DNA of 64,000 nt from an uncultured Candidatus Saccharibacteria bacterium. Lineage in GTDB: Bacteria > Patescibacteriota > Minisyncoccia > Phycocordibacterales > CSBR16-119. Made by a program: the position numbers and the translations under genes. The stretch is from the NCBI GenBank assembly GCA_964531475.1, contig CAZHCS010000001.1:14712-78711 (forward strand). Direction: 5' to 3'. This document shows positions 1 to 64,000 of the stretch, in pieces. The notes beneath the pieces were generated by a model. The model had not been told where the DNA came from, ran no database searches, and saw only the letters and a list, made by a program, of their open reading frames with translations. Every line of letters begins with the position of its first letter. Positions within the stretch are counted from its first letter, which is position 1.

Positions 1-108
1 CGAGCCATGTATATGGGTGCGGTCGGACGCGTCCACGTATGATGTCTCGAAGGTAGGGCAGATTTCCGACGATAGCAAGTCCGGCGGCGATGATCGCAAT
101 GGTTAATT

Positions 109-993
109 TCATACAGATCTATTGTACCAAGTTATTCTGTTGTCTTTGCGAAACCATGTGCGCTGTCTTTTTGCGTACTGCCAGATTTTCGTCTTGAGAA
201 TATCTTTCATTTCGTCTTCCGAAATTTTACCCTGGAGGAACTTCGCAATGTAGCGGTATTCTAGTCCGAAGTTTTCAAGTCTTTCCCAAGAGACTCCTCC
301 GCCAGCTGGCGGATTCGCATGGAGTTTTCTTACCTCATCTACCATGCCAAGTTCGAGGCGCTTCTCGATACGTTTGGCAATGCGCTCTTTCAAGATTTCG
401 TCAGGGAAGTCGAGACCGATGAGCTCGAAATCATAGTTCTGTGGGCCGTATTTCACTGCAGGAATGACGCCGAGGGCGCGTCCGAGCTCAATAGCGCGGA
501 TAACCCGGCGTTTGTTTTCTGTGTCGATTTTTGCGCCTTCTTCTTTTGGGATGCTTAGCAGGATTTCTTGGAGTTCTTCTAGGCTTTTTCCTTGGAGCTC
601 TTTGCGAAGTATCGGATCGGCCGGAGCGGCGGGGAAAACTGGGTTATCGACGACGGCCTGGATGAAGTACCCCGTTCCGCCGCAAATGATGGGTGTCTTG
701 CCGCGAGAGAGAATTTCTTCGATTTTTTCAAAAGCGAGTCTTTGGTATTCCTCAACAGAAAAATCTTCATGCGGATCGCGAATATCTAGGAGGTGGTGGG
801 GAACACCTTTCATTTCTTTGTGGGTTATTTTCCCAGTACCAAGATCCATCCCGCGGTACACTTGGCGTGAGTCGGCCGAGATGATTTCGCCTCCGCCAGC
901 TGGCGGATTGAGCTCCAAAGTCAAATTTACAGCGTAATCAGATTTACCAGTCGCTGTCGGGCCGAGGATGATGTAAACTTTTGGCTTTTCCAT
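109..993 (-). CDS. miaA: tRNA dimethylallyltransferase (MiaA)
   Basis: 294 aa. N-terminal P-loop IILGPTATGKS and the ISADSRQVYRGMDLGTGK motif are typical of MiaA. It carries two in-frame NPPAGGG inserts. Confidence 0.85.
   Translation of the reverse strand: MEKPKVYIILGPTATGKSDYAVNLTLELNPPAGGGEIISADSRQVYRGMDLGTGKITHKEMKGVPHHLLDIRDPHEDFSVEEYQRLAFEKIEEILSRGKTPIICGGTGYFIQAVVDNPVFPAAPADPILRKELQGKSLEELQEILLSIPKEEGAKIDTENKRRVIRAIELGRALGVIPAVKYGPQNYDFELIGLDFPDEILKERIAKRIEKRLELGMVDEVRKLHANPPAGGGVSWERLENFGLEYRYIAKFLQGKISEDEMKDILKTKIWQYAKRQRTWFRKDNRITWYNRSV
296..315 (-). repeat. P1 palindromic insert CCTCCGCCAGCTGGCGGATT (copy 1), in-frame in miaA
   Basis: A 20-nt sequence identical to 890-909. Its 14-bp core CCGCCAGCTGGCGG is a perfect palindrome. 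On the coding strand it encodes NPPAGGG. Confidence 0.8.
890..909 (-). repeat. P1 palindromic insert (copy 2), in-frame in miaA
   Basis: Identical to 296-315. It encodes LNPPAGGGE, inserted just before the conserved IISADS motif. Confidence 0.8.
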
Positions 994-1074
994 ATGGTTG
1001 ACAATACAGGAAAAATTCTTAGAATCAAAGCGTACCGTTTACTTCACCGTCCTCATCCTCGGACAAGAAAACCT

Positions 1075-1500
1075 CTACGAGGTACCCCCCCCGAGAAAGT
1101 AGTCCGGGTCGTAAGGAGTAGCGACCCAGTTGGCGTGAATCGATTGAACGGATAGTCCGCAGTGATGCGATGCATTCCCGAATATCGATTGGACAACATA
1201 CCGGTTTCCGGTGCAATAAGCCAAGATCTGGAAAAACGACTCTAGGTACACCATTTCTTTTTCTCCGTTCTTTGAATGTTTAGCACGAATAAGCGACATC
1301 TTTTGGTGAGCGCTAGCATCTCTGGCACGCGAATGGCCAATAACCTTTACGAGTAAGACGAAGATCCGGTCACACGGATTGGAGGTCGATATGTACAGCG
1401 GTACCGCTCTGCATGTCCCGTCAAAGGGAAAGTATTTAGATGTTTCGTGCAAGCCATGCGACACGGTTTCGTATGGTGGGCGTATCAGAGGCGGATCCAT
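1075..1500 (-). CDS. hypothetical protein
   Basis: 141-aa ORF with no motif I recognise. Confidence 0.3.
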   Translation of the reverse strand: MDPPLIRPPYETVSHGLHETSKYFPFDGTCRAVPLYISTSNPCDRIFVLLVKVIGHSRARDASAHQKMSLIRAKHSKNGEKEMVYLESFFQILAYCTGNRYVVQSIFGNASHHCGLSVQSIHANWVATPYDPDYFLGGGTS

Positions 1501-1775
1501 TGCGGTCCGCCTCTTCGTTTTAATGATGATTATCCGCTTGACACTTATTTTGAAAGGAGTAGTATTTATCCATAACCCGCTGCTCTCTACGGGAGAGCAT
1601 GGGGCGGTTCTTTGGAAGCCTAGGCTTTTTCAGGTCAATCGAGCCTGTGCGCGCAATGCGGCGGAGTTTTTACTTCGCTGATCACCTAACACGCATCGAT
1701 TGGTTTTTGGACTAGTCAGCGGACCTTGTGCCCGTGAGCTCAAGGGAATTCTGGGAACCATGTGCCCCAAAGCAA

Positions 1776-1811
1776 AAAGGGCGACTGCGCAAGCAGTCGC
1801 CCTTTGTTTTT
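1776..1811. terminator. intrinsic terminator hairpin (bidirectional)
   Basis: GGGCGACTGC-gcaa-GCAGTCGCCC followed by TTTGTTTTT. It lies downstream of tRNA-Leu on the minus strand. Confidence 0.6.
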
Positions 1812-1812
1812 G

Positions 1813-1894
1813 TGCCGGAGAGAGGAATCGAACCTCCACCCCTTTCGAGACACGATTTTGAGTCGTGCGCGTCTACCAATTCCGCCACTCCGGC
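1813..1894 (-). tRNA. tRNA-Leu(CAA)
   Basis: On the minus strand: GCCGGAG acceptor, D-arm GCGGAATTGGTAGACGC, anticodon stem CACGA/TCGTG with loop CTCAAAA (anticodon CAA), a long variable arm, T-arm GGAGGTTCGATTCCTCT. No CCA is encoded. Confidence 0.8.
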
Positions 1895-1970
1895 AAAGAT
1901 GGAGAAATTCTACTTCACTTTCCCCTAAAATACAACTACTCCTCGTAGTCTTGTATGCTAAAATATCCTC

Positions 1971-2993
1971 ATGCAAAAAAGCGATCTGGTTTCTGAATCG
2001 ATATATTTCATCGAAGTCGACAAAATAGTCCCAAACCCTTATCAGCCTCGACGCGAGTTTGACGAGGCGCGACTCAAAGATTTGGCCGACTCTATACGCC
2101 AATATGGCGTTTTACAACCGCTCGTAGTTTCGCGGCTTGAAAGTCCGAACGACCATGGCGGTTTTTCGGTAACATATGAACTTATCGCCGGCGAACGCAG
2201 GCTTCGCGCTTCGCGCCTTGCCGGTCTCTCACAGGTTCCGGCCGTCATCAGAAAAGAGCAGGATCCGATGATGAAGCTCGAGCTCGCCATCATCGAAAAC
2301 CTGCAGCGCGAGGATTTGAACCCAATAGATCGTGCGCGATCTTTTATGCGTCTTGCGACAGAATTTAATCTCTCACATGCTGAAATCGGTAGAAAGGTGG
2401 GCAAGTCACGCGAATACGTTTCGAATAGTTTGCGCATGTTACAGATGCCGCAAGAGATCATCGACGGCTTGTCTGCGGGAAAAATAAACGAAGGTCACAC
2501 CCGCCCGCTTTTGATGCTAAATGATCGTCCCGAAGAACAAGCAGTACTCTTTAAAGAGATCGTTTACAAGAAAATGACGGTTCGCGAAGCAGAACGTATT
2601 GCTCGAGGTATTGCCAAGGAAAAGGTAAGGAAGCATGAACTTTTGCCTGATCCAGAAATCGAAGAAATGCAGAATCGTTTGCAAGAATCCTTGGGCACGC
2701 GCGTACATATCGATCGCAAAGACGTTGGGGGCAAGATCACGATAGACTTTTTCTCACGGCAGGATCTAGAAGATTTGCTGCGCTTGCTAGAGTCCGGAGA
2801 GGCAACCGGTGTAGACAAGTTGACACGTCATATCGAAAGCCAGCCAGTTGCTACCTTAACAGAAGCCGCTCCCGCGCCGGCTACGACCGATGTACTCGAG
2901 GAAGCAGAAATGCTCGATGATCGTTCTGTTGAAGAAAAGAAAAAATCAGAAGAAGATACCGACTTGTATAGTATTACGAATTTCTCGCTCTAG
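1971..2993 (+). CDS. parB: chromosome partitioning protein ParB/Spo0J
   Basis: 340 aa. Contains the ParB box LIAGERRLRASRLAGL and a helix-turn-helix. No adjacent parA. Confidence 0.85.
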   Translation: MQKSDLVSESIYFIEVDKIVPNPYQPRREFDEARLKDLADSIRQYGVLQPLVVSRLESPNDHGGFSVTYELIAGERRLRASRLAGLSQVPAVIRKEQDPMMKLELAIIENLQREDLNPIDRARSFMRLATEFNLSHAEIGRKVGKSREYVSNSLRMLQMPQEIIDGLSAGKINEGHTRPLLMLNDRPEEQAVLFKEIVYKKMTVREAERIARGIAKEKVRKHELLPDPEIEEMQNRLQESLGTRVHIDRKDVGGKITIDFFSRQDLEDLLRLLESGEATGVDKLTRHIESQPVATLTEAAPAPATTDVLEEAEMLDDRSVEEKKKSEEDTDLYSITNFSL

Positions 2994-2999
2994 TCACGA

Positions 3000-4454
3000 T
3001 TAGCGGAAGCGGTTCATAAATTTATTGAGGAGGCTGTTCTCGTCGAGATAGCGACGAATATGGCGGCGTGCAAGCGTAGTTTTGGCGGCGTCGAGCCATT
3101 TGCCATTTGGAACAGCTTTTTCGTTTGTTTCGACGACTACAATGTCGCCGTTGTGGAGTTTTGTATCCAATTTTGAATATTTGCCGTTTACTTTTGCACC
3201 ACTTGCATGGTTGCCTATATCGGAATGGATGGCGTAAGCAAAGTCGATTACCGAAGATTGCTCGGGTAGGTCGATAACGGCGCCTTTGGGGGTAAATACG
3301 AAGATACGTTTTGAGAAAAAGTCTATTTTAAGATTTTCCAAAAAGGCTGATGGTTTGGCAACGTTTTTCTGCAACTCTTTGAACTGTTCAATCCAGCCCG
3401 TGTGGGTTTGGTTTTTATTGAAACCTTCTTTGTAGGCGAAAAAAGAGGCTATACCATGCTCGGCCTGCTCGTGCATCTTAGGCGTTCTTATTTGTATTTC
3501 TACTACTCCGCCTTCGCCAGTGAAAATTGTCGTGTGCAGGCTCTTGTAGCCGTTCGGCTTTGGAAGGGCAATGAAATCTTTGATGCGACCAGGTACTGGC
3601 TTCCAAAGACCATGTATGATCCCGAGCGCCTGATAGCAGGTTTCGATAGTAGGAACAATGATGCGCAGCGCGACAATATCATAGACTTTGTCTATATCCA
3701 TGTCGCGCTTTTTTAATTTTTTATAAAGGCTATAGGTGCCCTTGACGCGTGAGCTAGTGCCAATGATAGGGACATTGTGCTTTTCGAATTCGCCCATCAG
3801 TGTTGCTCGAACATGTTCGAGATGGCTCTCGTCGCTGCGGCTTTTATGGCGGAGCAGATCTTCGACTTCGGCCGCTTCTTTGGGAAATGCGTAGGGGAAG
3901 GCTAAGTCCTCGAGCTCGCCTTTTAGTCTCCACATGCCGAGTCGGTTTGCCATCGGAGCGTGAATCTCGATAGTTTCGAGCGCGATACGTTTTTGCTTGT
4001 TTGGCGGCACGTGTTGGAGTGTTTGCATGTTGTGAAGCCTGTCTGCCAATTTGACCATGATGACGCGGACATCTTCGGCCATGGCGACGAAAAACTTGCG
4101 CAAGCTTTCGACATGGCGCTCTTCACCCCGGTATTTGACCTTGCCGAGTTTGGTTACGCCGTTTACTAGGAACAAAACGTCTGGGCCGAATTCGCGCTCG
4201 ACGTCTTCTTCGGTCGCGCGACCGTCTTCGATAGTATCGTGCAAGAGTCCGGCGATTATGGTTTTTACATCGGCACCGAGTCCGGCTAAAATTTTTCCGA
4301 CCTCGAATACATGATTGAAATACGGTTCGCCGCTGGCACGTTTTTGCCCGTCGTGAGCTTTTTCGGCAAAGTCATAGGCACGCCGGATCCAGGTTTGATC
4401 TGTTTCGCTTGGCGGGTTTGGCATTTTTGAGTAGATTTCATCGACGCGGGTCAT
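3000..4454 (-). CDS. rel: bifunctional (p)ppGpp synthetase/hydrolase Rel (RelA/SpoT family), C-terminally short
   Basis: HD hydrolase motif (HDTIEDG), synthetase motif (RIKDFIALPKPNGYKSLHTTI) and a TGS domain are present. The ACT domain is absent. The likely start is MTRVDE at 4454; the ORF-track start is 4496. Confidence 0.85.
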   Translation of the reverse strand: MTRVDEIYSKMPNPPSETDQTWIRRAYDFAEKAHDGQKRASGEPYFNHVFEVGKILAGLGADVKTIIAGLLHDTIEDGRATEEDVEREFGPDVLFLVNGVTKLGKVKYRGEERHVESLRKFFVAMAEDVRVIMVKLADRLHNMQTLQHVPPNKQKRIALETIEIHAPMANRLGMWRLKGELEDLAFPYAFPKEAAEVEDLLRHKSRSDESHLEHVRATLMGEFEKHNVPIIGTSSRVKGTYSLYKKLKKRDMDIDKVYDIVALRIIVPTIETCYQALGIIHGLWKPVPGRIKDFIALPKPNGYKSLHTTIFTGEGGVVEIQIRTPKMHEQAEHGIASFFAYKEGFNKNQTHTGWIEQFKELQKNVAKPSAFLENLKIDFFSKRIFVFTPKGAVIDLPEQSSVIDFAYAIHSDIGNHASGAKVNGKYSKLDTKLHNGDIVVVETNEKAVPNGKWLDAAKTTLARRHIRRYLDENSLLNKFMNRFR

Positions 4455-4495
4455 GGAGCCTATTATACATGATTTTTCTAGCCTATCGCTCCGCA

Positions 4496-4563
4496 AAACT
4501 GTGTTTCTTTACCCTGCGGGAGCGTGTCTGCGCACTAGGTCCTCGGGTTCAGAAACACAGTTT
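4496..4563. other. 13-bp inverted repeat (AAACTGTGTTTCT / AGAAACACAGTTT) enclosing a 42-nt loop, in the rel-lepA divergent intergenic region
   Basis: The two arms are perfect reverse complements. Possible regulatory RNA structure or operator. Confidence 0.5.
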
Positions 4564-4605
4564 TACTTCGCTGCGACCCTTTATTTTTCGTCATTTTCTG
4601 GTAAT

Positions 4606-6420
4606 ATGCAGATATTCATGGACCTCCGCCATATCCGCAATTTCAGCATTATCGCCCATATCGACCACGGGAAAAGCACCCTGGCCGATCGTCTTTTGGA
4701 ATTGACCAATACTATTGAAAAGCGAAAGATGCAAGACCAGGTCCTCGACAACATGGAGCTCGAACGCGAGCGTGGCATCACGATCAAGATGCAGCCGGTT
4801 AGAATGCAGCACAATGTTGATGGGCAGGATTATGTTTTTAATCTCATCGACACCCCGGGGCATATCGACTTTTCCTACGAAGTCTCCCGCGCCCTAAATG
4901 CCGTCGAAGGCTCTATACTGCTCGTTGACTCAACTCAGGGTGTCCAGGCTCAGACTTTTACGACTCTTGGGATGGCGCAAAAATCTGGGCTTACTATTAT
5001 TCCTGTATTATCGAAAATCGACTCTCCGCTTTCACGTGTAGACGAGGTCAAGGCCGAAGTTGCTAAGGTATTGCAGTGTTCGGAAGACGAAATACTTTGC
5101 GTTTCGGGTCGCACCGGAGAAGGTGTGTCGAAGTTGCTCGAAGAGATAGTTCGTCGTGTACCGGCGCCAAAACAAGAATCTATCCAGGACGGACTACGTT
5201 CGCTCGTGTTTGATTTTCAATATTCAAATCACAAGGGAGTCATTGTTTATGTTCGCGTCACCGATGGACAAGTTAAAAAAGGCGATACTCTCATATTTAC
5301 ATCGGCCAAAGAAAAATTTATTGCACTCGAAGTTGGGACGTTTAGTCCAAGCCCGGTTGCCAAGGACATTTTATCTGCTGGCGAGATTGGCTATATCGTG
5401 ACTGGTATCAAAAAGCCCGGTATCGCATCGGTTGGCGACACAGTCACGCTCGAGAAAAAGCCGCTCCCAGCTTTGCCAGGCTATATGACGCCACGGCCGG
5501 TCGTCTGGGCGTCTGTATATCCGGAAAGTCAGGATGATTTTGACGAACTGCGCGCGTCGCTCGGGAAATTGAAGCTCTCTGATTCGTCGCTGACATACGA
5601 AGAAGAATCGAGCGGTGCGCTCGGGCGAGGTTTTCGCTGCGGACTGCTTGGTATGCTGCACTTGGAGATTATTACAGAGCGATTAAAACGTGAATTTAAT
5701 CTTGCTCTTGTAGTTACGACACCTTCTATAACTTACCGGGTAAAATATCGCAACGGCAAGGAAGAAATGATCTATTCGCCGCATACTTTTCCAAACGATG
5801 GAGATATATCCGAAGTTTCGGAGCCTTGGGTGACAGTTAAGATAATAACCCCGACTGATTATTTGGGTCCTATAATGACTCTTCTTTTCGAACACGAGGC
5901 CGAAGCAAAAGACGTCGAGAATTTTGGTGATAATCGTGGCGCGCTTCTTGTTGAGATGCCGCTTCGAGAGATGATGCGTAACTTTTTTGATAATTTGAAA
6001 TCCGTTTCGTCAGGCTACGCGTCTATTTCGTACGAGATTGGCGAGTATCGTCCAGCTGATGTTGTGCGGCTTGATATCCTCGTCGCTGATGAACCGATCA
6101 TGGCATTCGCTCGCGTCGTCTCGCGTCGTCGTGTTCAAGAAGAAGCTGAACAGGCGGTGCAAAAACTCCACGCTGCGCTCCCGCGACAAATGTTCGTGGC
6201 GAAAATCCAAGGCAAGGCTCTAGGGCGCATATTGGCGTCGGAAACTCTCAAGGCTTTTAGGAAAGATGTCACTCAGCATATGTATGGTGGCGATATCACT
6301 CGTAAAATGAAGCTGCGCGAAAAACAAAAGAAAGGTAAGAAAAAAATGGCCGACCGCGGCAAGGTTAATATCCCGCATGAGGTGTTCTTGAAGATGATGA
6401 GAGGGGGAAGCGACAATTAG
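4606..6420 (+). CDS. lepA: elongation factor 4 (LepA)
   Basis: MQIFMDLRHIRNFSIIAHIDHGKST and a GTPase domain. The ORF-track start at 4453 is an upstream in-frame extension. Confidence 0.9.
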   Translation: MQIFMDLRHIRNFSIIAHIDHGKSTLADRLLELTNTIEKRKMQDQVLDNMELERERGITIKMQPVRMQHNVDGQDYVFNLIDTPGHIDFSYEVSRALNAVEGSILLVDSTQGVQAQTFTTLGMAQKSGLTIIPVLSKIDSPLSRVDEVKAEVAKVLQCSEDEILCVSGRTGEGVSKLLEEIVRRVPAPKQESIQDGLRSLVFDFQYSNHKGVIVYVRVTDGQVKKGDTLIFTSAKEKFIALEVGTFSPSPVAKDILSAGEIGYIVTGIKKPGIASVGDTVTLEKKPLPALPGYMTPRPVVWASVYPESQDDFDELRASLGKLKLSDSSLTYEEESSGALGRGFRCGLLGMLHLEIITERLKREFNLALVVTTPSITYRVKYRNGKEEMIYSPHTFPNDGDISEVSEPWVTVKIITPTDYLGPIMTLLFEHEAEAKDVENFGDNRGALLVEMPLREMMRNFFDNLKSVSSGYASISYEIGEYRPADVVRLDILVADEPIMAFARVVSRRRVQEEAEQAVQKLHAALPRQMFVAKIQGKALGRILASETLKAFRKDVTQHMYGGDITRKMKLREKQKKGKKKMADRGKVNIPHEVFLKMMRGGSDN

Positions 6421-6422
6421 TA

Positions 6423-6450
6423 TTGACTTTTAATAAGACTTGTGTATAAT
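6423..6450 (+). promoter_or_regulatory. sigma70-type promoter (TTGACT-16-TATAAT)
   Basis: -35 TTGACT at 6423-6428 and -10 TATAAT at 6445-6450, 17 nt before the ATG at 6468. Confidence 0.5.
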
Positions 6451-6467
6451 GTTCAAAAACGAACATC

Positions 6468-7271
6468 ATGCACATCGTAAGGATCATACCAGCAAGTGAA
6501 AAGGGCTTTGCAGGGCTACTCGAAGTTGCAGCTACGGGTGACAGGATTTATCTCGGTACCGAGCAAGATCTTGGTGACATTCATGTTGCAACATGGGGGC
6601 TTGGCAAACGTGGCCCCATCGTTGCCGTTGGCAACCAGCTCAAGTACTTCAATGGCAGCACTATTTATGTGGGCCTTGACGAGGGCGAGCAATGGCAACC
6701 GGCTGGCGATGGAGTCGTTGTGAGGAAGCCAGAGGGCTTCTACTATATCGACGAGAACAAGGGCAACCGGCCCATCTGCACTATCGTGAACCGGCGCGCA
6801 TGGCAAGTATCCCAGACAGGGGTGCTGATCGATGAGGGCTCGGATGACGAGCTCATGCTGGTCGAATACGGATTCGACGGCAGTCGCAAGGTCCACTTTA
6901 TTTCTGAGAAAGGCTCGGAGGACGCAGCTGCGGCCAGTTGGGCAGCACATCACACAGAAGGTGTCCTCGTCGACATTGGGAATCATGAGGGGTACAAGGT
7001 CGCTCACGTGATCAATAATGGTAATCGAGTCATCGTTTACGACGAGCTCAAGCATGGACCGGTTGATGAAGGCAGTTGGTATGCGCACCCAATTGGTATC
7101 GTAGGTTTACGATCGGGTGAGTTGCGAGTCAGCGACGAAGCCGGTACTCGCCTACTTTCCAAGGGCGACTGGGGCCGCTGTCTGGTTTCAACCCCGACCT
7201 TGCCTGGTGTTCTGTACGTTGCGCGTGAGAACTACAAGGATGTCTACTACTTTCTCGTTCACAAGGACTGA
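6468..7271 (+). CDS. hypothetical protein (GC-richer than surroundings)
   Basis: 267-aa ORF with no recognisable motifs. It has its own consensus promoter and terminator. Confidence 0.5.
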   Translation: MHIVRIIPASEKGFAGLLEVAATGDRIYLGTEQDLGDIHVATWGLGKRGPIVAVGNQLKYFNGSTIYVGLDEGEQWQPAGDGVVVRKPEGFYYIDENKGNRPICTIVNRRAWQVSQTGVLIDEGSDDELMLVEYGFDGSRKVHFISEKGSEDAAAASWAAHHTEGVLVDIGNHEGYKVAHVINNGNRVIVYDELKHGPVDEGSWYAHPIGIVGLRSGELRVSDEAGTRLLSKGDWGRCLVSTPTLPGVLYVARENYKDVYYFLVHKD

Positions 7272-7292
7272 AGGTTGCTCCTTTTGAAAAAG

Positions 7293-7320
7293 CCCCCGAT
7301 TCGTCGGGGGTCTTTTCTTT
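7293..7320. terminator. bidirectional intrinsic terminator
   Basis: CCCCCGA-ttcg-TCGGGGG followed by TCTTTTCTTT, with an A-run on the other side. It serves the convergent 6468 gene and the small minus-strand ORF. Confidence 0.7.
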
Positions 7321-7352
7321 GCGCTAACGGCCAATGGCTCATAGCTAACGGC

Positions 7353-7459
7353 TACCTGAAAATCGGCGCGTAGAGGAGGATCATCGAGATGATAACCACA
7401 ACTGCGAGTACCGACCAGGCGACCTGAATCTTTTTCTTGTGCTTAGGATTGAACATCAT
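7353..7459 (-). CDS. small hydrophobic peptide (35 aa, MMFNPKHKKKIQVAWSVLAVVVIISMILLYAPIFR)
   Basis: Too short for the ORF track. A TTGCCC-17-TATAAT promoter (plus-strand 7469-7497) precedes it, and it shares the convergent terminator with the 6468 gene. Confidence 0.4.
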
Positions 7460-7489
7460 AACGGGGTCATTATACGTGTTTTGGTCTTA

Positions 7490-7518
7490 TTGGGCAACAG
7501 GGATAGCTTTGGTATAGT
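7490..7518 (+). promoter_or_regulatory. promoter-like TTGGGC-17-TATAGT, 6 nt upstream of the ATG at 7525 (leaderless)
   Basis: Face-to-face with the minus-strand promoter of the small ORF. Confidence 0.4.
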
Positions 7519-7524
7519 AGGGCT

Positions 7525-7905
7525 ATGTCGAGTCTCAAAAAACAGCGTTTAGTGAGTCGTTTGGCGCGTTCGCCAATGTCTTATGTCACCCTGTTTTTGT
7601 TATCCGCACTTTTTATTTGGAGTGCTACAGGGGCATATAGTAAAAGCCGTTTGGCGAAAGAGCGGCTCGAGAGTGCCAGAGGGCGCCTTTTGGCTATGGA
7701 AGAACAGCGGAGCAAGCTTGCCGCTGACTTGGAGTATGCCAACACGCCTTTTGGCGAGGAAAAAGCTCTGCGTGAGAAATTTAATGTCGTCAAAGAAGGT
7801 GAAAACGTAATAATGATAGTCGAAGAAGAACCTGTGGCTGAAACCAAGACTACAGAAAATATGGGCCGCTTCGAGGCCTGGCTCCGTAAAATCTTTGGAC
7901 GATGA
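7525..7905 (+). CDS. septum formation initiator-like protein (FtsL/DivIC/FtsB family)
   Basis: 126 aa. Short N-terminus, one transmembrane segment, then a coiled-coil (LAKERLESARGRLLAMEEQRSKL). Confidence 0.5.
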   Translation: MSSLKKQRLVSRLARSPMSYVTLFLLSALFIWSATGAYSKSRLAKERLESARGRLLAMEEQRSKLAADLEYANTPFGEEKALREKFNVVKEGENVIMIVEEEPVAETKTTENMGRFEAWLRKIFGR

Positions 7906-7959
7906 TTTTCTTTTACGTTCTGGTATAATGCGGTGACATTAGTAATTAAGATATTCACT

Positions 7960-8220
7960 ATGAAATCAGTCAGCATTTATACGACTCCAACCTGCCATTT
8001 TTGCCAGATGGCCAAAGAATTTTTCAAGGCAAATGGTGTCGAATATAGCGAGTACAATGTTGCCGGTGACGAGGCGAAGCGCGCCGAGATGATAGAAAAG
8101 TCAGGACAGATGGGTGTGCCGGTTATTTTTGTCGGTGAAGATATGGTTATTGGTTTTAACGAGCCAAAGCTCAAGACACTTCTAGCTGACCAGATGGGCG
8201 GCATGCAGGCCGCAGCCTAA
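7960..8220 (+). CDS. glutaredoxin-like protein (NrdH/Grx family)
   Basis: MKSVSIYTTPTCHFCQ contains a CxxC active site; thioredoxin fold. An extended -10 (TGgTATAAT) lies at 7921-7929. Confidence 0.7.
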   Translation: MKSVSIYTTPTCHFCQMAKEFFKANGVEYSEYNVAGDEAKRAEMIEKSGQMGVPVIFVGEDMVIGFNEPKLKTLLADQMGGMQAAA

Positions 8221-8258
8221 GTGGTCGGAGTGCGGACGATATGCTAGGATGTCCGCGC

Positions 8259-8330
8259 GCCCCCATAGTTCAATGGATAGAACAGTTCCGTCCTAAGGAG
8301 TAGATGTACGTTCGATTCGTACTGGGGGCA
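8259..8330 (+). tRNA. tRNA-Arg(CCT)
   Basis: GCCCCCA/TGGGGGC acceptor, D-arm GTTCAATGGATAGAAC, anticodon loop GTCCTAA (anticodon CCT), T-arm GTACGTTCGATTCGTAC. No CCA encoded. Confidence 0.8.
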
Positions 8331-8375
8331 CACAAGCACAAAATTCCGCGTAAGCGGAATTTTGTGCTTGTGTGC
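8328..8375 (+). other. perfect 22-bp stem hairpin (GTAA loop) overlapping the last 3 nt of tRNA-Arg
   Basis: GCACACAAGCACAAAATTCCGC-GTAA-GCGGAATTTTGTGCTTGTGTGC. No U-tract follows. Confidence 0.7.
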
Positions 8376-8405
8376 CGGCCGCATAAATATGCTAAAATAT
8401 TACCC

Positions 8406-8675
8406 ATGGACGAAAAGGAATTCCGCGATCTGAAGGAGACTGTGCTAGATACGCACAGGATGGTCTCTCGGCTCTATAAATTCGAGAAAAATCGCCGCCT
8501 GTGGCGCGCCTTGAAATTCATTCTCCTAACTGTTATTATCGTTGGGGCGTATTACGCCGCTCTGCCTTTTTTCAAGCGGGTCTTGGATACCTATAACAGT
8601 TTTTCGTCGGGGGTGACGAATATCCAAAACTTCCAATTCCCGTGGCAGAAAGATGCTTCAGCCGAAGCGCAATAA
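8406..8675 (+). CDS. hypothetical small membrane protein
   Basis: 89 aa from MDEKEFRDL, with one predicted transmembrane segment (ILLTVIIVGAYYAALPFF). Confidence 0.4.
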   Translation: MDEKEFRDLKETVLDTHRMVSRLYKFEKNRRLWRALKFILLTVIIVGAYYAALPFFKRVLDTYNSFSSGVTNIQNFQFPWQKDASAEAQ

Positions 8676-8676
8676 T

Positions 8677-8692
8677 ACCAACGCTCAGATAG
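8677..8692 (+). repeat. 16-bp direct repeat ACCAACGCTCAGATAG (copy 1)
   Basis: Identical to 9044-9059. The second copy spans the first 10 nt of tRNA-Phe. Confidence 0.75.
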
Positions 8693-8757
8693 GCCCGACG
8701 CAGGACCGGGTCCTGGTCGGGCTCCCGACATCCGATTGGCGCAATCGGATCGTCGGG
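8693..8757 (+). other. two consecutive strong hairpins sharing CCCGAC/GTCGGG arms
   Basis: GCCCGACGCAGGACCGGGTCCTGGTCGGGC, then CCCGAC-ATCCGATTG-gcg-CAATCGGAT-c-GTCGGG. Confidence 0.6.
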
Positions 8758-8789
8758 ACTCAGTACGATTCAATTAAGATATAAGTTGT

Positions 8790-9059
8790 ATGGCTTGGGT
8801 TTACATACTTAGTACTGAATCGGGTAAGTATTACATCGGTAGTACAGAAAATATCACCCAAAGATTGAAACACCATAAAGGTGGGTTCACACCAAGTACT
8901 AAGTCTATGGTGTTTAAAGATTGCCTCCTAACCCAAGAATACCAGACTCTTGGCGAAGCAAGATTGATTGAGAAGAGGCTAAAAAGTTTTAAGCGTCGAG
9001 ATTACATTGAAAAAATAATCAAAGACGGGTATATTAGAATACAACCAACGCTCAGATAG
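8790..9059 (+). CDS. GIY-YIG nuclease family protein (URI-domain, COG2827-like)
   Basis: 89 aa. YILSTESGKYYIGSTENITQRLKHHK is a GIY-YIG motif. The stop codon TAG lies inside the 5' end of tRNA-Phe. Confidence 0.75.
   Translation: MAWVYILSTESGKYYIGSTENITQRLKHHKGGFTPSTKSMVFKDCLLTQEYQTLGEARLIEKRLKSFKRRDYIEKIIKDGYIRIQPTLR
9044..9059 (+). repeat. 16-bp direct repeat ACCAACGCTCAGATAG (copy 2, overlaps tRNA-Phe 5' end)
   Basis: See copy 1 at 8677-8692. Confidence 0.75.
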
Positions 9060-9125
9060 CTCAGTTGGTAGAGCATTCCCCTGAAGAGGGAAGGGTCGCC
9101 AGTTCGAACCTGGCTCTGAGCACCA
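9050..9125 (+). tRNA. tRNA-Phe(GAA)
   Basis: GCTCAGA acceptor, D-arm TAGCTCAGTTGGTAGAGC, anticodon stem TTCCC/GGGAA with loop CTGAAGA (anticodon GAA), T-arm. CCA is encoded. Confidence 0.85.
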
Positions 9126-9130
9126 AAATC

Positions 9131-9160
9131 AAGAAAGGCCTCCATATGGAGGCCTTTCTT
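9131..9160. terminator. perfect palindromic bidirectional terminator
   Basis: AAGAAAGGCCTCC-ATAT-GGAGGCCTTTCTT, between tRNA-Phe (+) and hsp20 (-). Confidence 0.7.
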
Positions 9161-9165
9161 GATGT

Positions 9166-9675
9166 TTATCGTGATTTTACCCTTACCTTCGTCCTTCGTT
9201 TCTTGTCGATCTTTGGCAGACGGATAATGATTAGACCATTTTTTTCGGTTGCGATAGTGGTTTCTGGGTCGATCTCCTCTGGCAGCATAATTGTTCTAGT
9301 GAACGAGCCCCAGTATAGTTCACGGTGTATGTAGTCTCCTTGTTCGGCAATAGAGCCTTCTTTGCGTGATCCTGATATTACCACCATGTCGCGCGAAATG
9401 TCTATGTCCAAATCTTCTGGTTTTACTCCGGCGGCCATAGCCTTGACCACTACTTCGTCCGGTGTCTGGTACACGTCAACGGCTAGTTCGCTCGCGACAT
9501 CTTCGGATTCTTCCCATTCGCGCATACTAAAATCGGTATCTTCTTCGGAAATAGCCAATCGTTTACCGCCGCGTTCTGGCAATGTCGTGTCAGAATTTTC
9601 CGCGTCATCTTCATCCATGTCTCGAAGCGATAGTCCGCCGGTTAATTTTTGAAAAAATGATCTTTTTTTAAACAT
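9166..9675 (-). CDS. Hsp20/alpha-crystallin family small heat-shock protein
   Basis: An alpha-crystallin domain (VDVYQTPDEVVVKAMAAGVKPEDLDIDIS, GSFTRTIMLPEEID) with an acidic N-terminus. Confidence 0.85.
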   Translation of the reverse strand: MFKKRSFFQKLTGGLSLRDMDEDDAENSDTTLPERGGKRLAISEEDTDFSMREWEESEDVASELAVDVYQTPDEVVVKAMAAGVKPEDLDIDISRDMVVISGSRKEGSIAEQGDYIHRELYWGSFTRTIMLPEEIDPETTIATEKNGLIIIRLPKIDKKRRTKVRVKSR

Positions 9676-9687
9676 ACGAGTACGTGA

Positions 9688-10368
9688 TTATGCTCTTCGT
9701 AATTGTTCGAAGAGGAGCAATACGATAATCGTCACTCCCCACAGAAGGCTGAACACGCCGAACAGTCCTTTGTCGCTACCAATTATAAGAAAATTAAAGA
9801 TAGAGTGCAAGGAAATTGCGGCTATAAGTCCAATAACTAAGAATGTTTTCTTTAAAAACCAGCCGCGATAAAATGAAAGTCCGAGTGCTATACCGATCAT
9901 GCCGCTTGCGACCGCGTGCAAAAGCATTGCACCCAAGAATCTAAAGTTACCAGTGAGCAAACTAACAGTCGCGTCTCCGAGTGCGACCGGATCGACTAGA
10001 AAGAGTGCGTTTTCCATGGCGGCAAAACCGAGCGCGCCAGTTATGAGGTATATGGCAAAGTCGACCGGCTCATCAGCGCTAGAGCTTTTTAGCGCGACAA
10101 AGAGCACGGCCACGTATTTAATAACTTCTTCGATGGCGGCCCAGGCTATAGTAAGTGCGCGCTTGTCATGAATGAGTCCTTCGACGAAGTTTTCTAGTGG
10201 CAAGACGACAAAAACACTGCCCATGCCTATTAGAAATGTCAGAAGTAGAATACCGCGTGGCTCTGGGTGTTCGTCGTCTTCGCGCAGCCAGAACCAAAGC
10301 CATAAGAACGCAGGAACAAGTCCTCCAGCCAGAGAGATTAAGCCTACTTTGAGATTGAGATCGGCCAC
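9688..10368 (-). CDS. PrsW-family intramembrane protease-like membrane protein
   Basis: Polytopic membrane protein with EExxK-like (AAIEEVIKY), FxxxE (FAAMEN) and HxxxN/H (LLHAVASG) motifs. Overlaps the valS 3' end by about 25 nt. Confidence 0.55.
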   Translation of the reverse strand: MADLNLKVGLISLAGGLVPAFLWLWFWLREDDEHPEPRGILLLTFLIGMGSVFVVLPLENFVEGLIHDKRALTIAWAAIEEVIKYVAVLFVALKSSSADEPVDFAIYLITGALGFAAMENALFLVDPVALGDATVSLLTGNFRFLGAMLLHAVASGMIGIALGLSFYRGWFLKKTFLVIGLIAAISLHSIFNFLIIGSDKGLFGVFSLLWGVTIIVLLLFEQLRRA

Positions 10369-12515
10369 TCTTCAATTATAAGCAATTTCTCGGGATTTCC
10401 GTTGTGGATGAGCTGCCAGATCTCTTCGGTCACGAACGGCATAAACGGGTGGAGTGTTTTTAGACAATTGCGAAGAAGCGTATGGAGTGTGCGTTTTCGT
10501 GACGCGGCTTCTGGGCCAGCGAGTACAGATTTACTGTCTTCCAAAATCTTGTCGGCCAATTCGTTCCAGATGTAGTGGTAAATCTTTTCGCTCGCGAGGT
10601 GTAGGCGCATGGCTTCCATATCTGCAGTAATATCGCCAAGGATTTCCATCTGTGCGTTGAGTAGTTTCTGATCGGCTTCTGCGAGGGCAGAGTTCATATC
10701 TGGCGCGTCGGCGTTTTGTAGGATAAAACGCGTAATGTTCCAAACTTTGTTCGCGAAGTTCTTGTAGCCTTTGATTTTGTTCTCGTCGATGCGCATGTCG
10801 GTGCCGGGTGCTGTGCCGACAAGTAAAGCCATACGAGCAGCGTCGGTGCCGAATTTCGCTGCAACCTCTACAGGGTCGAGACCATTTCCGAGTGATTTGC
10901 TCATCTTGCGACCTTTGGCATCACGGACGGTTCCGTGGAGATAAACGTATTTAAAAGGAACTTCTCCTAGTACGTATTCAGTCATGAGAATCATGCGGGC
11001 GATCCAGAAGAACAAGATCTCGTAGCCGGTCTCGAGGACATTCGTCGGATGAAAGAATTTGAGATCCTCGGTTTTCTCTGGCCAGCCGAGCGTTGAAAAT
11101 GTCCAAAGCGCGGACGAGAACCATGTGTCGAGTGTGTCTTCGTCCTGCGACCAGCCTTCACCTTCGGGCGCGCTGATGCCGCAGTGGATTTCTCCGCCCT
11201 TGTACCAAACAGGAATTCGGTGCCCGTACCAAATCTGCCTGGAAATGCACCAATCGCGCAAATTGTCGATCCAGTGAAAATACGTCTTTTCGAAAAAGTC
11301 GGGGAGGATTTTGATCCGGCCGTCGGTAACAGGGTCGCGGGTGAGGTCCTTGAGTGTTTTTGTGTCGCGGCCTGGAATATCCTTGTTCACGGCGACGAAC
11401 CACTGGAGTTTTGGCAACGGTTCGACAATTCCGTTCGTGCGTTCGGCAGTGCTGACGTTTTGTTTTACGGATTCTTCTTTTTCAAGCAAGCCCTGATCTC
11501 GGAGCCATGCGACAATCACTTCACGCGCTTCGGTTGTCTTCTTGCCGAGAATTTCAACGCCCCCGACGGACATTTTGGCGTATTCGTTGATGACGGGAAT
11601 TATTGGCAAATTATTCTTCTCGGCAATTTCCCAGTCGATCATGCTGTGAGCCGGCGTGACGCCGAGCGCGCCCGTGCCGAATTCCATAGCAACCGATTCG
11701 TCAGCGATGATTTTGATCGACAATTTCACTCCACAGAAATCATCCACTACATAGGTCTTGCCTATGTAATCTTTGTATCGCGCATCGTCAGGGTGTACGG
11801 CCACGGCGACATCGCCGACTTTTGTTTCGGGGCGAGTCGTGGAGATGCTGATAGGGAAGTCTTTTGAGTATTTGAACGTATAGAGCTTTGCTTCCCGCTC
11901 TTCATACACGATTTCGTCGTCAGAAATTGTCGTCTGACCTTTTGGGTCCCAGTTGACGATCCGGTGCGCGCGGTAGATGAGCCCGTCGTCATACATTTTT
12001 TTGAAGACCGTGTTGACGGCGAGATTTCTTTTTTCATCAAGTGTAAACGCTTCGCGCGACCAATCGCACGACGCACCGAGCGTTTTGACTTGCGAGACTA
12101 TGGTGTCATGGGAATTTTGTGCAAATTCGCGGACGCGTCGCAATAATTCCTCGCGACCCAAATCGTGACGTGACTTGCTTTCGCTTTTCTGGATTTCTTT
12201 TTCGACTTTGGACTGCGTGGCGATAGCGGCGTGGTCGGTCCCGGGGAGCCAGAGTGTACGTTTGCCGCGCATGCGTTGGAAACGGATGAGCGTGTCTTGG
12301 ATTGTCGTGCCGAGTGCGTGGCCCATATGTAGGACTCCAGTCACGTTTGGTGGCGGCATCATGATTGTAAATGGTTCTGGGCGATCGCCAGGCAAATTGT
12401 CAGGATTAAAATAGCCGGATTCTTCCCACAGCTTGTAGATGCGAGATTCGGTGTTTTGTGGATCATATGCCGAGAGGAATTTCTCGGGAATATTGGGGAA
12501 TTGCTTTTCAGTCAT
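10344..12515 (-). CDS. valS: valine--tRNA ligase (short form without C-terminal coiled-coil)
   Basis: HMGH (VLHMGHALG), KMSKS, and the TTRPET motif characteristic of ValRS. 723 aa. Confidence 0.85.
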   Translation of the reverse strand: MTEKQFPNIPEKFLSAYDPQNTESRIYKLWEESGYFNPDNLPGDRPEPFTIMMPPPNVTGVLHMGHALGTTIQDTLIRFQRMRGKRTLWLPGTDHAAIATQSKVEKEIQKSESKSRHDLGREELLRRVREFAQNSHDTIVSQVKTLGASCDWSREAFTLDEKRNLAVNTVFKKMYDDGLIYRAHRIVNWDPKGQTTISDDEIVYEEREAKLYTFKYSKDFPISISTTRPETKVGDVAVAVHPDDARYKDYIGKTYVVDDFCGVKLSIKIIADESVAMEFGTGALGVTPAHSMIDWEIAEKNNLPIIPVINEYAKMSVGGVEILGKKTTEAREVIVAWLRDQGLLEKEESVKQNVSTAERTNGIVEPLPKLQWFVAVNKDIPGRDTKTLKDLTRDPVTDGRIKILPDFFEKTYFHWIDNLRDWCISRQIWYGHRIPVWYKGGEIHCGISAPEGEGWSQDEDTLDTWFSSALWTFSTLGWPEKTEDLKFFHPTNVLETGYEILFFWIARMILMTEYVLGEVPFKYVYLHGTVRDAKGRKMSKSLGNGLDPVEVAAKFGTDAARMALLVGTAPGTDMRIDENKIKGYKNFANKVWNITRFILQNADAPDMNSALAEADQKLLNAQMEILGDITADMEAMRLHLASEKIYHYIWNELADKILEDSKSVLAGPEAASRKRTLHTLLRNCLKTLHPFMPFVTEEIWQLIHNGNPEKLLIIEEWPISISK

Positions 12516-12551
12516 TTCGAAATTCTAACACAGGTCAGCGCGGTGCATCAT

Positions 12552-12580
12552 TTGACTTTTATTATTTAGTGTTGTAATCT
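12552..12580 (+). promoter_or_regulatory. promoter-like TTGACT-17-TAATCT
   Basis: -35 at 12552-12557 and -10 at 12575-12580; ATG at 12600. Confidence 0.45.
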
Positions 12581-12599
12581 TTTGCCAAAACAACTGAAC

Positions 12600-13568
12600 A
12601 TGACACAAGAAGGAGCGGATTTTTTCGCACTGAAGATAGGTTCTGGAGCGTCGACGCCGCTCGACGGAGGCATGATACGCCTCATTAAGGCGCGGCTAGC
12701 CGAGGTTTCAGCCAGAAACCCTCATCGCACGCCTATCATTGCTGTTTCTGCTCTTGCAGGTGCGACCGATAGTCTGCATCAGGCATACGAAGCTGCTTGT
12801 GAGACGGATTTCATGGGTGCTGATGATCTGTTATCGCAGATAATGAAGAATCACCGACATGTGTGGGCCGGACTGAGTTCGTCATTGAAGGCAGACAGTT
12901 CTCTTGGTATACAGCTTCGGAAAAGCTTGGCAAACGTGCATCAGCAGGCAGCTAAGACGATTGAGCGTATAGGAGAGACAGAAGGTTCTGCCTCCTTGAG
13001 TAGCTTGCATGCGAAAATGCTTTCGTACGGAGAGGTCATGGCGTTGGAGATCTTTGACTACGCCTTTACCGCGTGCGGGTATGGTGTCGGATGTATTCCG
13101 GCGACCAAATTCATCCGTGCGGCGAGCAACCACCCCGGCGCGCTGAGCTATGTCGATGTTGCAATCAATTGGGGCGCGAGCAAGGAGATGCTGATGTGCG
13201 CACTTGGTTCTTTTCAAACATCGGCTTGCCAAGGCAACCCAAGCGAGCATCAATTGGTGCTGACTCAGGGCTTCATCGGCTCTGACGAGCAAGGCGAAGT
13301 GGTAACGCTTCCAAGGGAAGGCAGTGATCTGACGGCGGTGTTCATCGCTTCGGTCGTAGGCTCAAAGGCTCATCTCTTGAAGAACGTCAATCAGGAAACT
13401 GGCTTGCCCAAGCAAATGAGTCATGCGGAACTCGCAGCTCATCAGAGCAGGCTTGGTACGCACCTTGTCTGCATGCAGGCTATCGAGGCCGCAATTGAGC
13501 AAAATGTCGATATCGAAATCATCGACACCAGGACAGGCGAAACGTACCTGTCTGCGATGAGGCCGTAG
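12600..13568 (+). CDS. aspartate kinase (catalytic domain only, no ACT domains)
   Basis: The segment VLTQGFIGSDEQGEVVTLPREGSDLTAVFIA matches the LysC catalytic core (ITQGFIGS...TTLGRGGSDYTA). It has the amino-acid-kinase fold. Confidence 0.6.
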   Translation: MTQEGADFFALKIGSGASTPLDGGMIRLIKARLAEVSARNPHRTPIIAVSALAGATDSLHQAYEAACETDFMGADDLLSQIMKNHRHVWAGLSSSLKADSSLGIQLRKSLANVHQQAAKTIERIGETEGSASLSSLHAKMLSYGEVMALEIFDYAFTACGYGVGCIPATKFIRAASNHPGALSYVDVAINWGASKEMLMCALGSFQTSACQGNPSEHQLVLTQGFIGSDEQGEVVTLPREGSDLTAVFIASVVGSKAHLLKNVNQETGLPKQMSHAELAAHQSRLGTHLVCMQAIEAAIEQNVDIEIIDTRTGETYLSAMRP

Positions 13569-13622
13569 TACATGATGAAGAAGCGGCGGGCCGAAGGCCC
13601 GCCGCTTTTCTTTTCTATAATT

Positions 13623-14801
13623 TTACAAACTCCAATTTGGATCTGCGACGATAGTTGCAAGTTCGGGAAATGCTTTGCCACTTCGTATCAAAAAAAATCC
13701 GGCTATCGCTATCATGAGAGAATTGTCAGTCGATAGATCGTGGTCGGGGAAAACGACTTGGGTTCCAGGGAATTCCGCCCCGGCCATTTCCGTTAGGCGC
13801 TCTTTGATATATGTGTTCGCCGACACGCCGCCACCGACTATTAGAGTTGTTGCGCCGAATTCGGCTACCGCATCGCGTGTTTTTTTCACCAAAACATCGG
13901 TTACGGCCGTTTCGAATTCGCGCGCGACATCGCATTTTGTTTGTTCGTCCATTTCGCCGAGTTTTTTTACGAGATACAGAACCGAGGTTTTGATTCCGGA
14001 AAATGAAAAACTATAATCCCCCGAATTGATCATTGGCCTTGGCAAACTAATATCCGCGCGCGTGACGCCGCGTTTTGCAAGTTCAGAAACTTTTGGTCCG
14101 CCAGGGTAGGGTAACCCCAGAAGTCGCGCGACTTTGTCGAACGCCTCACCGACAGCGTCGTCTTTGGTCGCACCGATTTTTGTACATGCAAGGAAGTCGT
14201 TCATGACGACGAGCTCGGTATGGCCGCCAGAAATGAGAAGCGATATCGCAGGGAAGCGGAGGTTTGATATGTCTAGGGTTTGCGGCGTGTTTGGTGTCGC
14301 GGTGATGAGTGTCGAAAGCGCGTGCCCGTGCATATGGTTTGCCGGCATGACGGGTATGTCCCAGATTAGCGAGAGAGCTTTTGCGAAGTTGATACCGACC
14401 CACAATGCTGGTGCGAGTCCAGGACCAGCAGTGACGACGATAGCGTCAAGCGCTGGGCGTTCGATTGTGTTCGCGATTTCGAGCACCACGTCAGCCATTT
14501 TGCCTTCGCGCTCAAGGAGCCTTCTGATCTCATCCGGCCCAGTATTCAAGGTCGAACCTTGAATACTTGGATGATACATATCGGCCTGCTTCAAGCATTC
14601 GACGAAAATCGGCGGCAAGTTTTTAGCGTGTTCTCGCTTGGCCAAGTTAGGATAGACGCCGCCGAATTCGCGATGTATGTCGATCTGCGAGCGGACTACG
14701 TTCGCGAGTACGGTAAAAGTCGCCGTATTGTCCGTTTCGACGACGTCGAGGATAGAAATCGCGGTTTCGTCGCAGGATGTTTCGATAGAGAGAAGCTTCA
14801 T
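13623..14801 (-). CDS. tsaD: tRNA N6-adenosine threonylcarbamoyltransferase TsaD
   Basis: LSIETSCDETAIS, GGVSAN, LGLPYPGGP. It contains an in-frame P2 insert (PSIQGSTLNT). Confidence 0.9.
   Translation of the reverse strand: MKLLSIETSCDETAISILDVVETDNTATFTVLANVVRSQIDIHREFGGVYPNLAKREHAKNLPPIFVECLKQADMYHPSIQGSTLNTGPDEIRRLLEREGKMADVVLEIANTIERPALDAIVVTAGPGLAPALWVGINFAKALSLIWDIPVMPANHMHGHALSTLITATPNTPQTLDISNLRFPAISLLISGGHTELVVMNDFLACTKIGATKDDAVGEAFDKVARLLGLPYPGGPKVSELAKRGVTRADISLPRPMINSGDYSFSFSGIKTSVLYLVKKLGEMDEQTKCDVAREFETAVTDVLVKKTRDAVAEFGATTLIVGGGVSANTYIKERLTEMAGAEFPGTQVVFPDHDLSTDNSLMIAIAGFFLIRSGKAFPELATIVADPNWSL
14541..14571 (-). repeat. P2 palindromic insert AGTATTCAAGGTCGAACCTTGAATACTTGGA (copy 1), in-frame in tsaD
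   Basis: 31 nt identical to 25745-25775. The 11-bp stem AGTATTCAAGG/CCTTGAATACT with TCGAA loop is a perfect hairpin. It encodes PSIQGSTLNT. Confidence 0.85.
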
Positions 14802-14915
14802 CTCGTTAGAAACAGGTCGCGGTCTTTGCGCTACCTATTTTGTTAATTCTAAAAATTTTCATGTAGATTATTGTGATCCGAATTTACTCAGCAAGTGACC
14901 GTGGTTTCTAACGGG
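14802..14915 (-). repeat. leader element bounded by inverted repeats (U element, copy 1), abutting the tsaD start codon
   Basis: Arms CTCGTTAGAAACAGGTCGCGGTC and GACCGTGGTTTCTAACGGG flank about 72 nt of AT-rich DNA. It is homologous to 26525-26639. Confidence 0.75.
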
Positions 14916-14983
14916 ACTCATGGACGACACTTTACATTTCTTTTCGCTTCCTGTAAAGTCTTGGCAAACAAAACGTACTTCAC

Positions 14984-15682
14984 ATGAGCATACTCGAAGA
15001 CAAGCCTCGGTTAAGGGGGATTCTTAATTCCCTGAGGAATGACCACGTCCTTGTTATTACAGGTCAGTCAGGAGCAGGTAAGGACACCTTGGTGAAAAGC
15101 ATTACGTCTGTTGCGCCAAAACGTTTCCGTGCCTGCTATGTCGGGACCGGCGAAGAGTTCCGGCGGAACATGCCTAAGTTTTCCCGGGCGATGCGCAGAC
15201 GTATTCAATCAATTAATGACGCTGGTGAACTCCAAGACCCGCTGAATGCTGTGACGCAGGTCGTCAATAAGATCCTGCATCACTGGAACGGCGTAGATCT
15301 TCTGATACTTGAAGGCTCACCGCGAACGAAAGACGAAGCAGTATATCTCTACAAATACATCATGAGATTCCTGAAGCGTCGGATCGTTCTCGTGAACTTG
15401 GTCATCAGCGACGAGCTTTCCATTAAGCGTATGGAGGAGCGCAATGAAAAAGATCGCCTTGCCGGACGAGAGCCACGCAAGGATACCGCTACTCCGGAAG
15501 CACGACAGGCGAAAGCGGCTTACTACCATGAGCAGGTTGTCCCCGCTGTTGAATATCTCGAAGGGCTTCCTCGAACAGAGGTTGCAGTCATGAGTATTCG
15601 CGTCGATGAGATGTCAATCAGAGAAGTGTTGGAGGAGGTGCTCTGTAGTATGCCAGATATCTTGGAGATGTCATTGGCATGA
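14984..15682 (+). CDS. adenylate kinase-like P-loop NMP kinase family protein
   Basis: Walker A VITGQSGAGKDT. GVDLLILEGSPRT resembles the Adk LLDGFPRT motif. Divergent. Confidence 0.45.
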   Translation: MSILEDKPRLRGILNSLRNDHVLVITGQSGAGKDTLVKSITSVAPKRFRACYVGTGEEFRRNMPKFSRAMRRRIQSINDAGELQDPLNAVTQVVNKILHHWNGVDLLILEGSPRTKDEAVYLYKYIMRFLKRRIVLVNLVISDELSIKRMEERNEKDRLAGREPRKDTATPEARQAKAAYYHEQVVPAVEYLEGLPRTEVAVMSIRVDEMSIREVLEEVLCSMPDILEMSLA

Positions 15683-15726
15683 ACATTCTACGCGAAAAGC
15701 CGGACCAATGGTCCGGCTTTTGTGCT

Positions 15727-16701
15727 TCAACGTTCTCCTCGTTTTTTTCGAATGAGCTCCATGATCTGATACGCGTTCAGTGCTGCACCCTTGCGTAGGT
15801 TATCCGCGACGATCCACAAGTGTACGCCGTGCTCGCAGCTCTCGTCTCGACGGATACGCCCGATCAAGACCTTGTCGTCACCTACCGTGTTTATAGGCAT
15901 TGGATAGATGTTGTCGCTTGGGTCATCGTGGACAACCACGCCAGGATTAAACGCGAGTTGGCGTTTGATGTTCGGGATATCGAACGAATCTTCGAATTCG
16001 ATATTGACCGACATGCCGTGACAGCGTGGTATAGGTACGCGGACCGCCGTGGCGCTGATGCGCAAATTCTTGTCGCCGAGAATCTTGCGCGTCTCCTTGA
16101 CGATCTTCTCCTCTTCCTTGGTGTAACCGTTTGGGAGAAATTTATCGCAAGCGGGGATGAGGTTTTCGTCAATTTGGAACGGGTACGGACCCTTTGGGCG
16201 CTTGTTGTTGCGTTCGGCCCGAAGCTGCGCGAGCGCTTCTTTACCCGAACCGCTGACGCTTTGGTACGTCGAGACGAGTACGCGTTTGATAGGGAAGATC
16301 TCCCCAATTGGCGCGAGCGCCATGACGAGCTGGGTCGTGGTGCAGTTAGGATTCGCAACGAGCGTTTCGAGGCCGTCCAAGATATCTCCGTTGACCTCGG
16401 GTATCACAAGAGGTACGTGTTCGTCCATACGAAACGCGTCGGACTTGTCGATAATGGTCGATCCGACCGCCCGGAACTGCGGTATGATTTCGTGTGCGGC
16501 GTCGGCGTTGACCGCCAGGAAGACATAGCGGGGTTTCGCCTTTAGGGCCGTCTCGACTGAGACGTAGCCATTGCGGCGGTCGTCCATGTTGCGGGATACG
16601 GCCAGGAAGTCACCGCTTCTGATATAGTGTTCGGACAGGATTCGGCAGAATTCCTTGCCCACCAGGCCGGAGGCGCCTATGACGGCAATGTCGTTTTTCA
16701 T
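15727..16701 (-). CDS. asd: aspartate-semialdehyde dehydrogenase
   Basis: VIGASGLVG NAD-binding motif; STYQSVSGSG contains the catalytic Cys region. 324 aa. Confidence 0.85.
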   Translation of the reverse strand: MKNDIAVIGASGLVGKEFCRILSEHYIRSGDFLAVSRNMDDRRNGYVSVETALKAKPRYVFLAVNADAAHEIIPQFRAVGSTIIDKSDAFRMDEHVPLVIPEVNGDILDGLETLVANPNCTTTQLVMALAPIGEIFPIKRVLVSTYQSVSGSGKEALAQLRAERNNKRPKGPYPFQIDENLIPACDKFLPNGYTKEEEKIVKETRKILGDKNLRISATAVRVPIPRCHGMSVNIEFEDSFDIPNIKRQLAFNPGVVVHDDPSDNIYPMPINTVGDDKVLIGRIRRDESCEHGVHLWIVADNLRKGAALNAYQIMELIRKKRGER

Positions 16702-16747
16702 GGTTCTGGGTTTCGAACCACTATAGCTTTTTTGGGACGAAAGTAAA

Positions 16748-16775
16748 TTGCCAAAAATATAAGAAATGGTATACT
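16748..16775 (+). promoter_or_regulatory. promoter-like TTGCCA-16-TATACT upstream of tRNA-Glu
   Basis: -10 at 16770-16775; the tRNA starts at 16792. Confidence 0.4.
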
Positions 16776-16791
16776 CTTCCTGTTTTTAGAC

Positions 16792-16863
16792 GGCCCCATC
16801 GTCTAACGGTTAGGACAGCGGGTTTTCAATCCGTTAATCGGAGTTCGATTCTCCGTGGGGTCA
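16792..16863 (+). tRNA. tRNA-Glu(TTC)
   Basis: D-arm TCGTCTAACGGTTAGGACA is Glu-like. Anticodon loop TTTTCAA (anticodon TTC). T-arm CGGAGTTCGATTCTCCG. The acceptor has one GU pair. No CCA encoded. Confidence 0.7.
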
Positions 16864-16907
16864 CAAAGCGAGCAAAGCAAGCAATTTGCTTTGCTTGCGG
16901 TCGCTTT
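16862..16907 (+). other. compound hairpin directly after tRNA-Glu
   Basis: Outer arms CACAAAGCGA / TCGCTTTGTG (10 bp) enclose an imperfect palindrome. Confidence 0.5.
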
Positions 16908-17002
16908 GTGAAGCCGCAGCGATGTTTTTGTTTGAGTCCAAAGGACGAAAGGCAAAAACCGCGAGGCGGGGTCGCGCAAAATTTCCGTCAGGAAATTTAT
17001 GT

Positions 17003-17031
17003 GTGACACAGGCTTCACATTAAAGTAAAAT
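17003..17031 (+). promoter_or_regulatory. promoter-like GTGACA-17-TAAAAT upstream of tRNA-Val
   Basis: -35 at 17003-17008 and -10 at 17026-17031; the tRNA starts at 17040. Confidence 0.4.
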
Positions 17032-17039
17032 ACAAAAAT

Positions 17040-17112
17040 GCGCGGTTAGCTCAGTTGGTAGAGCGACCCCTTGACGTGGGGTAGGCCACAGGTTCGAGTC
17101 CTGTATCGCGCA
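17040..17112 (+). tRNA. tRNA-Val(GAC)
   Basis: GCGCGGT acceptor, D-arm TAGCTCAGTTGGTAGAGC, anticodon stem ACCCC/GGGGT with loop TTGACGT (anticodon GAC), T-arm ACAGGTTCGAGTCCTGT. No CCA encoded. Confidence 0.85.
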
Positions 17113-17161
17113 CACGAGGAGCATCGCGACGAGTGCGCGATAAGCAACAAACTGCTTTTTC
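17105..17161 (+). terminator. hairpin including the tRNA-Val 3' acceptor strand, plus a weak terminator
   Basis: ATCGCGCAC...GTGCGCGAT (9 bp), then AGCA-acaaac-TGCT followed by TTTTT. Confidence 0.45.
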
Positions 17162-17336
17162 TGACGCCTGGACGAGAACGACTTTTATGTACGATCCGCC
17201 GAGTAGGCGGATAGGTGTATTTGACAAATTTGATTATATATGCTAGTTTATAACCAAGTTGAACACGCGACCGAGGAACCTACCGAATCATGAAGATGAG
17301 GAGCGATTCTGAAGCGCACAAAAATTCAACGAGAGA

Positions 17337-17978
17337 ATGTCGGATCATAATCTAAGGTTTTACTTTCAGCCTGACCGCCTGAAAGATGACAGTGTCATCA
17401 GTCAAGTCAGGGCGTGGCCCTCGGTTGAGATGGGGCGCGAGGGGGACGAGAGTTTCCTTCAAATCAGCCATGATCACTTGGTTGACTTGCCTCACGAGCT
17501 CATCCCGCCAGGCCTCCCTGCACTGTTCCGGAGAATTGGAACAGGCAAGGTATCACTGAAGTCGATCTATCGCGATCCTCATCCGAGACTTAAAGATGGC
17601 CTTTACATCGTCGGAAGGGTCAAGGTCTCGAGGCTTGGTTTCGGGTACCTGGCATTTGGTGAGAACCACCTGGCTGTGATTCGTGCCTACAAGACTGTCA
17701 TCGCTGGAGGTACGATTGATTTAGCGATCTACCAGTCTGACACAGTGTTGCGTAAGCAGCTCGGTCGATTGGGTGCCGCAAACGATCAGCTTCGTCACGA
17801 GGCCAAAGAACGTGGCGCCAAGTTCGCTGAGGTGGTAAACAATGGCATCAAGGGCATGGTCCAGGTAGGCGAAAAGCTCAATGCTCTCTATGATGAGGTC
17901 GAGTGGTATCGCCTGCCTTTCTGGGAACGCTGGTTTACTCCGCGCCCCACAAAGAACGTTCGGGAATCCCGGACGTGA
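17337..17978 (+). CDS. hypothetical protein (GC-richer)
   Basis: 213-aa ORF with no recognisable motif. Confidence 0.45.
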   Translation: MSDHNLRFYFQPDRLKDDSVISQVRAWPSVEMGREGDESFLQISHDHLVDLPHELIPPGLPALFRRIGTGKVSLKSIYRDPHPRLKDGLYIVGRVKVSRLGFGYLAFGENHLAVIRAYKTVIAGGTIDLAIYQSDTVLRKQLGRLGAANDQLRHEAKERGAKFAEVVNNGIKGMVQVGEKLNALYDEVEWYRLPFWERWFTPRPTKNVRESRT

Positions 17979-18053
17979 AGCTGACAGCGTCAGCCCTTAC
18001 CTGATCGTCATCTCGTTGAAGAAAAGCCACCGCTTACGGTGGCTTTTCTCGTG

Positions 18054-18983
18054 TTAACTATTTTTATGCAGATACATGTAGATATCTTCGAGCGCTCGGA
18101 CAGCATCGCCAGCAGCGATGTTGTTTTGGTGATACAGAACGTCGGCGCAGTCACCAGCCGCCCAGATACCAGGGACATTGGTCATTTGCGAGCGCGGATC
18201 GGTCTTGATGCGCTTGTAGGCATCGAGCTCGACAACACCTTCGACAAAGCTCGTGTTCGGAATCTGACCTATTTCTACGAAGATACCTGTGACAGGAAGC
18301 GTCTGTTCGCCTTCGGGTGTTTTGATCTTTATACCGGTTACAAATTTCTCGCCCATTATTTCTGTCACTTCGGCGTTCATGATGGCTTTTGCTTTTGGGT
18401 TAGCCAAAACTTTTTCAACGGTTATTTCATCCGCGCGAAATTCTGCCGAGCGTTGGATGATAGTTACAGACTTGCAGTAAGCAAGAAGTTGCGCTGCTGT
18501 TTCAAGTGCGGCGTTGCCACCGCCAAGTACCGCGACATCTTGGCCGGAGAAAATCGGTCCATCGCACGAAGCACAGTACGTGAGACCTTTGTGTTCAAGT
18601 GCATCGGCGCCCGGAATTGATGAGTCGAGCTTTCTGCGGCCCGAACCGGAAGCGACGAGGACGGCGCGAGTAGAAAATTCTTCGCCGTTTTCAGTCTTTA
18701 CGACAAAATTATTTAGATCGGATTTCGATATAGAGGTGACGATGGCGGATTTTGTCTGTAGAAATTCGCCAACGTAATAGTCAACATGCGATTTGAGACT
18801 CTTGGCAAGATCCGCACCAGAAATTTCTGGCGTACCGATCCAGTTGTAGATCTTTTCCGAAACAACGGATTGGCCGCCCCATTCAGAGGCAATCATGAGA
18901 GTTTTTAATTGTTTTCGCGCAGCGTATACGGCTGCAGAAGTTCCAGCGGGCCCGCCGCCGATGATTATCAAATCGTATGTCAT
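18054..18983 (-). CDS. trxB: thioredoxin-disulfide reductase
   Basis: FAD motif DLIIIGGGPAG, redox-active CASCDG, NADPH motif VAVLGGGNAALE. Start taken at MTYDL. Confidence 0.85.
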   Translation of the reverse strand: MTYDLIIIGGGPAGTSAAVYAARKQLKTLMIASEWGGQSVVSEKIYNWIGTPEISGADLAKSLKSHVDYYVGEFLQTKSAIVTSISKSDLNNFVVKTENGEEFSTRAVLVASGSGRRKLDSSIPGADALEHKGLTYCASCDGPIFSGQDVAVLGGGNAALETAAQLLAYCKSVTIIQRSAEFRADEITVEKVLANPKAKAIMNAEVTEIMGEKFVTGIKIKTPEGEQTLPVTGIFVEIGQIPNTSFVEGVVELDAYKRIKTDPRSQMTNVPGIWAAGDCADVLYHQNNIAAGDAVRALEDIYMYLHKNS

Positions 18984-19056
18984 GCGAAGAAGTATAGCAT
19001 ATTTGCTTTTTCGGCTCATTCGGCTAATATCTGCTTAAACTTCAAAACTGAAAACG

Positions 19057-19842
19057 ATGCTTAGAAGGCACTATATCGGTGTAACTGGTATTACAAGTCC
19101 CTATCAGACGACCTCGCTTCTGCGAAGCCTGACGCGTTCTGATTATGATCTGATGATCGGAATATTGGTATCGAGTAGAAGCTTGGCAGGGCGACCAGCT
19201 CTTCGGTGTCCAGATCGTTACCCAGCCAAGGTCCGTCCGATTGTCGAAGGTACAAAGAGCGAGCGTGTGCTCAAGATCTTGCACTATAGCGGCCCAAACG
19301 ACCCAAACCTCTTCGGGGCAGATCTTACGTATATGCACAATTCGTGGGGAACGAATAGTCGTGGCATCCACGGATATCAGTTCAACATGGTCTGGCCTGA
19401 TGCCGACGTGCTTGCTCGCTACAAGGAGACAATGCCGGAAAAGGTAATGATCCTACAAGTTGGCAAGGATGCGCTTAGGATGGTGAATGACGATCCGAAA
19501 TCACTCATCAAGCGATTACAGCAGTATCCTCACGGGCTCTTTGATGCAGTGCTGATTGATAAGTCAATGGGTTCGGGCGAAGTGTTCAACCCCGGCTTTG
19601 TGGCTCCGTTTGTCAAAGAGATCGCTGAAAGCAATCTCGACCTGTCGACGGTTGTGGCTGGCGGCCTAGGCCCCGGGACGATGGATCGGCTCGAGCGTTT
19701 GGTCGAACTCTGCGACGGCTATCGTTTCAGTATTGATGCCGAAGGCCGGCTCCGTGACAATGTCGATCGCCTTGTCATCCAAAAGGCAAGGATATACATG
19801 CGCGAGGCACAGCGCATGCTACTTGGCCCCAATGCTCTTTAG
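19057..19842 (+). CDS. TIM-barrel protein, phosphoribosylanthranilate isomerase (TrpF)-like
   Basis: The N-terminal YIGVTGIT, a DKSMGSGEVF phosphate-binding-like stretch and VVAGGLGPGTMDRLERL match the TrpF pattern. No other trp genes are present here. Confidence 0.35.
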   Translation: MLRRHYIGVTGITSPYQTTSLLRSLTRSDYDLMIGILVSSRSLAGRPALRCPDRYPAKVRPIVEGTKSERVLKILHYSGPNDPNLFGADLTYMHNSWGTNSRGIHGYQFNMVWPDADVLARYKETMPEKVMILQVGKDALRMVNDDPKSLIKRLQQYPHGLFDAVLIDKSMGSGEVFNPGFVAPFVKEIAESNLDLSTVVAGGLGPGTMDRLERLVELCDGYRFSIDAEGRLRDNVDRLVIQKARIYMREAQRMLLGPNAL

Positions 19843-19845
19843 CAG

Positions 19846-19877
19846 AAACCCCCTCGATGAGGGGGTTTCGTGTTTCG
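19846..19877 (+). terminator. intrinsic terminator
   Basis: AAACCCCCTC-gatg-AGGGGGTTT followed by CGTGTTTCGG. Confidence 0.6.
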
Positions 19878-19908
19878 GAAAAGAAAAACCCCGCTGATGA
19901 GCAGGGTT
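19877..19908 (-). terminator. intrinsic terminator for the minus-strand lipoprotein gene
   Basis: Minus strand: AACCCTGCTCATCAGCGGGGTT followed by TTTCTTTTCC. Confidence 0.55.
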
Positions 19909-19994
19909 CTCTATGGCGCCGGTAATCCAGGTGTGAGTGCCTTGGATTTCCATACCATTCATTGTGGAATCGACCATGTGGCCAAATCTCTTCT

Positions 19995-20240
19995 CTATCT
20001 CCTTATCCTCTGCTCGTGGCATGCGATCTGAAACCGCAACATTCCAACCTCTTCTTGCAGACTCCGGTTTTCACGTCTACAGTTGGCAAGCTCTTCCAAG
20101 CATGCTCCGTACTGCTTATAGTCAACAGAGTCTTCTCGTGTTTGCTGTGTGGTCTCACTAACGTGTACCGCCGGTCCGGGATTGTCTGGGTGACAGCTTG
20201 TAAGGAAAAGTATCATACTTCCGAACAGGAGTGTTTTCAT
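19995..20240 (-). CDS. small lipoprotein (hypothetical)
   Basis: MKTLLFGSMILFLTSC gives a signal peptide with an LTSC lipobox. 81 aa. Confidence 0.5.
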   Translation of the reverse strand: MKTLLFGSMILFLTSCHPDNPGPAVHVSETTQQTREDSVDYKQYGACLEELANCRRENRSLQEEVGMLRFQIACHEQRIRR

Positions 20241-20351
20241 GGCGTTTGGTTTTAATATAAAATAGCACACCTATGATCGAAAGTAAATAAAAGCAGAAAA
20301 TCGCCCTCTGGCGATTTTCTGCTCTAGCCATTAGAAGCTAGTGACTATTCA

Positions 20352-21533
20352 CTACTTTTTGCGCCGCAAAAAGCTTGGCACAGCGCTCCAGTCATCATCG
20401 TCTTTCGAATCATCTGAAAATGCGTCGTCGATGATTTCGATCGAGTCTTTCGAAGCTGGAATGAAGTCGTCGTCGGAAGTTTCTGGTTCTGGCTTCTTTG
20501 ACTTTTTTTCTGGCAACTCAGCGACTTTTTTGACTTCCATTTCGGCTTGGGCCTGGAAGAGTGATTTGCGCGGAGAATCGGTCGGGAAGCCTGTAGCGAT
20601 GACAGTGATGCGGATTTCGCCTTTCTTGAGCTTCTCGTCGCGGGTCGTACCAAAGATAACTTTGGCATCCGGGTCGATCGACTCGGTGATGATTTTGGCG
20701 GCAGTTTGAACTTCCTGGATACCCAAATCTTCGCCGCCAGCGATAGAAAAGAGAACACCCTTTGCGCCGTTGATAGATATCTCGAGAAGTGGTGAGTTGA
20801 TGGCGCGGAGCGCGGCTTCTTCGGCGCGGTTGTCGCCACCGGCCTTGCCAATACCCATGAGCGCGCTGCCGGCGTCGGCCATGATAGCCTTGATGTCGGC
20901 GAAGTCGACGTTGATGATGCCCGGCGTAGTGATGAGGTCGGTTATACCTTCGACAGCCTGGCGCAAGACTTCGTCGCACATAGCAAACGCGTCTTTAAAT
21001 GTTGTTTCTTTGTCAGAAATGGCGAGCAGGCGGTCGTTTGGAATAACAACGATAGCGTCGACTTCTTTTTCGAGTTCTTTGATGCCGACTTCGGCGAGGC
21101 GACCGCGATGCGCGCCTTCAAATGCAAATGGACGCGTGACTACGGCGACAGTGAGAATGCCTTGTTCTTTGGATGCACGAGCAACTATCGGTGCTGCGCC
21201 GGTGCCGGTGCCGCCGCCCATACCGCAGGCGATAAAGACCAGGTCAGAGCCTTTGGTCACGTCTTGGATTTCAGCTTTGGTTTCTTCGGCAGCGCGCTTG
21301 CCGACTTCTGGGTTCATGCCAGCGCCAAGGCCTTTGGTCAAATTCTTACCAAGATTTATTTTCTTTGTTGCGAGGGATTTGTGGAGATCCTGGACGTCGG
21401 TATTCATGGCGATAAATTCGACGCCGCCGACTTTCGAATTCACCATGTGATTCACGGCATTGTTACCCGAGCCGCCGACGCCGATCACTTTGATCCGCGC
21501 GAATGTCTCGATGTCAGGGTTTAATTTGGCCAT
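20352..21533 (-). CDS. ftsZ: cell division protein FtsZ
   Basis: GGGTGTG tubulin signature (GMGGGTGTGAAPIVA); the N-terminus IKVIGVGGSGNNAV. The plus-strand ORFs overlapping this gene are spurious. Confidence 0.95.
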   Translation of the reverse strand: MAKLNPDIETFARIKVIGVGGSGNNAVNHMVNSKVGGVEFIAMNTDVQDLHKSLATKKINLGKNLTKGLGAGMNPEVGKRAAEETKAEIQDVTKGSDLVFIACGMGGGTGTGAAPIVARASKEQGILTVAVVTRPFAFEGAHRGRLAEVGIKELEKEVDAIVVIPNDRLLAISDKETTFKDAFAMCDEVLRQAVEGITDLITTPGIINVDFADIKAIMADAGSALMGIGKAGGDNRAEEAALRAINSPLLEISINGAKGVLFSIAGGEDLGIQEVQTAAKIITESIDPDAKVIFGTTRDEKLKKGEIRITVIATGFPTDSPRKSLFQAQAEMEVKKVAELPEKKSKKPEPETSDDDFIPASKDSIEIIDDAFSDDSKDDDDWSAVPSFLRRKK

Positions 21534-21591
21534 AAATTAATGTTTAGTGTCGTTGCTAAGCTGTGCCAAGTATATTACCAGAATTTAGGGA

Positions 21592-21619
21592 TTGTCAAAG
21601 GAGGGGGGCAACATTGACA
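21592..21619. promoter_or_regulatory. symmetric divergent promoter region (ATTGTCAA ... TTGACAAT)
   Basis: An inverted TTGACA pair. The minus-strand TTGACA-15-TAATAT serves ftsZ; the plus-strand TTGACA at 21614-21619 serves the 21668 ORF. Confidence 0.45.
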
Positions 21620-21667
21620 ATACAGGTTTTTATATGGTAATTTCTGGCAAAACAAAACAAAGGTGCC

Positions 21668-22183
21668 ATGACAAAACAGCGCAATTTTACCTGCAGGCTT
21701 GGAGGGACGCCTATCGCCGAGCAAATGCAATCGATGGAGGCTTCCGGTTTCGAGTTCAGTCGCGGAGCCGTTCAGTTTTTTGAGGACACTATTTCGAGCG
21801 ATAAAAGAGTTGCTCGTATCCGTTTGGTTACTCCCAAAGATCTGGGATTGGTTGATGAGGTCGCGGCCGGCTTCGATCTGCCTGTCGTTATCGAGCAGGC
21901 AAGGGCGAAAGGATATCTGCCGTGTCACCCGGAAGTCGCTCTTCATTTGCGTCGCAGGTTCAAGGGTGATGAGCAATCGGCGCACTATCCTTGGGGAGAC
22001 ATTGTTCTTGTCGTAACAAAGCGAAGCTTGCTTCCCGAGCCCAACACGCTGGTAGTCGGTGAGACTACTCAAGATCCGGATGAGTCAAAGGAGCTGAAGA
22101 TCCTGACAACAAATGAAGGGGAGTCTTCGAGACTGACCTCGGTGTATCTCAATCAGCTGTTGGCTTTCGAGGTCGGAGTCTGA
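21668..22183 (+). CDS. hypothetical protein, antisense-oriented between ftsA and ftsZ
   Basis: 171 aa with protein-like composition. It has its own terminator at 22192-22226. The overlapping minus-strand ORF 21575-22072 is Ser/Arg/Cys-rich and likely spurious. Confidence 0.45.
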   Translation: MTKQRNFTCRLGGTPIAEQMQSMEASGFEFSRGAVQFFEDTISSDKRVARIRLVTPKDLGLVDEVAAGFDLPVVIEQARAKGYLPCHPEVALHLRRRFKGDEQSAHYPWGDIVLVVTKRSLLPEPNTLVVGETTQDPDESKELKILTTNEGESSRLTSVYLNQLLAFEVGV

Positions 22184-22191
22184 CACATTTG

Positions 22192-22226
22192 AAAGCCGCG
22201 TGGTCACAGACCGCGCGGCTTTTTCA
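22192..22226 (+). terminator. intrinsic terminator
   Basis: AAGCCGCGTGG-tcacaga-CCGCGCGGCTT followed by TTTT. Confidence 0.6.
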
Positions 22227-22260
22227 TTTCGTGCTACTTACTACTCTCTACCTGCTTACG

Positions 22261-23424
22261 CTATGGCATGAGCTGCTTGCCAATGCCGCTACCAAGTTTT
22301 TTCAAACTATGCCAAATGTGCGAAAAGATATTTGGATAATCATTACCGCGGCGTTCGGTTTCTTTGCCTGACATGGCGAGTCCATAGGCGACGAACCAAG
22401 TTGGGTCTATGGTGTTTTTGCTTTTGAGGCCGTTTACTTTTGATGGCAAACCGAGGATGCGTTTGGCCACGTCTTCGATACCTTTTATACTCGCCGCGCC
22501 GCCGATGATGATTGCACCCGCTGGCAAGCGTTCATCACGGTTTATTTTTTTCAAAAACTTGCCGACGACGTCGAATATCTCGTGTACGCGTCCGGCAATT
22601 ATGTCATCAATTTTTTTCTGAGGCATGTCGGTGGTGGTGCGGCCTAGCTTCAAGCCTTCGGCTTCTTCGAGCGCGATCTTGAGCCCGAGTGCTAGGTCGT
22701 TGGTGATATTGTTCGAGCCTATCGGGAAAACTTTTAGTGAAATGATATTGCCGTCTTCGAAAACTATGACCGATGTCGTTTCGTCACCAATATCGACCAA
22801 AATACAGCCAGCAAAACGTTCGCGGTCGTCGAGGGCCGTCGTCGATGCGGCGATAGGCGAAGCGACGACGTCGACGACATCGATCCCGGCAGCGTTGACG
22901 GCCGAAACAATGTCTTCGAGATGTTGATTGCCACAGGCGATGAAAAGCGAGGTTATCTCGAGTCGTACGCCGCGAAGACCCTCTATTTTGCCATAGACTT
23001 CGCGGCCATCGAGTTTGTGTATGACTGGCACTGTTTCGATAATGCGCTTGTTTGGAACTTTTAAATTTTGTTCGCTGTCTTTGATGGCTTTTTCGATATC
23101 GAAATTGGTTACTTCATTGTCGGCACGGGAAATGATGGCCGAACCACGAGCGACTTTTGATTCGAGCGTAATGCCTCCGACAGAAACAGATGCTTCGCGG
23201 ATTTTGATACCAGAGCTCACTTCGGCCTCGCGCGCGGCTTCGGCAATAGTTTTGATAAGTTCTTTCTGGTCGTGGACGAAGCCGCGCGCGAGGCCTCGGG
23301 TTTTCGTCATGCCGGTACCGATAATACGCGACGTTTTCTTGTCGCGCTCTGCGCCATGCTCGACAACCATGATCCGTGTGGTCGAGCAACCGATATCTAT
23401 TCCGACGGTAACGTTTTTAGCCAT
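22261..23424 (-). CDS. ftsA: cell division protein FtsA
   Basis: Actin-like ATPase: VGIDIGCSTTRI, DIGDETTSV, IGGAAS. Transcribed co-directionally with, and upstream of, ftsZ. Confidence 0.85.
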   Translation of the reverse strand: MAKNVTVGIDIGCSTTRIMVVEHGAERDKKTSRIIGTGMTKTRGLARGFVHDQKELIKTIAEAAREAEVSSGIKIREASVSVGGITLESKVARGSAIISRADNEVTNFDIEKAIKDSEQNLKVPNKRIIETVPVIHKLDGREVYGKIEGLRGVRLEITSLFIACGNQHLEDIVSAVNAAGIDVVDVVASPIAASTTALDDRERFAGCILVDIGDETTSVIVFEDGNIISLKVFPIGSNNITNDLALGLKIALEEAEGLKLGRTTTDMPQKKIDDIIAGRVHEIFDVVGKFLKKINRDERLPAGAIIIGGAASIKGIEDVAKRILGLPSKVNGLKSKNTIDPTWFVAYGLAMSGKETERRGNDYPNIFSHIWHSLKKLGSGIGKQLMP

Positions 23425-23458
23425 TGGTGTGGAGGAAAACCGCAGGCTTTTGGCAATA

Positions 23459-23851
23459 TTAAAAACCGAAACTCTTCATCAAGCGTTTTTCCTTGGCTTC
23501 CATTGTACTACCGTGCCGCTGTCCGGCCAAATGGAGCATACCGTGGATAACTAAAAAGGCGACATGTTGATTACATCCGCGACCATACAACAGGCATTCG
23601 GCCTTGGCTGCGGCGAGCGAGATGACGATTTCTCCCGAATTTTTTGAGAGCGGGAAAGACAGGACATTTATATGCGTTGGATCTCCTTTGTAAGTTTGCG
23701 AGAGTTCGCGCATTTTTGCCGTCGAGACAAATGAAATGGAAAGTTCGTATTTTGGTCCCAAGATTTCTTTATACAATTCGGCAAAAGGCACTCGAGGAAG
23801 AGTGCCTTTGGTCATATTAGAGACGTCCAAATTTTCGGCGCCGCGAAACAT
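23459..23851 (-). CDS. ybeY: rRNA maturation endoribonuclease YbeY
   Basis: HGMLHLAGQRH matches the YbeY HxxxHxxxxxH metal-binding motif. 130 aa. Confidence 0.7.
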   Translation of the reverse strand: MFRGAENLDVSNMTKGTLPRVPFAELYKEILGPKYELSISFVSTAKMRELSQTYKGDPTHINVLSFPLSKNSGEIVISLAAAKAECLLYGRGCNQHVAFLVIHGMLHLAGQRHGSTMEAKEKRLMKSFGF

Positions 23852-24078
23852 TAGGCGATCTTGCCGAGCTTCTTGAGACGCGCGTATTCGGCGCGGCGCT
23901 CGAGTCGTTTGAGAGCGTTTTTCTTGTTTACGAATGCCGATGGAAGGCGCTTTGCATAGCGACCTTCTTTGACATGTTTTACGATGCCAGATTCGCGGAC
24001 GCGGCGCGAAAAGCGGCGCATAACAGATGCGCTAGATTCGGTGCCGTTCTTTTTGATTTCGATGACTGTTCGTGCCAT
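23851..24078 (-). CDS. rpsU: 30S ribosomal protein S21
   Basis: MARTVIEIKKNGTESSASVMRRFSRRV...KRLERRAEYARLKK. Start taken at MARTV. Confidence 0.8.
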   Translation of the reverse strand: MARTVIEIKKNGTESSASVMRRFSRRVRESGIVKHVKEGRYAKRLPSAFVNKKNALKRLERRAEYARLKKLGKIA

Positions 24079-24127
24079 AGGTTTGCCTAAGATACCATAT
24101 GATGAAAAATGGTGCAATAGCAGGGCG

Positions 24128-24164
24128 GGGAAAGCAAAAGCCGCCCACGTTTGACGTGGGCGGC
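24128..24164 (-). terminator. intrinsic terminator
   Basis: GCCGCCCACG-ttga-CGTGGGCGGC with a T-run on the minus strand. Confidence 0.7.
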
Positions 24165-24171
24165 TGGTGTG

Positions 24172-24699
24172 CTAGGCGACTTGTTCCTCGAGCTTGCCGT
24201 ACTTGGCAGCGAAGGTGCGGATCCCGTCGATGAGATCAGCGGACGGTTCATCCTTCTTACTGTATAGTGTGTAGCGCTCGGGGCCACTCCTGCCGAATCT
24301 TAGGTTGATGTGTCCTGCGCTTTCCCTAACGCTTTTAGTTGCATGATAAGGGAGATTGAGACGAACGAGTTCGCTGATGACCTGATTCGCTTCAGGACTG
24401 CCGTGATGCTGCATAAAAATGAGCGGTATCCGGCTTCTCCACGCCATGTTCGGCAAAAAATCATCAGTAGGCTCAAGATCCAGCATAGTCGCGAGTTTCC
24501 GGACAGTTTCTTCTGGTATCGTCTGCAGCCTGATCAGTAGTCTGCCGCTGTCTTTAGGTTCCTCACTGTCTGGTCCGCAAGCGCCAAGTCGCATTTCGTG
24601 GTCTGATGGATCGAACGTGAGCACATAGTCGTATTTCCTCACGTGTGCCTCGAAGAAATGCTCAGTTGCAAGAAAAGTTCCGAGAAGGATTGAGCTCAT
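24172..24699 (-). CDS. hypothetical protein
   Basis: 175-aa ORF with its own terminator and no recognised motif. Confidence 0.45.
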   Translation of the reverse strand: MSSILLGTFLATEHFFEAHVRKYDYVLTFDPSDHEMRLGACGPDSEEPKDSGRLLIRLQTIPEETVRKLATMLDLEPTDDFLPNMAWRSRIPLIFMQHHGSPEANQVISELVRLNLPYHATKSVRESAGHINLRFGRSGPERYTLYSKKDEPSADLIDGIRTFAAKYGKLEEQVA

Positions 24700-24762
24700 G
24701 TATTGTAAAGTTTTGGTTCGGCTGTACGATACGTGAACCCTTTGTGATTGTCAAACGTTAAG

Positions 24763-24783
24763 ACTAGAGGTCCGACCTCTAGT
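24763..24783. repeat. P3 palindrome ACTAGAGGTCCGACCTCTAGT (21 nt, odd-centred perfect), 2 nt downstream of the priA-like stop codon
   Basis: Shares the 13-nt core GAGGTCCGACCTC with the in-frame palindrome in mnmA (36192-36216). Confidence 0.75.
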
Positions 24784-24784
24784 C

Positions 24785-26524
24785 CTAGAGCATCTCCGGG
24801 TTGATCCGGATCTGCCAATCGGGGCCGAGAGAGGCGAGGATGCTCGAGAGATGCGGGTTTTGGAATAATTCGTTCCATTCATTCTTTGCGAGCTTCATGA
24901 CGATGACGGTTTCAAATGCCTTGCCGCGTTTGATTCGGCGTGGGAGCGGGGACCAGTCGGCGAGCATGGTGAGGAGTGGTGCAGCGACGCTTTCGAAATC
25001 GTCTTTTGGAGGGATACGCGACAAGCGGACGATCGTGCCAAATGGCGGATAGCTAAACTTTTCTCGCATGAGTTTTTCTGATTCGTAAAATTTTGCGAGG
25101 TCACCACTTGTCGCGGCAATGATGGCTGGCGTGCTTGGTTCGCGGGTTTGGAGAAATACATTATCGGATAGTTTTCCGATGGCCAGCGCGAGACGGAGCA
25201 TCTTTTCATACACACGAAATGACGGAAGCGAGAGAAGTGCGTCCATGGAAATGACGGCAGCGACATCGAGGCGTTTCTCGAGGTACGGCAACGCGAGTTC
25301 CGTACCGACGAGAATCGCATTATTCGACGCGTAAAACTTTTCGATGACCTCGCGGACTTTTTTGTCAGTTTTGACTGTGTCGCCGTCGATTTGAAAAATT
25401 TCTTTTTTCGGAAATAGTTTTTCTGCTTCTTGTGCCACTGTGTCCGTGCCGATACCGAGCGAATCGAAATTCCAACTGTCGCATATAGGGCAGCGTGTGC
25501 GAGTGTCTAGTACAGTGTTAGTGAGTGGGTTGATTAGTATACGCTGGCCGCCACGTTCACGAAGTGCGAGCGGTGTATCGCCGTCTTTTAATATGTGTCC
25601 GCAATCGTGACAGACGACAGAGCTCGCCAAGCCTTTTTTGAGCGAAAAGAGAAATGCGTGCTTTGATTCGCGAACAGCTTCGAACACTGCGCTTGAAAAG
25701 ATAAAACTTTTCTTATATCGCGCTTCCTTATCACTCATGTCGCAAGTATTCAAGGTCGAACCTTGAATACTTGGAATCGGGAGATATTGTTCGACGATCG
25801 TTTCGAGTGTCGTTGGATTTTCAAATATAAGTTTTGTGTTTAGGGATTTTGCAAGTAGTCGAGCAAAGACGCGCAGGTCGAAATAGGGACGCTTGATTGT
25901 GCGGTAGGCGGCGTTGCCTTCGTCGTGAATGATGATGGTGCCAAGATCGTGTCGTGGTGTGAAAAGAAAAGTTGGCGTCATAACGACGGTAATAGGATTT
26001 GTGCACTCTAATATTTCCTTGTAACGGGCGAAAAGAGTTTTCTTGCGCAAGCTTCCATGAATAATGAATGTTCTATCGAGGTCGAACTTCGATAGATTTT
26101 CATAAAGTTTTTCGGCGGCGCGGACGGTCGGCGCGATATGAAAGATAGTTGTGCCGACCGTCCGCGCCGCCGGTTTCGGCAACTCTTGGTGCTTGGTCAA
26201 GAACTCCGACGGAATAAAATAATTGATGATCTGGCCCAAGTTTCCAGCCGAAAAATCACGCGCGGCGCGGCACCCTTCGAAAAATTCTCTATAGAAGGGT
26301 GCCGCGCCGCGCTTCTCGCGCACTTTCCGTAATGCAAAATCAGAACCTTTGACATCTATCTTTCTTTTCGCCAAGTCGTCAACCGCGACTACTAGTGCAT
26401 CATAGGTTTTTTTTCGTATGTCTATAGACACGATATCGCCGACACTAATATCTTTGGACGAAAAATAGGTGAGCGAGTCTTTCGCGACTTTGTCGGTGAT
26501 TGGTGAGACTTCGATAAGCTTCAT
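24785..26524 (-). CDS. primosomal protein N' (PriA)-like, with degenerate helicase motifs
   Basis: The N-terminal 3'-DNA-binding-like region and the Cys-rich zinc-binding region (CHDCGH...CPICDSW) align to PriA. HIAPTVRAA stands where Walker A GxGKT should be, and IIIHDEG replaces DEEH. It carries an in-frame P2 insert. Confidence 0.55.
   Translation of the reverse strand: MKLIEVSPITDKVAKDSLTYFSSKDISVGDIVSIDIRKKTYDALVVAVDDLAKRKIDVKGSDFALRKVREKRGAAPFYREFFEGCRAARDFSAGNLGQIINYFIPSEFLTKHQELPKPAARTVGTTIFHIAPTVRAAEKLYENLSKFDLDRTFIIHGSLRKKTLFARYKEILECTNPITVVMTPTFLFTPRHDLGTIIIHDEGNAAYRTIKRPYFDLRVFARLLAKSLNTKLIFENPTTLETIVEQYLPIPSIQGSTLNTCDMSDKEARYKKSFIFSSAVFEAVRESKHAFLFSLKKGLASSVVCHDCGHILKDGDTPLALRERGGQRILINPLTNTVLDTRTRCPICDSWNFDSLGIGTDTVAQEAEKLFPKKEIFQIDGDTVKTDKKVREVIEKFYASNNAILVGTELALPYLEKRLDVAAVISMDALLSLPSFRVYEKMLRLALAIGKLSDNVFLQTREPSTPAIIAATSGDLAKFYESEKLMREKFSYPPFGTIVRLSRIPPKDDFESVAAPLLTMLADWSPLPRRIKRGKAFETVIVMKLAKNEWNELFQNPHLSSILASLGPDWQIRINPEML
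25745..25775 (-). repeat. P2 palindromic insert (copy 2), in-frame in the priA-like gene
   Basis: Identical 31 nt to 14541-14571. Encodes PSIQGSTLNT within ...EQYLPIPSIQGSTLNTCDMS... Confidence 0.85.
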
Positions 26525-26639
26525 CCCGTTAGAAGCAGGTCGCGGTCATTCCGCAAACTGCTTTGGTTAGAATTGTAATTTTTACTTGTTTTGCAATCAT
26601 AGATTTTATCGATATCCCGTGACCGCGGCTTCTAACGGG
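26525..26639 (-). repeat. leader element bounded by inverted repeats (U element, copy 2), abutting the priA-like start codon
   Basis: Arms CCCGTTAGAAGCAGGTCGCGGTCA and TGACCGCGGCTTCTAACGGG. The internal AT-rich part is about 60% similar to copy 1. Confidence 0.75.
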
Positions 26640-26676
26640 ATTCATAATGCCATTCTACCATTTCCAGCAAACAAAA

Positions 26677-26698
26677 AGCCCCGAGCGCGCTCGGGGCT
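26677..26698. terminator. perfect palindromic terminator
   Basis: AGCCCCGAGC-GC-GCTCGGGGCT, with a T-run on the minus strand. Confidence 0.65.
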
Positions 26699-26699
26699 T

Positions 26700-27197
26700 T
26701 CAGTACGTAGCAAGGACTTGTTGCACCATGACCCAACGATGCTCTTTGCGGTCACGTTGACCCTTGTTACAGGGGTAGAAATATGAGTGATAGGTGCAGT
26801 AAATCGGCATCTCCCATGTTTCATTCGGTGATCGGAATGCGAGGCAGCTTCGGTGGTTGGATTCTGTCGTAGGCTTAGCGAGATCGGCCATGCATATCAA
26901 GATCTTGTCGGCGATATCGAAATTGCGACTACTTATAACCGACGTAAAGAATCTGAATTGTTGCCTATCCACGGGTACCATGTTTAGAGCTGCAAGTTTG
27001 CTCGCGTAGTTGCCCGGTTCGAAGGTGCTGATACTTATCAGAAAAAGCGGTAGACGGGTCAAGCGCAAGGGCTCGACTTTCGTCTTGAAAATCGGCTCGG
27101 TTACGCGATCCATCTTTATTGGTTTTGCTTCATCTATACCACATTCCTTCCCAAAAAAGAACCGCCCGAGCCGGCGATTGTCAATAGTCGTGTACAA
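26700..27197 (-). CDS. hypothetical protein
   Basis: 165-aa ORF. The C-terminus is His/Cys/Tyr-rich (WEMPIYCTYHSYFYPCNKG). Confidence 0.4.
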   Translation of the reverse strand: MYTTIDNRRLGRFFFGKECGIDEAKPIKMDRVTEPIFKTKVEPLRLTRLPLFLISISTFEPGNYASKLAALNMVPVDRQQFRFFTSVISSRNFDIADKILICMADLAKPTTESNHRSCLAFRSPNETWEMPIYCTYHSYFYPCNKGQRDRKEHRWVMVQQVLATY

Positions 27198-27227
27198 ATT
27201 CCCAAAATGCTATACTCCGTTTATCTT

Positions 27228-28241
27228 ATGCAATTCTTCTCGAAAAAAATCGGCATTGATTTGGGGACGGCCAATATCCTGGTTTTCGTGCCTGGCAAAG
27301 GTGTTGTTTTGAACGAGCCGTCAGTTGTCGCCGTGAACGAACAGGACAATAGGATCGTCGCTATCGGCGAAGAGGCCAAGCAGATGATTGGCCGCACGCC
27401 CGACAACATCGTTGCATATCGACCAATGAAAGACGGCGTGATTGCCGACTATCGCGTGACCGAAGCCATGCTTAAATATTTTATCGGCAAAGCTTTGGGT
27501 AAATTTTCGCTCTGGAAGCCAGATGTTATGGTTTCGGTCCCAGCAGGAATCACTTCGACCGAGCGTCGCGCTGTCGTCGAGGCTACTATAAAAGCTGGTG
27601 CAAAGAATGCATATATCGTCAAAGAGCCGATTCTCGCCGCTATCGGCGCGGGCATTCCCATTTATCAGAGTCAGGGCCACATGATTGTCGATATCGGTGG
27701 AGGTACGACCGACGCGGCGGTGATTTCACTCGGCGGCATAGTCGCCTCGAACTCGGTCAAAGTCGCGGGGGATAAAATAGACGCAGCTATTGCTGACTAC
27801 ATTAAAAAAACATTCAACCTCGCTATCGGCGATCGCACGGCCGAACAGGTGAAAATGAAAATAGGAAGCGCGGTACCAATGGAAGAACCGCTCGTCGCCA
27901 CAATCAAAGGCCGCGATTTCGTACAGGGCTTGCCGCGCACGGCGCAGGTCACGACGAATGAGATCGTCAAAGCCATCGACAAAGAATTGCGTGCCATTGT
28001 CAAAGCTATCAAAGACGTCTTGCAAGAAACTCCGCCAGAACTCGCCTCTGATATTATTGATCACGGTATTATTCTAACTGGCGGATCGTCGATGCTGCGC
28101 AATTTGCCCGAGCTTATTTATCAGAAAACTGGTGTCAAAGCCCGCGTTGCTGACGAACCGCTCTACTGCGTCGTGCGGGGGACTGGTGTTGCGCTCGAAC
28201 ATTTGGACACGTACAAACGTTCTATCATTTCAAAACGCTGA
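27228..28241 (+). CDS. mreB: rod shape-determining protein MreB
   Basis: KKIGIDLGTANILVFVPGKGVVLNEPSVVA is an actin-like ATPase signature. Start taken at the second ATG (MQFFSKK). Confidence 0.9.
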   Translation: MQFFSKKIGIDLGTANILVFVPGKGVVLNEPSVVAVNEQDNRIVAIGEEAKQMIGRTPDNIVAYRPMKDGVIADYRVTEAMLKYFIGKALGKFSLWKPDVMVSVPAGITSTERRAVVEATIKAGAKNAYIVKEPILAAIGAGIPIYQSQGHMIVDIGGGTTDAAVISLGGIVASNSVKVAGDKIDAAIADYIKKTFNLAIGDRTAEQVKMKIGSAVPMEEPLVATIKGRDFVQGLPRTAQVTTNEIVKAIDKELRAIVKAIKDVLQETPPELASDIIDHGIILTGGSSMLRNLPELIYQKTGVKARVADEPLYCVVRGTGVALEHLDTYKRSIISKR

Positions 28242-28255
28242 TATACTATAAAGGT

Positions 28256-28921
28256 ATGATCGAAGCACTTGCAAACGGCATCAACCATCACGCCTACTTG
28301 CTTGAAGGCGATATCGAGCCGTCGTACGAGGCACTTTTGAAAACTCTTACCATGCTCGAAGTCGCGACGCTCGGCAATCCGGATCTCTTTATCAAAGACT
28401 ACGAAAACTTGCTCATCGACGACGTTCGCGAGATCAAAGACTTCGAAGCCGAATCTCCTTTTCACAAGCACGGACGCAAGATAGTTATTTTAAAGACGCG
28501 CATGTTTTCCTATCCGGCGCAGAATGCGCTTTTAAAAGTTTTCGAAGAGCCGCGTCCGGGCGTTGTATTTTTTCTAATACTGCCGGATTCGAGCAAACTG
28601 TTTCCGACTCTTCGTTCGCGCTTGTTCGCCGTGTCGGGACGCTTCGCTGCCGATGATCAGTTACGCGAAGACGCCCGGGCTTTCCTCGCGATGGACAAGA
28701 AGCAGCGACTCGAATTCATAAAAGTTTTTACTGATATGGAATCAAAACCGCTCCTCAAAGAAAAGTCGGTAAAGTTTTTAAATTTCCTCGAGAAAGAGAT
28801 TGCAAATGGTAAGGCAGGGGACAAGAAAAAAGCCGAAGAGCTCTATCTTGCCAAGAAATATGTCGGTGACCAGGGTTCAAGCCCAAAGATACTTTTGGAG
28901 CATGTTGCGGTGACGGTGTAG
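28256..28921 (+). CDS. holB: DNA polymerase III delta' subunit-like (HolB)
   Basis: An AAA+ clamp-loader fold is inferred. The QNALLKVFEEPRP motif matches the delta'/gamma-tau sensor motif. Confidence 0.6.
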   Translation: MIEALANGINHHAYLLEGDIEPSYEALLKTLTMLEVATLGNPDLFIKDYENLLIDDVREIKDFEAESPFHKHGRKIVILKTRMFSYPAQNALLKVFEEPRPGVVFFLILPDSSKLFPTLRSRLFAVSGRFAADDQLREDARAFLAMDKKQRLEFIKVFTDMESKPLLKEKSVKFLNFLEKEIANGKAGDKKKAEELYLAKKYVGDQGSSPKILLEHVAVTV

Positions 28922-28950
28922 GGCGCGTATTTCGGCATATTTTGGGGTAC

Positions 28951-28978
28951 TTGACAAGAATTTCAATCCGTGTATAAT
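28951..28978 (+). promoter_or_regulatory. consensus sigma70 promoter TTGACA-16-TATAAT
   Basis: -35 at 28951-28956 and -10 at 28973-28978. Confidence 0.55.
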
Positions 28979-29027
28979 ACTTCCGAAACTTCAGAGCAAT
29001 TCCGCCCTGGAGAAAAACCAAAGTTCC

Positions 29028-29543
29028 ATGAAAGTGAAAGCACTGCTGATCGCGGTGGCCCTCGCGGCTATCGCTCCGGTGTCGGCCTCGCCGCCGCCGG
29101 ATAATCCTGAACGCCATTTCTGCTTCGAAGACAAGTTGGACTACGCGATGATCAAGGACGACGCCAGCCCATTCGGCTTCCGCTACAGCACCATGCTGGT
29201 GGTCCTCGAGAACAAGTACAGCGCCGCAACGGCCGTGCTGTCCGCCCCGGACCCCGGGGTGCCGCCCGACGTCGGGTGGAACTGTTCCAGCGATATCATC
29301 TACAGCCAATCCGATTTCAACTTGAACCTCAACAGCAGTTGCCAAGCGGCCGTGATGTGGATGGACCCCGACGTGGGCATCAGCGCATCGCAGAAGTACG
29401 CCTTGGTTGAAGAAAGTGATCAGCAGTTCGGCCCGAGGTGCTCACATGAGAGCGCCGGCCTACCCAGTGCAAGCACCAGTGTGGTGGTGAGCGATGCGCC
29501 CTTGCAGGCGAACGTCGCGCCGCGACCGGTGTGGCGATGTTAG
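29028..29543 (+). CDS. secreted cysteine-containing protein (hypothetical), markedly GC-rich
   Basis: Signal peptide MKVKALLIAVALAAIAPVSA. Strong G/C at third codon positions, unlike neighbouring genes. Has its own promoter and terminator. Confidence 0.55.
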   Translation: MKVKALLIAVALAAIAPVSASPPPDNPERHFCFEDKLDYAMIKDDASPFGFRYSTMLVVLENKYSAATAVLSAPDPGVPPDVGWNCSSDIIYSQSDFNLNLNSSCQAAVMWMDPDVGISASQKYALVEESDQQFGPRCSHESAGLPSASTSVVVSDAPLQANVAPRPVWRC

Positions 29544-29641
29544 AGCGTCGCCGAAAAGCACGTGTCTGTAGCGCGATTTCCAAGACGAAACTACTAAGTT
29601 TCCAGAGCAAACACTTGGCAGTCAAGCGAAAGACATGTGGA

Positions 29642-29680
29642 GAGCCCCAGCATTCGTACGCTGGGGCTTTTTTCTTTTTT
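29642..29680 (+). terminator. intrinsic terminator
   Basis: GCCCCAGC-attcgtac-GCTGGGGC followed by TTTTTTCTTTTTT. Confidence 0.7.
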
Positions 29681-29709
29681 AAAAATTATTTTTCTGCTAC
29701 AATTACTCC

Positions 29710-30264
29710 ATGAGTTACAACTTTTCTGCTTTCAAAGACGCTGTTGTTAAGGCGCAAGAATGGCTTGCCAAAGAATACGCGAGCCTGCACACCGGCCAGG
29801 CGAGCCCAAACGTCTTGGACGGTATCTTTGTCGATTCTTACGGCACCAAGCAGCCGCTTCGTAACGTTGCGTCCATTTCCATCGAAGATCCAAAAACACT
29901 TCGCGTCGTACCGTGGGATAAGCAGCAGGTCAAAGAAATAGAAAAAGAAATCATTACCTCGGACCTCGGGCTTTCGGTCGCTGTTGATCAGACAGGCATG
30001 CGCGTTATCTTCCCAATGCTCACGACAGAAAACCGCGAGAAATTGGTAAAGATAGTCAAAGCAAAGCTTGAAGACGCGCGCGTGACTATTAAAAAAAATA
30101 GGGAAGACGTTGTTCGTGATATAGACCGCGCTGCGCGCGAAGGCGGCATGTCCGAAGACGAAAAACTGCGCGCCAAAGAAGAGCTACAGAAATTAGTTGA
30201 CGACGGCAACGCAAAACTTGAAGAGCTTTTCCGCGCCAAAGAGTCGGTGGTCATGGGCAAATAA
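29710..30264 (+). CDS. frr: ribosome recycling factor
   Basis: 184 aa. LRVVPWDKQQVKEIEKEI and IRDIDRAAREGGMSEDEK are typical of RRF. Confidence 0.9.
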   Translation: MSYNFSAFKDAVVKAQEWLAKEYASLHTGQASPNVLDGIFVDSYGTKQPLRNVASISIEDPKTLRVVPWDKQQVKEIEKEIITSDLGLSVAVDQTGMRVIFPMLTTENREKLVKIVKAKLEDARVTIKKNREDVVRDIDRAAREGGMSEDEKLRAKEELQKLVDDGNAKLEELFRAKESVVMGK

Positions 30265-30267
30265 TCT

Positions 30268-31359
30268 GTGTCGATTATCCTTTTCATTTTTATATTGGCC
30301 GTTCTTATTATCGTGCATGAGTACGGGCACTTTATTGTGGCTAAAAAGGGCGGTATTCGCGTCGACGAATTCGGACTCGGATTCGGCCCGCGGCTTGCTC
30401 GACTTTTTCGTAGAAAAGGAACTGACTTTACTTTGAACGCGCTTCCGTTTGGGGGCTTCGTCAAGATTTATGGCGAAAATCCCGACGACGTTGATCCAGA
30501 CAGTCTCGATCGCAAGCGTTCGCTTGCGGCCAAACCTAGGTGGCTTCAGGCGCTAGTGCTTTTTGCCGGACCTTTCATGAATTTTTTCTTCGCGTGGCTA
30601 GTCATTTTGGTGAGCCTGTGGATTGGACTACCGACAACGATTGGCGACAATATGGACAGTCGGTTCGTATATGAAGAGTCTTCTATAGTGACGCAAGTCA
30701 TGCCGGGTTCTCCAGCCGAAATTTCTGGCCTTCGTCCGGGAGACAAGATTTCGACAATAATTATTGATGACGCCGCACCTCTTGAACATGTCGACGCAAA
30801 AACTTTGCGCGAACTTGTCTTGGAAAATCCTGATGGGACATTTACTCTTACTATTGATAGTGAAATGCCAAAGACACACACACTCGTACCGACAGATATC
30901 GGCGGTGAAAAGCTTCTTGGCGTCGGCATTAATACTTTTGGTATATATAGACCAGGAATTTGGCGTGGCTTCGTCGAAAGTTTCCGATTCACCGGTATCA
31001 TGATCGCCGGCATTGCCGATGCGTTGCTTGATTTGGTTGTCGGGGCATTCCGCGGTACAGCTGATATTTCAAATCTATCTGGCCCGATAGGTATTGTAGG
31101 CATGGTTGGTGACGCCAGTCGCATGGGGCTAGTATATATATTGTCTTTTGTGGCGATAATTTCTATCAATTTGGGAGTTATAAATCTCATACCTTTTCCA
31201 GCGCTTGATGGGGGACGACTACTATTTTTACTTATCGAAAAAGTCATCGGCAGGCGACTAAATTCTGGCGTTGTAAACATGGTCAACGTTGTTGGTTTCG
31301 GGTTACTGATACTTCTTATGGTTTTTGTTAGTTATCAGGACGTCATGAGGCTTCTCTAG
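30268..31359 (+). CDS. rseP: RIP metalloprotease RseP (site-2 protease, M50)
   Basis: HEYGHF HExxH motif in TM1, a PDZ domain, and the LDGG motif near the C-terminus. Confidence 0.85.
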   Translation: MSIILFIFILAVLIIVHEYGHFIVAKKGGIRVDEFGLGFGPRLARLFRRKGTDFTLNALPFGGFVKIYGENPDDVDPDSLDRKRSLAAKPRWLQALVLFAGPFMNFFFAWLVILVSLWIGLPTTIGDNMDSRFVYEESSIVTQVMPGSPAEISGLRPGDKISTIIIDDAAPLEHVDAKTLRELVLENPDGTFTLTIDSEMPKTHTLVPTDIGGEKLLGVGINTFGIYRPGIWRGFVESFRFTGIMIAGIADALLDLVVGAFRGTADISNLSGPIGIVGMVGDASRMGLVYILSFVAIISINLGVINLIPFPALDGGRLLFLLIEKVIGRRLNSGVVNMVNVVGFGLLILLMVFVSYQDVMRLL

Positions 31360-31457
31360 GGCCACTTGACAACTATTTGACACTAAAATGGATTGATGAT
31401 AGTATGGGGCTACACATGACGGGCCTCCGGGCCTTATTTATCAAGTAATAGAGATAC

Positions 31458-32486
31458 ATGGCAATTATTTCATTCCGACCAAAACAGGTCAGCAAAAAAC
31501 TCCTATCCGTTCTCAAGGACAGGTCGTTCGACGTTATCGCCAACCGCTACGGTTTGACAGACGACAGCGAACGCAAGACGCTCGAGGCTATCGGCGGCAA
31601 ATACGGAATTACTCGCGAACGTGTTCGTCAGATCGAGAATGCGGCGCTTGCTTCCATTAGAAAGTCCAAAGAAATGGAAGAGTCGAAAGAGGTTTTCGAC
31701 GAACTTCGCACTGTCCTAAATGGTCTTGGCGTTGTTGTAGAAGAAGACGAACTTCTCTCTCATATTGCCAAGGACAAGGCTACTCAGAATCACGTGCATT
31801 TGTACCTTGTTTTGGGTGACGAATTCACAAAGCATAAAGAAGATGATGACTTCAGAGCACGATGGTCTCTTTCACACGACGTCGTGGATCGTGTTCACGA
31901 AGCACTTGAAAAACTCTACTCCTCTCTTGGTGACGACGAACTTGTGACCGAGACAAAAATCATCGAAAAGTTTTTGAGCCATGTCAAAGACTTGTCGGAA
32001 GAACAGCGCGATGAAGAGATAATCCGTCGCTGGCTTCGCTTGTCGAAAAATATCGGCAAGAACCCGCTTCACGAGTGGGGACGCGCCGATTCTAAAAACG
32101 TCAAAACGCGCGGCGTCAAGGACTACACGTACCTCGTCATGCGCAAGCACGGCGAACCGATGCACTTCCGTGAAGTCGCCGAAGCCATCACCAAAACTTT
32201 CAACCGAAAGACTTTGGCGGCCACTACGCATAACGAACTCATCAAGGACCCTCGTTTCGTTCTCGTTGGCCGAGGTCGCTACGCTTTGAAGGAATGGGGA
32301 TACAAGCCTGGAATTGTTCGTGAAGTTATTGCTTCGATCATCAAAGAAAATGGTCCGATGACCAAAGACGAGATCGTCGACGCAGTTTTGAAGGAACGAT
32401 TCTTGAAGCGAAACACCATCTTGGTCAACCTCCACAACGCAAAATATTTCAAGAAGACCAAAGACGGCAAATATACGAACGCGTAA
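31458..32486 (+). CDS. sigma-70 region-4-like HTH domain protein with an unknown C-terminal domain
   Basis: The N-terminal DVIANRYGLTDDSERKTLEAIGGKYGITRERVRQIENAALASIRK closely matches sigma70 region 4. There is no region 2. Confidence 0.5.
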   Translation: MAIISFRPKQVSKKLLSVLKDRSFDVIANRYGLTDDSERKTLEAIGGKYGITRERVRQIENAALASIRKSKEMEESKEVFDELRTVLNGLGVVVEEDELLSHIAKDKATQNHVHLYLVLGDEFTKHKEDDDFRARWSLSHDVVDRVHEALEKLYSSLGDDELVTETKIIEKFLSHVKDLSEEQRDEEIIRRWLRLSKNIGKNPLHEWGRADSKNVKTRGVKDYTYLVMRKHGEPMHFREVAEAITKTFNRKTLAATTHNELIKDPRFVLVGRGRYALKEWGYKPGIVREVIASIIKENGPMTKDEIVDAVLKERFLKRNTILVNLHNAKYFKKTKDGKYTNA

Positions 32487-32550
32487 AGAAACTCACAAAA
32501 GCCGCGCGCCGAAAGGCGCGCGGCTTTTGTCTTGATGCTATAATATTTCC

Positions 32551-33795
32551 ATGTTCCCAGGAATGGAGGCTATAACTTTGCCGACAGCCGAGATTATCGA
32601 GCGTTCACTCTCGCTCATTTTGTATTTGGCGCCATTACTTCTTATACCGCTTGGCTGGCGACTTTGGGTTGAGCATAGAAACGCGGACTGGATCTCGAAT
32701 ATAAAATGGATACTAATAGAAGTTAAAATCCCGCGTGATATTTACAAGTCGCCACAAGCCATGGAAATGGCACTTGGCAACGCACTTCTTCAGGGCGGCG
32801 GTGTCGGTGAGCGCTATAAGCGATATTGGGAGGGCAGGGTACTTTTTTGGTTTTCACTCGAAATTATTTCTACCGAAGGTGACATACATTTTTATATTCG
32901 TGCGCCAAAGCAGTTTAGGAACGTGATTGAGAGTCAGATTTACGCTCAGTATCCCGAAGCCGAAATAGGCGAGGTCGCTGACTACACGCTGCCAGTGCTC
33001 GCTTCTATGCGCGAAGAAGAGTGGGCTATGTGGGGCACCGAATTCAAGTGCACAAAAGAAGAGGCTTATCCTATCCGAACATATGCCGACTTCGGACTCG
33101 ACAAGCCTATATCCAAAGCCGAAGACGCAGCCGGATTAATCGATCCAATAACCCCACAGATTGAGTGGATGGGTACAATGAAGAAAGACGAGCATGTTTG
33201 GTTTCAAATCATCGTGCGCGCATCCAAAGACAGTTTTTCGACGGGTGGCTTGTTTCCGAAAAAAGTTGATTGGAAAACCCGTGCAAAAAATGTCATTAAA
33301 GAGATCCAGGAAAAATATGACTCAACAGACTCGATTGAGCTTTTGGGTAAGCGCCTGAAAATGTCCAAGACCGAGCAAGAAGCTATTGCGGCTATTGAGC
33401 GTAGTCTAAGTAAACCAGCTTTTGATATAGGAATGCGCGCCATATATTTGGCCAAGAAGCCAGCATTTCGTGGGGAAAATATCACAGGTCTTACCATGAT
33501 GTTGCGACAATACGGCTCTGGACATTTGAACAGTTTTGCGCCGACGCGCTCGACGGACTTTCCAAATCCATGGGATGACCCATCAGGAAAGAAAAAGCTC
33601 GAGCTAAAAAGGAACATGCTCCATGCGTACATCGACCGAGGCTGGTTTTATCCGCCGCACAAGCGTCCGCATTTTGTTTTGACATCAGAAGAGCTCGCTA
33701 CGGTATTTCATTTTCCTGGTCGTGTTTCGACTACGCCTACGTTCAAGAGAATCGAGTCAAAAAAATCCGAACCTCCAGTCAATTTGCCTGTCTAA
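32551..33795 (+). CDS. hypothetical membrane-associated protein
   Basis: 414 aa with an N-terminal hydrophobic segment and no recognised motif. The start codon is uncertain. Confidence 0.45.
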   Translation: MFPGMEAITLPTAEIIERSLSLILYLAPLLLIPLGWRLWVEHRNADWISNIKWILIEVKIPRDIYKSPQAMEMALGNALLQGGGVGERYKRYWEGRVLFWFSLEIISTEGDIHFYIRAPKQFRNVIESQIYAQYPEAEIGEVADYTLPVLASMREEEWAMWGTEFKCTKEEAYPIRTYADFGLDKPISKAEDAAGLIDPITPQIEWMGTMKKDEHVWFQIIVRASKDSFSTGGLFPKKVDWKTRAKNVIKEIQEKYDSTDSIELLGKRLKMSKTEQEAIAAIERSLSKPAFDIGMRAIYLAKKPAFRGENITGLTMMLRQYGSGHLNSFAPTRSTDFPNPWDDPSGKKKLELKRNMLHAYIDRGWFYPPHKRPHFVLTSEELATVFHFPGRVSTTPTFKRIESKKSEPPVNLPV

Positions 33796-33798
33796 ACC

Positions 33799-34788
33799 AT
33801 GTACGACTTTATTTCGCCCGAACCTATCGATCGTCCGCGTTCTCGTTGGAAACGCGTGCTTGCCATAGGATTGATCATAATCGGAGGCATTGCTCTTGGA
33901 CAAGCATTTACACCACCTTCGGCCTTTCCGGCTGACACGGTTATTACAATCGAACAAGGTCAGAGTCTCGGCTCGATCGCGCGCAACTTTGAAGACAAGG
34001 GGCTAGTCCGTTCGGCCGGTATTTTTGAAACACTTGTTGTTTTGGTCGAAGGAGACAGGGGTATTGCGGCCGGTGATTATGTTTTTGAAGTTCCGGTCAA
34101 TGCTCTTGAACTTGCGCGGCGCGTCACTGGTTCGGACTTTGGTATAGGCAAGATTTCGGTGACCCTGCCGGAAGGTTTGACTATTGCCGAGATGGCTAGC
34201 GTGCTCGACGCCAAGCTCTCTAATTTTGATGCGGCAGCATTTGTGTCCGCAGCAAAACCTTCAGAAGGGTATCTTTTTCCTGACACGTATTATTTTTTTG
34301 CCACAACCGATGCGCCCAAGGCGATCGAAATGCTCAAGAAAACTTTTGATAAAAAGGTGACGCGCGGACTTGCGGCGGATTTCGCCGTAAGTCCGCGCGC
34401 TATGACGGACATAATTATTATGTCTTCTATTGTCGAGGCCGAAGCGCATGGTTCCTACGAAGAGAAGCGCATGATTGCTGGCATTTTGTGGAAACGCCTA
34501 GATGAGAAAATGCGCCTACAGGTAGACGCCACGCTTGCATACGTGACAGGGCGCGGCTCTGCCGAGCTTACTATTGCCGATCTTGAAGATGATCATCCTT
34601 ACAACACTTACACACGTTTTGGGCTCCCGCCGACGCCTATCGGCAATCCCGGACTCGACTCTATTCGTGCTGCGCTTGATCCCAAGCCTTCAGAATACTA
34701 CTTTTATCTCCATGACAAAGATGGTACGATACGATACGCGAAAAATTTTGAAGAGCACAAGAAAAACATCGCAACATATTTGAAATAA
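33799..34788 (+). CDS. mltG: endolytic murein transglycosylase MltG (YceG-like)
   Basis: N-terminal TM, then YLFPDTYYF and GLPPTPIGNPG motifs of the YceG family. Confidence 0.85.
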   Translation: MYDFISPEPIDRPRSRWKRVLAIGLIIIGGIALGQAFTPPSAFPADTVITIEQGQSLGSIARNFEDKGLVRSAGIFETLVVLVEGDRGIAAGDYVFEVPVNALELARRVTGSDFGIGKISVTLPEGLTIAEMASVLDAKLSNFDAAAFVSAAKPSEGYLFPDTYYFFATTDAPKAIEMLKKTFDKKVTRGLAADFAVSPRAMTDIIIMSSIVEAEAHGSYEEKRMIAGILWKRLDEKMRLQVDATLAYVTGRGSAELTIADLEDDHPYNTYTRFGLPPTPIGNPGLDSIRAALDPKPSEYYFYLHDKDGTIRYAKNFEEHKKNIATYLK

Positions 34789-34792
34789 TCAC

Positions 34793-35338
34793 ATGCGCAA
34801 ACACAACCTTGCATTCGTTGATATTGAAACGACTGGATTTGATCGAGAAAAACACGAGATTATCGAGCTCGGACTTGTTTTAGTTCGCCAAAAAGGTGAT
34901 CTTGGAAAAGATTTTGAAATCATCGAAGAGGTTGAATATAAGATTAGGCCAGAACATATCGAAACCGCTGATCCGCAATCTCTAAAAGTAAACGGTTACG
35001 AGCCTGGCGCCTGGATTTTCGCGAGTTCTCTTGCCGACGTAATGAAGGCTTTTGCTGAAAAAACAAAAGATGCGATATTTGTTGCGCACAATCTTACTTT
35101 TGACTATTCGTTCATCGAGCGCGCATTTGAAAAGACTGGCGTCGAAAACAAACTCTTTTATCCCAAGCTCGACACTATTTCCATGGCCTATGCCAAACTC
35201 CACGCTAATCCGCTTGTCGACAAATTTCGTTTGCAGAAATTATGCGAATATTTTGGCGTAGAAAATGCCAAGGCTCACACCGCTCTCGCTGATGCCCGCG
35301 CCCTCTTCGAGGTTTATCAAAAACTGATGCAGTTGTAA
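34793..35338 (+). CDS. DEDDh 3'-5' exonuclease (DnaQ/epsilon-like)
   Basis: Exo I FVDIETTG, Exo II VAHNLTFDYSF, Exo III HTALADARAL. Confidence 0.75.
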   Translation: MRKHNLAFVDIETTGFDREKHEIIELGLVLVRQKGDLGKDFEIIEEVEYKIRPEHIETADPQSLKVNGYEPGAWIFASSLADVMKAFAEKTKDAIFVAHNLTFDYSFIERAFEKTGVENKLFYPKLDTISMAYAKLHANPLVDKFRLQKLCEYFGVENAKAHTALADARALFEVYQKLMQL

Positions 35339-35377
35339 GTGCTTCCAAATTATCGCTTTTTGTTCTAGAGTGTCCGC

Positions 35378-36448
35378 ATGGGTGAAGTGCGCAAGAAAAA
35401 GGTATTCGTCGGCGTTTCGGGCGGAGTGGATAGCTCTGTGTCTTTGGCGCTCCTGCGAGACCAAGGCTATGACGTTGTTGGTTGCTTCATAAAGACCTGG
35501 CAGCCGGATTTTGTCACTTGCACATGGAAAGAAGAGCGCCGAGATGCTATGCGCGTATGCGCCAAACTAGGTGTCCCGTTTGTCATGATTGATGCAGAAG
35601 CCGCTTATCGTGACCACGTCGGTAAATATTTCATCGACGAATACAAGGCTGGCCGGACACCTAATCCCGACGTAATGTGCAATCGCGAAATAAAGTTCGG
35701 TATTTTTTTGGATTACGCGCTCGCGCACGGAGCCGACTACGTAGCCACGGGTCACTATGCGCAAACGGAAGCAGTAAACAACAAGCATTACTTACTAAGG
35801 GCGGGGAAAGACGAGGCAAAGGACCAGAGTTATTTTTTGTGGACGCTCACACAAGAACAACTATCAAAAATAATATTTCCCATTGGACATCTGCAAAAAT
35901 CAGAAGTCCGTAAGATTGCTGCAAAATATGATTTATTGACGGCAACTAAAAAAGATTCACAAGGCGTTTGTTTTTTAGGACCAATCGATATGAAAGAATT
36001 TCTCGCACACTATATCGACAAAAAACGCGGAGACGTTCTCGATGTAGATGGAAATGTCATTGGTTATCATGACGGCGCGCTATTTTTCACGCTCGGTGAA
36101 CGCCACGGTTTTATTATTACAAAAAAAGGTAGCGACGATACTCGGCTATACGTCGTTGACCGCAATCTTGCTGACAATACTATTACGGTCGCTGGTCGAG
36201 GTCCGACCTCGACCAGAGGCTTGCGGACCGAGATACGGATTGAAAATTGGAATTGGATCCAAAAACCAGAAAATGGCAAGATTTATGGGGCCCGTATTCG
36301 CTACCAACAACCCCTTCAGGCGTGCCGTGTAGAGGGCGAGATGGTCATATTTGATCAACCGCAGGAAGCCGCGGCGCCTGGGCAGTCGTGTGTCGTTTAT
36401 GATGCAGGAGTTTTGATAGGGGGAGGTATTGTAGGCCGTAGCTCTTGA
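35378..36448 (+). CDS. mnmA: tRNA-specific 2-thiouridylase MnmA
   Basis: PP-loop VFVGVSGGVDSSV, catalytic-Cys region, C-terminal barrel. Contains the in-frame P3 palindrome insert (AGRGPTSTRG). Confidence 0.9.
   Translation: MGEVRKKKVFVGVSGGVDSSVSLALLRDQGYDVVGCFIKTWQPDFVTCTWKEERRDAMRVCAKLGVPFVMIDAEAAYRDHVGKYFIDEYKAGRTPNPDVMCNREIKFGIFLDYALAHGADYVATGHYAQTEAVNNKHYLLRAGKDEAKDQSYFLWTLTQEQLSKIIFPIGHLQKSEVRKIAAKYDLLTATKKDSQGVCFLGPIDMKEFLAHYIDKKRGDVLDVDGNVIGYHDGALFFTLGERHGFIITKKGSDDTRLYVVDRNLADNTITVAGRGPTSTRGLRTEIRIENWNWIQKPENGKIYGARIRYQQPLQACRVEGEMVIFDQPQEAAAPGQSCVVYDAGVLIGGGIVGRSS
36192..36216 (+). repeat. P3 palindrome CTGGTCGAGGTCCGACCTCGACCAG (25 nt, perfect), in-frame in mnmA
   Basis: Shares the core GAGGTCCGACCTC with 24763-24783. 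Confidence 0.8.
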
Positions 36449-36591
36449 CAAAATTTTCAAAAGCCGTAGGATACCTCGTAGGTGCAGTGTGCGTTGGCAT
36501 GCTGAAGGTGCGGGCGGGCGTGTTTTTGCCGAATGTGAAGTTGAAAATAGTGAAGTTGTCGGATTTTTACGCTGACAGACCCAAACCTTAC

Positions 36592-36623
36592 AACCCTCGC
36601 CCATCAGCGGGGGTTGTTTCTTT
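36592..36623 (+). terminator. intrinsic terminator (mnmA) overlapping the alaS -35
   Basis: AACCCTCGC-ccatca-GCGGGGGTT followed by GTTTCTTT. Confidence 0.55.
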
Positions 36624-36641
36624 GGGGCTATGCCGTATACT
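36614..36641 (+). promoter_or_regulatory. promoter-like TTGTTT-16-TATACT, 7 nt before the alaS ATG (leaderless)
   Basis: -10 at 36636-36641; ATG at 36649. Confidence 0.45.
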
Positions 36642-36648
36642 AAATGCC

Positions 36649-38328
36649 ATGGAAAGCGCAGTTATCCGCAAGAAATTCTTGCAATTTTTTGAATCAAAAG
36701 GGCATACAACTATCCCCTCGGCCTCGCTAGTACCAGTCGGGGACTCGTCGGTACTCTTTACGACTGCTGGTATGCAGCCACTAGTACCGTATCTTTTAGG
36801 TGCGTCGCATCCTGCTGGTACGCGCCTAACTAGCGCGCAAAAGTGCGTCCGCACGGGCGATATCGACGACATCGGCGATAATCGTCACCTTACTTTTTTT
36901 GAAATGCTTGGTAACTGGTCGCTCGGCGATTATTTCAAAGACGAATCGATTGCTTGGAGCTACCAATTTTTGACTAACAAAGACGTCGGGCTCGGTCTTG
37001 ATCCGTCGCGGCTCTACGTCACTTGTTTCGAGGGCGACGAGAGTGCGCCGCGTGACGAGGAATCTAAATCTATCTGGATGAAGGCCGGCATTCCCGAGTC
37101 GCGGATCTATTTCTTGGGCAAAGACGATAACTGGTGGGGACCAGGCGACAATGGTCCGTGCGGACCAGATACAGAAATCTTTTATGATGTTACTGGCAAG
37201 CTTGGCGAGCTTTCGCATGAACAGTTTCTCTTGGCACAAAAGAGCGAACAAGTTATCGAGATCTGGAATAACGTTTTCATGGAGTATGAATCGCGCGACG
37301 GCAAAGTTGTTGGTAAACTCGCGCAGAAAAATGTCGATACGGGCATGGGTCTTGAGCGCATTACCGCTGTTGTCAACGGCAAGACGAGCGTCTACGATAC
37401 CGACCTCTTTAGTAGTGAATCAACAAAAGAAGATAGAGTCGTAGCTGACCATGTAAAAGCCGCCCTCTTTCTAATATCTGATGGTGTTTTACCAGGAAAT
37501 ACTGGTCAAGGATATATTGTTCGTCGCTTGATTCGTCGTGCGGTTAGGTTTTCCAAAGAACCGCTTGTAGACAAGATTAATGCAGTCAAGAAATTGTATG
37601 CGGGAATTTATGAACTCGACGATCATGGAGAGATAGAAAAAGAAGAGGCAAAGTTTCGCACGACGCTCGAGAAGGGTATGAAAGAGTTTGAAAAAGGCGA
37701 GCGCGATGCATTTGTATTGTTCACGTCTTACGGTTTTCCATTCGAGATGACCGAAGAACTTGCTCGTGAGCGCGGAGAAACTCTATCGAAATCCGATTTC
37801 GATATGAAAATGGCCGAGCATCAAAAGCTCTCACAGTCTGCTTCCGCCGGCATGTTCAAGGGCGGACTTGCGAATCATAATGAAGCGACGATCAAGCTCC
37901 ATACAGCGCATCACTTACTTCTCGCCGCACTTCAGCAAGTGCTCGGTCCCGAGGTAAAACAGCGGGGAAGCAATATTACCGAAGAGCGCCTGCGCATCGA
38001 TTTCTCATTCGACCGCAAGATGACCGACGAAGAGAAGAAGCGTGTCGAAGATATCGTGAACGACGCCATTTCGCGTGACTTGAAAGTTATTCGCCGAGAA
38101 ATGACGCGTGATGAAGCCGAAAAGATCGGCGCGCAGATGGAGTTTGGTGCAAAATACGGTGATACGGTTTCGGTTTACTTTATCGAAAACGAAAACGGGG
38201 AAGCTTTTAGCAAGGAGTTCTGTGGTGGGCCTCATGTCGAACATACTGGCAAACTCGGTCATTTCAAGATTCAAAAAGAAGAAGCCTCGAGCCAGGGCGT
38301 CCGACGAATCAAAGCAGTTTTGGGATAA
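36649..38328 (+). CDS. alaS: alanine--tRNA ligase (short form: catalytic plus editing domain, no C-terminal oligomerisation domain)
   Basis: KKFLQFFESKGHTTIPSASLVP, FTTAGMQPL, and the editing motif HTAHHLLLAAL. 559 aa from MESAV; the ORF-track start at 36445 is an upstream extension. Confidence 0.85.
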   Translation: MESAVIRKKFLQFFESKGHTTIPSASLVPVGDSSVLFTTAGMQPLVPYLLGASHPAGTRLTSAQKCVRTGDIDDIGDNRHLTFFEMLGNWSLGDYFKDESIAWSYQFLTNKDVGLGLDPSRLYVTCFEGDESAPRDEESKSIWMKAGIPESRIYFLGKDDNWWGPGDNGPCGPDTEIFYDVTGKLGELSHEQFLLAQKSEQVIEIWNNVFMEYESRDGKVVGKLAQKNVDTGMGLERITAVVNGKTSVYDTDLFSSESTKEDRVVADHVKAALFLISDGVLPGNTGQGYIVRRLIRRAVRFSKEPLVDKINAVKKLYAGIYELDDHGEIEKEEAKFRTTLEKGMKEFEKGERDAFVLFTSYGFPFEMTEELARERGETLSKSDFDMKMAEHQKLSQSASAGMFKGGLANHNEATIKLHTAHHLLLAALQQVLGPEVKQRGSNITEERLRIDFSFDRKMTDEEKKRVEDIVNDAISRDLKVIRREMTRDEAEKIGAQMEFGAKYGDTVSVYFIENENGEAFSKEFCGGPHVEHTGKLGHFKIQKEEASSQGVRRIKAVLG

Positions 38329-38373
38329 TGTTTTCAACTTCTTTGTCGCGCAGGTTTGGCGTATACTGGACGC

Positions 38374-39507
38374 ATGTTGTTTTCTTCTCGTAAAGAAGAG
38401 TTTGTGCTCGTGCTTGATATTTCGTCGGGAAGCGTCGGCGGCGCGTTCTTTTTAAAACGTCCGTACGCGCCGCCGTTTGTGGTCGAGTCTGTCCGTACAG
38501 TTTTGCCGCTTCGCGAAGAACTCGATACCGCGCGTCGCACGGCCGACATGCTTCGTGCCGTCGACGAAACTTGTCGTCAGTTACAGCGTTCTATAGCTCG
38601 CCGTCCGGATAAAATAGTTTGTTTGCTTGCGACACCTTGGGCTTATGGTCATGTGCGTTCAATAGCTTACCAGGCCGAAGAATTTTCCGTCACTGAAAAA
38701 CGCATCCGCACTCTTGTTGATGCCGAAATGGATAGATTTCGTTCCGAGTGGCAAAATCTTTCCGAAATCATAGACAAGCGTGTAATCAAAGTCTCGCTGA
38801 ACGGTTACACTATCGAGCGACCGCATGGCAAGCGTGCACGTACTCTTGATATCGATATTTTTGCGAGCTTAAGTGATGGCCGGCTTATTGCTAGGCTCGA
38901 AGAAACTATTCACAAGACATTCAAGGCCAAAATCGCTCTCATGTCCCGCACCGCGGCAGATTTTATCGCTGTGCGAGACATGTTCGAACTCCAAAACGAC
39001 TTCATAATACTAAGAGTTGGAGAAGATACCTCAGAGGTTTCGGTTATGAGAGACGACTGTTTGGTCGGCACGGCATTTTTCCCATTTGGGACCCAAGGCG
39101 TCGCGCGATCGGTCGCCGCCGCGCTTGGTATTTCGACGACACGCGCCGCTTCGCTTCTTGCTACTTATCGCCTTGGACTTTTAGATGAGGATCACGCAAC
39201 ACGATTTATAGACTCACTAGAACATATTGGAATAGATTGGTTGCGAGAGCTCGCTGGTATCTTGGTACGGCTAGTACCTGATCGCCATATACCGCATGCG
39301 GTTTTCGTAGTTGCAAGTGACGAAATGGATACATGGTTCCGATCTTTGGTTTCTATTTCACGTATCCCGGAATTCACACTAAGCTTTGATGATTTCCATG
39401 CTATACTTGCTGACAAGAAGACGCTGGCGCAGTTTGCCGAATTCCGTTCCGGCGTCGAGAAAGATCCGTCGCTTATTATGGCGGCGGCAGTCATAAATCG
39501 TCTATGA
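38374..39507 (+). CDS. actin-like ATPase family protein (PilM/FtsA-like), tentative
   Basis: N-terminal phosphate-1-like LVLDISSGSVGGAFF. Otherwise divergent. Confidence 0.3.
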   Translation: MLFSSRKEEFVLVLDISSGSVGGAFFLKRPYAPPFVVESVRTVLPLREELDTARRTADMLRAVDETCRQLQRSIARRPDKIVCLLATPWAYGHVRSIAYQAEEFSVTEKRIRTLVDAEMDRFRSEWQNLSEIIDKRVIKVSLNGYTIERPHGKRARTLDIDIFASLSDGRLIARLEETIHKTFKAKIALMSRTAADFIAVRDMFELQNDFIILRVGEDTSEVSVMRDDCLVGTAFFPFGTQGVARSVAAALGISTTRAASLLATYRLGLLDEDHATRFIDSLEHIGIDWLRELAGILVRLVPDRHIPHAVFVVASDEMDTWFRSLVSISRIPEFTLSFDDFHAILADKKTLAQFAEFRSGVEKDPSLIMAAAVINRL

Positions 39508-40799
39508 CACCTATGCAAAAAAATTACATACACGACATCAAGCCATCAGGCCGCACTCAAAAGCGCCGAGAGGCATTTCATCGTGCTCACGAAAGGCGCA
39601 TGCACGAAGTAGAAGAAACTTACGACGATCGTCGTTATGAATCTGGCGGAGGAAGTTCTCGCGGAATGTGGTACATCGCAGCGTTTGCGTTGGCAGCGCT
39701 TGTCTTTGCTCTTACGTATGTCTTTGCTGGCGCAACAATAACAGTCACGCCGCGTACCGGTTCTGTAGAGCTATCCGGCCCGATTCTCGCAGAAAAGGAA
39801 TCTCGCAATGGTCTTTCTTTCGAGATGCTAGTTTTAGACGCAGAAGAAAGTTCAAGTGTAGCCGCAGGTGAAAAGCGCTATGTCGAGCGCAAGGCAACCG
39901 GACGAGTTCGACTTTTCAATGATCATTCTTCCTCTCCACAAAAACTTCTAATAGATACTCGTCTTGAAAGTCCCGAAGGACGTATTTACAAAACCAAGAC
40001 CCCAGTGACGATACCTGGACAGACTATTGCAGGAGGTAAAAAGACTCCGGGTTCTGTCGAGGTAGATATATACGCCGATGAGGCTGGCGAAGCTTACAAC
40101 ACTACAGAATCTGATTTCAAAATAGTCGGCTTTAGAGGTTCTCCAAAGTATGAACATTTTTATGCTCGCTCCATTACTCCGATAAGCGGTGGTTTTCGCG
40201 GAGACACTTATGATATTGGCGATGATGTTTTGGCTAGCGAGACAGAAAGGCTTCGTGCTGAGCTTCGTGAAAAACTCGTAGAGCAGGCCGGAGCGGAGTT
40301 ACCGACTGACTTTGTAATGTACGAAGACGTCGCCACATTCTTGTTTGACGAACCAGTAGTCGAAGAGGGATCCGATGGCTCTGTTGTGGTTCGCCAGGGC
40401 GGTGTCATGAACGCAGTAATATTCAAAGAGTCCGATCTTACAGACGCTATCGTCGATCGTGTTATTGCCGACAAAGAAGACAATCAAGTACGCATTCCTA
40501 ATATAAGAGAGTTAACCATAATGCTTGATCCTAAGAGTGTAATAACCGATCCAGAATCCATGACAGACATAAAACTTTTGATAGATAGTCGTGTCGAGGT
40601 GGTTTGGGAAGTAGAAGAAGCCGCCATAAAAGAGGCTTTGGCTGGGTCAAAGAAGCGGACATTTGATAGCACGATGCTTTCCTTCAAGAACATAGACAAA
40701 GCGGAACTCAAATTAAAACCATTCTGGAGATCGTCGTTACCCGAAAAGGTGGGATCAATAAAGATTATAAATACGCTGGAAAACGGTGATCAAATTTGA
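39504..40799 (+). CDS. hypothetical single-pass membrane protein
   Basis: 431 aa. Basic cytoplasmic N-terminus, TM (WYIAAFALAALVFALTYVFAG), large extracytoplasmic domain. Start overlaps the upstream gene's stop. Confidence 0.4.
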   Translation: MTPMQKNYIHDIKPSGRTQKRREAFHRAHERRMHEVEETYDDRRYESGGGSSRGMWYIAAFALAALVFALTYVFAGATITVTPRTGSVELSGPILAEKESRNGLSFEMLVLDAEESSSVAAGEKRYVERKATGRVRLFNDHSSSPQKLLIDTRLESPEGRIYKTKTPVTIPGQTIAGGKKTPGSVEVDIYADEAGEAYNTTESDFKIVGFRGSPKYEHFYARSITPISGGFRGDTYDIGDDVLASETERLRAELREKLVEQAGAELPTDFVMYEDVATFLFDEPVVEEGSDGSVVVRQGGVMNAVIFKESDLTDAIVDRVIADKEDNQVRIPNIRELTIMLDPKSVITDPESMTDIKLLIDSRVEVVWEVEEAAIKEALAGSKKRTFDSTMLSFKNIDKAELKLKPFWRSSLPEKVGSIKIINTLENGDQI

Positions 40800-40836
40800 C
40801 CACCATCGTTATTCCTGATACCATCTTAGCGACCTG

Positions 40837-41055
40837 ATGAAAGACGACCCAAATACAATAGTCGTAGTAGGCAGTGTGACAGAGTCCTTGCCTAACGCGA
40901 CATTTCGCATAGAGCTCGATGATGACCATAAGATAATGTTGGCTTATTTGTCTGGCAAGATGCGCAAATTCCGCATCAAGATAGTTATCGGCGATCGGGT
41001 TGAAGTGGTTACCGACGTTTCAAGGGAAAAGGGGAGGATTACAAGGAGGCTGTAG
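40837..41055 (+). CDS. infA: translation initiation factor IF-1
   Basis: S1 fold; VTESLPNATFRIELDDDHKIMLAYLSGKMRKFRIKIVIGDRVEV. Confidence 0.9.
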   Translation: MKDDPNTIVVVGSVTESLPNATFRIELDDDHKIMLAYLSGKMRKFRIKIVIGDRVEVVTDVSREKGRITRRL

Positions 41056-41180
41056 GCGAGATTTACCACCCTTTATACTTTTCCAGGAAAATATGGGGTA
41101 AGGACTTGCATTATTTTCTCTTTCGGGTTACTATAGGGACTCCTTAAATTTATTAGGACTTTTATCACGTTTTAGCATCC

Positions 41181-41303
41181 ATGAAGATCAAGGCTTCGAT
41201 CAAAAGAAAGAATCTCGCCCAGGGCGATCAGCTCGTCCGACGCCGTGGCAAGATCTTCCGGATCAACAAGAAAAATCCTCGTCGTAAAGCACGACAGGGC
41301 TAG
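41181..41303 (+). CDS. rpmJ: 50S ribosomal protein L36, cysteine-free variant
   Basis: MKIKASIKRKNLAQGDQLVRRRGKIFRINKKNPRRKARQG (40 aa). Sits in the conserved infA-rpmJ-rpsM position. Not in the ORF track because it is under 60 aa. Confidence 0.7.
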   Translation: MKIKASIKRKNLAQGDQLVRRRGKIFRINKKNPRRKARQG

Positions 41304-41316
41304 TATTATTTTCGAT

Positions 41317-41697
41317 ATGCGTATTGCAGGTATCACCATAAAGGATGAGCAGCGTGTAGAGATAGGCCTAACAGGCCTTTTTGGTGTCGGACGTTCACGC
41401 GCCCACGCCATATTGGATGAAGCGGGCGTCGATTACGGAAAAAAGTCTAAAGACTTGACTACCGACGAAGAGAACGCCATCCGTAAAGCTGTTGAGAAAT
41501 ACAATATCGAAGGTAATTTGAAGCGTGAAGTCTCGGCAAATATCAAGCGCTTGAAGGACATCGGCTCTTATCGAGGGTCTCGTCATGCCAAGCACTTGCC
41601 GTCTCGTGGTCAACGCACCAAGACCAACTCACGCACGATCCGAGGCAACGTCCGAAAGACCATGGGCAGCGGACGCGTAACAGCAACTAAGACATAG
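41317..41697 (+). CDS. rpsM: 30S ribosomal protein S13
   Basis: MRIAGITIKDEQRVEIGLTGLFGVGRSRA. Confidence 0.9.
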   Translation: MRIAGITIKDEQRVEIGLTGLFGVGRSRAHAILDEAGVDYGKKSKDLTTDEENAIRKAVEKYNIEGNLKREVSANIKRLKDIGSYRGSRHAKHLPSRGQRTKTNSRTIRGNVRKTMGSGRVTATKT

Positions 41698-41701
41698 TCC
41701 T

Positions 41702-42127
41702 ATGGGCAAGAAACGAATTGTAAAATCCGGCGCATCGTCGGAATCAAAAGCAAAAGCTGCATCAAAGGTCTCCAAGAAAAAAGTTTCCGAGGGCATTCTT
41801 TATGTGGAAGCAACTTTTAACAACACCAAAGTCTCTTTGACAGACAGGAAGGGCAACGTTCTTTTCTGGTCTTCATCCGGAAGCCTCGGTTTTAAAGGGG
41901 CCAAAAAGGGCACGCCTTTCGCCGCTGCAAAAGTAGGTGAAGTCTTGGCAGAAAAGGCTGAGATGGTCGGCATGAAAGAGGCTGACGTGGTCGTCAAAGG
42001 TGTTGGTACGGGCCGCGAATCTGCTATCAGATCTTTTATGTCTCGAGGTGTAGAGATAACCTCCATTAAAGACAGAACCCCGGTCCCACACAATGGACCA
42101 AAGGCGCCTAAGCCGCGCCGAGTGTAA
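41702..42127 (+). CDS. rpsK: 30S ribosomal protein S11
   Basis: GILYVEATFNNTKVSLTD...KGAKKGTPFAAA. Confidence 0.9.
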   Translation: MGKKRIVKSGASSESKAKAASKVSKKKVSEGILYVEATFNNTKVSLTDRKGNVLFWSSSGSLGFKGAKKGTPFAAAKVGEVLAEKAEMVGMKEADVVVKGVGTGRESAIRSFMSRGVEITSIKDRTPVPHNGPKAPKPRRV

Positions 42128-42161
42128 GCTAAGCATTATTGTTTAAGTATCCGATTGAGTT

Positions 42162-42764
42162 ATGAAACTAGGGCCAAAATATAAAATCGCACGACGTCTC
42201 GGCGCTGCTGTCTTTGATAAGACGCAGGGTCAGAAATTCGCGCTCGCTGAAGCCAAAAATACAAAAAAAGGCGGCAAGCGCAAGCAGTTGTCCGAATACG
42301 CCCAGCAGCTTTTGGAGAAGCAGCGCATTCGATATACCTACAATATCACCGAAAAACAGTTTGAAAATTACGTAAAAGAAGCTCTCGCTACTCGAGAGGG
42401 TTCTTCGGCTGATGTTTTGCGCGAGCTTCTCGAGGTGCGCTTGGACAACGTTGCATACCGCATCGGCCTTGCTCCGACGCGTCAGGCGAGTCGCCAGCTA
42501 GTTTCGCACGGCCATCTTGCGGTCAATGGACGCAAGACCACTGTTCCGTCATACCGACTAAAGATCGGCGACGTTGTTTCGGTGCGCGAAGGTTCGAAGA
42601 AGAGTGTTATGTTCGCCGATATCGCAAAGAAGATAGAAAAGGCAGTCGTGCCCGTCTGGCTATCTTTCGATGCTGGCGCGATGACCGGAGGAATTAAACA
42701 GAAGCCGACCAAAGAAGGCGCGATCCTAGACTTTGCCCGCGTCCTTGAATTCTATAGCCGCTAA
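42162..42764 (+). CDS. rpsD: 30S ribosomal protein S4
   Basis: MKLGPKYKIARRLG... with an S4 domain (RLDNVAYRIGLAPTRQASRQLVSHGHLAVNG). Confidence 0.9.
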   Translation: MKLGPKYKIARRLGAAVFDKTQGQKFALAEAKNTKKGGKRKQLSEYAQQLLEKQRIRYTYNITEKQFENYVKEALATREGSSADVLRELLEVRLDNVAYRIGLAPTRQASRQLVSHGHLAVNGRKTTVPSYRLKIGDVVSVREGSKKSVMFADIAKKIEKAVVPVWLSFDAGAMTGGIKQKPTKEGAILDFARVLEFYSR

Positions 42765-42783
42765 ACATTATTCATAATCATAA

Positions 42784-43776
42784 GTGCGTATGGTTGAATC
42801 AAACATCATTTTGCCGTCGAAGCCGAGACTTGTCTCCGAAGAGGGGAATAAAGGCGTTTACGAAATCGACAATCTGTACCCTGGCTATGGTCACACCCTG
42901 GGTAATTCGCTCCGCCGCATAATTCTTTCGTCGCTTCCGGGCGCCGCTATTACGAGCTTGAAAATCGACGGAGTCGATCATGAGTTCGCTGTTATGGATG
43001 GCGTCAAGGAAGACGTTTTGAATATCATATTGAACCTCAAGAAAATCCGTTTCAAAGTCGCGACCAGTGAACCTCAGATGGTCACTCTAAAATGGAAAGG
43101 TGTCGGCACCGTCAAGGCAAGCGATATCGAAGTTCCAGGCCAGGTTGAAGTTTTGACTCCAGACCAGTACATTTGTGAAGTCACGGACAAGAAAACCGAA
43201 ATCACGATGGAGATCTATATACAAAAAGGTCTAGGTTATGTTTCCAAAGAAGACATCCAAAAAGAAAAAATGTCGATCGGCCATATCGCAGTCGACGCTA
43301 TATTTACACCTGTTCGTCGCGTAGCTTACGAGGTTGAAAACATGCGCGTTGGTGATTCGACAAACTACAACCGCTTGCGTGTCTCTGTCGAAACTGACGG
43401 AACATACACACCTCGTGAAGCAGTTGAGCGTGCAATCGAGATCATGATACTCCAGCTCCAGTCTATTCACGATTTCAAAGGTCTTGATGAGAAGCCACAG
43501 GAACTAATTGACGCTGTCGAGCAGGAGATCAAAGACGTTCAGGGAGAAAAAGAATCCGCAGAAGGTGAAGACGAAAAAGAAATTATGAAAACTCGTATCG
43601 AGGACCTTAATCTCTCGACTCGCACCCTAAACGCTCTCACAAATGCTAAAATCCGCACTGTCGGAGGCATTGCTAGAAAGTCGGCTGACGACTTGCTAGC
43701 GGTGGACGGCATGGGCGACAAGGGACTTCAGGAAATCAAGAGGACCTTGAGTAATTTTGGAATTCTGCTAAAGTAG
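42784..43776 (+). CDS. rpoA: DNA-directed RNA polymerase subunit alpha
   Basis: Alpha-NTD ([23 protein letters not shown]) and alpha-CTD ([23 protein letters not shown]). Confidence 0.9.
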   Translation: [330 protein letters not shown]

Positions 43777-43796
43777 GGCAACTGTAATAAACCAGT

Positions 43797-44153
43797 ATGA
43801 GACATCACGATAACAAGCGAAAATTTGGAAGGACCAGGAACGTGCGGAACGCGCTCATCAAGAGCTTGGCTCTTTCGCTTGTAATCCACGGCCGAATCCA
43901 GACGACCGAAGCCAAAGCCAAAGAACTTCGTCCGTTTATCGAGAAATTGGTCACTCGTGCCAAGTCCGGCACGTTGGCTGATCGCCGCACGATCGTTTCT
44001 CGCCTTATGAACCGCGCTCCGGAGACAAAGATTTTGGTCGAAGAAGTGGCTCCTAAATTCAAAGACGTTGCTGGAGGTTACACTCGCATCATGAAGCTCC
44101 CTCCGCGAAAGTCTGACGGAGCCAAGATGGCGCTTATAGAATTTGTAAAATAA
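43797..44153 (+). CDS. rplQ: 50S ribosomal protein L17
   Basis: MRHHDNKRKFGRTRNVRNALIKSLA... Confidence 0.9.
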   Translation: MRHHDNKRKFGRTRNVRNALIKSLALSLVIHGRIQTTEAKAKELRPFIEKLVTRAKSGTLADRRTIVSRLMNRAPETKILVEEVAPKFKDVAGGYTRIMKLPPRKSDGAKMALIEFVK

Positions 44154-44154
44154 T

Positions 44155-44499
44155 ATGCAGTACGTCATCGATGCAACTAACAAGAAATTGGGACGAGTCG
44201 CACAGGAAGCGGCTAGCATTCTCATGGGCAAGAACGATGCTTCGTTTGAGCGCCAGACCCTTTCTTCCAACAAGGTCGTAATTGAAAACGCTTCGAAAGC
44301 TGACATTTCTGACTCAAAGAAAGAAAATGTCGAATACGAGCGATACTCTGGATATCCAGGCGGTCTCGTCTACGAAAAGATGAAGCGCACGATCGAAAAG
44401 AAAGGGTACGCAGAAGTTTTCCGTTATGCAGTCATGGGTATGCTACCGGCCAATCGTATCGCCGACAAGATGATGAAGAATTTAACTGTCAAAGAATAA
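44155..44499 (+). CDS. rplM: 50S ribosomal protein L13
   Basis: YVIDATNKKLGRVAQEAASILMGK. Confidence 0.85.
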   Translation: MQYVIDATNKKLGRVAQEAASILMGKNDASFERQTLSSNKVVIENASKADISDSKKENVEYERYSGYPGGLVYEKMKRTIEKKGYAEVFRYAVMGMLPANRIADKMMKNLTVKE

Positions 44500-44500
44500 T

Positions 44501-44908
44501 ATGTCCGCTACTAAAGAACGATATTTTGAAGCCGTTGGACGCAGGAAAACTGCGACTGCTCGCGTACGCATCACACCGGCCGCCAAGGCGTCTTTCATCG
44601 TCAACGACAAGCTCTTGACCGAGTATTTCTCTGTCACTGACTTGCATGACATTGCTGGTGAAGCTTTTGCCAAGCACAAGCTCGACAAGAAGTTCGCTGT
44701 CACGGCGAAAGTAATGGGCGGAGGCATCAATGCTCAGGCCGAAGCGATTCGTCTTGGCATTACACGTGCTCTCGTCAAATTCGACGCCGAGCTCCGCAGC
44801 CCGCTCAAAAAGCTAGGACTCTTGAAGCGCGATCCGCGCGCTCGCGAACGCCGCAAGGCTGGTCTCGCGCAAGCTGCTCGAAAGAGGAAGCAGTGGAGCA
44901 AGCGTTAG
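44501..44908 (+). CDS. rpsI: 30S ribosomal protein S9
   Basis: GGGINAQAEAIRLGITRALV and the C-terminal RKAGLAQAARKRKQWSKR. Confidence 0.9.
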   Translation: MSATKERYFEAVGRRKTATARVRITPAAKASFIVNDKLLTEYFSVTDLHDIAGEAFAKHKLDKKFAVTAKVMGGGINAQAEAIRLGITRALVKFDAELRSPLKKLGLLKRDPRARERRKAGLAQAARKRKQWSKR

Positions 44909-44954
44909 TCCTGCGAAGCCTTGGCGAAGAAGGATTAACGAAATATTCACAAAA

Positions 44955-44975
44955 AGCCCCGCGAGGGGCTTTTTG
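44955..44975 (+). terminator. intrinsic terminator after rpsI
   Basis: AGCCCC-gcga-GGGGCT followed by TTTT. Confidence 0.7.
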
Positions 44976-45023
44976 CTTGACGCATTTAGGTAATTAAGGT
45001 AAGTTGGGCAAAACCTTACAACC

Positions 45024-45557
45024 ATGGGACTTTTCAGCTTTCTAGCTACTGAACGTAGACAAAAGAGTAAACAGGCTGCTCTTGAAACGCAGTGGGAGAA
45101 GAACAGTGAATACATCCATCGGATCATCGATGGTCACTATCATTTGGCCTCGGAAATCTCCGAAGAAGAAAAGGCAATGTCGAAAAAGTCTTTCGATGCT
45201 TGGATGAGAAAGGAGTATGAAAGTTGGCAAGCCGTTCCCCGGCAGACACACCAAAGGAGAATGGAGGCAATTGAAGAAAACCTTCCGAACAACTTTATGT
45301 GGAAGGAGTGGAGAGAAGGTGAAGTTCTTGAAGAAGTGTTTCTCAATGCTTTCACTGAGCCGTTCCCTTCGACCCATGATATGCCTGAGTGGGCAGTTTC
45401 TACGAAGGTCGCCGATCTACTGATCTTGAAGGACGTCTCGATCAGGGATTCTACGAACTATCGTGTGAAGATCAGGCATCACTATGTGAACCACAACATG
45501 ATCAAGGGGATCATCCAGTTCGATCTCTATAAGCTGGAGACTTACGCGAATAATTGA
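45024..45557 (+). CDS. hypothetical protein
   Basis: 177-aa ORF bracketed by two terminators. No recognised motif. Confidence 0.45.
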   Translation: MGLFSFLATERRQKSKQAALETQWEKNSEYIHRIIDGHYHLASEISEEEKAMSKKSFDAWMRKEYESWQAVPRQTHQRRMEAIEENLPNNFMWKEWREGEVLEEVFLNAFTEPFPSTHDMPEWAVSTKVADLLILKDVSIRDSTNYRVKIRHHYVNHNMIKGIIQFDLYKLETYANN

Positions 45558-45573
45558 CCTCACCAAGGTTGAA

Positions 45574-45598
45574 GGCGCTCCGCACGGGGCGCCTTTTT
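45574..45598 (+). terminator. intrinsic terminator
   Basis: GGCGCTCC-gcac-GGGGCGCC followed by TTTTT. Confidence 0.65.
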
Positions 45599-45657
45599 CG
45601 TTTCTTAATACCTAATACTTACTACTTACTATTTACTTCGTGCTAAAATAAAAATCT

Positions 45658-47328
45658 ATGACCCAAGCTGAAGCTCTCCAAATCCTCAAAACCGGCGCCA
45701 ACGTTTTCCTGACCGGTGCGCCGGGTGCGGGCAAGACGTATGTGCTCAATCAGTACATCAAGTACTTGAAAGAACATGACATTCCCGTTGCGGTTACGGC
45801 TTCGACCGGTATCGCCGCAACGCACATTGGCGGCGTGACAATACATTCGTGGTCGGGTATTGGCGCGCGCGACAGTATTTCCGATATAGAGGCCGACGCT
45901 CTCGAAGGCAAGCATTACCTCTGGAAGCGTTACGAAAAAACTAAAGTCCTCGTCATCGACGAGATATCCATGCTCTCGGCCGGGCTTCTGGATGCCGTCA
46001 ATAAAGTTTGTCGTGGGTTCAAAAGAAATACGGCACCTTTTGGAGGAATGCAGGTGGTTTTTGTTGGCGACTTTTTTCAGCTTCCGCCGATTACAAAAAA
46101 AGGCGACGAACCAAAATTCGCGTTTGAGTCCGAGGCCTGGAAAGAAACCAATCCGCTCGTGCTCTACATCACCGAACAGCACCGCCAAGAAGACGATACA
46201 CTTTTGTCTGTTCTCGATCGTATTCGTCGTGGCGACATAGAAGACGAATTCGTCGACCTATACGACCGCCTAAACGTCGAGCTGCCCGACACGACGCGCG
46301 CCACGCGGCTCTTTACGCACAATGTCGACGTCGACGGGCTCAATGCCGAAGAGCTAGACAAACTAGACGACGAAGAGCGTTACTACGAAATGGAAACGGA
46401 GGGCAAAGAAAATCATGTCGAGCGACTCATCGCTTCATGTCTTTCGCCCGAACAACTGTGTCTCAAGCGCGGAGCCGTTGTCATGTGCACGAAGAATAAT
46501 TTTGACAAAGGTTTCGTCAACGGTACGCTCGGCGAAGTGACCGATTTTGAAGACGATACAGATTTTCCTATCATCACTACCAACGACGGTCGGCAGATTG
46601 TAATCGAGCCCGACGAGTGGGCGATCCAAGACGGCGATAAACGGCTGGCGGTTATTCGCCAAGTGCCGCTTCGTCTTGCCTGGGCTATTACCGTACACAA
46701 GAGTCAGGGCATGAGCCTCGATGCTGCGCAGATTGACCTCGGGCGCGCGTTCGAATTCGGCCAGGGTTATGTCGCGCTATCGCGAGTGCGGACGCTCGCG
46801 GGCCTCTCGCTCCTTGGGTTCAACGCAAATGCATTGATGGTTCATCCGAAAGTCATGCAGGAAGACGCTCGCTTGCGCAAAAAATCCGAAGACATCGCGG
46901 CGTATCTGGGCACAAAGAGTGAAGAAGACATGAAAAAATCCCACGAAGAATTCATAACTCGTGTTGGCGGCTCGATCGACGTTATCGACCTGGCCGCGCG
47001 GGAAGCCGAAGATGAACGCATTTCAACTTTTGAAAAAACAAAGCGCATATTACTCGAAGGCAAATCTATTGCCGAGATCGCAACAGAGCGCGGCCTGACC
47101 GACCAAACGGTTATCGACCACTTGGAAACGCTCGTCGACAAAGGTCTCATTTCCGTCGACAAGCTTGATCACATCCGTCCCAAGACGCGCGCTTTTGCCG
47201 ACCTGGTAGCGACATTTCAATCCGTTTACGACGCAACAGGGGAGACGAACCTCGCGCCGGTCAAACGCAAGGCTCCAAAAGCCTCGTACCGCGACATTCA
47301 ATTGGCCCGCATTTTCCTGAATAAATAA
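45658..47328 (+). CDS. PIF1/RecD-like ATP-dependent DNA helicase with a C-terminal HTH domain
   Basis: Walker A GAPGAGKT, PIF1 signature VVFVGDFFQLPPI, Walker B VLVIDEISM. The C-terminal ILLEGKSIAEIATERGLTDQTVIDHLETLV is HTH-like. Confidence 0.7.
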   Translation: MTQAEALQILKTGANVFLTGAPGAGKTYVLNQYIKYLKEHDIPVAVTASTGIAATHIGGVTIHSWSGIGARDSISDIEADALEGKHYLWKRYEKTKVLVIDEISMLSAGLLDAVNKVCRGFKRNTAPFGGMQVVFVGDFFQLPPITKKGDEPKFAFESEAWKETNPLVLYITEQHRQEDDTLLSVLDRIRRGDIEDEFVDLYDRLNVELPDTTRATRLFTHNVDVDGLNAEELDKLDDEERYYEMETEGKENHVERLIASCLSPEQLCLKRGAVVMCTKNNFDKGFVNGTLGEVTDFEDDTDFPIITTNDGRQIVIEPDEWAIQDGDKRLAVIRQVPLRLAWAITVHKSQGMSLDAAQIDLGRAFEFGQGYVALSRVRTLAGLSLLGFNANALMVHPKVMQEDARLRKKSEDIAAYLGTKSEEDMKKSHEEFITRVGGSIDVIDLAAREAEDERISTFEKTKRILLEGKSIAEIATERGLTDQTVIDHLETLVDKGLISVDKLDHIRPKTRAFADLVATFQSVYDATGETNLAPVKRKAPKASYRDIQLARIFLNK

Positions 47329-47409
47329 GGGTTTTCCACAGGCCATTGACATTTGGTTATTCTTTGTTGTATAATCTGGACAAAACCTGCACCCCAAAAA
47401 CGCTACACC

Positions 47410-48201
47410 ATGAAAAATGCGACAATTGCCCTGTTGCTACTGGCGCTGTGCGCGCCAGTGAACACTTCGGCTCAGATCGTGTTCGGTCTGTCGTCTGCGC
47501 AAAATGCCGATTGTACGAACAAGGGTTCGATCAATCTTTCCGTCGTCCCTCAGGTCGGCGGATCGTACGCGATCAACCTTTTCTCAAGCGGCTTCCTGAC
47601 GCAGATCAATGGCACCGAGTCGATCGTCGACTCGACGCTCGAGATGCTGCCAGGTACTGTTACCGGCAATGCCACGTTCTATGACAGCCTTGGCATGTGG
47701 GCCGCGAGCTACCAAGTGATCCCGCTCATCGTCTCGCAAACGTGTGTTGTAACTGTCGCCTGCGAAGGCAACGCGACCGTTATCCATCCGTCGAACGGAG
47801 AGGTGACGTTCCATGTCAACGGTGAAGTTTTCGAGGGCGAAGAAGATCTCGAGCTCACAGTTGATACAGCGAACGTCCAAGTCTACACCGGTTATGGGGT
47901 CCAAGTGTTCTCACAAACAGTGTACGACACCTGCGGCACCACGACCGGCACGCCCGAGCGGCCCGAACGCCCTGCGCCGACAGTCTTTCCGAATCCAGCG
48001 ACAGACGGCTCCGTGACCATCCTGGCCGAAGGCTACGATGAGTACGCGATCTACGACGTGCTCGGCGAGCTGCGTCAGAGCGCCCGCTTCGAAATGAGTG
48101 GGAAAGCGATCATCGATCTGCGAGGCTTTCCGAGCGGTCGTTACATCGCGCATGTGTCGTCGGCAACGGCGCATCACATTATCCGCTTCGTGGTCTTGTA
48201 G
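47410..48201 (+). CDS. secreted protein with SprB-like repeat and T9SS-type C-terminal sorting domain (Bacteroidota-type)
   Basis: Signal peptide MKNATIALLLLALCAPVNTSAQ. CTNKGSINL...GGSYAINL resembles an SprB repeat. The C-terminal VFPNPATDGSVTI...IDLRGFPSGRYIAHV resembles the Por secretion tail. GC-richer. Confidence 0.55.
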   Translation: MKNATIALLLLALCAPVNTSAQIVFGLSSAQNADCTNKGSINLSVVPQVGGSYAINLFSSGFLTQINGTESIVDSTLEMLPGTVTGNATFYDSLGMWAASYQVIPLIVSQTCVVTVACEGNATVIHPSNGEVTFHVNGEVFEGEEDLELTVDTANVQVYTGYGVQVFSQTVYDTCGTTTGTPERPERPAPTVFPNPATDGSVTILAEGYDEYAIYDVLGELRQSARFEMSGKAIIDLRGFPSGRYIAHVSSATAHHIIRFVVL

Positions 48202-48310
48202 CTACCTACATCTTGCAAGCCGTCCTCTTAGAGGGCGGCTTGTTTGCTTGTGATTGACTTTTCACACTCGGGAGCGCAAGATGATCTTGGACCAACTAAA
48301 ACCCTGCTCC

Positions 48311-49393
48311 ATGAAAATTTTTTCCTTCCTCGCGATGCTCGCGACGCCTTTTCTGGCCTTTGGCCAAACAGTGAACTGGATGCCGTACGAACGCCCTGGC
48401 GATTGTGCTGGTAATGGTACCGGGATCATCTACGACTTGTGGGACCCGGATGGCATTATCCTAAACCCTGCTACCGCGTATATCGTGAGCTACTACGGTG
48501 CTGGCGATTCGCTTGGCCTACCGATCGACACCTTTGGGCTTGTCACTGGTGAATTCCATGACTCGATTCCATTGCCATCGATCAATATCTCGACGCACAA
48601 TGTCGACTCTAGCCATCGTGCGACCGTGTACTACCAATACTTCGAGTGGATGATCATGGCTGCTGTGGACTGGCAGCAATCGATATTTGTCGACTCGCTT
48701 ACGATGGAGTGCGACATAGTCGAAGTCTGTCACGGCGACTCTGTACAGACGAATGGCGGCGTCGGTGTGTGGTTCCAGAATATGGCGCCGCTTGGCGTCG
48801 GAACGTCAGTCGATATTTCTGACACCGGCACTGTAGTGCTTGTTCCCGAACTTCTCTACACGGGCCGATATGACAACTGGACACCCATCATGCAATTTGT
48901 CGATCCGACTTGGGCTTCGGCAGCTGTCATGCACACCTGTGACAACCAGCATACCGGAGCTATTATGGTGTTGCCTGATGGAACCTCTCCATACGTTTAT
49001 AGTCTAAACGGCGTAAACAGCAATTTCCCCGTGTTTCCTGGATTGGATGCCGGTACCTATGTTGTAAGCGTTAGCGACTCAGACGGATGCAATATCGAAT
49101 TCGAAGAGATCGTGCTCGATACGTGTGATGTAATTACGAGCATCTCGGAAAATGTCGTTACCGAAAATCCGAAGCTCTACCCGAACCCAGCGAGCGATAT
49201 CGTTTACGTTATCGTCGAAAGCTTTAGTTCTTACGAGCTACACGATTACGCGGGACGAATCGTTGCATCTGGCACACTCGCGGAAGGGAAGAATGTTCTC
49301 GAGGTATCGACTCTTGCAGCTGGCGCGTACCGCGTGCTGCTTCGGTCGAGCGATGGGCGCACATCTCCTGCTACGTTTGTGGTCGCGAGGTGA
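48311..49393 (+). CDS. secreted protein with SprB-like repeats and T9SS-type C-terminal sorting domain
   Basis: Signal peptide MKIFSFLAMLATPFLAFGQ. CDNQHTGAIMVLPDGTSPYVYSLNG...LDAGTYVVSVSDSDGC is a good SprB-repeat match. The C-terminal LYPNPASDIVYV...STLAAGAYRVLL is CTD-like. Confidence 0.6.
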   Translation: MKIFSFLAMLATPFLAFGQTVNWMPYERPGDCAGNGTGIIYDLWDPDGIILNPATAYIVSYYGAGDSLGLPIDTFGLVTGEFHDSIPLPSINISTHNVDSSHRATVYYQYFEWMIMAAVDWQQSIFVDSLTMECDIVEVCHGDSVQTNGGVGVWFQNMAPLGVGTSVDISDTGTVVLVPELLYTGRYDNWTPIMQFVDPTWASAAVMHTCDNQHTGAIMVLPDGTSPYVYSLNGVNSNFPVFPGLDAGTYVVSVSDSDGCNIEFEEIVLDTCDVITSISENVVTENPKLYPNPASDIVYVIVESFSSYELHDYAGRIVASGTLAEGKNVLEVSTLAAGAYRVLLRSSDGRTSPATFVVAR

Positions 49394-49519
49394 GGTGAAC
49401 TTTCAAAGAGAGGCGGCGCGGGCAAAGCCCGCGCCGCTTTTTCTATCCCAAGCATCAGACATTGACAAGAAACAATAAAGATGATAAAGTACCATACAAA
49501 CCTACGTAAAAAACGTACC

Positions 49520-49918
49520 ATGAAAAAAGCAGGCCTTGTGGCACTTCTCATTGTTCTCTGCAGCTTCGGCTCGCAGTCCGACGCATCAGACCTCATCCAA
49601 AAGCGAATCACAGCTGGCGAGCGCTTTCTGTCGTTATTCGACTCGATACCGCGTTTGCGAGACAATTCCACAGAGGGTATCTATGCCATGCATTACGCTC
49701 GTGTAGTTAGTTATGCCATTGATAGCTTTGACGAAGCCATTCCTCAAGCGCGTCTCTGTGAAGAAATGAGTCGGGTGGAATGCCTGTCGCCCGAGCAGAG
49801 CAAGATGCTGAAAGAGCAGACCAGTATCGTGTTGGGCGAGATGCAGAATGATCTCAACACGATGATGGCGTACACCGATTCACTCTCCCTGCTTGTCAGG
49901 ACTGCGAAGAAGAAGTAG
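49520..49918 (+). CDS. hypothetical secreted protein
   Basis: Signal peptide MKKAGLVALLIVLCSFGSQSDA. 132 aa from the internal ATG. Confidence 0.4.
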   Translation: MKKAGLVALLIVLCSFGSQSDASDLIQKRITAGERFLSLFDSIPRLRDNSTEGIYAMHYARVVSYAIDSFDEAIPQARLCEEMSRVECLSPEQSKMLKEQTSIVLGEMQNDLNTMMAYTDSLSLLVRTAKKK

Positions 49919-49963
49919 CTTGAGCGTACGAATAGCAAAGAGCGTCCTCCGGGACGCTCTTTT

Positions 49964-50482
49964 CTATTGCAGGCCGAAACTTTCGATTAGAGATTTCTCA
50001 GTAACGGGATCGATATGCTGCGTGACGACGATCATGATTTCGTCGTGGAGACCGAGATCGTTTTTAATATTAAGGAAGAGATGTTCGAAAGGGTATGGCG
50101 AGACCCAGACAGAATTTTTCATACAGAGAAATCCTGCTTTCTTGAGGATATAGCGGATTGAGTCGCGCTCGCTCTTGCGGCTCTCCGGCAGGTCGAGTAT
50201 AACCATGCGCCAAAAGCCATCCCAGCGCGTGTCGACGAGAGATTTCGGGTTCGAGAGCTTTATGGAGCGTAGTTTTTGGCGACCCTCGGGGGTGAGGCGG
50301 AGGAATGACGACTGCGCTGTTTCTAGTTCCTCGACCAAGCCGGCCTCGGAAAGGTTCTTGAGGCTCCTGGTCATAGCATAACGGTCTTTGGCCTCGGGAG
50401 GGGTCAAATTTTCGCGATTTACAGCCTTTTTGCCGGCCAATTTTTCCAATATTTCTTCTTGGATCTTGGACTTTCTTGACAT
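49964..50482 (-). CDS. PaaX-like winged-helix transcriptional regulator (paralog 1)
   Basis: N-terminal wHTH, then C-terminal WDGFWRMVILDLPESRKSERDSIRYILKKAGFLCMKNSVWVSPYP matching PaaX_C (WDGxW..V...P.....R...R..L...GFG....VW..P). Confidence 0.55.
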   Translation of the reverse strand: MSRKSKIQEEILEKLAGKKAVNRENLTPPEAKDRYAMTRSLKNLSEAGLVEELETAQSSFLRLTPEGRQKLRSIKLSNPKSLVDTRWDGFWRMVILDLPESRKSERDSIRYILKKAGFLCMKNSVWVSPYPFEHLFLNIKNDLGLHDEIMIVVTQHIDPVTEKSLIESFGLQ

Positions 50483-50515
50483 GCATAAAAACTAACATAT
50501 AATACGGCCATTAGC

Positions 50516-50568
50516 AAGTTTTCCACGGACGTGAAAAACTTGTCAAAATTATAAACATAGTCTATACT
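50516..50568 (+). promoter_or_regulatory. grpE promoter (TTGTCA-17-TATACT, leaderless) overlapped by a 12-bp inverted repeat AAGTTTTCCACG-ga-CGTGAAAAACTT
   Basis: -35 at 50540-50545 and -10 at 50563-50568; grpE ATG at 50575. The IR at 50516-50541 has one mismatch. No canonical CIRCE element. Confidence 0.5.
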
Positions 50569-50574
50569 TTAGCC

Positions 50575-51147
50575 ATGTTAGACAAAAATGATGATAATTT
50601 TGAACCCGAAATAGAGTTTACCCCGTCAAACGGGGCAGGCGAAGACGATGTCGAGGAGTATGTTGGGGATAAGCTGAAAAAGCTCCGGCAAGACCTGAAG
50701 GACGCCAAAGCCGAATCGACTAAAAATTTGGACGGCTGGCAGCGAGCTCTCGCCGACTATGCGAACCTCCAAAAGACCTCGAACGAGCAGCTCAAAGAGC
50801 TCAAGAATTATGTTCTCGAAGGTTTTGTCGAAGAACTTCTCCCGACACTCGATGCGTTCGACATGGCCATGAAGAACAAAGAGACCTGGGAGTCTGTTTC
50901 AGAAAATTGGCGCAAGGGAATCGAATACATCTACAGCCAGCTCAAAGGCGTGCTCGAAAATAACGGAGTTCAAGCGATAGAAAACGCTCACGAGAAGTTC
51001 AACCCGGACTTGCATCACGCGATCGAAGAAATAGAAACAGACGACGCATCAAAAGATCACACTATCTCAGAAATCGTTCAGAAAGGGTACAAGAGTCCAA
51101 AAGGAGTCATCCGTCCAGCGAAAGTAAAAATATTTATCAAAAAATAA
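50575..51147 (+). CDS. grpE: nucleotide exchange factor GrpE
   Basis: Coiled-coil N-terminus, then the GrpE core ([23 protein letters not shown]...[10 protein letters not shown]). Confidence 0.85.
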
Positions 51148-51169
51148 TTATCAATCTAACAAAAACTAT

Positions 51170-53053
51170 ATGTCAAAAATCATTGGAATCGATTTGGGAA
51201 CAACAAACTCGGCAGTCGCCATCATTGAGGGTGGTCAGCCGAAGATCATAGAAAACGCCGAAGGCATGCGCACCACGCCGTCTATTGTCGCACTCGCGAA
51301 AAATGGCGATACGATGGTCGGTGTTACGGCCAAGCGCCAGTCCATCACGAACCCGAAGAACACGATCTACCAGATCAAGCGCTTCATTGGCCACAACTTC
51401 GACGAACCAGAAGTACAGAAAGACATCAAAGCTATTCCGTTCGAGACTCGCAAGGGTTCGACAGGCGGTATCGAGGTTAAATTCGGCGACGACTGGAAGC
51501 GTCCAGAGGAAATCTCGGCGATGATCCTCCAGAAGATCAAGTCTGATGTCGAAGCAAAACTCGGCACGAAAATCACCGAAGCGGTTATCACCGTTCCGGC
51601 ATACTTCAACGACGCGCAGCGCCAGGCGACCAAAGACGCCGGCAAGATCGCTGGACTTGACGTCAAGCGCATCATCAACGAGCCGACAGCGGCAGCTCTC
51701 GCATACGGCTTCAACAAGAAAAAGGATGAAAAGATTGTCGTCTTCGACTTCGGCGGCGGTACATACGACGTCTCTATTCTCGAAGTTTCCGAAGATACTA
51801 TCGAAGTAAAGTCTACCGACGGCGACGCACACCTTGGAGGCAAGGATATCGACCAGAAGATCATGGATTGGCTCGCCGAAGGCTTCCAGAAGGAAAACGG
51901 TATCGATTTGCGCAAGGATCCTTTGGCCAAGCAGCGTCTCGATGACGCGGCTGAGAAGGCGAAAATCGAGCTTTCTACGGCTGTTCAGTCAGAGATCAAT
52001 ATCCCGTTCATTACTTCGGGCGAAGCCGGGCCTCTTCACCTTGTTCGCACGATGAAGCGTGCCGAACTCGAAGAGCTTTGCCGCGAGTTCATCGACCGCG
52101 CTATGGAGATCACCAAGCGCGCTATGGAAGCTTCACCATTCAAAATTTCTGAAATCAACGAAGTTATTCTTGTCGGTGGACAGACTCGCATGCCAGCCAT
52201 CCAGGAAGCTGTCGAGAAATTCTTCGGGAAGCGTGTAAATCTTTCGGTCAACCCAGACGAAGTCGTAGCACTCGGCGCCGCTATCCAGGGAGGCGTTCTC
52301 CAGGGCGACGTCAAAGACGTTTTGCTTCTCGACGTTATCCCGCTATCGCTCGGTATAGAAACTCTCGGCGGTGTCGCGACAAAACTTATCGAAAAGAACA
52401 CGACTATCCCTGCCTCTAAGTCACAGGTCTTCTCGACCGCGGCTGACAATCAGACTTCGACCGAAATCCATATCGTTCAGGGTGAACGACCGATGGCAAC
52501 TGACAACAAGTCACTTGGCCGATTCGTTCTCGAAGGTATCCCGCCAGCACCACGCGGCGTGCCGCAGATTGAAGTTACGTTCGACATCGATGCGAATGGA
52601 ATTCTAAATGTGAAGGCGAAGGACAAAACTTCTGGCAAAGAACAGTCTATTCGTATCGAAGCGTCTTCAGGACTCACAGACGAAGAGATCAAAAAGATGC
52701 AGAAAGACGCGGAGCTTAACGCCGAAGCGGACAAGAAAAAGAAAGAGCTTGTCGATATCAAGAACAATGCTGAGATGACAATCTTTACCGCCGAAAAGGC
52801 GATGAAAGACGCCGAAGGCAAGATTGGCGATGATGTAAAGAAGTCTGTCGAAGAAAAAGTCGCGAAGCTTAAAGAAGTGAAAGAATTGCCAGATCACCAC
52901 ACTGATGACGGCGGACGCTTGAAGTCTGCGACAGAAGAGCTTATGACTGAGATGCAGAAGATTGGTGAGGCGATGAGTAAAGCGCAACAGTCAGAACCAA
53001 AGAAGGAAGACGGAACGCAGGAAGCGGAGGTTGTTGACGATAAGAAAGAGTAG
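51170..53053 (+). CDS. dnaK: molecular chaperone DnaK (Hsp70)
   Basis: [18 protein letters not shown] and all other Hsp70 signatures are present. 627 aa. Confidence 0.95.
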
Positions 53054-53064
53054 AAACGAAACCA

Positions 53065-53082
53065 CCCCGGCAATTGCCGGGG
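53065..53082. terminator. perfect palindrome CCCCGGCAATTGCCGGGG between dnaK (+) and the minus-strand membrane-protein gene
   Basis: A T-rich run follows on the minus strand only. Confidence 0.5.
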
Positions 53083-53104
53083 CTGGGTCGTTGAATGGTG
53101 CTCG

Positions 53105-53374
53105 TCAGGCTTGCGGACCGACTAGCTTCCTGTCTATGAAGCTGATGAATTGATCTGCCTTTCTTTCCACCCAATGTCTTGCCATTGTTAGGATGAAGAC
53201 AAGGTTAAAGAAGGGCCAAGCGAATACTCCGATGGAGATCCTCAAGGATCGATCACCGAAGATCAGAACAGACATCAGAAGTCCGATGTCGAGCAACAGG
53301 ACAATGGCCAAGCCAATCGCGTTGTGGCGTTCTTCCTTAGGAAGTTGACGGAATTTCTGGAAGAGCTTTTTCAT
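53105..53374 (-). CDS. hypothetical small membrane protein (PLD-N-terminal-domain-like)
   Basis: Two predicted TM segments (AIGLAIVLLLDIGLLMSVLIF; IGVFAWPFFNLVFILTMA). Confidence 0.4.
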   Translation of the reverse strand: MKKLFQKFRQLPKEERHNAIGLAIVLLLDIGLLMSVLIFGDRSLRISIGVFAWPFFNLVFILTMARHWVERKADQFISFIDRKLVGPQA

Positions 53375-53419
53375 GGGTTAGTATGTTGTTCGAGAAATTT
53401 TTATCATATAATACAAATA

Positions 53420-54304
53420 ATGTCAAAAGACTATTACAAAATTCTCGAGGTTGATAAGGGCGCTTCAAAAGAAGAGCTGAAGAAAGCTTTTCGCAAAAAG
53501 GCGCACGAGTATCATCCGGACAAGCAAACTGGTAACGAAGCCAAGTTCAAAGAAGTAAACGAGGCTTACCAGGTTCTCTCTGATGACCAGAAGCGTGCAC
53601 AGTATGACCGTTTCGGAAGCGCAGGGCCGCAGTTCGGTGGACAGGGGGGCCAAGGCTTCGGCGGCTTTGACTTTGGCGGATTCAACATCAACTTCGACGG
53701 CTTCGGCAATGGTCAAGAATTCGACCTAAACGACATCTTCTCCGCATTCGGCGGCGGAGGGTTCGGCGGGCGACGCGTTCGAAAAGGGCGAGACATTATC
53801 CTCGGGCTTACGCTGTCATTCAAAGAATCCGTTCAGGGCGTCTCCAAGACCATCAAGATCCCATCAAACAGCGTTGAGAAGGCCAAGGGCGACGTTACAG
53901 TCAAAATCCCAGCTGGTATCGAAACAGGCCAAATGATGAAAGTCGCCGGCTTCGGTGAGCCTATGGAGGGCGGTCAATCGGGTGACCTTTTGCTCAAGAT
54001 TTATGTCGAGTCTCACAAGAGTCTGCGTAAAGAGGGAATACATATCGTTACGGATCTGTCCGTAAAACTCACCGACGCGATCCTCGGCGCAACGTATGAT
54101 GTGGAGGGCGTTGAAGGCCCGATCAAAATAAAAATCCCGAAAGGCATCCAAACCGGCAAAATCCTCCGCATCCGCGGCGCCGGCGTCCAAGCGGGCCGCT
54201 TCCAACACGGCGACCTTCTCGTCGTCATCACTGTCGAAATCCCAGAATCACTTTCTCGCGAACAAAAACGTATCATCGAAGATCTTCAAAAATCTGGATT
54301 ATAA
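53420..54304 (+). CDS. dnaJ: J-domain co-chaperone DnaJ/CbpA-type lacking the Cys-rich zinc-finger domain
   Basis: J domain DYYKILEV...HEYHPDK and a G/F-rich region. There are no CxxCxGxG repeats. C-terminal substrate-binding domains are present. Confidence 0.8.
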   Translation: MSKDYYKILEVDKGASKEELKKAFRKKAHEYHPDKQTGNEAKFKEVNEAYQVLSDDQKRAQYDRFGSAGPQFGGQGGQGFGGFDFGGFNINFDGFGNGQEFDLNDIFSAFGGGGFGGRRVRKGRDIILGLTLSFKESVQGVSKTIKIPSNSVEKAKGDVTVKIPAGIETGQMMKVAGFGEPMEGGQSGDLLLKIYVESHKSLRKEGIHIVTDLSVKLTDAILGATYDVEGVEGPIKIKIPKGIQTGKILRIRGAGVQAGRFQHGDLLVVITVEIPESLSREQKRIIEDLQKSGL

Positions 54305-54348
54305 TCAAGATTATGTTTTTATTGACCCTCTCTTCTCATTATTTCTTG

Positions 54349-54388
54349 TGGTGATTATATCTAACCATATGTTAGAATATAATCACCA
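54349..54388 (+). promoter_or_regulatory. palindromic operator-like site TGGTGATTATAT-N16-ATATAATCACCA overlapping a TATAAT box and the ATG of the PaaX-like paralog 2
   Basis: 12-bp perfect arms. The inner part is nearly palindromic (CTAACCATATGTTAG). TATAAT at 54378-54383. Confidence 0.5.
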
Positions 54389-54963
54389 TGAAGATTGAAA
54401 AGGGGAGGGAAAATTTAGACTACAAGGAAATAATTCTGAAGTCTGTTTTGGTCGTGGGAATTATCGGAGTTGCTATGGTTGCGCCGAATGCGTTGCAGGT
54501 GGTTAAGTTTTTCGAAAAGGATAAGGGTTACAAGGAGCGTAAGTATGCCCTCAACAAAAAGATTTTTGTTTTAGAGAGAAACGGATTTATAAAATTTGTT
54601 TCGAGAGGCGACAAGAAGTTCGTGACACTTACGTCAAAAGGGAGGAAAGAGATCGAGAAGTATCTTTTAAATGATCTAGAGATTAAAAGACCGAAACGGT
54701 GGGACAAGAAATGGCGGATTGTTAGTTTCGATATCAAGAATACGCGAACGCCACTTAGAAATTTATTTCGGCACCATCTAAAACGGCTTGGATTTGTCCA
54801 ATATCAGAAGAGTATCTGGATCCATCCTTTTGAATGCGAAGAGGTGATTATTATGATGAAGTCGTATTTCAAATTTGGCAAAGAGGTGATGTATATTGTT
54901 GCTGAGCATCTAGAGAATGACAAAAAATTAAAACAAGAATTCAACCTTATTTCATACACGTAG
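54388..54963 (+). CDS. PaaX-like winged-helix transcriptional regulator (paralog 2), strongly AT-rich
   Basis: WDKKWRIVSFDIKNTRTPLRNLFRHHLKRLGFVQYQKSIWIHPF gives the same PaaX_C pattern as 49964-50482. Much lower GC than the surroundings. Confidence 0.55.
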   Translation: MKIEKGRENLDYKEIILKSVLVVGIIGVAMVAPNALQVVKFFEKDKGYKERKYALNKKIFVLERNGFIKFVSRGDKKFVTLTSKGRKEIEKYLLNDLEIKRPKRWDKKWRIVSFDIKNTRTPLRNLFRHHLKRLGFVQYQKSIWIHPFECEEVIIMMKSYFKFGKEVMYIVAEHLENDKKLKQEFNLISYT

Positions 54964-55085
54964 ATTTCTACCATATGTATAATTATTACGTATGAAGAGA
55001 ATGAATAATTGAAGGGTGAATTCTAAATTTATATAAACGAAAAGCCACCCATGGGCGATGGCTTATCGCGTTGGGTGGCTACGGT

Positions 55086-55571
55086 TCAGTTCGATTTTCT
55101 ATACGCCATGATCTGGTCGATCTCGCGGCGAAAGAATTTCTGGAACTCTTCCCAGGTCCATGATCCCGCGGAGCGTATACAGGTCTCACGTGGCGGTGAA
55201 ATGAGTGTGACCCCGGTTGCTAGCACTTCTCGTTTAGTCTGTCTTATGATGCAGACATGGATATCTACAAAGTAGACGGTGTCCTTCTCTTTCACGTTGA
55301 TCCGTCGATACCATGAACCTCCATTCGCCGGGTTCTCGATCATCTCCAGATCAACCTCGTCCTTCTTGGTAGTGTCCGCATAGATGGCGTATTTCCCACT
55401 ATCCAATGCGAAATCGTATCCGAAAAGGGGATTCCTACCAGGACGTTCATGGGCTGTATTAGCGGCCTGGAGCAGTTCGTCGAAGTTGGTTGCGATCCGC
55501 AGAGTGTCTTGGGCGCAACTGAAAACGGGGAGCAGCAGACCCATTATAAGGGTCTTGAAAATCTTGTTCAT
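55086..55571 (-). CDS. hypothetical lipoprotein
   Basis: Signal peptide with lipobox-like LPVFSCAQ. 161 aa. Confidence 0.45.
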   Translation of the reverse strand: MNKIFKTLIMGLLLPVFSCAQDTLRIATNFDELLQAANTAHERPGRNPLFGYDFALDSGKYAIYADTTKKDEVDLEMIENPANGGSWYRRINVKEKDTVYFVDIHVCIIRQTKREVLATGVTLISPPRETCIRSAGSWTWEEFQKFFRREIDQIMAYRKSN

Positions 55572-55630
55572 GTCCTGTTGGGTTTGGAAATATAGTAGCA
55601 GAGGTATCGATGATTGTCAAGACTGAAGGC

Positions 55631-56992
55631 TTATATTTTTCTTATCTCAAAATCTTCTCCTTTGTCGAGGATTTCGTATCCAAGTTTTGTGATTTGATCA
55701 CGAAGTTCGTCGGATTTGGCCCAGTCTTTGGCGAGACGTGCGGTATTGCGGGCGCGGGCGAGCTCTAGGACGTCTGTCGGGATTTCGTCTTTGACCCACG
55801 ACTGCATTCCAAGCCCAAGGACGCGGTCCATGTCTAGCAATGTCGCTTTTTTGTCAGCATCGAGTATCTCTTTGTCATTTGCGACTTCCCAAAGAACTGC
55901 CAAAGCTTTCGGAGTATTCAAATTGTCTTCCAGAGATTCTGTGAAGTGTTTCGTAAACGCATGATTGACCGCGCCTGTGTCGGGAAGACTCATATAAATA
56001 TTTTTGAGCTTCTTCAAGGCATTTTGCGCAGCCTCGAGCGCCTCCCATGTGAAATTCGCAAGGCTTCGGTAGTTCGTCTGCAAGAGGAAATATCGGTAGT
56101 CGGCAGGGGAGAAACCTTTTTCTTCGAGGGTTCTTAGGTAAATATCATTTCCAAGAGACTTCGATATCTTTTGGTTGTCGATGTTTAGAAACGCATTGTG
56201 CATCCAGAAATTGACGAACGCTTTACCAGTCGCGTTCTCGGACTGAGCGATCTCGTTGTTGTGGTGGATTGGAATATGGTCGATTCCGCCCGTGTGAATG
56301 TCGAAATGCTCGCCTAAATATTTCATCGACATACCGGAGCACTCAATATGCCAGCCAGGGAAGCCCTTGCCCCACGGAGTCTCCCAGCCCATTTCGGAGT
56401 TGAATTTCCAAAGTGCGAAGTCGCGCGGGCTCTTCTTCTCGGTGTTCGCTTCTATGCGTGCTTCTTTTTCTTCGGACAATCCGCCAAGTGCGCCATAGTT
56501 TGTATCTTTTGATGTATCGAAATAAAGTCCGTCTGAAGTTTTGTAAACAAAACCTTTTTCTTCGAGTTTTTTTATTATCTCGATATCTTCTTCGATATGA
56601 TCCGTCGCGCGAGGAAGAACGTCTGGCAAAATAATATTGAGTTTCTTCAAATCTTCGACAAATGCCGTTTCGTATTTGAGCGCGACTTCTTTCATGGCCT
56701 CAATCGTCATTGGCAGACCTTCACGCTTTAGCGCTTTTGTCATTTTGTCATCGCCGTCGTCTCCGTCAGAAACCAAATGTCCGACGTCGGTGATATTCAT
56801 CACATGTTTTACACGTAGGCCTTCGTATTGAAGAGCTCGTTTTAAAATATCAGCAAAAACGTATGAGCGGAGGTTGCCTATATGGGCGTAGTTGTAAACC
56901 GTCGGGCCGCAGGAATACATGGAAACCTCGCCTTCTTTTATCGGCTTGAATTCTTCCTCTTTTTTCGTGAGGGTGTTGTAAACCTTTAACAT
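55631..56992 (-). CDS. cysS: cysteine--tRNA ligase
   Basis: MYSCGPTVYNYAHIGNLRS (HIGN), KISKSLGN (KMSKS), and the Cys/His zinc-binding residues of CysRS. Confidence 0.9.
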   Translation of the reverse strand: MLKVYNTLTKKEEEFKPIKEGEVSMYSCGPTVYNYAHIGNLRSYVFADILKRALQYEGLRVKHVMNITDVGHLVSDGDDGDDKMTKALKREGLPMTIEAMKEVALKYETAFVEDLKKLNIILPDVLPRATDHIEEDIEIIKKLEEKGFVYKTSDGLYFDTSKDTNYGALGGLSEEKEARIEANTEKKSPRDFALWKFNSEMGWETPWGKGFPGWHIECSGMSMKYLGEHFDIHTGGIDHIPIHHNNEIAQSENATGKAFVNFWMHNAFLNIDNQKISKSLGNDIYLRTLEEKGFSPADYRYFLLQTNYRSLANFTWEALEAAQNALKKLKNIYMSLPDTGAVNHAFTKHFTESLEDNLNTPKALAVLWEVANDKEILDADKKATLLDMDRVLGLGMQSWVKDEIPTDVLELARARNTARLAKDWAKSDELRDQITKLGYEILDKGEDFEIRKI

Positions 56993-57004
56993 GGGGCTAT
57001 TCTA

Positions 57005-57937
57005 TCACAACAGCTTCTTGCCTTTGAAGTAGATGAACATAATGAGTCCAATAAGGCTCATAAGGATGAGGACTAGTAGAAAATCACTCATATCCTTGAT
57101 GATAAGGACTTCGTCGGGCATGTTCATGCTAAAGATACCGGTGATGAGGGTGATAGGGAGCAGGGTGAACGTCATGATGGTCAGGGTCTTGATGGTTTGG
57201 CCGGTCTTGGTGTTCAAGAGAGCGTCGTTGGTCTCGCGCAAATCGTCTAGTATCTCTTTGCCGACCTCGAGAGTGTTCTTAACCCGGTTGTATTCGGACA
57301 TGATGATACCCATGTTGTAGTCGAACATGTTGCCGAAGAGGTCTTTGGCGGCACCTTCGAACGAGGCTAGGATTTCGCCGTGGTGGCGGAGTGCTTGCTT
57401 GAAGTTTAAGAATTTCCTGTTCGTGCTCGAGATGATCTCGACGGACTCGGCCTGCTTGCCGCGGAAAATATTATCTTCGATATTTTTTAGCGAGTAGTTT
57501 ATGTCTTCAAGTTTCTCTAGGGAATCTTTGTAGAGCTCTTTCATGAGGTGGATGAAGAGGTACCCAGCGTGATCGCCGATATTGTTTTTGTCGAGGAAGC
57601 TCTCGCGGTCAAAGAGGCGAGAGAAATTATGCAACGGGTCTATTTTTTCGTAGCGGGTCGTGATGATGAAATTCTTGCCGATGACGAAGTCTATTTCTTG
57701 TTCGGAGTTGCGCTCGCGACCCTCGCCGATGACAGGGAAATGGAGCACTAGGTAGACGATTTTGAGCTTTTCATAGTAGTCGACTTTTGACCGCAGGGTG
57801 TTGGTACCGAGTTCTTCGGCCATAAGCTCCGGCAAACCGAACTGGTCGCGGATATCCGTGATTTCAGCAAAGGTTGGCGACTCTAAGTCGATCCAGGTAA
57901 CATTCCTGTATTTGTATTTTGAGACCATGACAGGCAA
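57005..57937 (-). CDS. corA: CorA-family magnesium transporter
   Basis: Cytoplasmic N-domain, two C-terminal TM helices, and a GMN-like signature (FSMNMP) at the end of TM1. Confidence 0.75.
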   Translation of the reverse strand: MPVMVSKYKYRNVTWIDLESPTFAEITDIRDQFGLPELMAEELGTNTLRSKVDYYEKLKIVYLVLHFPVIGEGRERNSEQEIDFVIGKNFIITTRYEKIDPLHNFSRLFDRESFLDKNNIGDHAGYLFIHLMKELYKDSLEKLEDINYSLKNIEDNIFRGKQAESVEIISSTNRKFLNFKQALRHHGEILASFEGAAKDLFGNMFDYNMGIIMSEYNRVKNTLEVGKEILDDLRETNDALLNTKTGQTIKTLTIMTFTLLPITLITGIFSMNMPDEVLIIKDMSDFLLVLILMSLIGLIMFIYFKGKKLL

Positions 57938-58029
57938 ATTATAGCACCCGGCGGTGCCACCGGGTTCAAAAAACAGGGGAAATCCCAGGGGGTTGCAAAT
58001 TTTATCCCATGATGTAGAATATGGGCCTT

Positions 58030-58347
58030 ATGCAATTCGCAGTTATCAAAACAGGAGGAAAGCAATACAAAGTCGCCGAAGGCGATATGCTCAAGGTTGA
58101 AAAGCTTTCGGGCGATTTCGCCAAGGGCGACAAAGTCGTCTTTGAGGAGGTTTTGATGGTAGGTGACGATACGTCTGCAAATGTCGGCACGCCGACGCTC
58201 GCCGGCAAGAAGGTAGAGGCTGTTTTCGAGGCCGCTGGACGCGCCCAGAAGATCGACGTCATCAAGTACCGTGCCAAGTCTAACTACTACAAGAAGCGCG
58301 GTCACCGACAGCCTTTTTCAAAGGTCAAAATCACTAAAATAGGCTAA
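58030..58347 (+). CDS. rplU: 50S ribosomal protein L21
   Basis: MQFAVIKTGGKQYKVAEGDMLKVEKL... Confidence 0.85.
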   Translation: MQFAVIKTGGKQYKVAEGDMLKVEKLSGDFAKGDKVVFEEVLMVGDDTSANVGTPTLAGKKVEAVFEAAGRAQKIDVIKYRAKSNYYKKRGHRQPFSKVKITKIG

Positions 58348-58360
58348 AACAAAGATAGAA

Positions 58361-58390
58361 AAGGCCGTCCGAAAGGACGGTCTTTTCTCT
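58361..58390 (+). terminator. intrinsic terminator
   Basis: CCGTCC-gaaa-GGACGG followed by TCTTTTCTCT. Confidence 0.55.
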
Positions 58391-58437
58391 TGACTTTTTA
58401 ATATAAATGTGTTAGTTTATAGGAAAACATAACGACT

Positions 58438-58845
58438 ATGAAGCACCTTCTCACCGCCATTACGGCGATCATTCTCAGCTGCACGAACGTCTTCGCCCAG
58501 AGCAACTCTGTGAACCAGGCGCCGACCTGCTATCGGTCAATGGATCCGGAATTGGTCAACCAGTACGTGCCAGGTTCTGCACCGTCGATCGACAGCCTGG
58601 AGGTTTCTCCTCTTGGCCAAGACACACTGTTGGTTTCCTTCAATGTTTCCTCGGTGTGTTACCCGGTGTACTTCCATGACGAGACCAACGCCCGCATCGA
58701 CAGCACGTTCTCTGACGGCCGGACTGATATCCGTTTGTGCTACGCGCTCAACGATGTCGGCCAGTATTCCTACTGGTTCAGCGCCAGCAACACCCGGGGC
58801 AAGACGGTTGAAAGCAGGAACCCGAATAGGGTCCCAAAGAAGTAA
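58438..58845 (+). CDS. small secreted protein (hypothetical), GC-richer
   Basis: Signal peptide MKHLLTAITAIILSCTNVFAQ. 135 aa with four Cys. Confidence 0.5.
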   Translation: MKHLLTAITAIILSCTNVFAQSNSVNQAPTCYRSMDPELVNQYVPGSAPSIDSLEVSPLGQDTLLVSFNVSSVCYPVYFHDETNARIDSTFSDGRTDIRLCYALNDVGQYSYWFSASNTRGKTVESRNPNRVPKK

Positions 58846-58847
58846 CA

Positions 58848-58900
58848 AAGGCCTAGGGCCTTGGAAGCTCTCGCTCGCGCGAGGGCTTCTTCTTTTATTT
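58848..58900 (+). terminator. tandem hairpins followed by a T-run
   Basis: AAGGCC-tag-GGCCTT, then GAAGCTCTCGC-tcgc-GCGAGGGCTTC, then TTCTTTTATTT. Confidence 0.55.
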
Positions 58901-59506
58901 CCTACTCGCAAATGCGTTCTCGAACGTTTCTTTATCTGAATATTCGAGTTCGGTACCGGTGGAGAGTCCGCGGCCGAGGATGGAAATCTTGATCCCAAAA
59001 TTTTTAAGTTCTTCTTGTAGATATTCGAGTGTGTATTCGCCCTGCGGGTTGAGTGAAAGTCCCAAGATTATCTCTTTGAGTTCTCCAGCGTCAATCTTTT
59101 TCTTTATGACATTTTTTAATTCACTCACGCGTACGAATTCTGTCGGTGTTTTTGATAGGACTGGGATCGAGCCGCCGAGGACGAAATAGAGACCTTTGTA
59201 AAAATGCATGCTCTCGAGGTTTTCGAGATCGGAATCTTTCTCGACGACAAGGAGAAGCGAACGGTCGCGGTTCGGGTCACGGGCGATGGGCGAGAGATTT
59301 TGTTTTGGGTCTTCGGAATAAAAATATTGGAATGACTCTTGGCAGATGCGGATATTGTTTTTGAGCCGAGCAATCGCGTCCGAGAGCTCGCGTACATAGC
59401 CAGAATTTTTACGCAATAGAAAATAGACGAAGCGTTTTGCTTGACGGCGACCGACGCCGGGAAATTTTTCAAAGAGTTCGGCGAGTTTTGTTATAGAGTC
59501 ACTCAT
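58895..59506 (-). CDS. recR: recombination protein RecR with a degenerate zinc-finger
   Basis: HhH FPGVGRRQAKRFVYFLL, a Toprim domain (LLLVVEKDSDLENLE...YFVLGG) and the C-terminal RecR domain. Only one Cys sits where the C4 finger should be. Confidence 0.8.
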   Translation of the reverse strand: MSDSITKLAELFEKFPGVGRRQAKRFVYFLLRKNSGYVRELSDAIARLKNNIRICQESFQYFYSEDPKQNLSPIARDPNRDRSLLLVVEKDSDLENLESMHFYKGLYFVLGGSIPVLSKTPTEFVRVSELKNVIKKKIDAGELKEIILGLSLNPQGEYTLEYLQEELKNFGIKISILGRGLSTGTELEYSDKETFENAFASRK

Positions 59507-59508
59507 GG

Positions 59509-60903
59509 TTAGAAGTCTTCAAGGCTGTTTTTGCTTGCAGAAGGTACGCCGGCGTAGTCGGCGCCTTTTTCGACCGATAGGAAAGTGGAATTTTTTTCGT
59601 CGAAATACAGGTCGACTTTACCGACCGGACCGTTGCGGTGTTTTTCGATCAGGATTTCAGCCATGCCGGTTGATTCGGCGTCGGTACGGGTACCGGTGCG
59701 GTCTTCACGGTGGATAAACATGACAACGTCGGCGTCTTGTTCGATGGATCCCGAGTCGCGTAGGTCGGAGAGGCGTGGTTTGCCGCCGCGGCTTTCGACT
59801 GCACGAGAAAGCTGCGATAGCGCAAGGACGGGTACGTCGAGTTCGCGGGCGAGGCCCTTTAGAGAGCGCGAAATTTCTGTCACTTGGTTAACCATACTGT
59901 CGTAATTTTTCGTCGTGTTCATGAGCTGCAAGTAGTCGACAACGATAAGTCCAAGACCGAACTCACTCTTGAGGCGTCGCGCCACAGACTTCATCTTGAT
60001 GATACTGTTGCCGGCCTGGTCGTCGATATAAATCGGCGCACTCGAGAGCTCGTTTAGAGAGTCGCGGATTTTGGAGAACTCATCTTCGCGAGTAATTTTT
60101 CCAGTGCGGAGTTTCCAGGCGTCAACTTTGGCATGAGCAGAAAGCATGCGCTGGGTCAGCTGCTGCGAGCTCATTTCCAAAGAAAAGATACCGACCGGGA
60201 TTTTGTGTTGGACGGCGGCATTTCTCGCAATATCAAGCGCAAGCGTCGTCTTACCAACCGATGGTCGCGCTGCCAAGATAATGAGGTCTGATTTCTGGAG
60301 GCCTGCCAACATATTGTCGAGACTCGGATAGCCAGTCGGGACGCCGCGCATGCCGCCCTTGTCGTTGTGGAGCTTTTCTATCTCTTCCCAGGTTTGCATT
60401 AGGCTTTGCTTGAGCGATACGAAGTTTTGACCCTTTGGGTCGCTGGTCACAGAAAAGACTTTTTTCTCGGCATCGTCCATGATAGTTTCGACATCTTCGT
60501 CGCTTTCGGAAAAACCGATGGTCGCCAAGTGTTCACCAGCCTCGATGAGCTTGCGCATCAATGCCTTTTTGTAGACGATTTTGGCGTAGTGTTTGATATT
60601 GGCCGAAGCTGGGACCGAGTTAGTTAGGTCGGCCAAGTATGCGCGACCGCCGACTTGTTCGAGTTGGCCACGATTTTTGAGACTGGTTGAAAGCGAGAGT
60701 AAGTCGATCGGTTCGTTTTTGGAAAACAGATCTATCATGGATTTCCAAATAATGCGATGCTTTTCGGCGTAGAAAGAATCTGCCTGGATAATGTCCACGA
60801 CTTCGTTCAGTGCGTACGGTGAAAGCATGATAGAGCCGAGTGTTGCTTGTTCGGCGTCTAGGTCGTGAGGCGGGATGCGATTAGAGATTTTTGGTTCGGC
60901 CAT
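59509..60903 (-). CDS. dnaB: replicative DNA helicase DnaB
   Basis: N-terminal DnaB domain, Walker A ILAARPSVGKTTLALD, RecA-like core. Confidence 0.9.
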   Translation of the reverse strand: MAEPKISNRIPPHDLDAEQATLGSIMLSPYALNEVVDIIQADSFYAEKHRIIWKSMIDLFSKNEPIDLLSLSTSLKNRGQLEQVGGRAYLADLTNSVPASANIKHYAKIVYKKALMRKLIEAGEHLATIGFSESDEDVETIMDDAEKKVFSVTSDPKGQNFVSLKQSLMQTWEEIEKLHNDKGGMRGVPTGYPSLDNMLAGLQKSDLIILAARPSVGKTTLALDIARNAAVQHKIPVGIFSLEMSSQQLTQRMLSAHAKVDAWKLRTGKITREDEFSKIRDSLNELSSAPIYIDDQAGNSIIKMKSVARRLKSEFGLGLIVVDYLQLMNTTKNYDSMVNQVTEISRSLKGLARELDVPVLALSQLSRAVESRGGKPRLSDLRDSGSIEQDADVVMFIHREDRTGTRTDAESTGMAEILIEKHRNGPVGKVDLYFDEKNSTFLSVEKGADYAGVPSASKNSLEDF

Positions 60904-60988
60904 GAGGGGATTGTAGCACGGAGCGGCGGGCCCGGGGCCCGCCGCTTCAATTGGGGAAAGAGTGGAAAATGGGGAAAAACATTTGGTA

Positions 60989-61017
60989 TTGACAAAAGAC
61001 TTGTGGTAGGGTATACA
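60989..61017 (+). promoter_or_regulatory. promoter-like TTGACA-17-TATACA
   Basis: Upstream of the ORF at 61043. Confidence 0.4.
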
Positions 61018-61042
61018 AGAACAAAACCAGAACCCCTAAACC

Positions 61043-61501
61043 ATGGCAATCAGAAAGAAACTCCCGAAGCCTCATGGCGGAAAAGCGGCCCGTCACGAAC
61101 TTAGTCGTCTTGATCGACACGAGCAAGAGCCTATTCGGCAACTTCTCGCAGAGGTCGAAATGCCTCTTGTAGCAAAGACTGCTCCCAGGTACGAGCTTGT
61201 TACCTCTTCAGATCAAGGTGTGGACGATGACACGCGGCATGTTACCGAAGGCGAAGGCGAATCGGCGTCTGGTCTTGATTTCGAGATCTCACAGATGTTC
61301 CGGGATTACTACGGATGCCAGCAAGAAGTCATCAGTGCAGGCAATTCGCGGAGAGCCAATACTGTTCCGACCACTGGTACGGAAAGTGATTCGCCGCGTC
61401 GTGGGAAGCCAGCCAACTTGGCCAAGGCCGTCATTGGGAGCAAGGTTGGTCTGAGAAGTGGCAGGATCCATCCCAACCAGATACCGATGAGTAAAATGTG
61501 A
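61043..61501 (+). CDS. hypothetical protein
   Basis: 152-aa ORF with no recognised motif. Confidence 0.4.
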   Translation: MAIRKKLPKPHGGKAARHELSRLDRHEQEPIRQLLAEVEMPLVAKTAPRYELVTSSDQGVDDDTRHVTEGEGESASGLDFEISQMFRDYYGCQQEVISAGNSRRANTVPTTGTESDSPRRGKPANLAKAVIGSKVGLRSGRIHPNQIPMSKM

Positions 61502-61586
61502 AGATCAGGATCTTCAGCAAGAGCCAGACGAACTACGTCTGGCTCTTTCTTTTGTACCCAGTAGAAAATCTGGTAAAATTACGCTT

Positions 61587-62570
61587 ATGGAAAAAAAGAT
61601 TCTAGTCTCAGGCATCAAGCCAACGGGCGCACTCCACATTGGTAATTATTTCGGCGCAATGAAGCAATTTGCAGACCTCTCGCAATCAAACGAGTACGAT
61701 GTTCGTATTTTTCTTGCAGATTATCATGCGCTCACGAGCGTGCACGATAAATCACTTTTGCAAAAGCTTTCTTTTGATGCTGTCTGTGCGTATCTCGCTA
61801 TCGGTCTTGATCCAAAAAAAGTATTACTCTATCGTCAGTCGACACTCCCAGAGCACACAGAGCTCACTTGGATGTTTAATAATCTAGTAACTATGCCATG
61901 GCTCGAGCGCGCACACGCATACAAAGACGCTTTGGCTAAAGGAAAAGAGATAAATGTGGGCACGTTCGACTACCCGGTTCTTATGGCGGCCGATATTCTC
62001 ATGTACGATGCCGATGTTGTGCCAGTCGGCAAAGATCAGATCCAGCACGTCGAGATGGCGCGGGAAATTGCCGACAAGTTTAACAACACTTTTGGCGAGA
62101 CATTCAAACGCCCTAAAGAGCTCGTGGTCAAAGACGTTGAGACTGTTCCTGGTATCGATGGGCAAAAGATGTCGAAAAGCTATGGTAACGTAATTCCGCT
62201 TTTTGGCACCGATGACGAGATCAAAAAAGCAATCATGGGTATTGTGACGGACTCGAAAGCGCCTGAAGAGAAAAAGATTGCCGAAGAAAATAATATCTAC
62301 AAGATTTTCAAACTCATCGCGACGCCTGAAGAACGGGAAGTGATGCGTGCGGGTTTCGAGAACGGCGGCCTCGGCTACGGCGACGCGAAAAAGATGTTGC
62401 TCGAGAAATTTATTAGTTACTTCGCACCGATGCGCAAGGCTTATCAGAAATATCAGGATAATCCGAAAAAAGTTTTTGCAATTCTCCAGAAAGGTGAAAA
62501 GAAGGCGCGGAAAATAGCTGAAAAGAAGATGGAGACGGTGCGAAAACTCGTCGGCTTGCGCCCGTCGTAA
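61587..62570 (+). CDS. trpS: tryptophan--tRNA ligase
   Basis: SGIKPTGALHIGNYFG (HIGH) and KMSKSYGN. Confidence 0.9.
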   Translation: MEKKILVSGIKPTGALHIGNYFGAMKQFADLSQSNEYDVRIFLADYHALTSVHDKSLLQKLSFDAVCAYLAIGLDPKKVLLYRQSTLPEHTELTWMFNNLVTMPWLERAHAYKDALAKGKEINVGTFDYPVLMAADILMYDADVVPVGKDQIQHVEMAREIADKFNNTFGETFKRPKELVVKDVETVPGIDGQKMSKSYGNVIPLFGTDDEIKKAIMGIVTDSKAPEEKKIAEENNIYKIFKLIATPEEREVMRAGFENGGLGYGDAKKMLLEKFISYFAPMRKAYQKYQDNPKKVFAILQKGEKKARKIAEKKMETVRKLVGLRPS

Positions 62571-62630
62571 GTCTGGTATAATGGGGACTGTCGTCCATTA
62601 CGGGCGAACACTTATAATTTTACATACGAT

Positions 62631-62834
62631 ATGAAAAATCTTGTTACATTTTTGGTCATCGCTATAGTTATTATTGCCGTTGTCGCCATCATAAAACGCC
62701 CAGGCGATGATATGAATAATGGTGCTGCGGGTACGATGCCGGAAGGAAGCGATATGACCGACAATGGTATGGTCGGAGGTGATGCTGCGGTAGAAGTAGA
62801 GCTTGGCGGCCAGGGGGATACAACGGCCCAGTAA
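62631..62834 (+). CDS. hypothetical small membrane protein
   Basis: N-terminal TM (LVTFLVIAIVIIAVVAII), then a Gly/Asp-rich tail. Confidence 0.35.
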   Translation: MKNLVTFLVIAIVIIAVVAIIKRPGDDMNNGAAGTMPEGSDMTDNGMVGGDAAVEVELGGQGDTTAQ

Positions 62835-62843
62835 AATGATAAC

Positions 62844-62888
62844 GAAGCCGGGCTGGGGTGATGCAAAGCATCACCCCAGCCCGGCTTC
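62844..62888 (+). terminator. long perfect hairpin terminator (21-bp stem, AAA loop)
   Basis: GAAGCCGGGCTGGGGTGATGC-aaa-GCATCACCCCAGCCCGGCTTC followed by TTGCTTTTCC. Confidence 0.7.
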
Positions 62889-62917
62889 TTGCTTTTCCAA
62901 GAAGTATATGGTATTAT
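62889..62917 (+). promoter_or_regulatory. promoter-like TTGCTT-17-TATTAT
   Basis: Upstream of the DEAD-box helicase gene. Confidence 0.35.
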
Positions 62918-63007
62918 GTCGGCATCAATCCTCTCTATGATTTCCGAAGTAATGTTCGATGTTCTCAGGGACTATTGATCACTTACTATCGTTAATCAAC
63001 AAATATA

Positions 63008-64000
63008 ATGTATACCATCAGTACCGATGGCCAGAATCGTGGCCAGTCTTCGTCTCGTCGCGCACCTTCTTTTTCCAAGAACCGTGGCGGTTTCCGCTCT
63101 GGCGGCTCGGCGCGTCGCGTGGCACCAGTGCGAGGAAAACGCAAATTTGCAGCCTTTGACGTCGAGGGCATGCTTCGTACTAAAAAGTCCACTAGTTCGA
63201 CACCTGTCGCAGATGTGGCTATTCGTCACACCTTTGCTGATTTTGGTTTTGGACCAAGTCTTCAGAAAAATCTTGCAGCCAAGAACTACATTGTTCCGAC
63301 TCCAATCCAAGATCAGGCTATTCCGTTTGCGCTTCTTGGCCGCGATGTTGTTGGCCGTGCCAACACGGGTACTGGCAAGACAGCTGCATTTTTGTTGCCA
63401 CTCATCGAAAAGATAGGCAAGAGTCGAGGCGAACGCGTATTGATACTTGCTCCGACTCGAGAACTCGCCCAGCAAATCGACAAGGAATTTCGTGGTTTTG
63501 CAACGGACATGCGTTTGCGTTCAGCACTTTGTGTCGGTGGTATGCCGATCAATGCTCAGATCCGCGACTTGTCGTATGGTCCTAATTTTGTCATCGGTAC
63601 ACCGGGACGTATTGCCGACTTGGCTGAACGCGGAAAAATAGTTTTCGCAAAATTCCAAAACATCGTTCTCGATGAAGTCGACCATATGTTAGACATGGGC
63701 TTTATTGATCCGATAACAAAAATATTAAAGGCTATCGCCCCAGTTCGTCAGTCACTTTTTTTCTCGGCGACCATGCCAGAAAATATCCGCACGCTCGTTA
63801 GTAAATTTACTACGAATCCAGAACATATCGAGATAGCTTCACGCACAAGTGTTGAAAGCATTGACCAAAGCATTGTAAAGGTCCGCGACGAGGCTCATAA
63901 GTTTTCAGAACTTTCGGCAATTCTCTCCGAACCGGACCACAAAAAAGCTATCATCTTTACCGAAACAAAGCGTTCGGCTGATCGTTTGGCGCGAGACCTT
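63008..64000 (+). CDS. DEAD-box ATP-dependent RNA helicase (partial; continues beyond the window)
   Basis: Arg/Gly/Ser-rich N-terminus, Q-motif region, Walker A ANTGTGKTAAF, PTRELA, DEVD (DEAD variant), SAT. Open to the window end in frame 2, so it is absent from the complete-ORF track. Confidence 0.8.
   Translation, partial: MYTISTDGQNRGQSSSRRAPSFSKNRGGFRSGGSARRVAPVRGKRKFAAFDVEGMLRTKKSTSSTPVADVAIRHTFADFGFGPSLQKNLAAKNYIVPTPIQDQAIPFALLGRDVVGRANTGTGKTAAFLLPLIEKIGKSRGERVLILAPTRELAQQIDKEFRGFATDMRLRSALCVGGMPINAQIRDLSYGPNFVIGTPGRIADLAERGKIVFAKFQNIVLDEVDHMLDMGFIDPITKILKAIAPVRQSLFFSATMPENIRTLVSKFTTNPEHIEIASRTSVESIDQSIVKVRDEAHKFSELSAILSEPDHKKAIIFTETKRSADRLARDL

Follow-up and report, generated by a model that had tools for sequence, protein, structure and literature searches.

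The two matching sequences within the miaA gene are best read, by a modest margin, as copies of a GC-rich miniature palindromic insertion element whose 16-nt unit, TCCGCCAGCTGGCGGA, is translated and tolerated by its host. The presence of the insert varies between very close relatives, and in independent lineages it turns up again, joined differently to its flanks. The window (the whole 64-kb stretch of DNA that was analysed) holds two copies of the 16-mer, both of them in miaA. The features concerned are the following:

109..993, minus strand: miaA, encoding a tRNA dimethylallyltransferase of 294 aa (from the ORF listing, Pfam IPPT and solved structures)
892-907: miaA copy at the N-terminal site (N site), 16-nt palindrome TCCGCCAGCTGGCGGA within the 20-mer at 890-909; net 15-nt insertion at 892-906, corresponding to PPAGG residues 30-34, between native Asn29 and native Gly35 and just before the EIISADS strand (from sequence match and empty alleles)
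298-313: miaA copy at the C-terminal-third site (C site), the same 16-nt palindrome within the 20-mer at 296-315; net 15-nt insertion at 298-312, corresponding to PPAGG residues 228-232, between native Asn227 and native Gly233 (from sequence match and orthologues)

The 16-nt palindrome and its host protein

The 20-mer CCTCCGCCAGCTGGCGGATT was found as an exact match on the plus strand of the whole window at 296-315 and 890-909; no third match was present in the window at up to three mismatches, and shuffled sequences are expected to yield none. The 14-nt core of the 20-mer likewise had no match in the window beyond these two at up to two mismatches. When the dyad was extended, the perfect palindrome proved to be 16 nt long (TCCGCCAGCTGGCGGA, at 298-313 and 892-907). 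As RNA, this unit is predicted to fold into a 6-bp stem closed by an AGCU tetraloop (-11 kcal/mol). Perfect palindromes of 14 nt or more are over-represented in the window as a whole (13, versus 4.8 ± 2.2 in dinucleotide shuffles). Each copy, taken on the coding strand, reads AAT CCG CCA GCT GGC GGA GG., that is, N-PPAGG-G, at residues 29-35 in one case and 227-233 in the other. In the window, exactly 15 nt (CCGCCAGCTGGCGGA) have been gained, net, between a native AAT (Asn) codon and a native GGN (Gly) codon.

The identity of the host protein is secure: the 294-aa ORF matched Pfam IPPT at 3e-65 and two solved structures of MiaA, 2qgn at 3e-54 and 3d3q at 8e-50. When aligned with the window protein, the solved structures show a 5-residue gap opposite the N-site insert and a 4-residue gap opposite the C-site insert. 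An AlphaFold2 model of the window MiaA, built from the orthologue alignment (mean pLDDT 84, pTM 0.81), assigned residues 30-34 (PPAGG) to the loop that joins the P-loop helix (17-27) to the EIISADS strand (35-39), and residues 228-232 (also PPAGG) to the loop that joins helix 217-226 to helix 236-240. Both inserts are therefore predicted by the model to sit in loops; solvent exposure was not part of the model result. The native target sites are in both cases Asn-Gly turns. That the insert is translated, as a PPAGG extension of these two loops, is inferred from the conservation of the reading frame, there being no protein data. The element is likely to be without function for MiaA, and its hairpin (6 bp plus tetraloop) might affect the mRNA as a side effect.

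The first-pass annotation, made without database searches, had described a 20-nt insert with a perfect 14-bp palindrome at its core, present twice and in frame inside miaA and adding the heptapeptide NPPAGGG to the protein. The coordinates and the frame held. The length of the insert did not, the unit being of 15-16 nt, and the palindromic core held only in part, since the perfect dyad extends to 16 nt. The heptapeptide failed as well: the insert is PPAGG, and the flanking Asn and Gly are native according to both the empty alleles and the solved structures. One copy does lie just before the IISADS motif, as had been claimed; the other, said to be near the C-terminus, lies at about 78% of the protein length and not at the very C-terminus, and that claim was only partly right. 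Whether the inserts map to surface loops had been named as a check; the model supports loops, as a prediction, and surface exposure was not computed.

Filled and empty alleles among MiaA orthologues

The window protein was compared with a set of 35, and then of about 120, close MiaA orthologues from Patescibacteria/Paceibacterota, 55-94% identical to it. A typical empty orthologue reads ..LEKN|GEIIS.. at the N site and ..LHxxG(V/I)SW.. at the C site; orthologues without the C-site insert show LHANGVSW or LHESGISW, the empty junction being ..AN|GV... The N site was filled in 15 of 119 orthologues (104 empty), and the C site in 8 of 110 (102 empty). The closest orthologue, P0001 (94% amino acid and 93% nucleotide identity), has the C-site copy and lacks the N-site copy, while P0002, 90% identical to the window at the nucleotide level, has neither; the empty N-site alleles of these two read AAA AAC|GGC and AAA AAT|GGT. 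The N-site copy was found alone in P0006, P0009, P0020, P0024 and P0068. Within a second clade, of 88-94% nucleotide identity, P0010 has both copies, P0020 only that at the N site, and P0037 none. On a neighbour-joining tree computed with the insert columns removed, at least 13 state changes were required for the N site and at least 7 for the C site; the MiaA trees were quick neighbour-joining trees of this one protein only. Both sites were filled in 6 proteins, as against about 1 expected (hypergeometric P = 5.6e-5), a value that ignores the kinship of the sequences and is hence only indicative. The claim in the first-pass annotation that other MiaA proteins have nothing at these positions was borne out for most orthologues and for the solved structures, and the inserts are lineage-specific, alleles with and without them being found among close orthologues.

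Wherever the DNA of PPAGG-reading copies was retrieved (the window and 10 orthologues), it was always CCG CCA GCT GGC GGA, with a single CCG CCG exception. Between clades the miaA genes are just 64-76% identical at the nucleotide level, and the synonymous sites flanking the insert differ freely. Since the insert nucleotides remain constant amid varying synonymous flanks, selection at the protein level cannot be the source of their constancy. Degenerate versions (PPTGG, PLAGE, PPNGG, PPAGR and LPAGG) are present in MiaA orthologues, which indicates that old copies decay by point mutation. The same residues encoded by non-palindromic synonymous DNA, an observation that had been named beforehand as a refutation, were never seen; only the mutated or decayed copies differ. 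The junctions vary as well, reading LxN-PPAGG-GE, LN-PPAGG-SGE, KNI-PPAGG-GE or MCN-PPAGG-E at the N site and HAN-, HN-, HEN- or HSN- at the C site. With at least four junction types per site, at least four events must have taken place at each.

These data bear on two alternatives to repeated insertion. According to the first, the PPAGG loops would be ancestral in the MiaA clade and would have been lost repeatedly, the nucleotide identity being a matter of codon preference. Palindromes are known to be deletion-prone, which is a point in its favour. Against it, five successive codons are identical at the third position in genes with no more than the 64-76% identity given above, the insert is missing from all solved MiaA structures and from most orthologues, the junctions differ in register, and the 16-mer is present in unrelated genes and phyla. 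We regard ancestral loss as very unlikely.

According to the second alternative, which remains possible, one miaA copy would have come from elsewhere and the other would have been copied within the gene by short-range template switching between AAT|GG sites; this would account for an identity of 20 nt, and not of 16 nt. In its support, the identity of the two copies extends past the palindrome, into AAT on one flank and GG on the other, the filling of the N and C sites co-occurs (6 observed versus about 1 expected), and the empty alleles already have AAT|GG. Against it, the existence of single-site carriers (P0001 at the C site, and the five proteins listed above at the N site) means that each miaA site can be filled alone. 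In addition, AAT and GG belong to the native Asn and Gly codons, which accounts for identity over 20 nt without any copying, and the co-occurrence fits equally well with genomes in which the element is active, in sequences that are not phylogenetically independent.

The sporadic internal indels of MiaA were found to be confined to four loops, each with its own recurrent peptide:

Loop 1, after residue 28/29: PPAGG
Loop 2, after residue 60: LPAQAG, in P0068, P0070 and P0083
Loop 3, after residues 225-233: PPAGG or a longer "PKSTHVR.FRIN"
Loop 4, after residue 261: (D/N)LSDQ.GR or LPADEAW

The LPAQAG peptide of P0068 led to the prediction of a palindrome, and the corresponding DNA was CCTGCCTGCGCAGGCAGG, an 18-nt perfect palindrome that cleanly splits a GAA codon (GA|A); the loop concerned is a third one in MiaA.

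Insertion anatomy and copies beyond miaA

No target duplication was seen at any filled site that could be compared with an empty site; in the filled/empty pairs, 1-8 target bases were replaced. Clean gains of 15 nt were observed where the target was AAT|GGC or AAT|GGT, and gains of 12 nt where the target Gly codon was GGA, able to supply the palindrome end (the C site of P0117, and P0102), the net insert in the MiaA copies being 12-15 nt, or 4-5 residues. Outside miaA, an aminotransferase gene at locus L132 has a PPAGG copy that is absent from its counterpart at L131, a gain of 9 nt. Two non-coding comparisons, which are free of reading-frame selection, both showed 8 nt swapped for the 16-mer. 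The first concerns a displaced 5′ half-copy (a pseudo-tRNA-Lys) lying beside an intact tRNA-Lys, in which GGTAGA-GCAACTGC-CTTTT has become GGTAGA-16mer-CTTTT. The second concerns a MITE-like repeat with inverted arms in Mucilaginibacter flavidus, of which several copies are empty (GAACGA-AGCAACCT-CTACG) and three arms are filled. The arithmetic (16 minus 1, 4, 7 or 8) fits the insertion of a whole 16-mer with the loss of a few target bases, a 'delins' signature of the kind that break repair or template switching typically leaves. It is atypical of DDE transposition, in which the target is duplicated, and of IS200/IS605-type insertion, in which no target bases are lost. This evidence on mechanism comes from a handful of filled/empty junctions, and for the class B MiaA sites and the aminotransferase one has to assume a further indel or an ancestral state that was not seen. 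De novo origin through local inverted duplication was also considered and was rejected, the empty sites having no half-palindrome. No mobilising enzyme or donor copy was identified; the ORFs lying between 8 paired copies, inspected by eye over their first 60 residues and without Pfam, had nothing obvious in common and included no obvious transposase.

To gauge how widely the palindrome occurs, about 50 indels of at least 3 aa between the window and four syntenic loci were listed without bias, and stems of at least 8 bp were found only at palindromic inserts; the aminotransferase copy of L132 came to light in this list. A scan of a genome collection (one genome per species) with ATCCGCCAGCTGGCGGA as the query returned at least 120 loci; no composition-matched control palindrome was run in the same collection. 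Among these loci, 44 were from Patescibacteria of many classes and 36 from Bacteroidota, the latter including the cultured isolates M. flavidus, Niastella sp. OAS944 and Chryseosolibacter indicus; further loci came from Cloacimonadota, Elusimicrobiota and other groups. Some 20 loci lay in high-GC genomes, where the sequence encodes an ordinary peptide, IRQLA(D/E). At 16 loci, two or more copies were found inside 8 kb, which is beyond chance. The copies of Patescibacteria were inside long ORFs in 30 of 48 cases (24 read as PPAGG, 4 as SASWR and 2 as IRQLA), and those of Bacteroidota were outside long ORFs in 39 of 48, often within larger repeats. The bias towards the PPAGG frame would be explained by selection filtering a randomly inserted, stop-free palindrome, Pro/Ala/Gly being the loop-compatible reading. 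Other GC-rich palindromes, for example CCTGCCTGCCGGCAGGCAGG, recur at the same loci as the 16-mer. A set of similar palindromes of 16-20 nt is scattered in Patescibacteria, and also in Bacteroidota and some other low-GC lineages. The absence of further genomic copies, which the first-pass annotation would have accepted as a refutation, is ruled out by these counts: two in the window, and more in other genes and in many genomes. No description of this palindrome or peptide was found in the full-text literature searched, although many subscription papers fall outside it and this is absence of evidence only.

The copies show an association with other hairpins. Some cap evident terminators, and a flanking stem of at least 5 bp was present at 21% of copies versus 6% of control positions (a three- to six-fold enrichment). 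Stems of TCCGCC/GGCGGA with other tetraloops also occur, and the half-site TCCGCCAG was counted 40 times outside full copies (controls: median 9, maximum 36), a count above the control median that does not establish half-sites as the ends of a longer transposon. Position-wise composition of the flanks of 125 oriented copies revealed no conserved tag, and the sole deviation was a weak excess of GA following the unit.

It can be all but excluded that the repeat arose by chance, or as an artefact of assembly or sequencing (a linker or a chimera, for instance). The sources are mostly metagenome assemblies, which is the one point in favour of an artefact. Against it, shuffles expect no matches, independent data from Logan, ENA, NCBI and JGI have the insert in frame at the homologous codons, it is found in the three cultured isolates named above, and decayed variants occur.

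A different type of explanation would make the palindrome a selected cis-acting site (for a dimeric nuclease, a recombinase, or a partition or regulatory protein, or as a functional RNA hairpin), its coding copies being needed where they are; in a homing-like version, a trans-acting nuclease would cut empty alleles and repair would copy the filled one. In favour of this explanation, the unit is a perfect 16-bp dyad whose sequence itself, beyond its pairing, is conserved across lineages; the same loops, beside highly conserved motifs, have been used repeatedly; and parB lies 1 kb away in a window from which canonical parS is absent. Against it, presence is sporadic even among genes that are 90-94% identical, decayed copies persist, and the syntenic locus L131 has parB yet no copy in 20 kb. 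Unrelated genes, the spaces between genes, other repeats and a pseudo-tRNA all harbour copies; Rfam has no family for the palindrome; CAGCTG is not avoided, which makes a PvuII-like restriction system unlikely; and two copies per 64 kb are far too sparse for an uptake or Chi-type signal. On this evidence the explanation seems unlikely. Nevertheless, the reuse of the same two loops in many lineages and the perfect conservation of the 16-mer could also be due to selection for a role of the DNA or RNA, or to a homing-like, targeted process, and not to neutral insertion followed by filtering. A nuclease or recombinase recognition site, which had been offered as an equal alternative at the outset, is neither shown nor excluded.

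Several specific candidates were rejected. A parS-like centromere was rejected despite the adjacent parB, the palindrome being absent from syntenic L131 and sporadic elsewhere (0-2 copies in the other relatives). The sequence of the 16-mer is unrelated to the parS consensus TGTTNCACGTGAAACA (16 bp), which has no site in the window at up to three mismatches and a single, unrelated four-mismatch match at 13963; at up to four mismatches none was found in L002 or L131, and L006 and L132 had four-mismatch matches and nothing closer. Restriction-modification of the PvuII type was rejected, with CAGCTG observed 13 times in the window versus 8.2 expected. Phage as the carrier was rejected as well: IMG/VR viral contigs contained 55 loci, compared with 91 and 94 for two composition-matched control palindromes, and were therefore not enriched, the matches being mostly in GC-rich contigs. 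A known RNA family was rejected because Rfam 15, at the gathering score, identified only tRNAs in the window and in 10 palindrome-carrying loci. Finally, the density of a DNA uptake sequence or Chi-type signal (about one per 1-5 kb) is not met by two copies in 64 kb.

The window also contains a second family of in-frame hairpins, with two members:

14541..14567, minus strand: hairpin with a 12-bp stem and a 3-nt loop, AGTATTCAAGGT CGA ACCTTGAATACT, encoding PSIQGSTLNT in a variable loop of tsaD (13623-14801); RNA fold z-score -3.7
25745..25771, minus strand: second copy of the same hairpin, encoding PSIQGSTLNT at about residue 250 of a 579-aa ORF (24785-26524); RNA fold z-score -6.2

The two copies are identical over 31 nt (14541-14571 and 25745-25775), and the 579-aa ORF has no Pfam match. 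Among 60 TsaD orthologues, PSIQGSTLNT was found only in P0121, which is 100% identical to the TsaD of the window, and a related QG(R/P)TL only in P0134 and P0145, the length of the loop being similar throughout. This family is also sporadic, and it appears to replace loop sequence and not to lengthen the loop. A JGI metagenome scan for it gave a single match, which was intergenic. As a separate observation, another repeated GC-rich hairpin of the window is intergenic and terminator-like. The miaA repeat had initially been linked to two other palindromes, P2 and P3; these are unspecified, and the other repeated palindromes in the window are the in-frame hairpin family and the intergenic GC-rich hairpin just described.

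Proposed mechanism and relation to known elements

The 16-nt unit of the preferred reading, that of a miniature insertion element, has been written in frame into miaA at two Asn|Gly turns. Genic copies are inferred to survive only if they add a net length divisible by three, are read as Pro-Pro-Ala-Gly-Gly and occupy a permissive loop; a filter of this kind would account both for the strong preference for one frame and for the repeated use of the same loops. With lower confidence, it is inferred that the unit may not be moved by a classical transposase and may be patched in during the repair of a break or a stalled fork, either by copying from another genomic copy via microhomology or template switching or by the capture of a self-complementary duplex. 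The idea of a repair patch is based on the lack of target duplication, the replacement of 1-8 bases and the moderate enrichment in pre-existing hairpin loops.

A bolder reading can be formulated, although we lean slightly against it at present. In it, TCCGCCAGCTGGCGGA, CCTGCCTGCGCAGGCAGG and CCTGCCTGCCGGCAGGCAGG would belong to an undescribed class of ultra-small self-complementary DNA modules that spread without the hallmarks of transposons, being patched in at breaks or in the loops of hairpins at the cost of a few target bases. The palindromes are shared by Patescibacteria, Bacteroidota and further uncultivated lineages; as modules of this kind they would give rise to a major part of the loop indels in the proteins of Patescibacteria.

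Among known repeats, the nearest in behaviour are the Rickettsia palindromic elements (RPEs). According to a review (PMC2229807, summarising Ogata et al. 2000), such elements measure ∼100-200 bp and have terminal inverted repeats of 12 bp, and RPEs occur in Rickettsia alone. Like them, the present unit is a palindromic repeat found both between genes and in frame in conserved genes, translated (as inferred here) and tolerated, lineage-specific and decaying. It differs from them in being 16 nt long, adding 4-5 residues, consisting of a single perfect dyad of unrelated sequence and occurring in several phyla. The RPE criterion of length (∼100-150 bp, 30-50 residues) is not met, while that of in-frame insertion in conserved genes with lineage-specific presence is; the resemblance is functional only. 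The original proposal of short palindromic elements that insert in frame into, and are tolerated by, essential genes, in the manner of RPEs but much shorter, is supported in its core, with one word in doubt: miaA is conserved, and its essentiality was not shown in this analysis.

REP/REPIN sequences are imperfect palindromes of 20-40 nt that are mobilised by RAYT (Y1/HUH) transposases, are extragenic and species-specific, and have a GTAG/CGTC tag (PMC3733652). The present unit resembles them as a short, non-autonomous hairpin repeat that leaves no target duplication and is often nested in or near other hairpins. It differs in having no conserved flank tag and in the location of 30 of the 48 Patescibacteria copies within long ORFs, so that neither the GTAG/CGTC end tag nor the extragenic location of REPs is met. 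No RAYT was seen in the ORFs between the 8 paired copies (as judged by eye from their first 60 residues, with no Pfam scan; whole genomes were not covered). Bacterial MITEs (Correia/NEMIS, ERIC, RUP, YPAL) are IS-derived elements of 100-200 bp with terminal inverted repeats and a TA target duplication (PMC2229807). The likeness here is that they are non-autonomous, can fuse in frame to ORFs and in some cases insert at dyad symmetry; the difference is that the present unit replaces 1-8 target bases and does not meet the criterion of target duplication.

Other comparisons are looser. The GC clusters of yeast mitochondria are short GC-rich palindromes in an AT-rich genome, sometimes in coding sequence and presumed to be mobile, whose mechanism was long unknown, and the 'byp' elements of Magnusiomyces, which are skipped by the ribosome, are related to them. 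Both are organellar and 30-50 nt long, and some classes have been reported to duplicate the target. In contrast to byp elements, the present inserts are always in frame and need no bypass. The short palindromic repeats described in a single archaeal genome are also intergenic and coding, in a compact genome, with the frame kept; their sequence is unrelated, and the comparison is confined to location and frame. HIP1 (GCGATCGC) is a GC-rich palindrome that cyanobacteria contain in excess and that their coding sequence tolerates; it is 8 nt long and arises by substitution within existing codons, not by the insertion of residues.

If confirmed, the 16-mer would be the shortest repeat known to act as an insertion element within coding sequence; RPEs and MITEs are about ten times its length. 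That target bases are replaced and not duplicated points to a mechanism different from the pathways of transposition known so far, and a sequence common to unrelated phyla would raise the questions of what carries the palindrome and what enzyme or repair pathway writes it. In practical terms, inserts of this kind can lead to error when CPR proteins are aligned, placed in phylogenies or have their structures predicted. For the Patescibacteria (CPR) themselves, confirmation would provide a concrete and testable source of the small lineage-specific loop insertions found in their proteins.

Further in-frame inserts in MiaA and TsaD

In addition to the two PPAGG-encoding copies of the 16-nt palindrome in the window, MiaA was found to receive inserts of other kinds in related proteins. 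In L006, a syntenic locus of a relative, the miaA gene carries at 8126-8143 an 18-nt perfect palindrome, CCTGCCTGCGCAGGCAGG, distinct from the 16-mer and also present in locus L007. It lies cleanly inside a GAA codon (GA|A), resulting in the gain of LPAQAG after MiaA residue 60; the orthologues bearing LPAQAG are P0068, P0070 and P0083. A related 20-mer, CCTGCCTGCCGGCAGGCAGG, occurs in intergenic copies in loci L022, L032 and L077. The MiaA loop that holds the second PPAGG copy in the window (the C-site) is occupied in P0062 and P0082 by a recurrent in-frame segment of 22-27 residues, '..PKSTHVR(E/K)FRIN..', while a recurrent in-frame insert of 7-8 residues, (D/N)LSDQ(E/K)G(R/W) or LPADEAW, follows residue 261 in P0024, P0028, P0034, P0046, P0067 and P0099-P0101. 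No clear palindrome was seen in the single DNA copy of these C-site and post-261 inserts that was inspected (locus L008).

A second in-frame hairpin repeat, with a 12-bp stem and a 3-nt loop, is present in the window in two copies that are identical over 31 nt:

14541-14571, within the minus-strand gene tsaD (13623-14801); in frame, encoding PSIQGSTLNT
25745-25775, within a minus-strand unannotated ORF of 579 aa (24785-26524); in frame, encoding PSIQGSTLNT

Among TsaD orthologues the PSIQGSTLNT hairpin is sporadic, and it appears to take the place of a loop of equal length. This variable loop forms the start of an insertion of ∼38 residues (TsaD residues 76-116) relative to the solved bacterial TsaD structures, which is common to all close orthologues from Patescibacteria. 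Only one metagenome match to the tsaD-type hairpin was obtained, at an intergenic position (locus L373, 3465-3491).

Intergenic hairpins and parS sites

Part of the excess of palindromes in the window comes from five long perfect intergenic hairpins (18-50 nt), two of which lie directly 3′ of tRNA genes. A further two GC-rich hairpins have common arms, AGCGGCGGGCC/GGCCCGCCGCT, and different loops; this repeat was not found in genes, both copies being just downstream of convergent gene ends.

Intergenic hairpins in the window
8327-8376, long perfect hairpin
9128-9163, long perfect hairpin
13580-13606, AGCGGCGGGCC/GGCCCGCCGCT arms, followed by a T-run
26675-26700, long perfect hairpin
53065-53082, long perfect hairpin
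60922-60948, AGCGGCGGGCC/GGCCCGCCGCT arms, not followed by a T-run
62844-62888, long perfect hairpin

The five long hairpins resemble terminators, as does the AGCGGCGGGCC/GGCCCGCCGCT pair. The window contains parB (1971-2993), and no site matching the canonical parS consensus with ≤3 mismatches was detected anywhere in its 64 kb, nor in the four syntenic loci of relatives.

The 16-nt palindrome outside genes

Outside genes, the 16-mer was found within larger repeats. A MITE-like repeat recurs several times within positions 2200-7200 of L047 (Mucilaginibacter flavidus RT5R15). Its inverted arms include a widespread motif, CGTCATTGCGAGGAACGAAGCAAC; in some arms, the 16-mer stands where AGCAACCT is otherwise found. 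One copy adjoins a small ORF (3812-4117) judged GIY-YIG-like by eye from its sequence. The CATTGCGA hairpin motif of this locus also hosts the palindrome in two loci from Patescibacteria (L055 and L104) and two from Bacteroidota (L059 and L109). In a Cyclobacteriaceae MAG (L021, 4900-8000), imperfect non-coding tandem units of ∼400 nt contain the 16-mer, perfect in four units and with two mismatches in one.

In locus L049 the intact tRNA-Lys(UUU) gene (4120-4196) is preceded, 100 nt upstream, by a partial 5′ copy of itself (3985-4045). The partial copy matches the gene save for 8 nt (GCAACTGC) across the D-stem and anticodon stem, in whose place it has the 16-nt palindrome. The tRNA-Lys duplication itself is suggestive of an integration scar.

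Follow-up and report, generated by a model that had tools for sequence, protein, structure and literature searches.

Genomic islands and prophages of the tyrosine-integrase type insert in tRNA genes: the tRNA segment carried by the element restores the gene, and direct repeats of tRNA sequence flank the insert. Free-standing GIY-YIG and LAGLIDADG ORFs of fungal mitochondria are fused in frame to the end of a gene or abut it and bring a replacement terminus, the original one decaying as a duplicate. Classical GIY-YIG homing enzymes need a DNA-binding domain for their long specific site, and the phage enzyme SegB, far larger than the 89 aa of the protein described here, has a separate DNA-binding region. 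SegB is a GIY-YIG homing endonuclease whose cut lies within tRNA genes, at a conserved tRNA motif; it spreads with the adjacent tRNA genes by break repair, is linked statistically to many tRNA isotypes and generates tandem tRNA-segB duplications through the microhomology that the 5' end of the tRNA shares with the 3' end of segB (PMC2330249; PMC13096335), and the recognition site is 27 bp long (PMC2330249). The UPF0213 and prokaryotic Slx1-like proteins are a minimal GIY-YIG variant without auxiliary domains, and the selfish GIY-YIG enzymes derived from a UvrC-like lineage (PMC1564403). In the rRNA genes of CPR bacteria GIY-YIG ORFs are found in non-intron intervening sequences, where they are sparse and possibly stand outside homing (PMC11270868). 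A full-text literature search found no published account of the combination of GIY-YIG gene, tRNA and hairpins in Patescibacteria.

The locus analysed here lies in a window of 64 kb (the whole stretch of DNA that was analysed) and consists of the following features:

8406..8675, + strand: upstream host gene, a small membrane-like ORF of 89 aa without a Pfam match, which served as synteny marker in the comparison of empty and filled sites
8671..8692, + strand: left direct repeat (16-nt exact core 8677-8692), made of the native tRNA-Phe leader (..ATACCAAC) and displaced tRNA-Phe nt 1-10 (8683-8692)
8693..8722, + strand: hairpin 1, GCCCGAC-G-(CAGGACC..GGTCCTG)-GTCGGGC
8723..8758, + strand: hairpin 2, TCCCGAC-(ATCCGATTG..CAATCGGAT)-C-GTCGGGA, directly abutting hairpin 1
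8759..8764, + strand: CTCAGT, a copy of tRNA-Phe nt 11-16, with which the D-arm resumes
8790..9059, + strand: minimal GIY-YIG nuclease gene (89 aa) of the UPF0213 / bacterial Slx1-like type, without a stop of its own, reading into the tRNA
9007..9035, + strand: promoter-like TTGAAA-N17-TATATT within the conserved C-terminal coding region, candidate promoter of the displaced tRNA
9038..9059, + strand: right direct repeat (core 9044-9059), comprising the last ORF codons, the TAG stop, the leader copy and tRNA nt 1-10
9050..9125, + strand: intact tRNA-Phe(gaa) (Rfam tRNA, 70.4 bits), on which ARAGORN and Rfam agree
9128..9163, + strand: terminator-like hairpin 3' of tRNA-Phe, which closes the transcription unit
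8693..9059, + strand: complete inserted segment of 367 bp, junction at tRNA nt 10/11 (empty L089 versus filled L100); if the junction is placed within the repeat instead, the equivalent span is 8677-9043

The direct repeat, ACCAACGCTCAGATAG, is present in exactly two copies in the 64 kb, at 8677-8692 and 9044-9059, as an earlier sequence-only reading of this DNA had reported; the chance expectation for this 16-mer with up to two mismatches is 0.04 matches. The repeat can be lengthened to 22 nt (8671-8692 versus 9038-9059, 20/22 identical) at a spacing of 367 nt. The same reading had correctly recognized that the right copy contributes the final codons of the ORF, the TAG stop (9057-9059) and nt 1-10 of tRNA-Phe; the stop coincides with tRNA nt 8-10. 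What it had overlooked is that the D-arm of the tRNA resumes directly 3' of the hairpins: the sequence at 8759-8764 equals tRNA-Phe nt 11-16, thus the left repeat belongs to a longer, hairpin-interrupted copy of the tRNA 5' end. The left repeat is a displaced 5' piece of tRNA-Phe, split at nt 10/11, and around the hairpins 8/8 bases on the 5' side and 6/6 bases on the 3' side of this junction match the tRNA. The G+C content of the GIY-YIG gene is about 38% versus about 48-50% in the flanks.

The two strong hairpins previously placed at 8693-8757 proved to be real (the RNA fold of 8671-8800 has -58.2 kcal/mol, z = -6.0 versus shuffles), with the correction that the second one ends at 8758. The pair is dyad-symmetric and its CCGAC cores have a fixed spacing of 4 nt. 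An NNCCGAC-G...GTCGGNN hairpin recurs in nearly all family loci, where the outer stem pairs covary (Watson-Crick in 473/548, at least five different pair combinations): as a component of the element the hairpins are conserved. An Rfam scan of 8200-9300 yielded two tRNAs and sub-threshold noise, and no known RNA family for the hairpins. The 64-kb window holds no further hairpin pair; only two of its eight regex matches, those at 8695-8756, are genuine and the remaining ones fall in coding sequence (16463-16505 was inspected). Across the 80 loci examined, hairpin pairs lie nearly always in tRNA fragments: 63 upstream of the GIY-YIG gene, 8 upstream of a tRNA without an ORF and 8 just downstream of a tRNA. 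Dispersed palindromes of the REP or MITE type were rejected on account of the single genuine pair in the window and of its context, which is tied to tRNA fragments. The hairpin pair was also considered as a spliceable tRNA intron; its removal in silico gave one full-length tRNA (the tRNA-Ile of L013, which has an intact copy nearby), and the interrupted tRNA copies are therefore fragments rather than split functional genes. A group I or group II intron was dismissed as well, since Rfam returned no intron family at E<=1 and the functional tRNA-Phe is uninterrupted; the tRNA introns described in CPR bacteria belong to group I, measure 184-894 bp and lie at other positions of the tRNA (PMC13011429).

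In the 367-bp segment the GIY-YIG ORF stands alone, with no integrase or transposase (ORF list, Pfam), in agreement with the earlier reading. An integrase-type tRNA element was rejected because the segment holds no tyrosine or serine recombinase, and an insertion sequence or transposon because it holds no DDE, HUH or Ser/Tyr transposase ORF or Pfam match and the repeat length is not fixed. The encoded protein matches PF01541 (GIY-YIG) with 37.6 bits against a cut-off of 22.6 (E 2.8e-9). The domain spans residues 1-70 of 89; the AlphaFold model (pLDDT 86) has no added domain, and neither Pfam nor the model revealed a DNA-binding domain of the kind present in I-TevI and SegB. Tyr5, Tyr15, Gly17, Arg25, His29 and Glu61 are invariant among 38 aligned sequences. 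The best Foldseek matches (1zg2, 1ywl, Slx1 and UvrC-N) indicate the alpha/beta GIY-YIG fold, a profile search found 1zg2 (E 1.3e-10) and 1ywl (E 6.8e-8), and the homing-endonuclease families in PHROG and NCBIfam match the protein weakly. It is a stand-alone, minimal Slx1-like/UPF0213 GIY-YIG protein without auxiliary domains, closest to 1zg2 and 1ywl. The ORF is under purifying selection (25 synonymous versus 3 non-synonymous codon differences between L014 and L100). In 42/59 family loci the promoter-like motif in its 3' part reaches a score of 9/12 or higher, and ATT encodes the Ile of YIEK in 44/49 versus 47% overall. An exact-protein contig look-up has no identical copy of the 89-aa protein on record, and a scan of viral contigs for phage carriage gave three weak matches, none of them family members.

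The sequence-only reading had proposed a small nuclease element at the 5' end of tRNA-Phe, and had suggested looking for empty sites. Such sites were found in four metagenome contigs (L083, L089, L099, L102), which possess the same tRNA-Phe and the same upstream gene without the segment; three filled contigs (L100, L101, L103) share synteny with the empty ones, so presence and absence are polymorphic at one defined site. A homologue of the 8406..8675 ORF lies upstream of tRNA-Phe or of the element in L012, L014, L083, L089, L099, L100, L102, L109 and L110, and ATACCAAC is the native tRNA-Phe leader at the empty sites. The proposed insertion was borne out, its site was not: as judged from alignment with the empty alleles, the segment was clearly inserted between tRNA-Phe nt 10 and 11, inside the gene rather than upstream of it, and the junction lies exactly after nt 10. 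Filled L100 shares its flank with empty L089 through ...ATACCAAC-GCTCAGATAG, the point where the hairpins start; the identity is about 93% (by eye) over about 87 nt before the tRNA and 76.5% over 400 nt, and the flank of L100 is closest to that of empty L102. Comparison of the genomes gave 82-89% identity for the GIY-YIG gene, 79-94% for the hairpin region and 72-77% for the 400 nt upstream, a difference which may point to horizontal spread and which stronger selection or repeated loss could mimic. The nearest relatives, L109 and L110, all carry the element at the same place with a divergence like that of host genes, hence it may be fixed and vertically inherited in the lineage of the window. 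An arrangement common to all relatives by vertical descent, the scenario which had been set against the proposed insertion, is therefore seen locally and breaks down beyond these relatives, where the empty contigs exist.

Further copies of the hairpin and GIY-YIG module, for which a search had likewise been suggested, do stand beside many different tRNAs. In 80 Patescibacteria loci a homologous ORF is followed within a few bases by a same-strand tRNA gene of about 12 kinds (including Thr, Phe, Val, Arg, Ile, Met, Asn, Lys, His and Ala), and the ORF is intact in about 77 of the 80. Its stop is a TAG at tRNA nt 8-10 in 33 of about 77 loci, and lies 0-7 nt upstream of the tRNA start in most of the others. 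About 40 of 60 loci have a duplicate of the tRNA 5' end at a distance of 50-115 nt upstream of the ATG, the longest tRNA 5' match having a mean of 11.5 nt versus about 7 nt in control regions. The hairpin pair interrupts the left tRNA copy at discrete sites (10/11, 15/16, 22/23, 7/8 or 34/35), and the position tracks the GIY-YIG clades. The repeats are 10-38 nt long, with a class-fixed right boundary and a variable left one. Direct repeats of tRNA sequence do flank the segment, as the att-like pair envisaged from the window requires, and a simple target-site duplication of fixed stagger or length was rejected for the variable lengths. The left copy of six loci disagrees with the local tRNA and is identical to the 5' end of an intact tRNA for the same amino acid in another genome. 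The left copy was ruled out as a strictly required part, since it is deleted in L012 and L103 and the leader is shortened in L014, the ORFs still being intact. ORF-less derivatives and displaced tRNA remnants are present among the family loci; in L002 identical post-hairpin sequence precedes two different tRNA-Thr genes in short ORF-less copies, and L104 and L105 have a mirror arrangement. The paralogues within one genome (L002/L042, L013/L074) are divergent, and there is accordingly no sign of recent intragenomic jumps. Taken together, the cassette, its recurrence at about 12 kinds of tRNA and the empty sites look like an undescribed small mobile element.

The explanation towards which we lean, with modest confidence, is that of a selfish tRNA-resident mini-element which would spread by nuclease-triggered, homing-like recombination, a mechanism that we infer. 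The inserted segment consists of the hairpin pair, the short D-arm fragment, the GIY-YIG ORF, a leader copy and tRNA nt 1-10; this second leader with nt 1-10 at its 3' end restores a complete tRNA there, and it was demonstrated that the original tRNA 5' piece stays upstream as the left repeat. The conserved sequence suggests that the native tRNA promoter would now drive the leader, the hairpins and the ORF, and that the promoter-like motif in the 3' end of the ORF would drive the tRNA. In another genome whose copy of this tRNA gene is empty, the 89-aa nuclease would make a break inside the gene or adjacent to it, and repair by recombination from an occupied copy would bring the element in, that is, homing with co-conversion, which might sometimes swap out the whole tRNA. 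The hairpin pair would mark the position of the break or junction and is probably the structure or sequence recognized by the minimal nuclease. The foreign-allele left copies of the six loci would fit co-conversion better than transposon-like insertion. The bare 89-aa catalytic domain without a DNA-binding domain counts against the homing explanation, and so do the variable repeat length, the divergent paralogues and the occupied nearest relatives, whose host-like divergence is compatible with long vertical inheritance. Furthermore, a D-arm cutter would have no self-immunity, because the rebuilt tRNA keeps an intact D-arm; the tRNA-Val at 17040, with the same D-arm as tRNA-Phe, is unoccupied. 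A first insertion into a tRNA of a new type is not accounted for by copying through homology alone, as both repeats and the post-hairpin fragment match the local tRNA.

The match of the two repeats speaks for a transposon-like or integrative element, in which the duplication derives from the target and the nuclease would treat the dyad-symmetric hairpin pair as an element end; we regard it as possible, if rather doubtful. The insertion might proceed through two staggered breaks, at a fixed D-arm position and at or upstream of tRNA +1, or through a circle with the junction tRNA 1-10, hairpins, 11-24 which recombines within nt 1-10, and a single crossover of such a circle formally yields both the present arrangement and the mirror one of L104/L105. 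Both repeats match the local tRNA even in sister elements at different tRNA types (L066 Phe and L073 Thr, L020 Ile and L038 Val), the tRNA and the left copy have G7 in common in L110 and A7 in the window and in L109, and the repeats often include native leader (17 nt in L100, 16-22 nt in the window). However, the repeat length is not constant, in several loci the left copy and the functional tRNA are different alleles, and the match of the post-hairpin D-arm fragment to the local tRNA is not produced by plain target-site duplication. The dyad symmetry and the fixed spacing of the CCGAC cores are expected of a protein-binding end and the short ORF-less copies at the two tRNA-Thr genes of L002 resemble non-autonomous derivatives, yet hairpins are found at one end only, a transposase or recombinase is absent and strand transfer is not a known activity of any GIY-YIG protein. 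A repeat that arose by chance, or an assembly artefact beside an ordinary gene, can be practically discounted: apart from the shortness of the repeat nothing speaks for it, the expectation of 0.04 matches rules out chance, the same architecture is seen across more than 60 independent assemblies, and the presence of the same structure in L109, L110, L100, L012 and L014 excludes the artefact.

It is improbable that the locus is a domesticated or host module which is not mobile at present, i.e. a Slx1/UPF0213-like host gene co-expressed with tRNAs, whose repeats and hairpins are leader, regulatory sequence or old scars. Such a gene would be expected to stay intact, as it does in about 77 of 80 loci, to be under purifying selection, as the ORF is, and to be shared at host-like divergence, as in the window, L109, L110 and L012/L014; but presence and absence differ among close relatives with an exact junction, the element is more alike between genomes than its flanks, and its G+C content is below theirs. 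The promoter-like motif within the ORF and the close junction of ORF and tRNA resemble an integrated expression unit, and the nearest solved structures are bacterial UPF0213 proteins with a presumed housekeeping function, whereas the occurrence at about 12 tRNA types with a displaced tRNA piece at each locus, the stacked remnants and the replaced tRNA alleles argue for mobility. We consider it very improbable that the nuclease is directed by a guide or structure, i.e. that a pseudo-tRNA transcript or ssDNA pairs with the tRNA gene, the hairpin pair bulges at the cut site and the Slx1-like nuclease cleaves the junction. A protein this small cannot read a long site unaided, and its closest characterised relatives, the Slx1 enzymes, are structure-specific; moreover, on either side of the junction the sequence next to the hairpins agrees with the target tRNA and follows it across tRNA types, and the hairpin position is the insertion position, heritable with the nuclease clade. 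This evidence is purely circumstantial, no RNA-guided GIY-YIG enzyme is known and an Rfam match is absent, and it should be noted that the ORF is intact in L012 and L103 despite the missing left copy and that the left copy is mismatched to the local tRNA in several loci.

Under the favoured selfish-element explanation, hundreds of anonymous genes for 86-89-aa 'GIY-YIG nuclease family proteins' in Patescibacteria would gain a role, and their exact position at tRNA 5' ends would be explained. Essential, often single-copy tRNA genes of reduced genomes would be recurrent landing sites of a tiny element, which would spare its host by restoring the tRNA and, as it seems, by providing a promoter. The analysis also identifies pseudo-tRNA fragments and hairpin-interrupted tRNA copies, which annotation tools miss or could misread. 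If it is true that the minimal nuclease finds its site via the hairpin and pseudo-tRNA module, this would be a very compact site-directed nuclease system. More speculatively, the family might represent an unrecognised class of tRNA-gene-specific mobile element, with a bare GIY-YIG domain of Slx1-like type acting jointly with a hairpin pair in a pseudo-tRNA segment, in which the target would be chosen by nucleic-acid structure or pairing and not by a protein DNA-binding domain, the target-derived duplication would rebuild the tRNA, and non-autonomous hairpin-only derivatives and mirror variants at tRNA 3' parts would occur; we put this forward tentatively. The favoured explanation would also carry the recently described phage SegB-tRNA association over to cellular genomes and to a branch of the superfamily, the Slx1-like one, that had been regarded as non-selfish.

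Compared with the known systems, the element shares with tRNA-targeting integrative elements the tRNA-derived direct repeats and the restored tRNA; however, those have an integrase, are kilobases long and usually occupy the 3' half of the tRNA, whereas the present element has no integrase, is 367 bp long, lies in the 5' D-arm and has a variable repeat. The mitochondrial ORFs have protein-coding organelle targets, lack a hairpin module and encode larger enzymes than that of the window. The rRNA insertions of CPR bacteria likewise place GIY-YIG ORFs in structural RNA genes of the same phylum, but they interrupt the gene, while the window element rebuilds its tRNA and belongs to a widespread family of fixed architecture. 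The UPF0213 proteins BH0048 (1zg2) and EF2693 (1ywl) have the same minimal single-domain size as the window protein and are its best sequence and fold matches; no mobile behaviour of them is known, and no tRNA or hairpin context has been described.

The closest analogue is the phage SegB of T4/T6 and its homologues, which is likewise encoded by a free-standing GIY-YIG gene among tRNA genes. SegB resides in phages and targets the TpsiC region, whereas the present family is found in cellular Patescibacteria with the junction in the D-arm or 5' part of the tRNA, and the window protein, in contrast to SegB, consists of the catalytic domain alone, with 89 aa, and belongs to the Slx1/UPF0213 branch. 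A further distinction is that here the stop common to ORF and tRNA, the conserved hairpin pair and the displaced tRNA piece are all part of the unit.

The element in the window is a free-standing, homing-endonuclease-like element associated with a tRNA gene; across its family, exact insertion, tRNA rebuilding, a shared module, polymorphic alleles, derivatives and purifying selection on the ORF were demonstrated. The sequence-only reading had proposed a small nuclease element inserted at the 5' end of tRNA-Phe; this interpretation was supported and extended, and the repeat, the tRNA, the 89-aa GIY-YIG ORF and the hairpin pair on which it was founded were all found in the window. The features concerned are as follows (window positions, unless a compared locus is named).

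8259-8331: tRNA-Arg(cct)
8790-9059: GIY-YIG ORF, 89 aa (PF01541, E 2.8e-9)
9007-9035: internal promoter-like motif, 10/12 matches
9050-9125: tRNA-Phe(gaa)
L105:331-830 and L104:1330-1900: mirror arrangement in distant relatives, nuclease ~41-43% identity

The 16-mer ACCAACGCTCAGATAG lies at 8677-8692 and 9044-9059, with no third site in the window even at 2 mismatches (0.04 chance matches expected), and the direct repeat can be extended to 22 nt (20/22 identical) with a start-to-start distance of 367 nt. The ORF stop is the TAG of tRNA-Phe nt 8-10. Two abutting hairpins with CCCGAC/GTCGGG arms, the only pair of this type in the window, occupy 8693-8758 (fold -58.2 kcal/mol, z = -6.0), and tRNA-Phe nt 11-16 (CTCAGT) reappear at 8759-8764, directly 3' of hairpin 2; thus the left repeat is part of a copy of the tRNA 5' end, split by the hairpins exactly at nt 10/11. 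The G+C content of the nuclease gene is ~38%, against ~48-50% in the surroundings. The tRNA-Val(gac) at 17040-17113 has the same D-arm TAGCTCAGTTGGTAGAGC as tRNA-Phe, yet carries no element, so occupancy is not set by the D-arm alone. An inverted repeat with perfect 23-bp arms around a 4-nt loop (8327-8376), probably a terminator or processing hairpin, covers the final 5 nt of tRNA-Arg(cct) and runs 45 nt past it; the small ORF (8406-8675) begins 30 nt further.

Scanning metagenomes with nt 1-48 of the window tRNA-Phe gave 23 contigs. Seven contain the upstream small ORF of L012 and L014, two compared loci that have in common with the window the wider order glutaredoxin, tRNA-Arg, small ORF, element, tRNA-Phe, Hsp20. 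Four of the seven (L083, L089, L099, L102) are empty and syntenic with the three filled ones (L100, L101, L103), which provides the tRNA-Phe without the segment that the earlier reading had proposed to look for. In the other 16 contigs this tRNA-Phe stands in different surroundings and the element is absent, or the upstream sequence is too short for a decision (L090, L091). Empty L089 reads ...cgacttttatgtactaaataccaac followed by GCTCAGATAGCTCAG..., and filled L100 matches it up to ...taccaacGCTCAGATAG, where hairpin 1 begins; at its far end L100 has the ORF tail ...TCCTTACCAAC and then the entire tRNA. This comparison demonstrates that the insertion was exact, after tRNA nt 10 or, equivalently, anywhere in the 17-nt repeat TACCAACGCTCAGATAG. 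The native leader of tRNA-Phe in this group is ACCAAC; L014 has since lost 10 nt of its left leader and the left copy is deleted in L012 and L103, therefore the left copy can decay.

The architecture is a family trait rather than a local accident. Homologues of the window protein number ~100 (86-89 aa), and Patescibacteria are the source of the organism-named ones (~9) and of nearly all of the 80 genome loci collected with a profile of the nuclease family. In almost all of these loci the ORF ends a few nucleotides from the start of a same-strand tRNA gene, which is one for Thr (three anticodons), Phe, Val, Arg, Ile, Met, Asn, Lys, His or Ala; the module of hairpins and GIY-YIG gene recurs beside many tRNA types. 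In 33 of ~77 loci the ORF stops at the TAG of tRNA nt 8-10, and in most others its stop codon lies 0-7 nt 5' of tRNA +1. An exact 10-38 nt repeat of the 5' end of the linked tRNA was present 50-115 nt upstream of the start codon in ~40 of 60 loci (~7 nt in control regions). The conserved upstream module consists of tRNA nt 1-k, hairpin 1 (NNCCGAC-G...GTCGGNN), hairpin 2 (NNCCGAC...C-GTCGGNN) and the resumed D-arm of the same tRNA, then 5-30 nt and the ATG. The split falls at 10/11 in ~27 loci, the window among them, at 15/16 in ~17, at 22/23 in 3 and at 7/8 in a few Arg loci; in His-linked elements inspection of the upstream sequences by eye puts it at 34/35 (anticodon), a position absent from the scripted assignments. 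Clades of the nuclease tree share the split position even across different tRNA types. In the His-linked loci L070, L078 and L079 (~2900-2990) the hairpin pair interrupts the left tRNA-His copy in its anticodon, after nt 34; the acceptor stem of this copy in L070 is GTGGGCG versus GTGCCCG in the functional tRNA-His. The GIY-adjacent tRNA of a Yanofskybacteria contig (L053:3255-3328) was called tRNA-Stop, anticodon TTA, by ARAGORN, and may be suppressor-like or a miscall.

Among 137 distinct hairpin pairs the cores CCGAC and GTCGG are invariant, while at the two outer stem positions 473 of 548 pairs are Watson-Crick (a further 32 are G-T), with at least five combinations, that is, they covary. 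The pair is dyad-symmetric with facing cores 4 nt apart, some loci have additional hairpins of the same type nested within the loops, and no Rfam family matched. The 80-locus census found 63 pairs immediately 5' of the GIY ORF, eight ORF-less units directly 5' of a tRNA and eight pairs immediately 3' of one; the remaining pairs are mostly inside tRNA fragments too. Two ORF-less units at L002:3270-3600, preceding tRNA-Thr(ggt) and tRNA-Thr(cgt), each have a left piece of their own tRNA and a common post-hairpin sequence of ~26 nt, TTTGTGTAGAGTAGAGTTGATAAAT, and look like copies of a non-autonomous derivative. At L013 an intact tRNA-Ile(tat) (2915-2990) and a GIY ORF are directly followed by a full-length tRNA-Ile(tat) broken solely by a hairpin pair at nt 10/11 (3252-3380), called by ARAGORN only once the hairpins were removed, the sole such case in 80 loci. 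In some tRNA-Thr genes (L010:3380-3400, L040:3295-3320) the T-arm stem GTCGG...CCGAC consists of the core pentamers in reversed order.

The best matches of the protein in a solved-structure profile search were UPF0213 BH0048 (1zg2, E 1.3e-10) and EF2693 (1ywl, 6.8e-8), followed by Slx1, UvrC-N and I-TevI, and an AlphaFold model (pLDDT 86) gave the same ranking by fold. Together with the invariant Y5, Y15, G17, R25, H29 and E61, these matches indicate that the protein is a minimal, plausibly catalytic GIY-YIG domain from the Slx1-like branch of bacteria; no DNA-binding domain was found in the 89 aa. This branch has been called minimal and selfish GIY-YIG enzymes have been traced to a UvrC-like lineage (PMC1564403), so a selfish-looking Slx1-like member is unusual.

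Several comparisons give possible signs that the element has moved horizontally. Between L012, L014 and L100 the upstream 400 nt are 72-77% identical, the GIY ORFs 82-89% and the hairpin regions 79-94%, and the nearest flank to filled L100 is that of empty L102 (83%). The ORFs of L014 and L100 differ by 25 synonymous and 3 non-synonymous codons; the gene is under purifying selection. In six loci the left copy is unlike the local tRNA and equals the 5' end of an intact same-amino-acid tRNA of another genome (the left copy of L001, for example, is that of the L002 tRNA-Thr(ggt)), several loci (L036, L023, L077, L059, L029) have, 3' of the functional tRNA, the 3' remnant of another allele of that tRNA, broken by hairpins, and the 38-nt repeat of L040 includes 3'-terminal sequence of an older GIY ORF. 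Such loci seem to preserve a history of repeated invasion and of tRNA replacement. Nearest tree neighbours share the tRNA amino acid in 32 of 59 cases, where permutation predicts 9.6; even so, sister genes linked to different tRNAs are common, and Phe-linked genes are polyphyletic.

Vertical inheritance, with all relatives alike, had been named as the refuting alternative. It agrees with the nearest relatives of the window and disagrees with the empty L083, L089, L099 and L102. The two closest homologues (L109 and L110, 79% and 78% amino-acid identity) have the window's context of small ORF stop, 7 nt, left copy, hairpins, GIY and tRNA-Phe, and this sub-lineage yielded no empty allele, so that the element may be fixed and vertically inherited in it. 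The tRNA start of L110 is GCTCAGGTAG, as is its left copy, and in the window and in L109 both copies read GCTCAGATAG despite differing left leaders; the left copy thus tracks the tRNA, by re-invasion, conversion or selection.

As a mechanism of spread, the nuclease would trigger copying into unoccupied alleles, i.e. homing with co-conversion. This model would explain that the repeat often has its start precisely at tRNA +1, the point where diverged genomes cease to be homologous, that left and right copies can differ in allele, and that displaced remnants pile up. The hairpins are candidates for a recognition structure or for disruption of the site. For first insertions at new tRNA types, the two target-matching copies and matching D-arm fragment favour a transposition-like or circle-integration step: formally, a single crossover between the tRNA and a circle with 1-10, the hairpins and 11-24 yields the observed structure, and also the mirror arrangement of the distant relatives, in which an intact tRNA and the ORF are followed by a 3' tRNA copy with a short perfect hairpin replacing the anticodon arm. 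The mirror-layout tRNAs are Leu-gag or Lys-ttt; the L105 hairpin (TCCCGAC-tga-GTCGGGA) has arms identical to window hairpin 2, and that of L104 differs (CCCCGAA..TTCGGGG). L104 has two tandem ORFs, a stop formed by the TAG of the D-arm GGTAGAGC, and a neighbouring gene for a cytochrome c assembly protein, so its host is possibly outside Patescibacteria.

Regarding expression, a promoter-like TTGATT-N17-TAAAAT, read by eye upstream of the left copy in the L089/L100 group, would drive the leader, tRNA 1-10, hairpins and ORF. Another promoter-like motif, TTGA(A/G)A-N17-TA(T/C)ATT, lies inside the conserved C-terminal coding region (..YIEKIIKDGYI..), with at least 9/12 matches in 42 of 59 loci and its end 8-24 nt 5' of tRNA +1. 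The Ile codon giving the TT of TTGA is ATT in 44 of 49 cases versus 47% overall, a bias that points to selection at the DNA level; probably the element supplies a promoter to the tRNA that was cut off from its own. Since the stop codon belongs to the tRNA sequence, a read-through transcript processed by RNase P would yield a non-stop mRNA, which, speculatively, may limit nuclease expression.

Full-text literature searches found no description of this Patescibacteria GIY-YIG/tRNA/hairpin family, and neither a recent survey of Patescibacteria tRNA introns (PMC13011429) nor a study of CPR rRNA insertions (PMC11270868) covers it; it is a genuine possibility that the family targets its sites by a new chemistry. 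Among systems studied by experiment the closest is phage SegB, a GIY-YIG homing endonuclease of tRNA clusters which recognises the conserved TpsiC motif and spreads with neighbouring tRNA genes (PMC2330249), and whose homologues have a statistical association with tRNAs of many isotypes and drive tandem tRNA-segB amplification, by way of microhomology that the 5' end of the tRNA has with the 3' end of segB (PMC13096335). The Patescibacteria family differs from it in protein type and size, cellular host and D-arm junction, as well as in the stop codon held in common with the tRNA, the hairpin module and the existence of derivatives without an ORF.

Follow-up and report, generated by a model that had tools for sequence, protein, structure and literature searches.

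Identical hairpins in tsaD and a priA-like gene as probable members of a REP-like family associated with a RAYT-type transposase in the Candidate Phyla Radiation

A 31-mer that is present in identical form in tsaD and in a priA-like gene of a 64-kb window (the window being the whole stretch of DNA analysed) is, in our judgement, very probably a REP-like element. The two copies would belong to a hairpin family that extends across the Candidate Phyla Radiation (CPR, or Patescibacteria) and whose members accompany the gene of a RAYT-type Y1 transposase of ~220 aa, which most likely mobilises them. Translated repeat DNA would then account for a class of short 'insertions' and hypervariable loops seen in the core proteins of CPR, a point that bears on annotation, alignments and phylogenetic markers.

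Results

An identical hairpin in tsaD and a priA-like gene

The 31-mer AGTATTCAAGGTCGAACCTTGAATACTTGGA occurs exactly twice in the window, at 14541-14571 and 25745-25775 on the + strand, where no occurrence was expected; the 64 kb contain no other exact long direct repeat. No match to it was obtained in 100 dinucleotide shuffles, with up to three mismatches allowed. Both copies are in-frame in minus-strand ORFs, in the same phase, and each encodes PSIQGSTLNT, which verified the coordinates, the peptide and the common phase given in a preliminary description of this DNA (Table 1). The perfect hairpin of that description also held, but not its 11-bp stem with a TCGAA loop: folding gave a 12-bp stem with a 3-nt loop, that is, a 27-nt palindrome, and in the priA-like gene the pairing continues over 14 bp. 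The fold energy of the tsaD copy was -19 to -21.5 kcal/mol, with z = -3.7 to -6.6.

Table 1. Hairpins and host genes of the window, other inverted repeats, and the hairpin sites in orthologs. Sequences are written as arm.loop.arm.
Feature	Position	Strand	Sequence	Context and remarks
tsaD, host of type-A copy 1	13623-14801	-		Pfam PF00814, E = 2e-76, 258 bits; PDB TsaD, E = 1e-66
priA-like gene, host of type-A copy 2	24785-26524	-		PDB PriA 4nl4, E = 2e-16
Type-A hairpin, copy 1	14541-14567 (palindrome), plus 4 shared bases		AGTATTCAAGGT.CGA.ACCTTGAATACT	In-frame in TsaD; PSIQGSTLNT, TsaD residues 78-87; exact copy of the 31-mer
Type-A hairpin, copy 2	25743..25775 (14-bp-stem palindrome 25743-25773; 31-mer 25745-25775)			In-frame in the PriA-like protein; PSIQGSTLNT
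Type-B hairpin	24762..24784		GACTAGAGGT.CCG.ACCTCTAGTC	Extragenic, directly adjoins the priA-like stop codon
Type-B hairpin	36192..36216		CTGGTCGAGGT.CCG.ACCTCGACCAG	In-frame in MnmA (35378-36448, +); AGRGPTSTRG
Second palindrome in the priA-like gene, imperfect	26073..26095	-	CTATCGAAG.TTCGA.CCTCGATAG	In-frame, LSKFDLD; possible 'type C'
Perfect 'type C' hairpin	37784..37804		TATCGAAAT.CCG.ATTTCGATA	In-frame in AlaS (36445-38328, +); LSKSDFD
Long perfect GC-rich inverted repeat	8327-8376			Stem 23 bp; outside the hairpin family
Long perfect GC-rich inverted repeat	62844-62888			Stem 21 bp; outside the hairpin family
Related terminator-like hairpin pair	13581-13607 and 60922-60948		AAGCGGCGGGCC...GGCCCGCCGCTT	One just 3' of tsaD; outside the hairpin family
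PriA site, window			ATTCAAGGT.TCG.ACCTTGAAT	
PriA site, ortholog P0123			GTTCGAGGT.CGG.ACCTCGAAC	
PriA site, ortholog P0125			GTGCGAGGT.TCA.ACCTCGCAC	
PriA site, ortholog P0128				Decayed remnant
PriA site, ortholog P0121				Closest relative; no hairpin
TsaD site, ortholog P0003			ACGACTAGAGGT.CCG.ACCTCTAGTCGT	In-frame; same variant as the type-B copy at 24762 of the window
TsaD site, ortholog P0025			AATTGTGCAAGGT.CCG.ACCTTGCACAATT	
TsaD site, ortholog P0009				Split, doublet-like form
TsaD site, orthologs P0002 and P0005				No hairpin

The tsaD copy falls within a segment of ~41 residues (76-116) that the solved TsaD structures of E. coli and Salmonella do not have. In the AF2 model of TsaD (pLDDT 92), residues 78-87 are coil, flanked by helices 51-72 and 89-95, and the block that holds them is among the least confident. 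The insertion that had been described is therefore real with respect to the solved structures, but with respect to the nearest CPR orthologs the net insertion is nil. Homologs of the priA-like protein carry the name primosomal protein N'. The protein itself had no Pfam match at all, and its close CPR homologs had none or PF17764 only; distant PriA proteins have DEAD and Helicase_C. In this clade, the helicase core may have diverged strongly or degenerated.

Further hairpins in the window

The sequence AGGTNNNACCT occurs four times in the 64 kb versus 0.34 expected, and all four occurrences are hairpins with a stem of at least 10 bp. Two are of type A and two of type B; all are singlets, not doublets, and three of the four are in-frame inside genes. 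The type-B hairpin of MnmA is placed in the linker from the PRC-barrel to the C-terminal domain.

On the + strand, the loop begins with C (CGA or CCG) in all four type-A and type-B hairpins (14541, 24762, 25743, 36192), although the genes that host them are not all on one strand. GC skew is positive throughout the window. The C-first loops and the GC skew are compatible with a replication-strand bias, but n = 4, and it is uncertain whether the orientations of types A and B correspond.

The imperfect palindrome in the priA-like gene is possibly a member of a further family, 'type C' (TATCGAAAT.CSG.ATTTCGATA), which includes the hairpin in AlaS and was also seen at L065:10428 and L066:1795. At this second PriA site, orthologs have perfect hairpins with compensatory stem changes. 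An Rfam scan of 13500-38500 returned two tRNAs alone above threshold, and no family matched the hairpins.

A hairpin family across Patescibacteria

We scanned for the family with the 19-nt core TTCAAGGTCGAACCTTGAA, using one genome per species. The core was found at 63 loci in the species-representative genomes, compared with ~2 expected by chance, and nearly all hosts were Patescibacteria (Parcubacteria, Doudnabacteria, Adlerbacteria, Saccharibacteria, Paceibacterota, Minisyncoccia). No match was found in viral contigs. Exact-core copies numbered up to ~9 per CPR genome, and the copy number of hairpins per genome appears modest, in the tens and not the hundreds.

The unit common to the family is the 21-mer CTTCAAGGTCGAACCTTGAAG, and conservation ends symmetrically at both of its edges. 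The core was 100% conserved despite diverged flanks in the locus pairs L011/L025, L030/L049 and L014/L051. Past the 21-nt core, the outer stems are locus-specific yet perfectly paired, with an extension of at least 4 bp in 11 copies against <1 expected. A search for a GTAG or CGTC end tag gave 1-5 of 70 flanks, which is the chance level. TCCA, which stands 5' of the TsaD and PriA sites also in orthologs that have no hairpin, was not enriched beside other family copies. Adjacent copies formed 20 pairs, 7-22 nt apart, and were inverted in all 19 informative pairs; many of these inverted doublets fold as one long perfect hairpin, which is the REPIN architecture.

Roughly half of the sampled family copies are in-frame inside genes. 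Within long ORFs, the core is found in either orientation and in the two phases free of stop codons, the third phase containing TGA, and it encodes four peptides: LQGSTLK, LQGRTLK, SRFDLE and SRSNLE. When ten of the longest host ORFs were scanned, eight proved to be recognisable genes with domains on either side of the element, namely UvrA (two), topoisomerase I (TopA), RecG, DnaG (two), a PIF1-like helicase and a TPR protein, and each time the element was positioned in an inter-domain linker. These results indicate that the family is a DNA-level element and not a protein motif.

The loop codons of the intragenic copies (L001-L063) were counted by phase, with some orthologous duplicates included in the counts. 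In the QG phase, Ser (TCG) and Arg stood at ~10:3, and in the SR phase SRSNLE (CGA) and SRFDLE stood at ~11:3. This coupling of phase and orientation suggests amino-acid-level filtering of the surviving intragenic copies. A family-like hairpin, TACATAGGT.CGG.ACCTATGTA, was also seen at L070:8426, in-frame in a class-I tRNA synthetase gene (7676-9835); L070 is the genome of a TsaD ortholog.

Some copies lie at extreme contig ends, as in L007 (position 37), L012 (position 1), L043 and L049. L007 and L012 are two contigs of one 'Gammaproteobacteria' MAG and have an identical flank. Assemblies may break at hairpin repeats, and misbinned contigs or chance may account for the few matches outside CPR (L003, L007/L012, L023, L057).

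A transposase gene linked to the hairpins

In four CPR genomes (L063, L015, L026, L020), an ORF of ~220 aa has the hairpin at both flanks and a third copy inside; the flanking hairpins of the L026 ORF are doublets. The ORF scored 40 bits against Pfam Y1_Tnp (cutoff 23), and its best NCBIfam model was REP-associated tyrosine transposase, with a score of 45, below the equivalog cutoff of 80. At least ~8,000 relatives were found among the matches listed, and those with names are Patescibacteria transposases. An HUH motif, PNHFHLL, and a tyrosine motif, YIHLNP, are invariant. In a profile search of PDB, 4ER8, the E. coli REP-associated transposase (TnpA-REP) bound to a REP hairpin, came first as a marginal match (E = 0.14). 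When the AF2 model of the transposase (pLDDT 82) was searched with Foldseek, 4ER8 was the sole significant PDB match (E = 9e-4, probability 1.0), and the structural matches after it were TnpA of IS608 and of ISDra2.

Many of these ORFs end in FKVEP*, that is, they read into the 3' hairpin and take its TGA as their stop codon. QGxTL is nearly invariant in the alignment of close transposase homologs. In Parcubacteria Gr01-1014_56 (L020:2331-2901), the gene is split between frames and looks disrupted, and the genome has ~8 exact-core hairpins, which may be an orphaned repeat population. No transposase homolog was found in the 64-kb window, so that a cognate enzyme in this organism is putative.

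Because the first four loci had come to light via the palindrome, we fetched 80 transposase loci by protein alone and scored perfect hairpins with a stem of at least 7 bp and a 3-nt loop. Hairpin density was 3.7 per kb within 200 nt of the transposase gene versus 0.25 per kb farther off. A hairpin was present upstream of the gene at 44 of 76 loci and downstream at 41 of 74. Where both sides had one (32 of 70 loci), the arm was identical between the sides in 31 of the 32, and it was specific to the locus, as in CATAGGC.GAG.GCCTATG and GTAAAGGA.CGG.TCCTTTAC. Under this strict criterion, ~40% of the loci had no perfect flanking hairpin. The internal hairpin lies ~155 nt into the ORF and its sequence co-varies with the flanking hairpins. 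Since the internal copy changes with the flanks, the QGxTL of close homologs is the DNA hairpin; x stands for the codon of the loop, and a change between R (CGA) and S (TCG) at x is a loop flip. The link to a REP-type HUH tyrosine transposase gene, together with the recurrence of the core, in either orientation and in two phases, across dozens of CPR genomes, bears out the view that the segment is mobile or copied palindromic DNA and not a product of convergent protein evolution.

Occupancy of the tsaD and priA sites in orthologs

In the nearest TsaD and PriA orthologs (60-70% identity), the loop at each site has the same length as in the window, and this length is equal with or without a hairpin. 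Both sites hold other hairpin variants, with compensatory changes, in 60-68%-identical orthologs (Table 1). The variants and the constant loop length together imply that both sites were occupied before the lineages diverged. Since then the hairpins have decayed in some lineages, and in others one variant has taken the place of another. Given such old occupancy, the perfect match (31/31) between the two window copies must have arisen recently, by re-copying into a site already filled or by gene conversion. No clean pair of empty and filled sites was found among the TsaD and PriA orthologs, and for this reason we infer transposition rather than observe it.

The word 'inserted' in the preliminary description was accordingly too simple: a copied element is upheld, but not a fresh insertion, as orthologs hold variants and loop length is unchanged. 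The orthologs that retain the segment were not found to encode it in non-palindromic DNA, the outcome named there as refuting; their DNA is palindromic, with compensatory changes. The series of orthologous sites (TsaD and two PriA sites) is a compact natural data set on hairpin persistence and homogenisation.

Discussion

Proposed explanation and its alternatives

By analogy with E. coli TnpA-REP and with TnpA of IS608 and ISDra2, the transposase would recognise the hairpin extruded on single-stranded DNA, and would cut and rejoin it so that hairpins or inverted doublets are copied to new places. Binding and cleavage of the REP hairpin by the CPR enzyme are predicted from the precedents of 4ER8 and IS608. 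In compact genomes, a copy inside a gene would survive if it keeps the frame, avoids the TGA phase and sits in a tolerant loop or inter-domain linker, and the surviving copies would be translated as 7-10 extra or replaced residues. The phase rule, with two open phases and one that contains TGA, is a simple example of coding constraint filtering mobile DNA. The TsaD and PriA sites have had family hairpins since before the lineage split, and the perfect identity of the two window copies would reflect recent re-copying or gene conversion by the variant now dominant in the genome.

A wider reading is possible, and we put it forward only tentatively. In it, the CPR REP-RAYT system would be lineage-wide and vertically persistent, with hairpins mainly in essential replication, repair and tRNA-modification genes, at codon positions fixed over deep divergence and overwritten by each genome's current variant (concerted evolution), while the transposase ORF has its own target and takes its stop codon from a flanking copy. 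If this is true, the internal target and the borrowed stop codon would suggest autoregulation or a domesticated host function, not plain selfish spread.

Selection by the host for mRNA or DNA structures (translational pause, RNase or protein-binding sites) that regulate replication, repair and tRNA-modification genes, with the transposase link secondary, is an unlikely origin of the hairpins. It would fit the frequency of DNA-metabolism genes among the hosts, the fully conserved core between diverged flanks, and the retention of hairpins at one codon position, with compensation in the stem, in orthologs of 50-68% identity. Complementarity of the arms can, however, persist without selection via intra-hairpin template switching, and both orientations to transcription are common, so that no single RNA structure or loop is kept. 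Moreover, the closest relatives lost the hairpin at both sites with loop length unchanged, identical sequences are also found between genes and both around and within the transposase gene, and Rfam gave no match. Template switching could also be invoked in its own right: at stalled forks (quasi-palindrome correction) it would make or perfect palindromes, short-homology gene conversion would spread them, and the Y1 gene would merely attract them, with no dedicated transposase. The perfect pairing of the locus-specific outer stems (the 11 extended copies), variant replacement at sites without change of length and the loop codon flips between TCG and CGA are what this process would produce. As the whole explanation we consider it very unlikely, because it does not account for one 21-nt core in distant CPR classes, for the matching hairpins of each transposase lineage (31 of 32) or for doublets that are always inverted. 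Template switching is best seen as a complement, explaining stem perfection and homogenisation, and not as a replacement of the transposase reading.

That PSIQGSTLNT, or QG(S/R)TL, represents a motif at the level of the protein, whether by convergence or as part of a domain, or that the repeats are an assembly or adapter artefact, is extremely improbable. The identical peptide in two proteins and the near invariance of QGxTL among the transposases had spoken for a motif; yet the alternative phase gives the unrelated peptides SRSNLE and SRFDLE in other genes, in more distant transposases the internal peptide changes with the flanking hairpin DNA, and orthologs keep palindromic DNA, by which the motif reading is effectively refuted. 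Copies at contig ends (L007, L012) might hint at an artefact, but the repeats are CPR-restricted and in-frame in independent assemblies from many projects, and a sequencing-adapter or assembly origin was rejected on the same grounds. We therefore retain the REP-like element with its RAYT-type transposase as the likely explanation.

Several other identities were considered and rejected. A parS-like or operator site (intragenic, few copies, cross-phylum) does not agree with stems that vary with pairing kept, with inverted doublets or with the transposase linkage. The copies are too few for a DNA uptake sequence, and the palindromic and variable nature of the element also speaks against one. Intrinsic terminators would require a T-run, which is absent, and many copies are inside ORFs; the GC-rich terminator-like hairpins (13581) are a separate class. 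A mimic of the tRNA T-arm or T-loop was dismissed on the occurrence of both orientations and the lack of an Rfam match, CRISPR or solo repeats on the irregular spacing, and a phage origin on the zero matches in viral contigs.

Comparison with known systems

Good descriptions of REP/REPIN-RAYT systems exist (Bertels & Rainey 2011, PMC3116915; Bertels et al. 2017, PMC5581495; PMC3479197). The CPR family resembles those of E. coli and Pseudomonas in its short dispersed palindromic hairpins, with adjacent copies as inverted doublets, in the hairpins that flank a Y1 HUH transposase gene, with a cognate hairpin per transposase lineage, and in the persistence of copies at orthologous positions. It differs from them in that its hairpins are tiny (21-nt core, 3-nt loop), fully symmetric and without a GTAG tag. 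The hosts are CPR/Patescibacteria as opposed to Proteobacteria, and copy number appears lower in CPR. About half of the CPR copies are intragenic, which departs from the extragenic criterion for REPs, although exceptions have been published (PMC3733652). The transposase ORF contains a copy and often takes its stop codon from the 3' flanking one.

Such exceptions were described by Di Nocera et al. 2013 (PMC3733652), who reported GTAG/CGTC-tagged REPs or REP dimers in-frame in known proteins, many of them products of replication and repair genes (uvrA, uvrB, dnaE, helicases), tRNA synthetases and tRNA-modification enzymes. The CPR hairpins have the same host-gene spectrum, but they are without the GTAG/CGTC end tag and their host phyla differ. 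The Rickettsia palindromic elements (RPEs) are cited in the same paper (refs 13, 14 in PMC3733652). The CPR family is like RPEs in that a palindromic repeat is tolerated in-frame in essential genes and adds a peptide segment, and it is unlike them in its length of 21-31 nt and in having no sequence relationship to them; the likeness is confined to in-frame tolerance. RPEs are ~100-150 bp long and are not known to have an associated transposase. The earlier term 'RPE-like' can thus be kept for the in-frame tolerance, but not for the length (21-31 nt versus 100-150 bp) or for the mechanism, which is probably of the REP/REPIN-RAYT type.

With the IS200/IS605 elements (TnpA of IS608 and ISDra2), the CPR system shares the Y1 HUH fold and, presumably, subterminal hairpin recognition. 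In IS200/IS605, the repeat is the whole element including tnpA, whereas in CPR the dispersed units are bare 21-31-nt hairpins that do not include the gene.

We found no paper that links RAYT or REP with CPR/Patescibacteria, and the present results extend REP/RAYT biology to the Candidate Phyla Radiation. The kind of system is not new, in-frame REPs in repair and replication genes being already known (PMC3733652). What sets the CPR family apart is that its core is tiny, untagged and symmetric, that the transposase ORF contains a copy, that a large share of the copies is intragenic and that variants replace one another at fixed sites.
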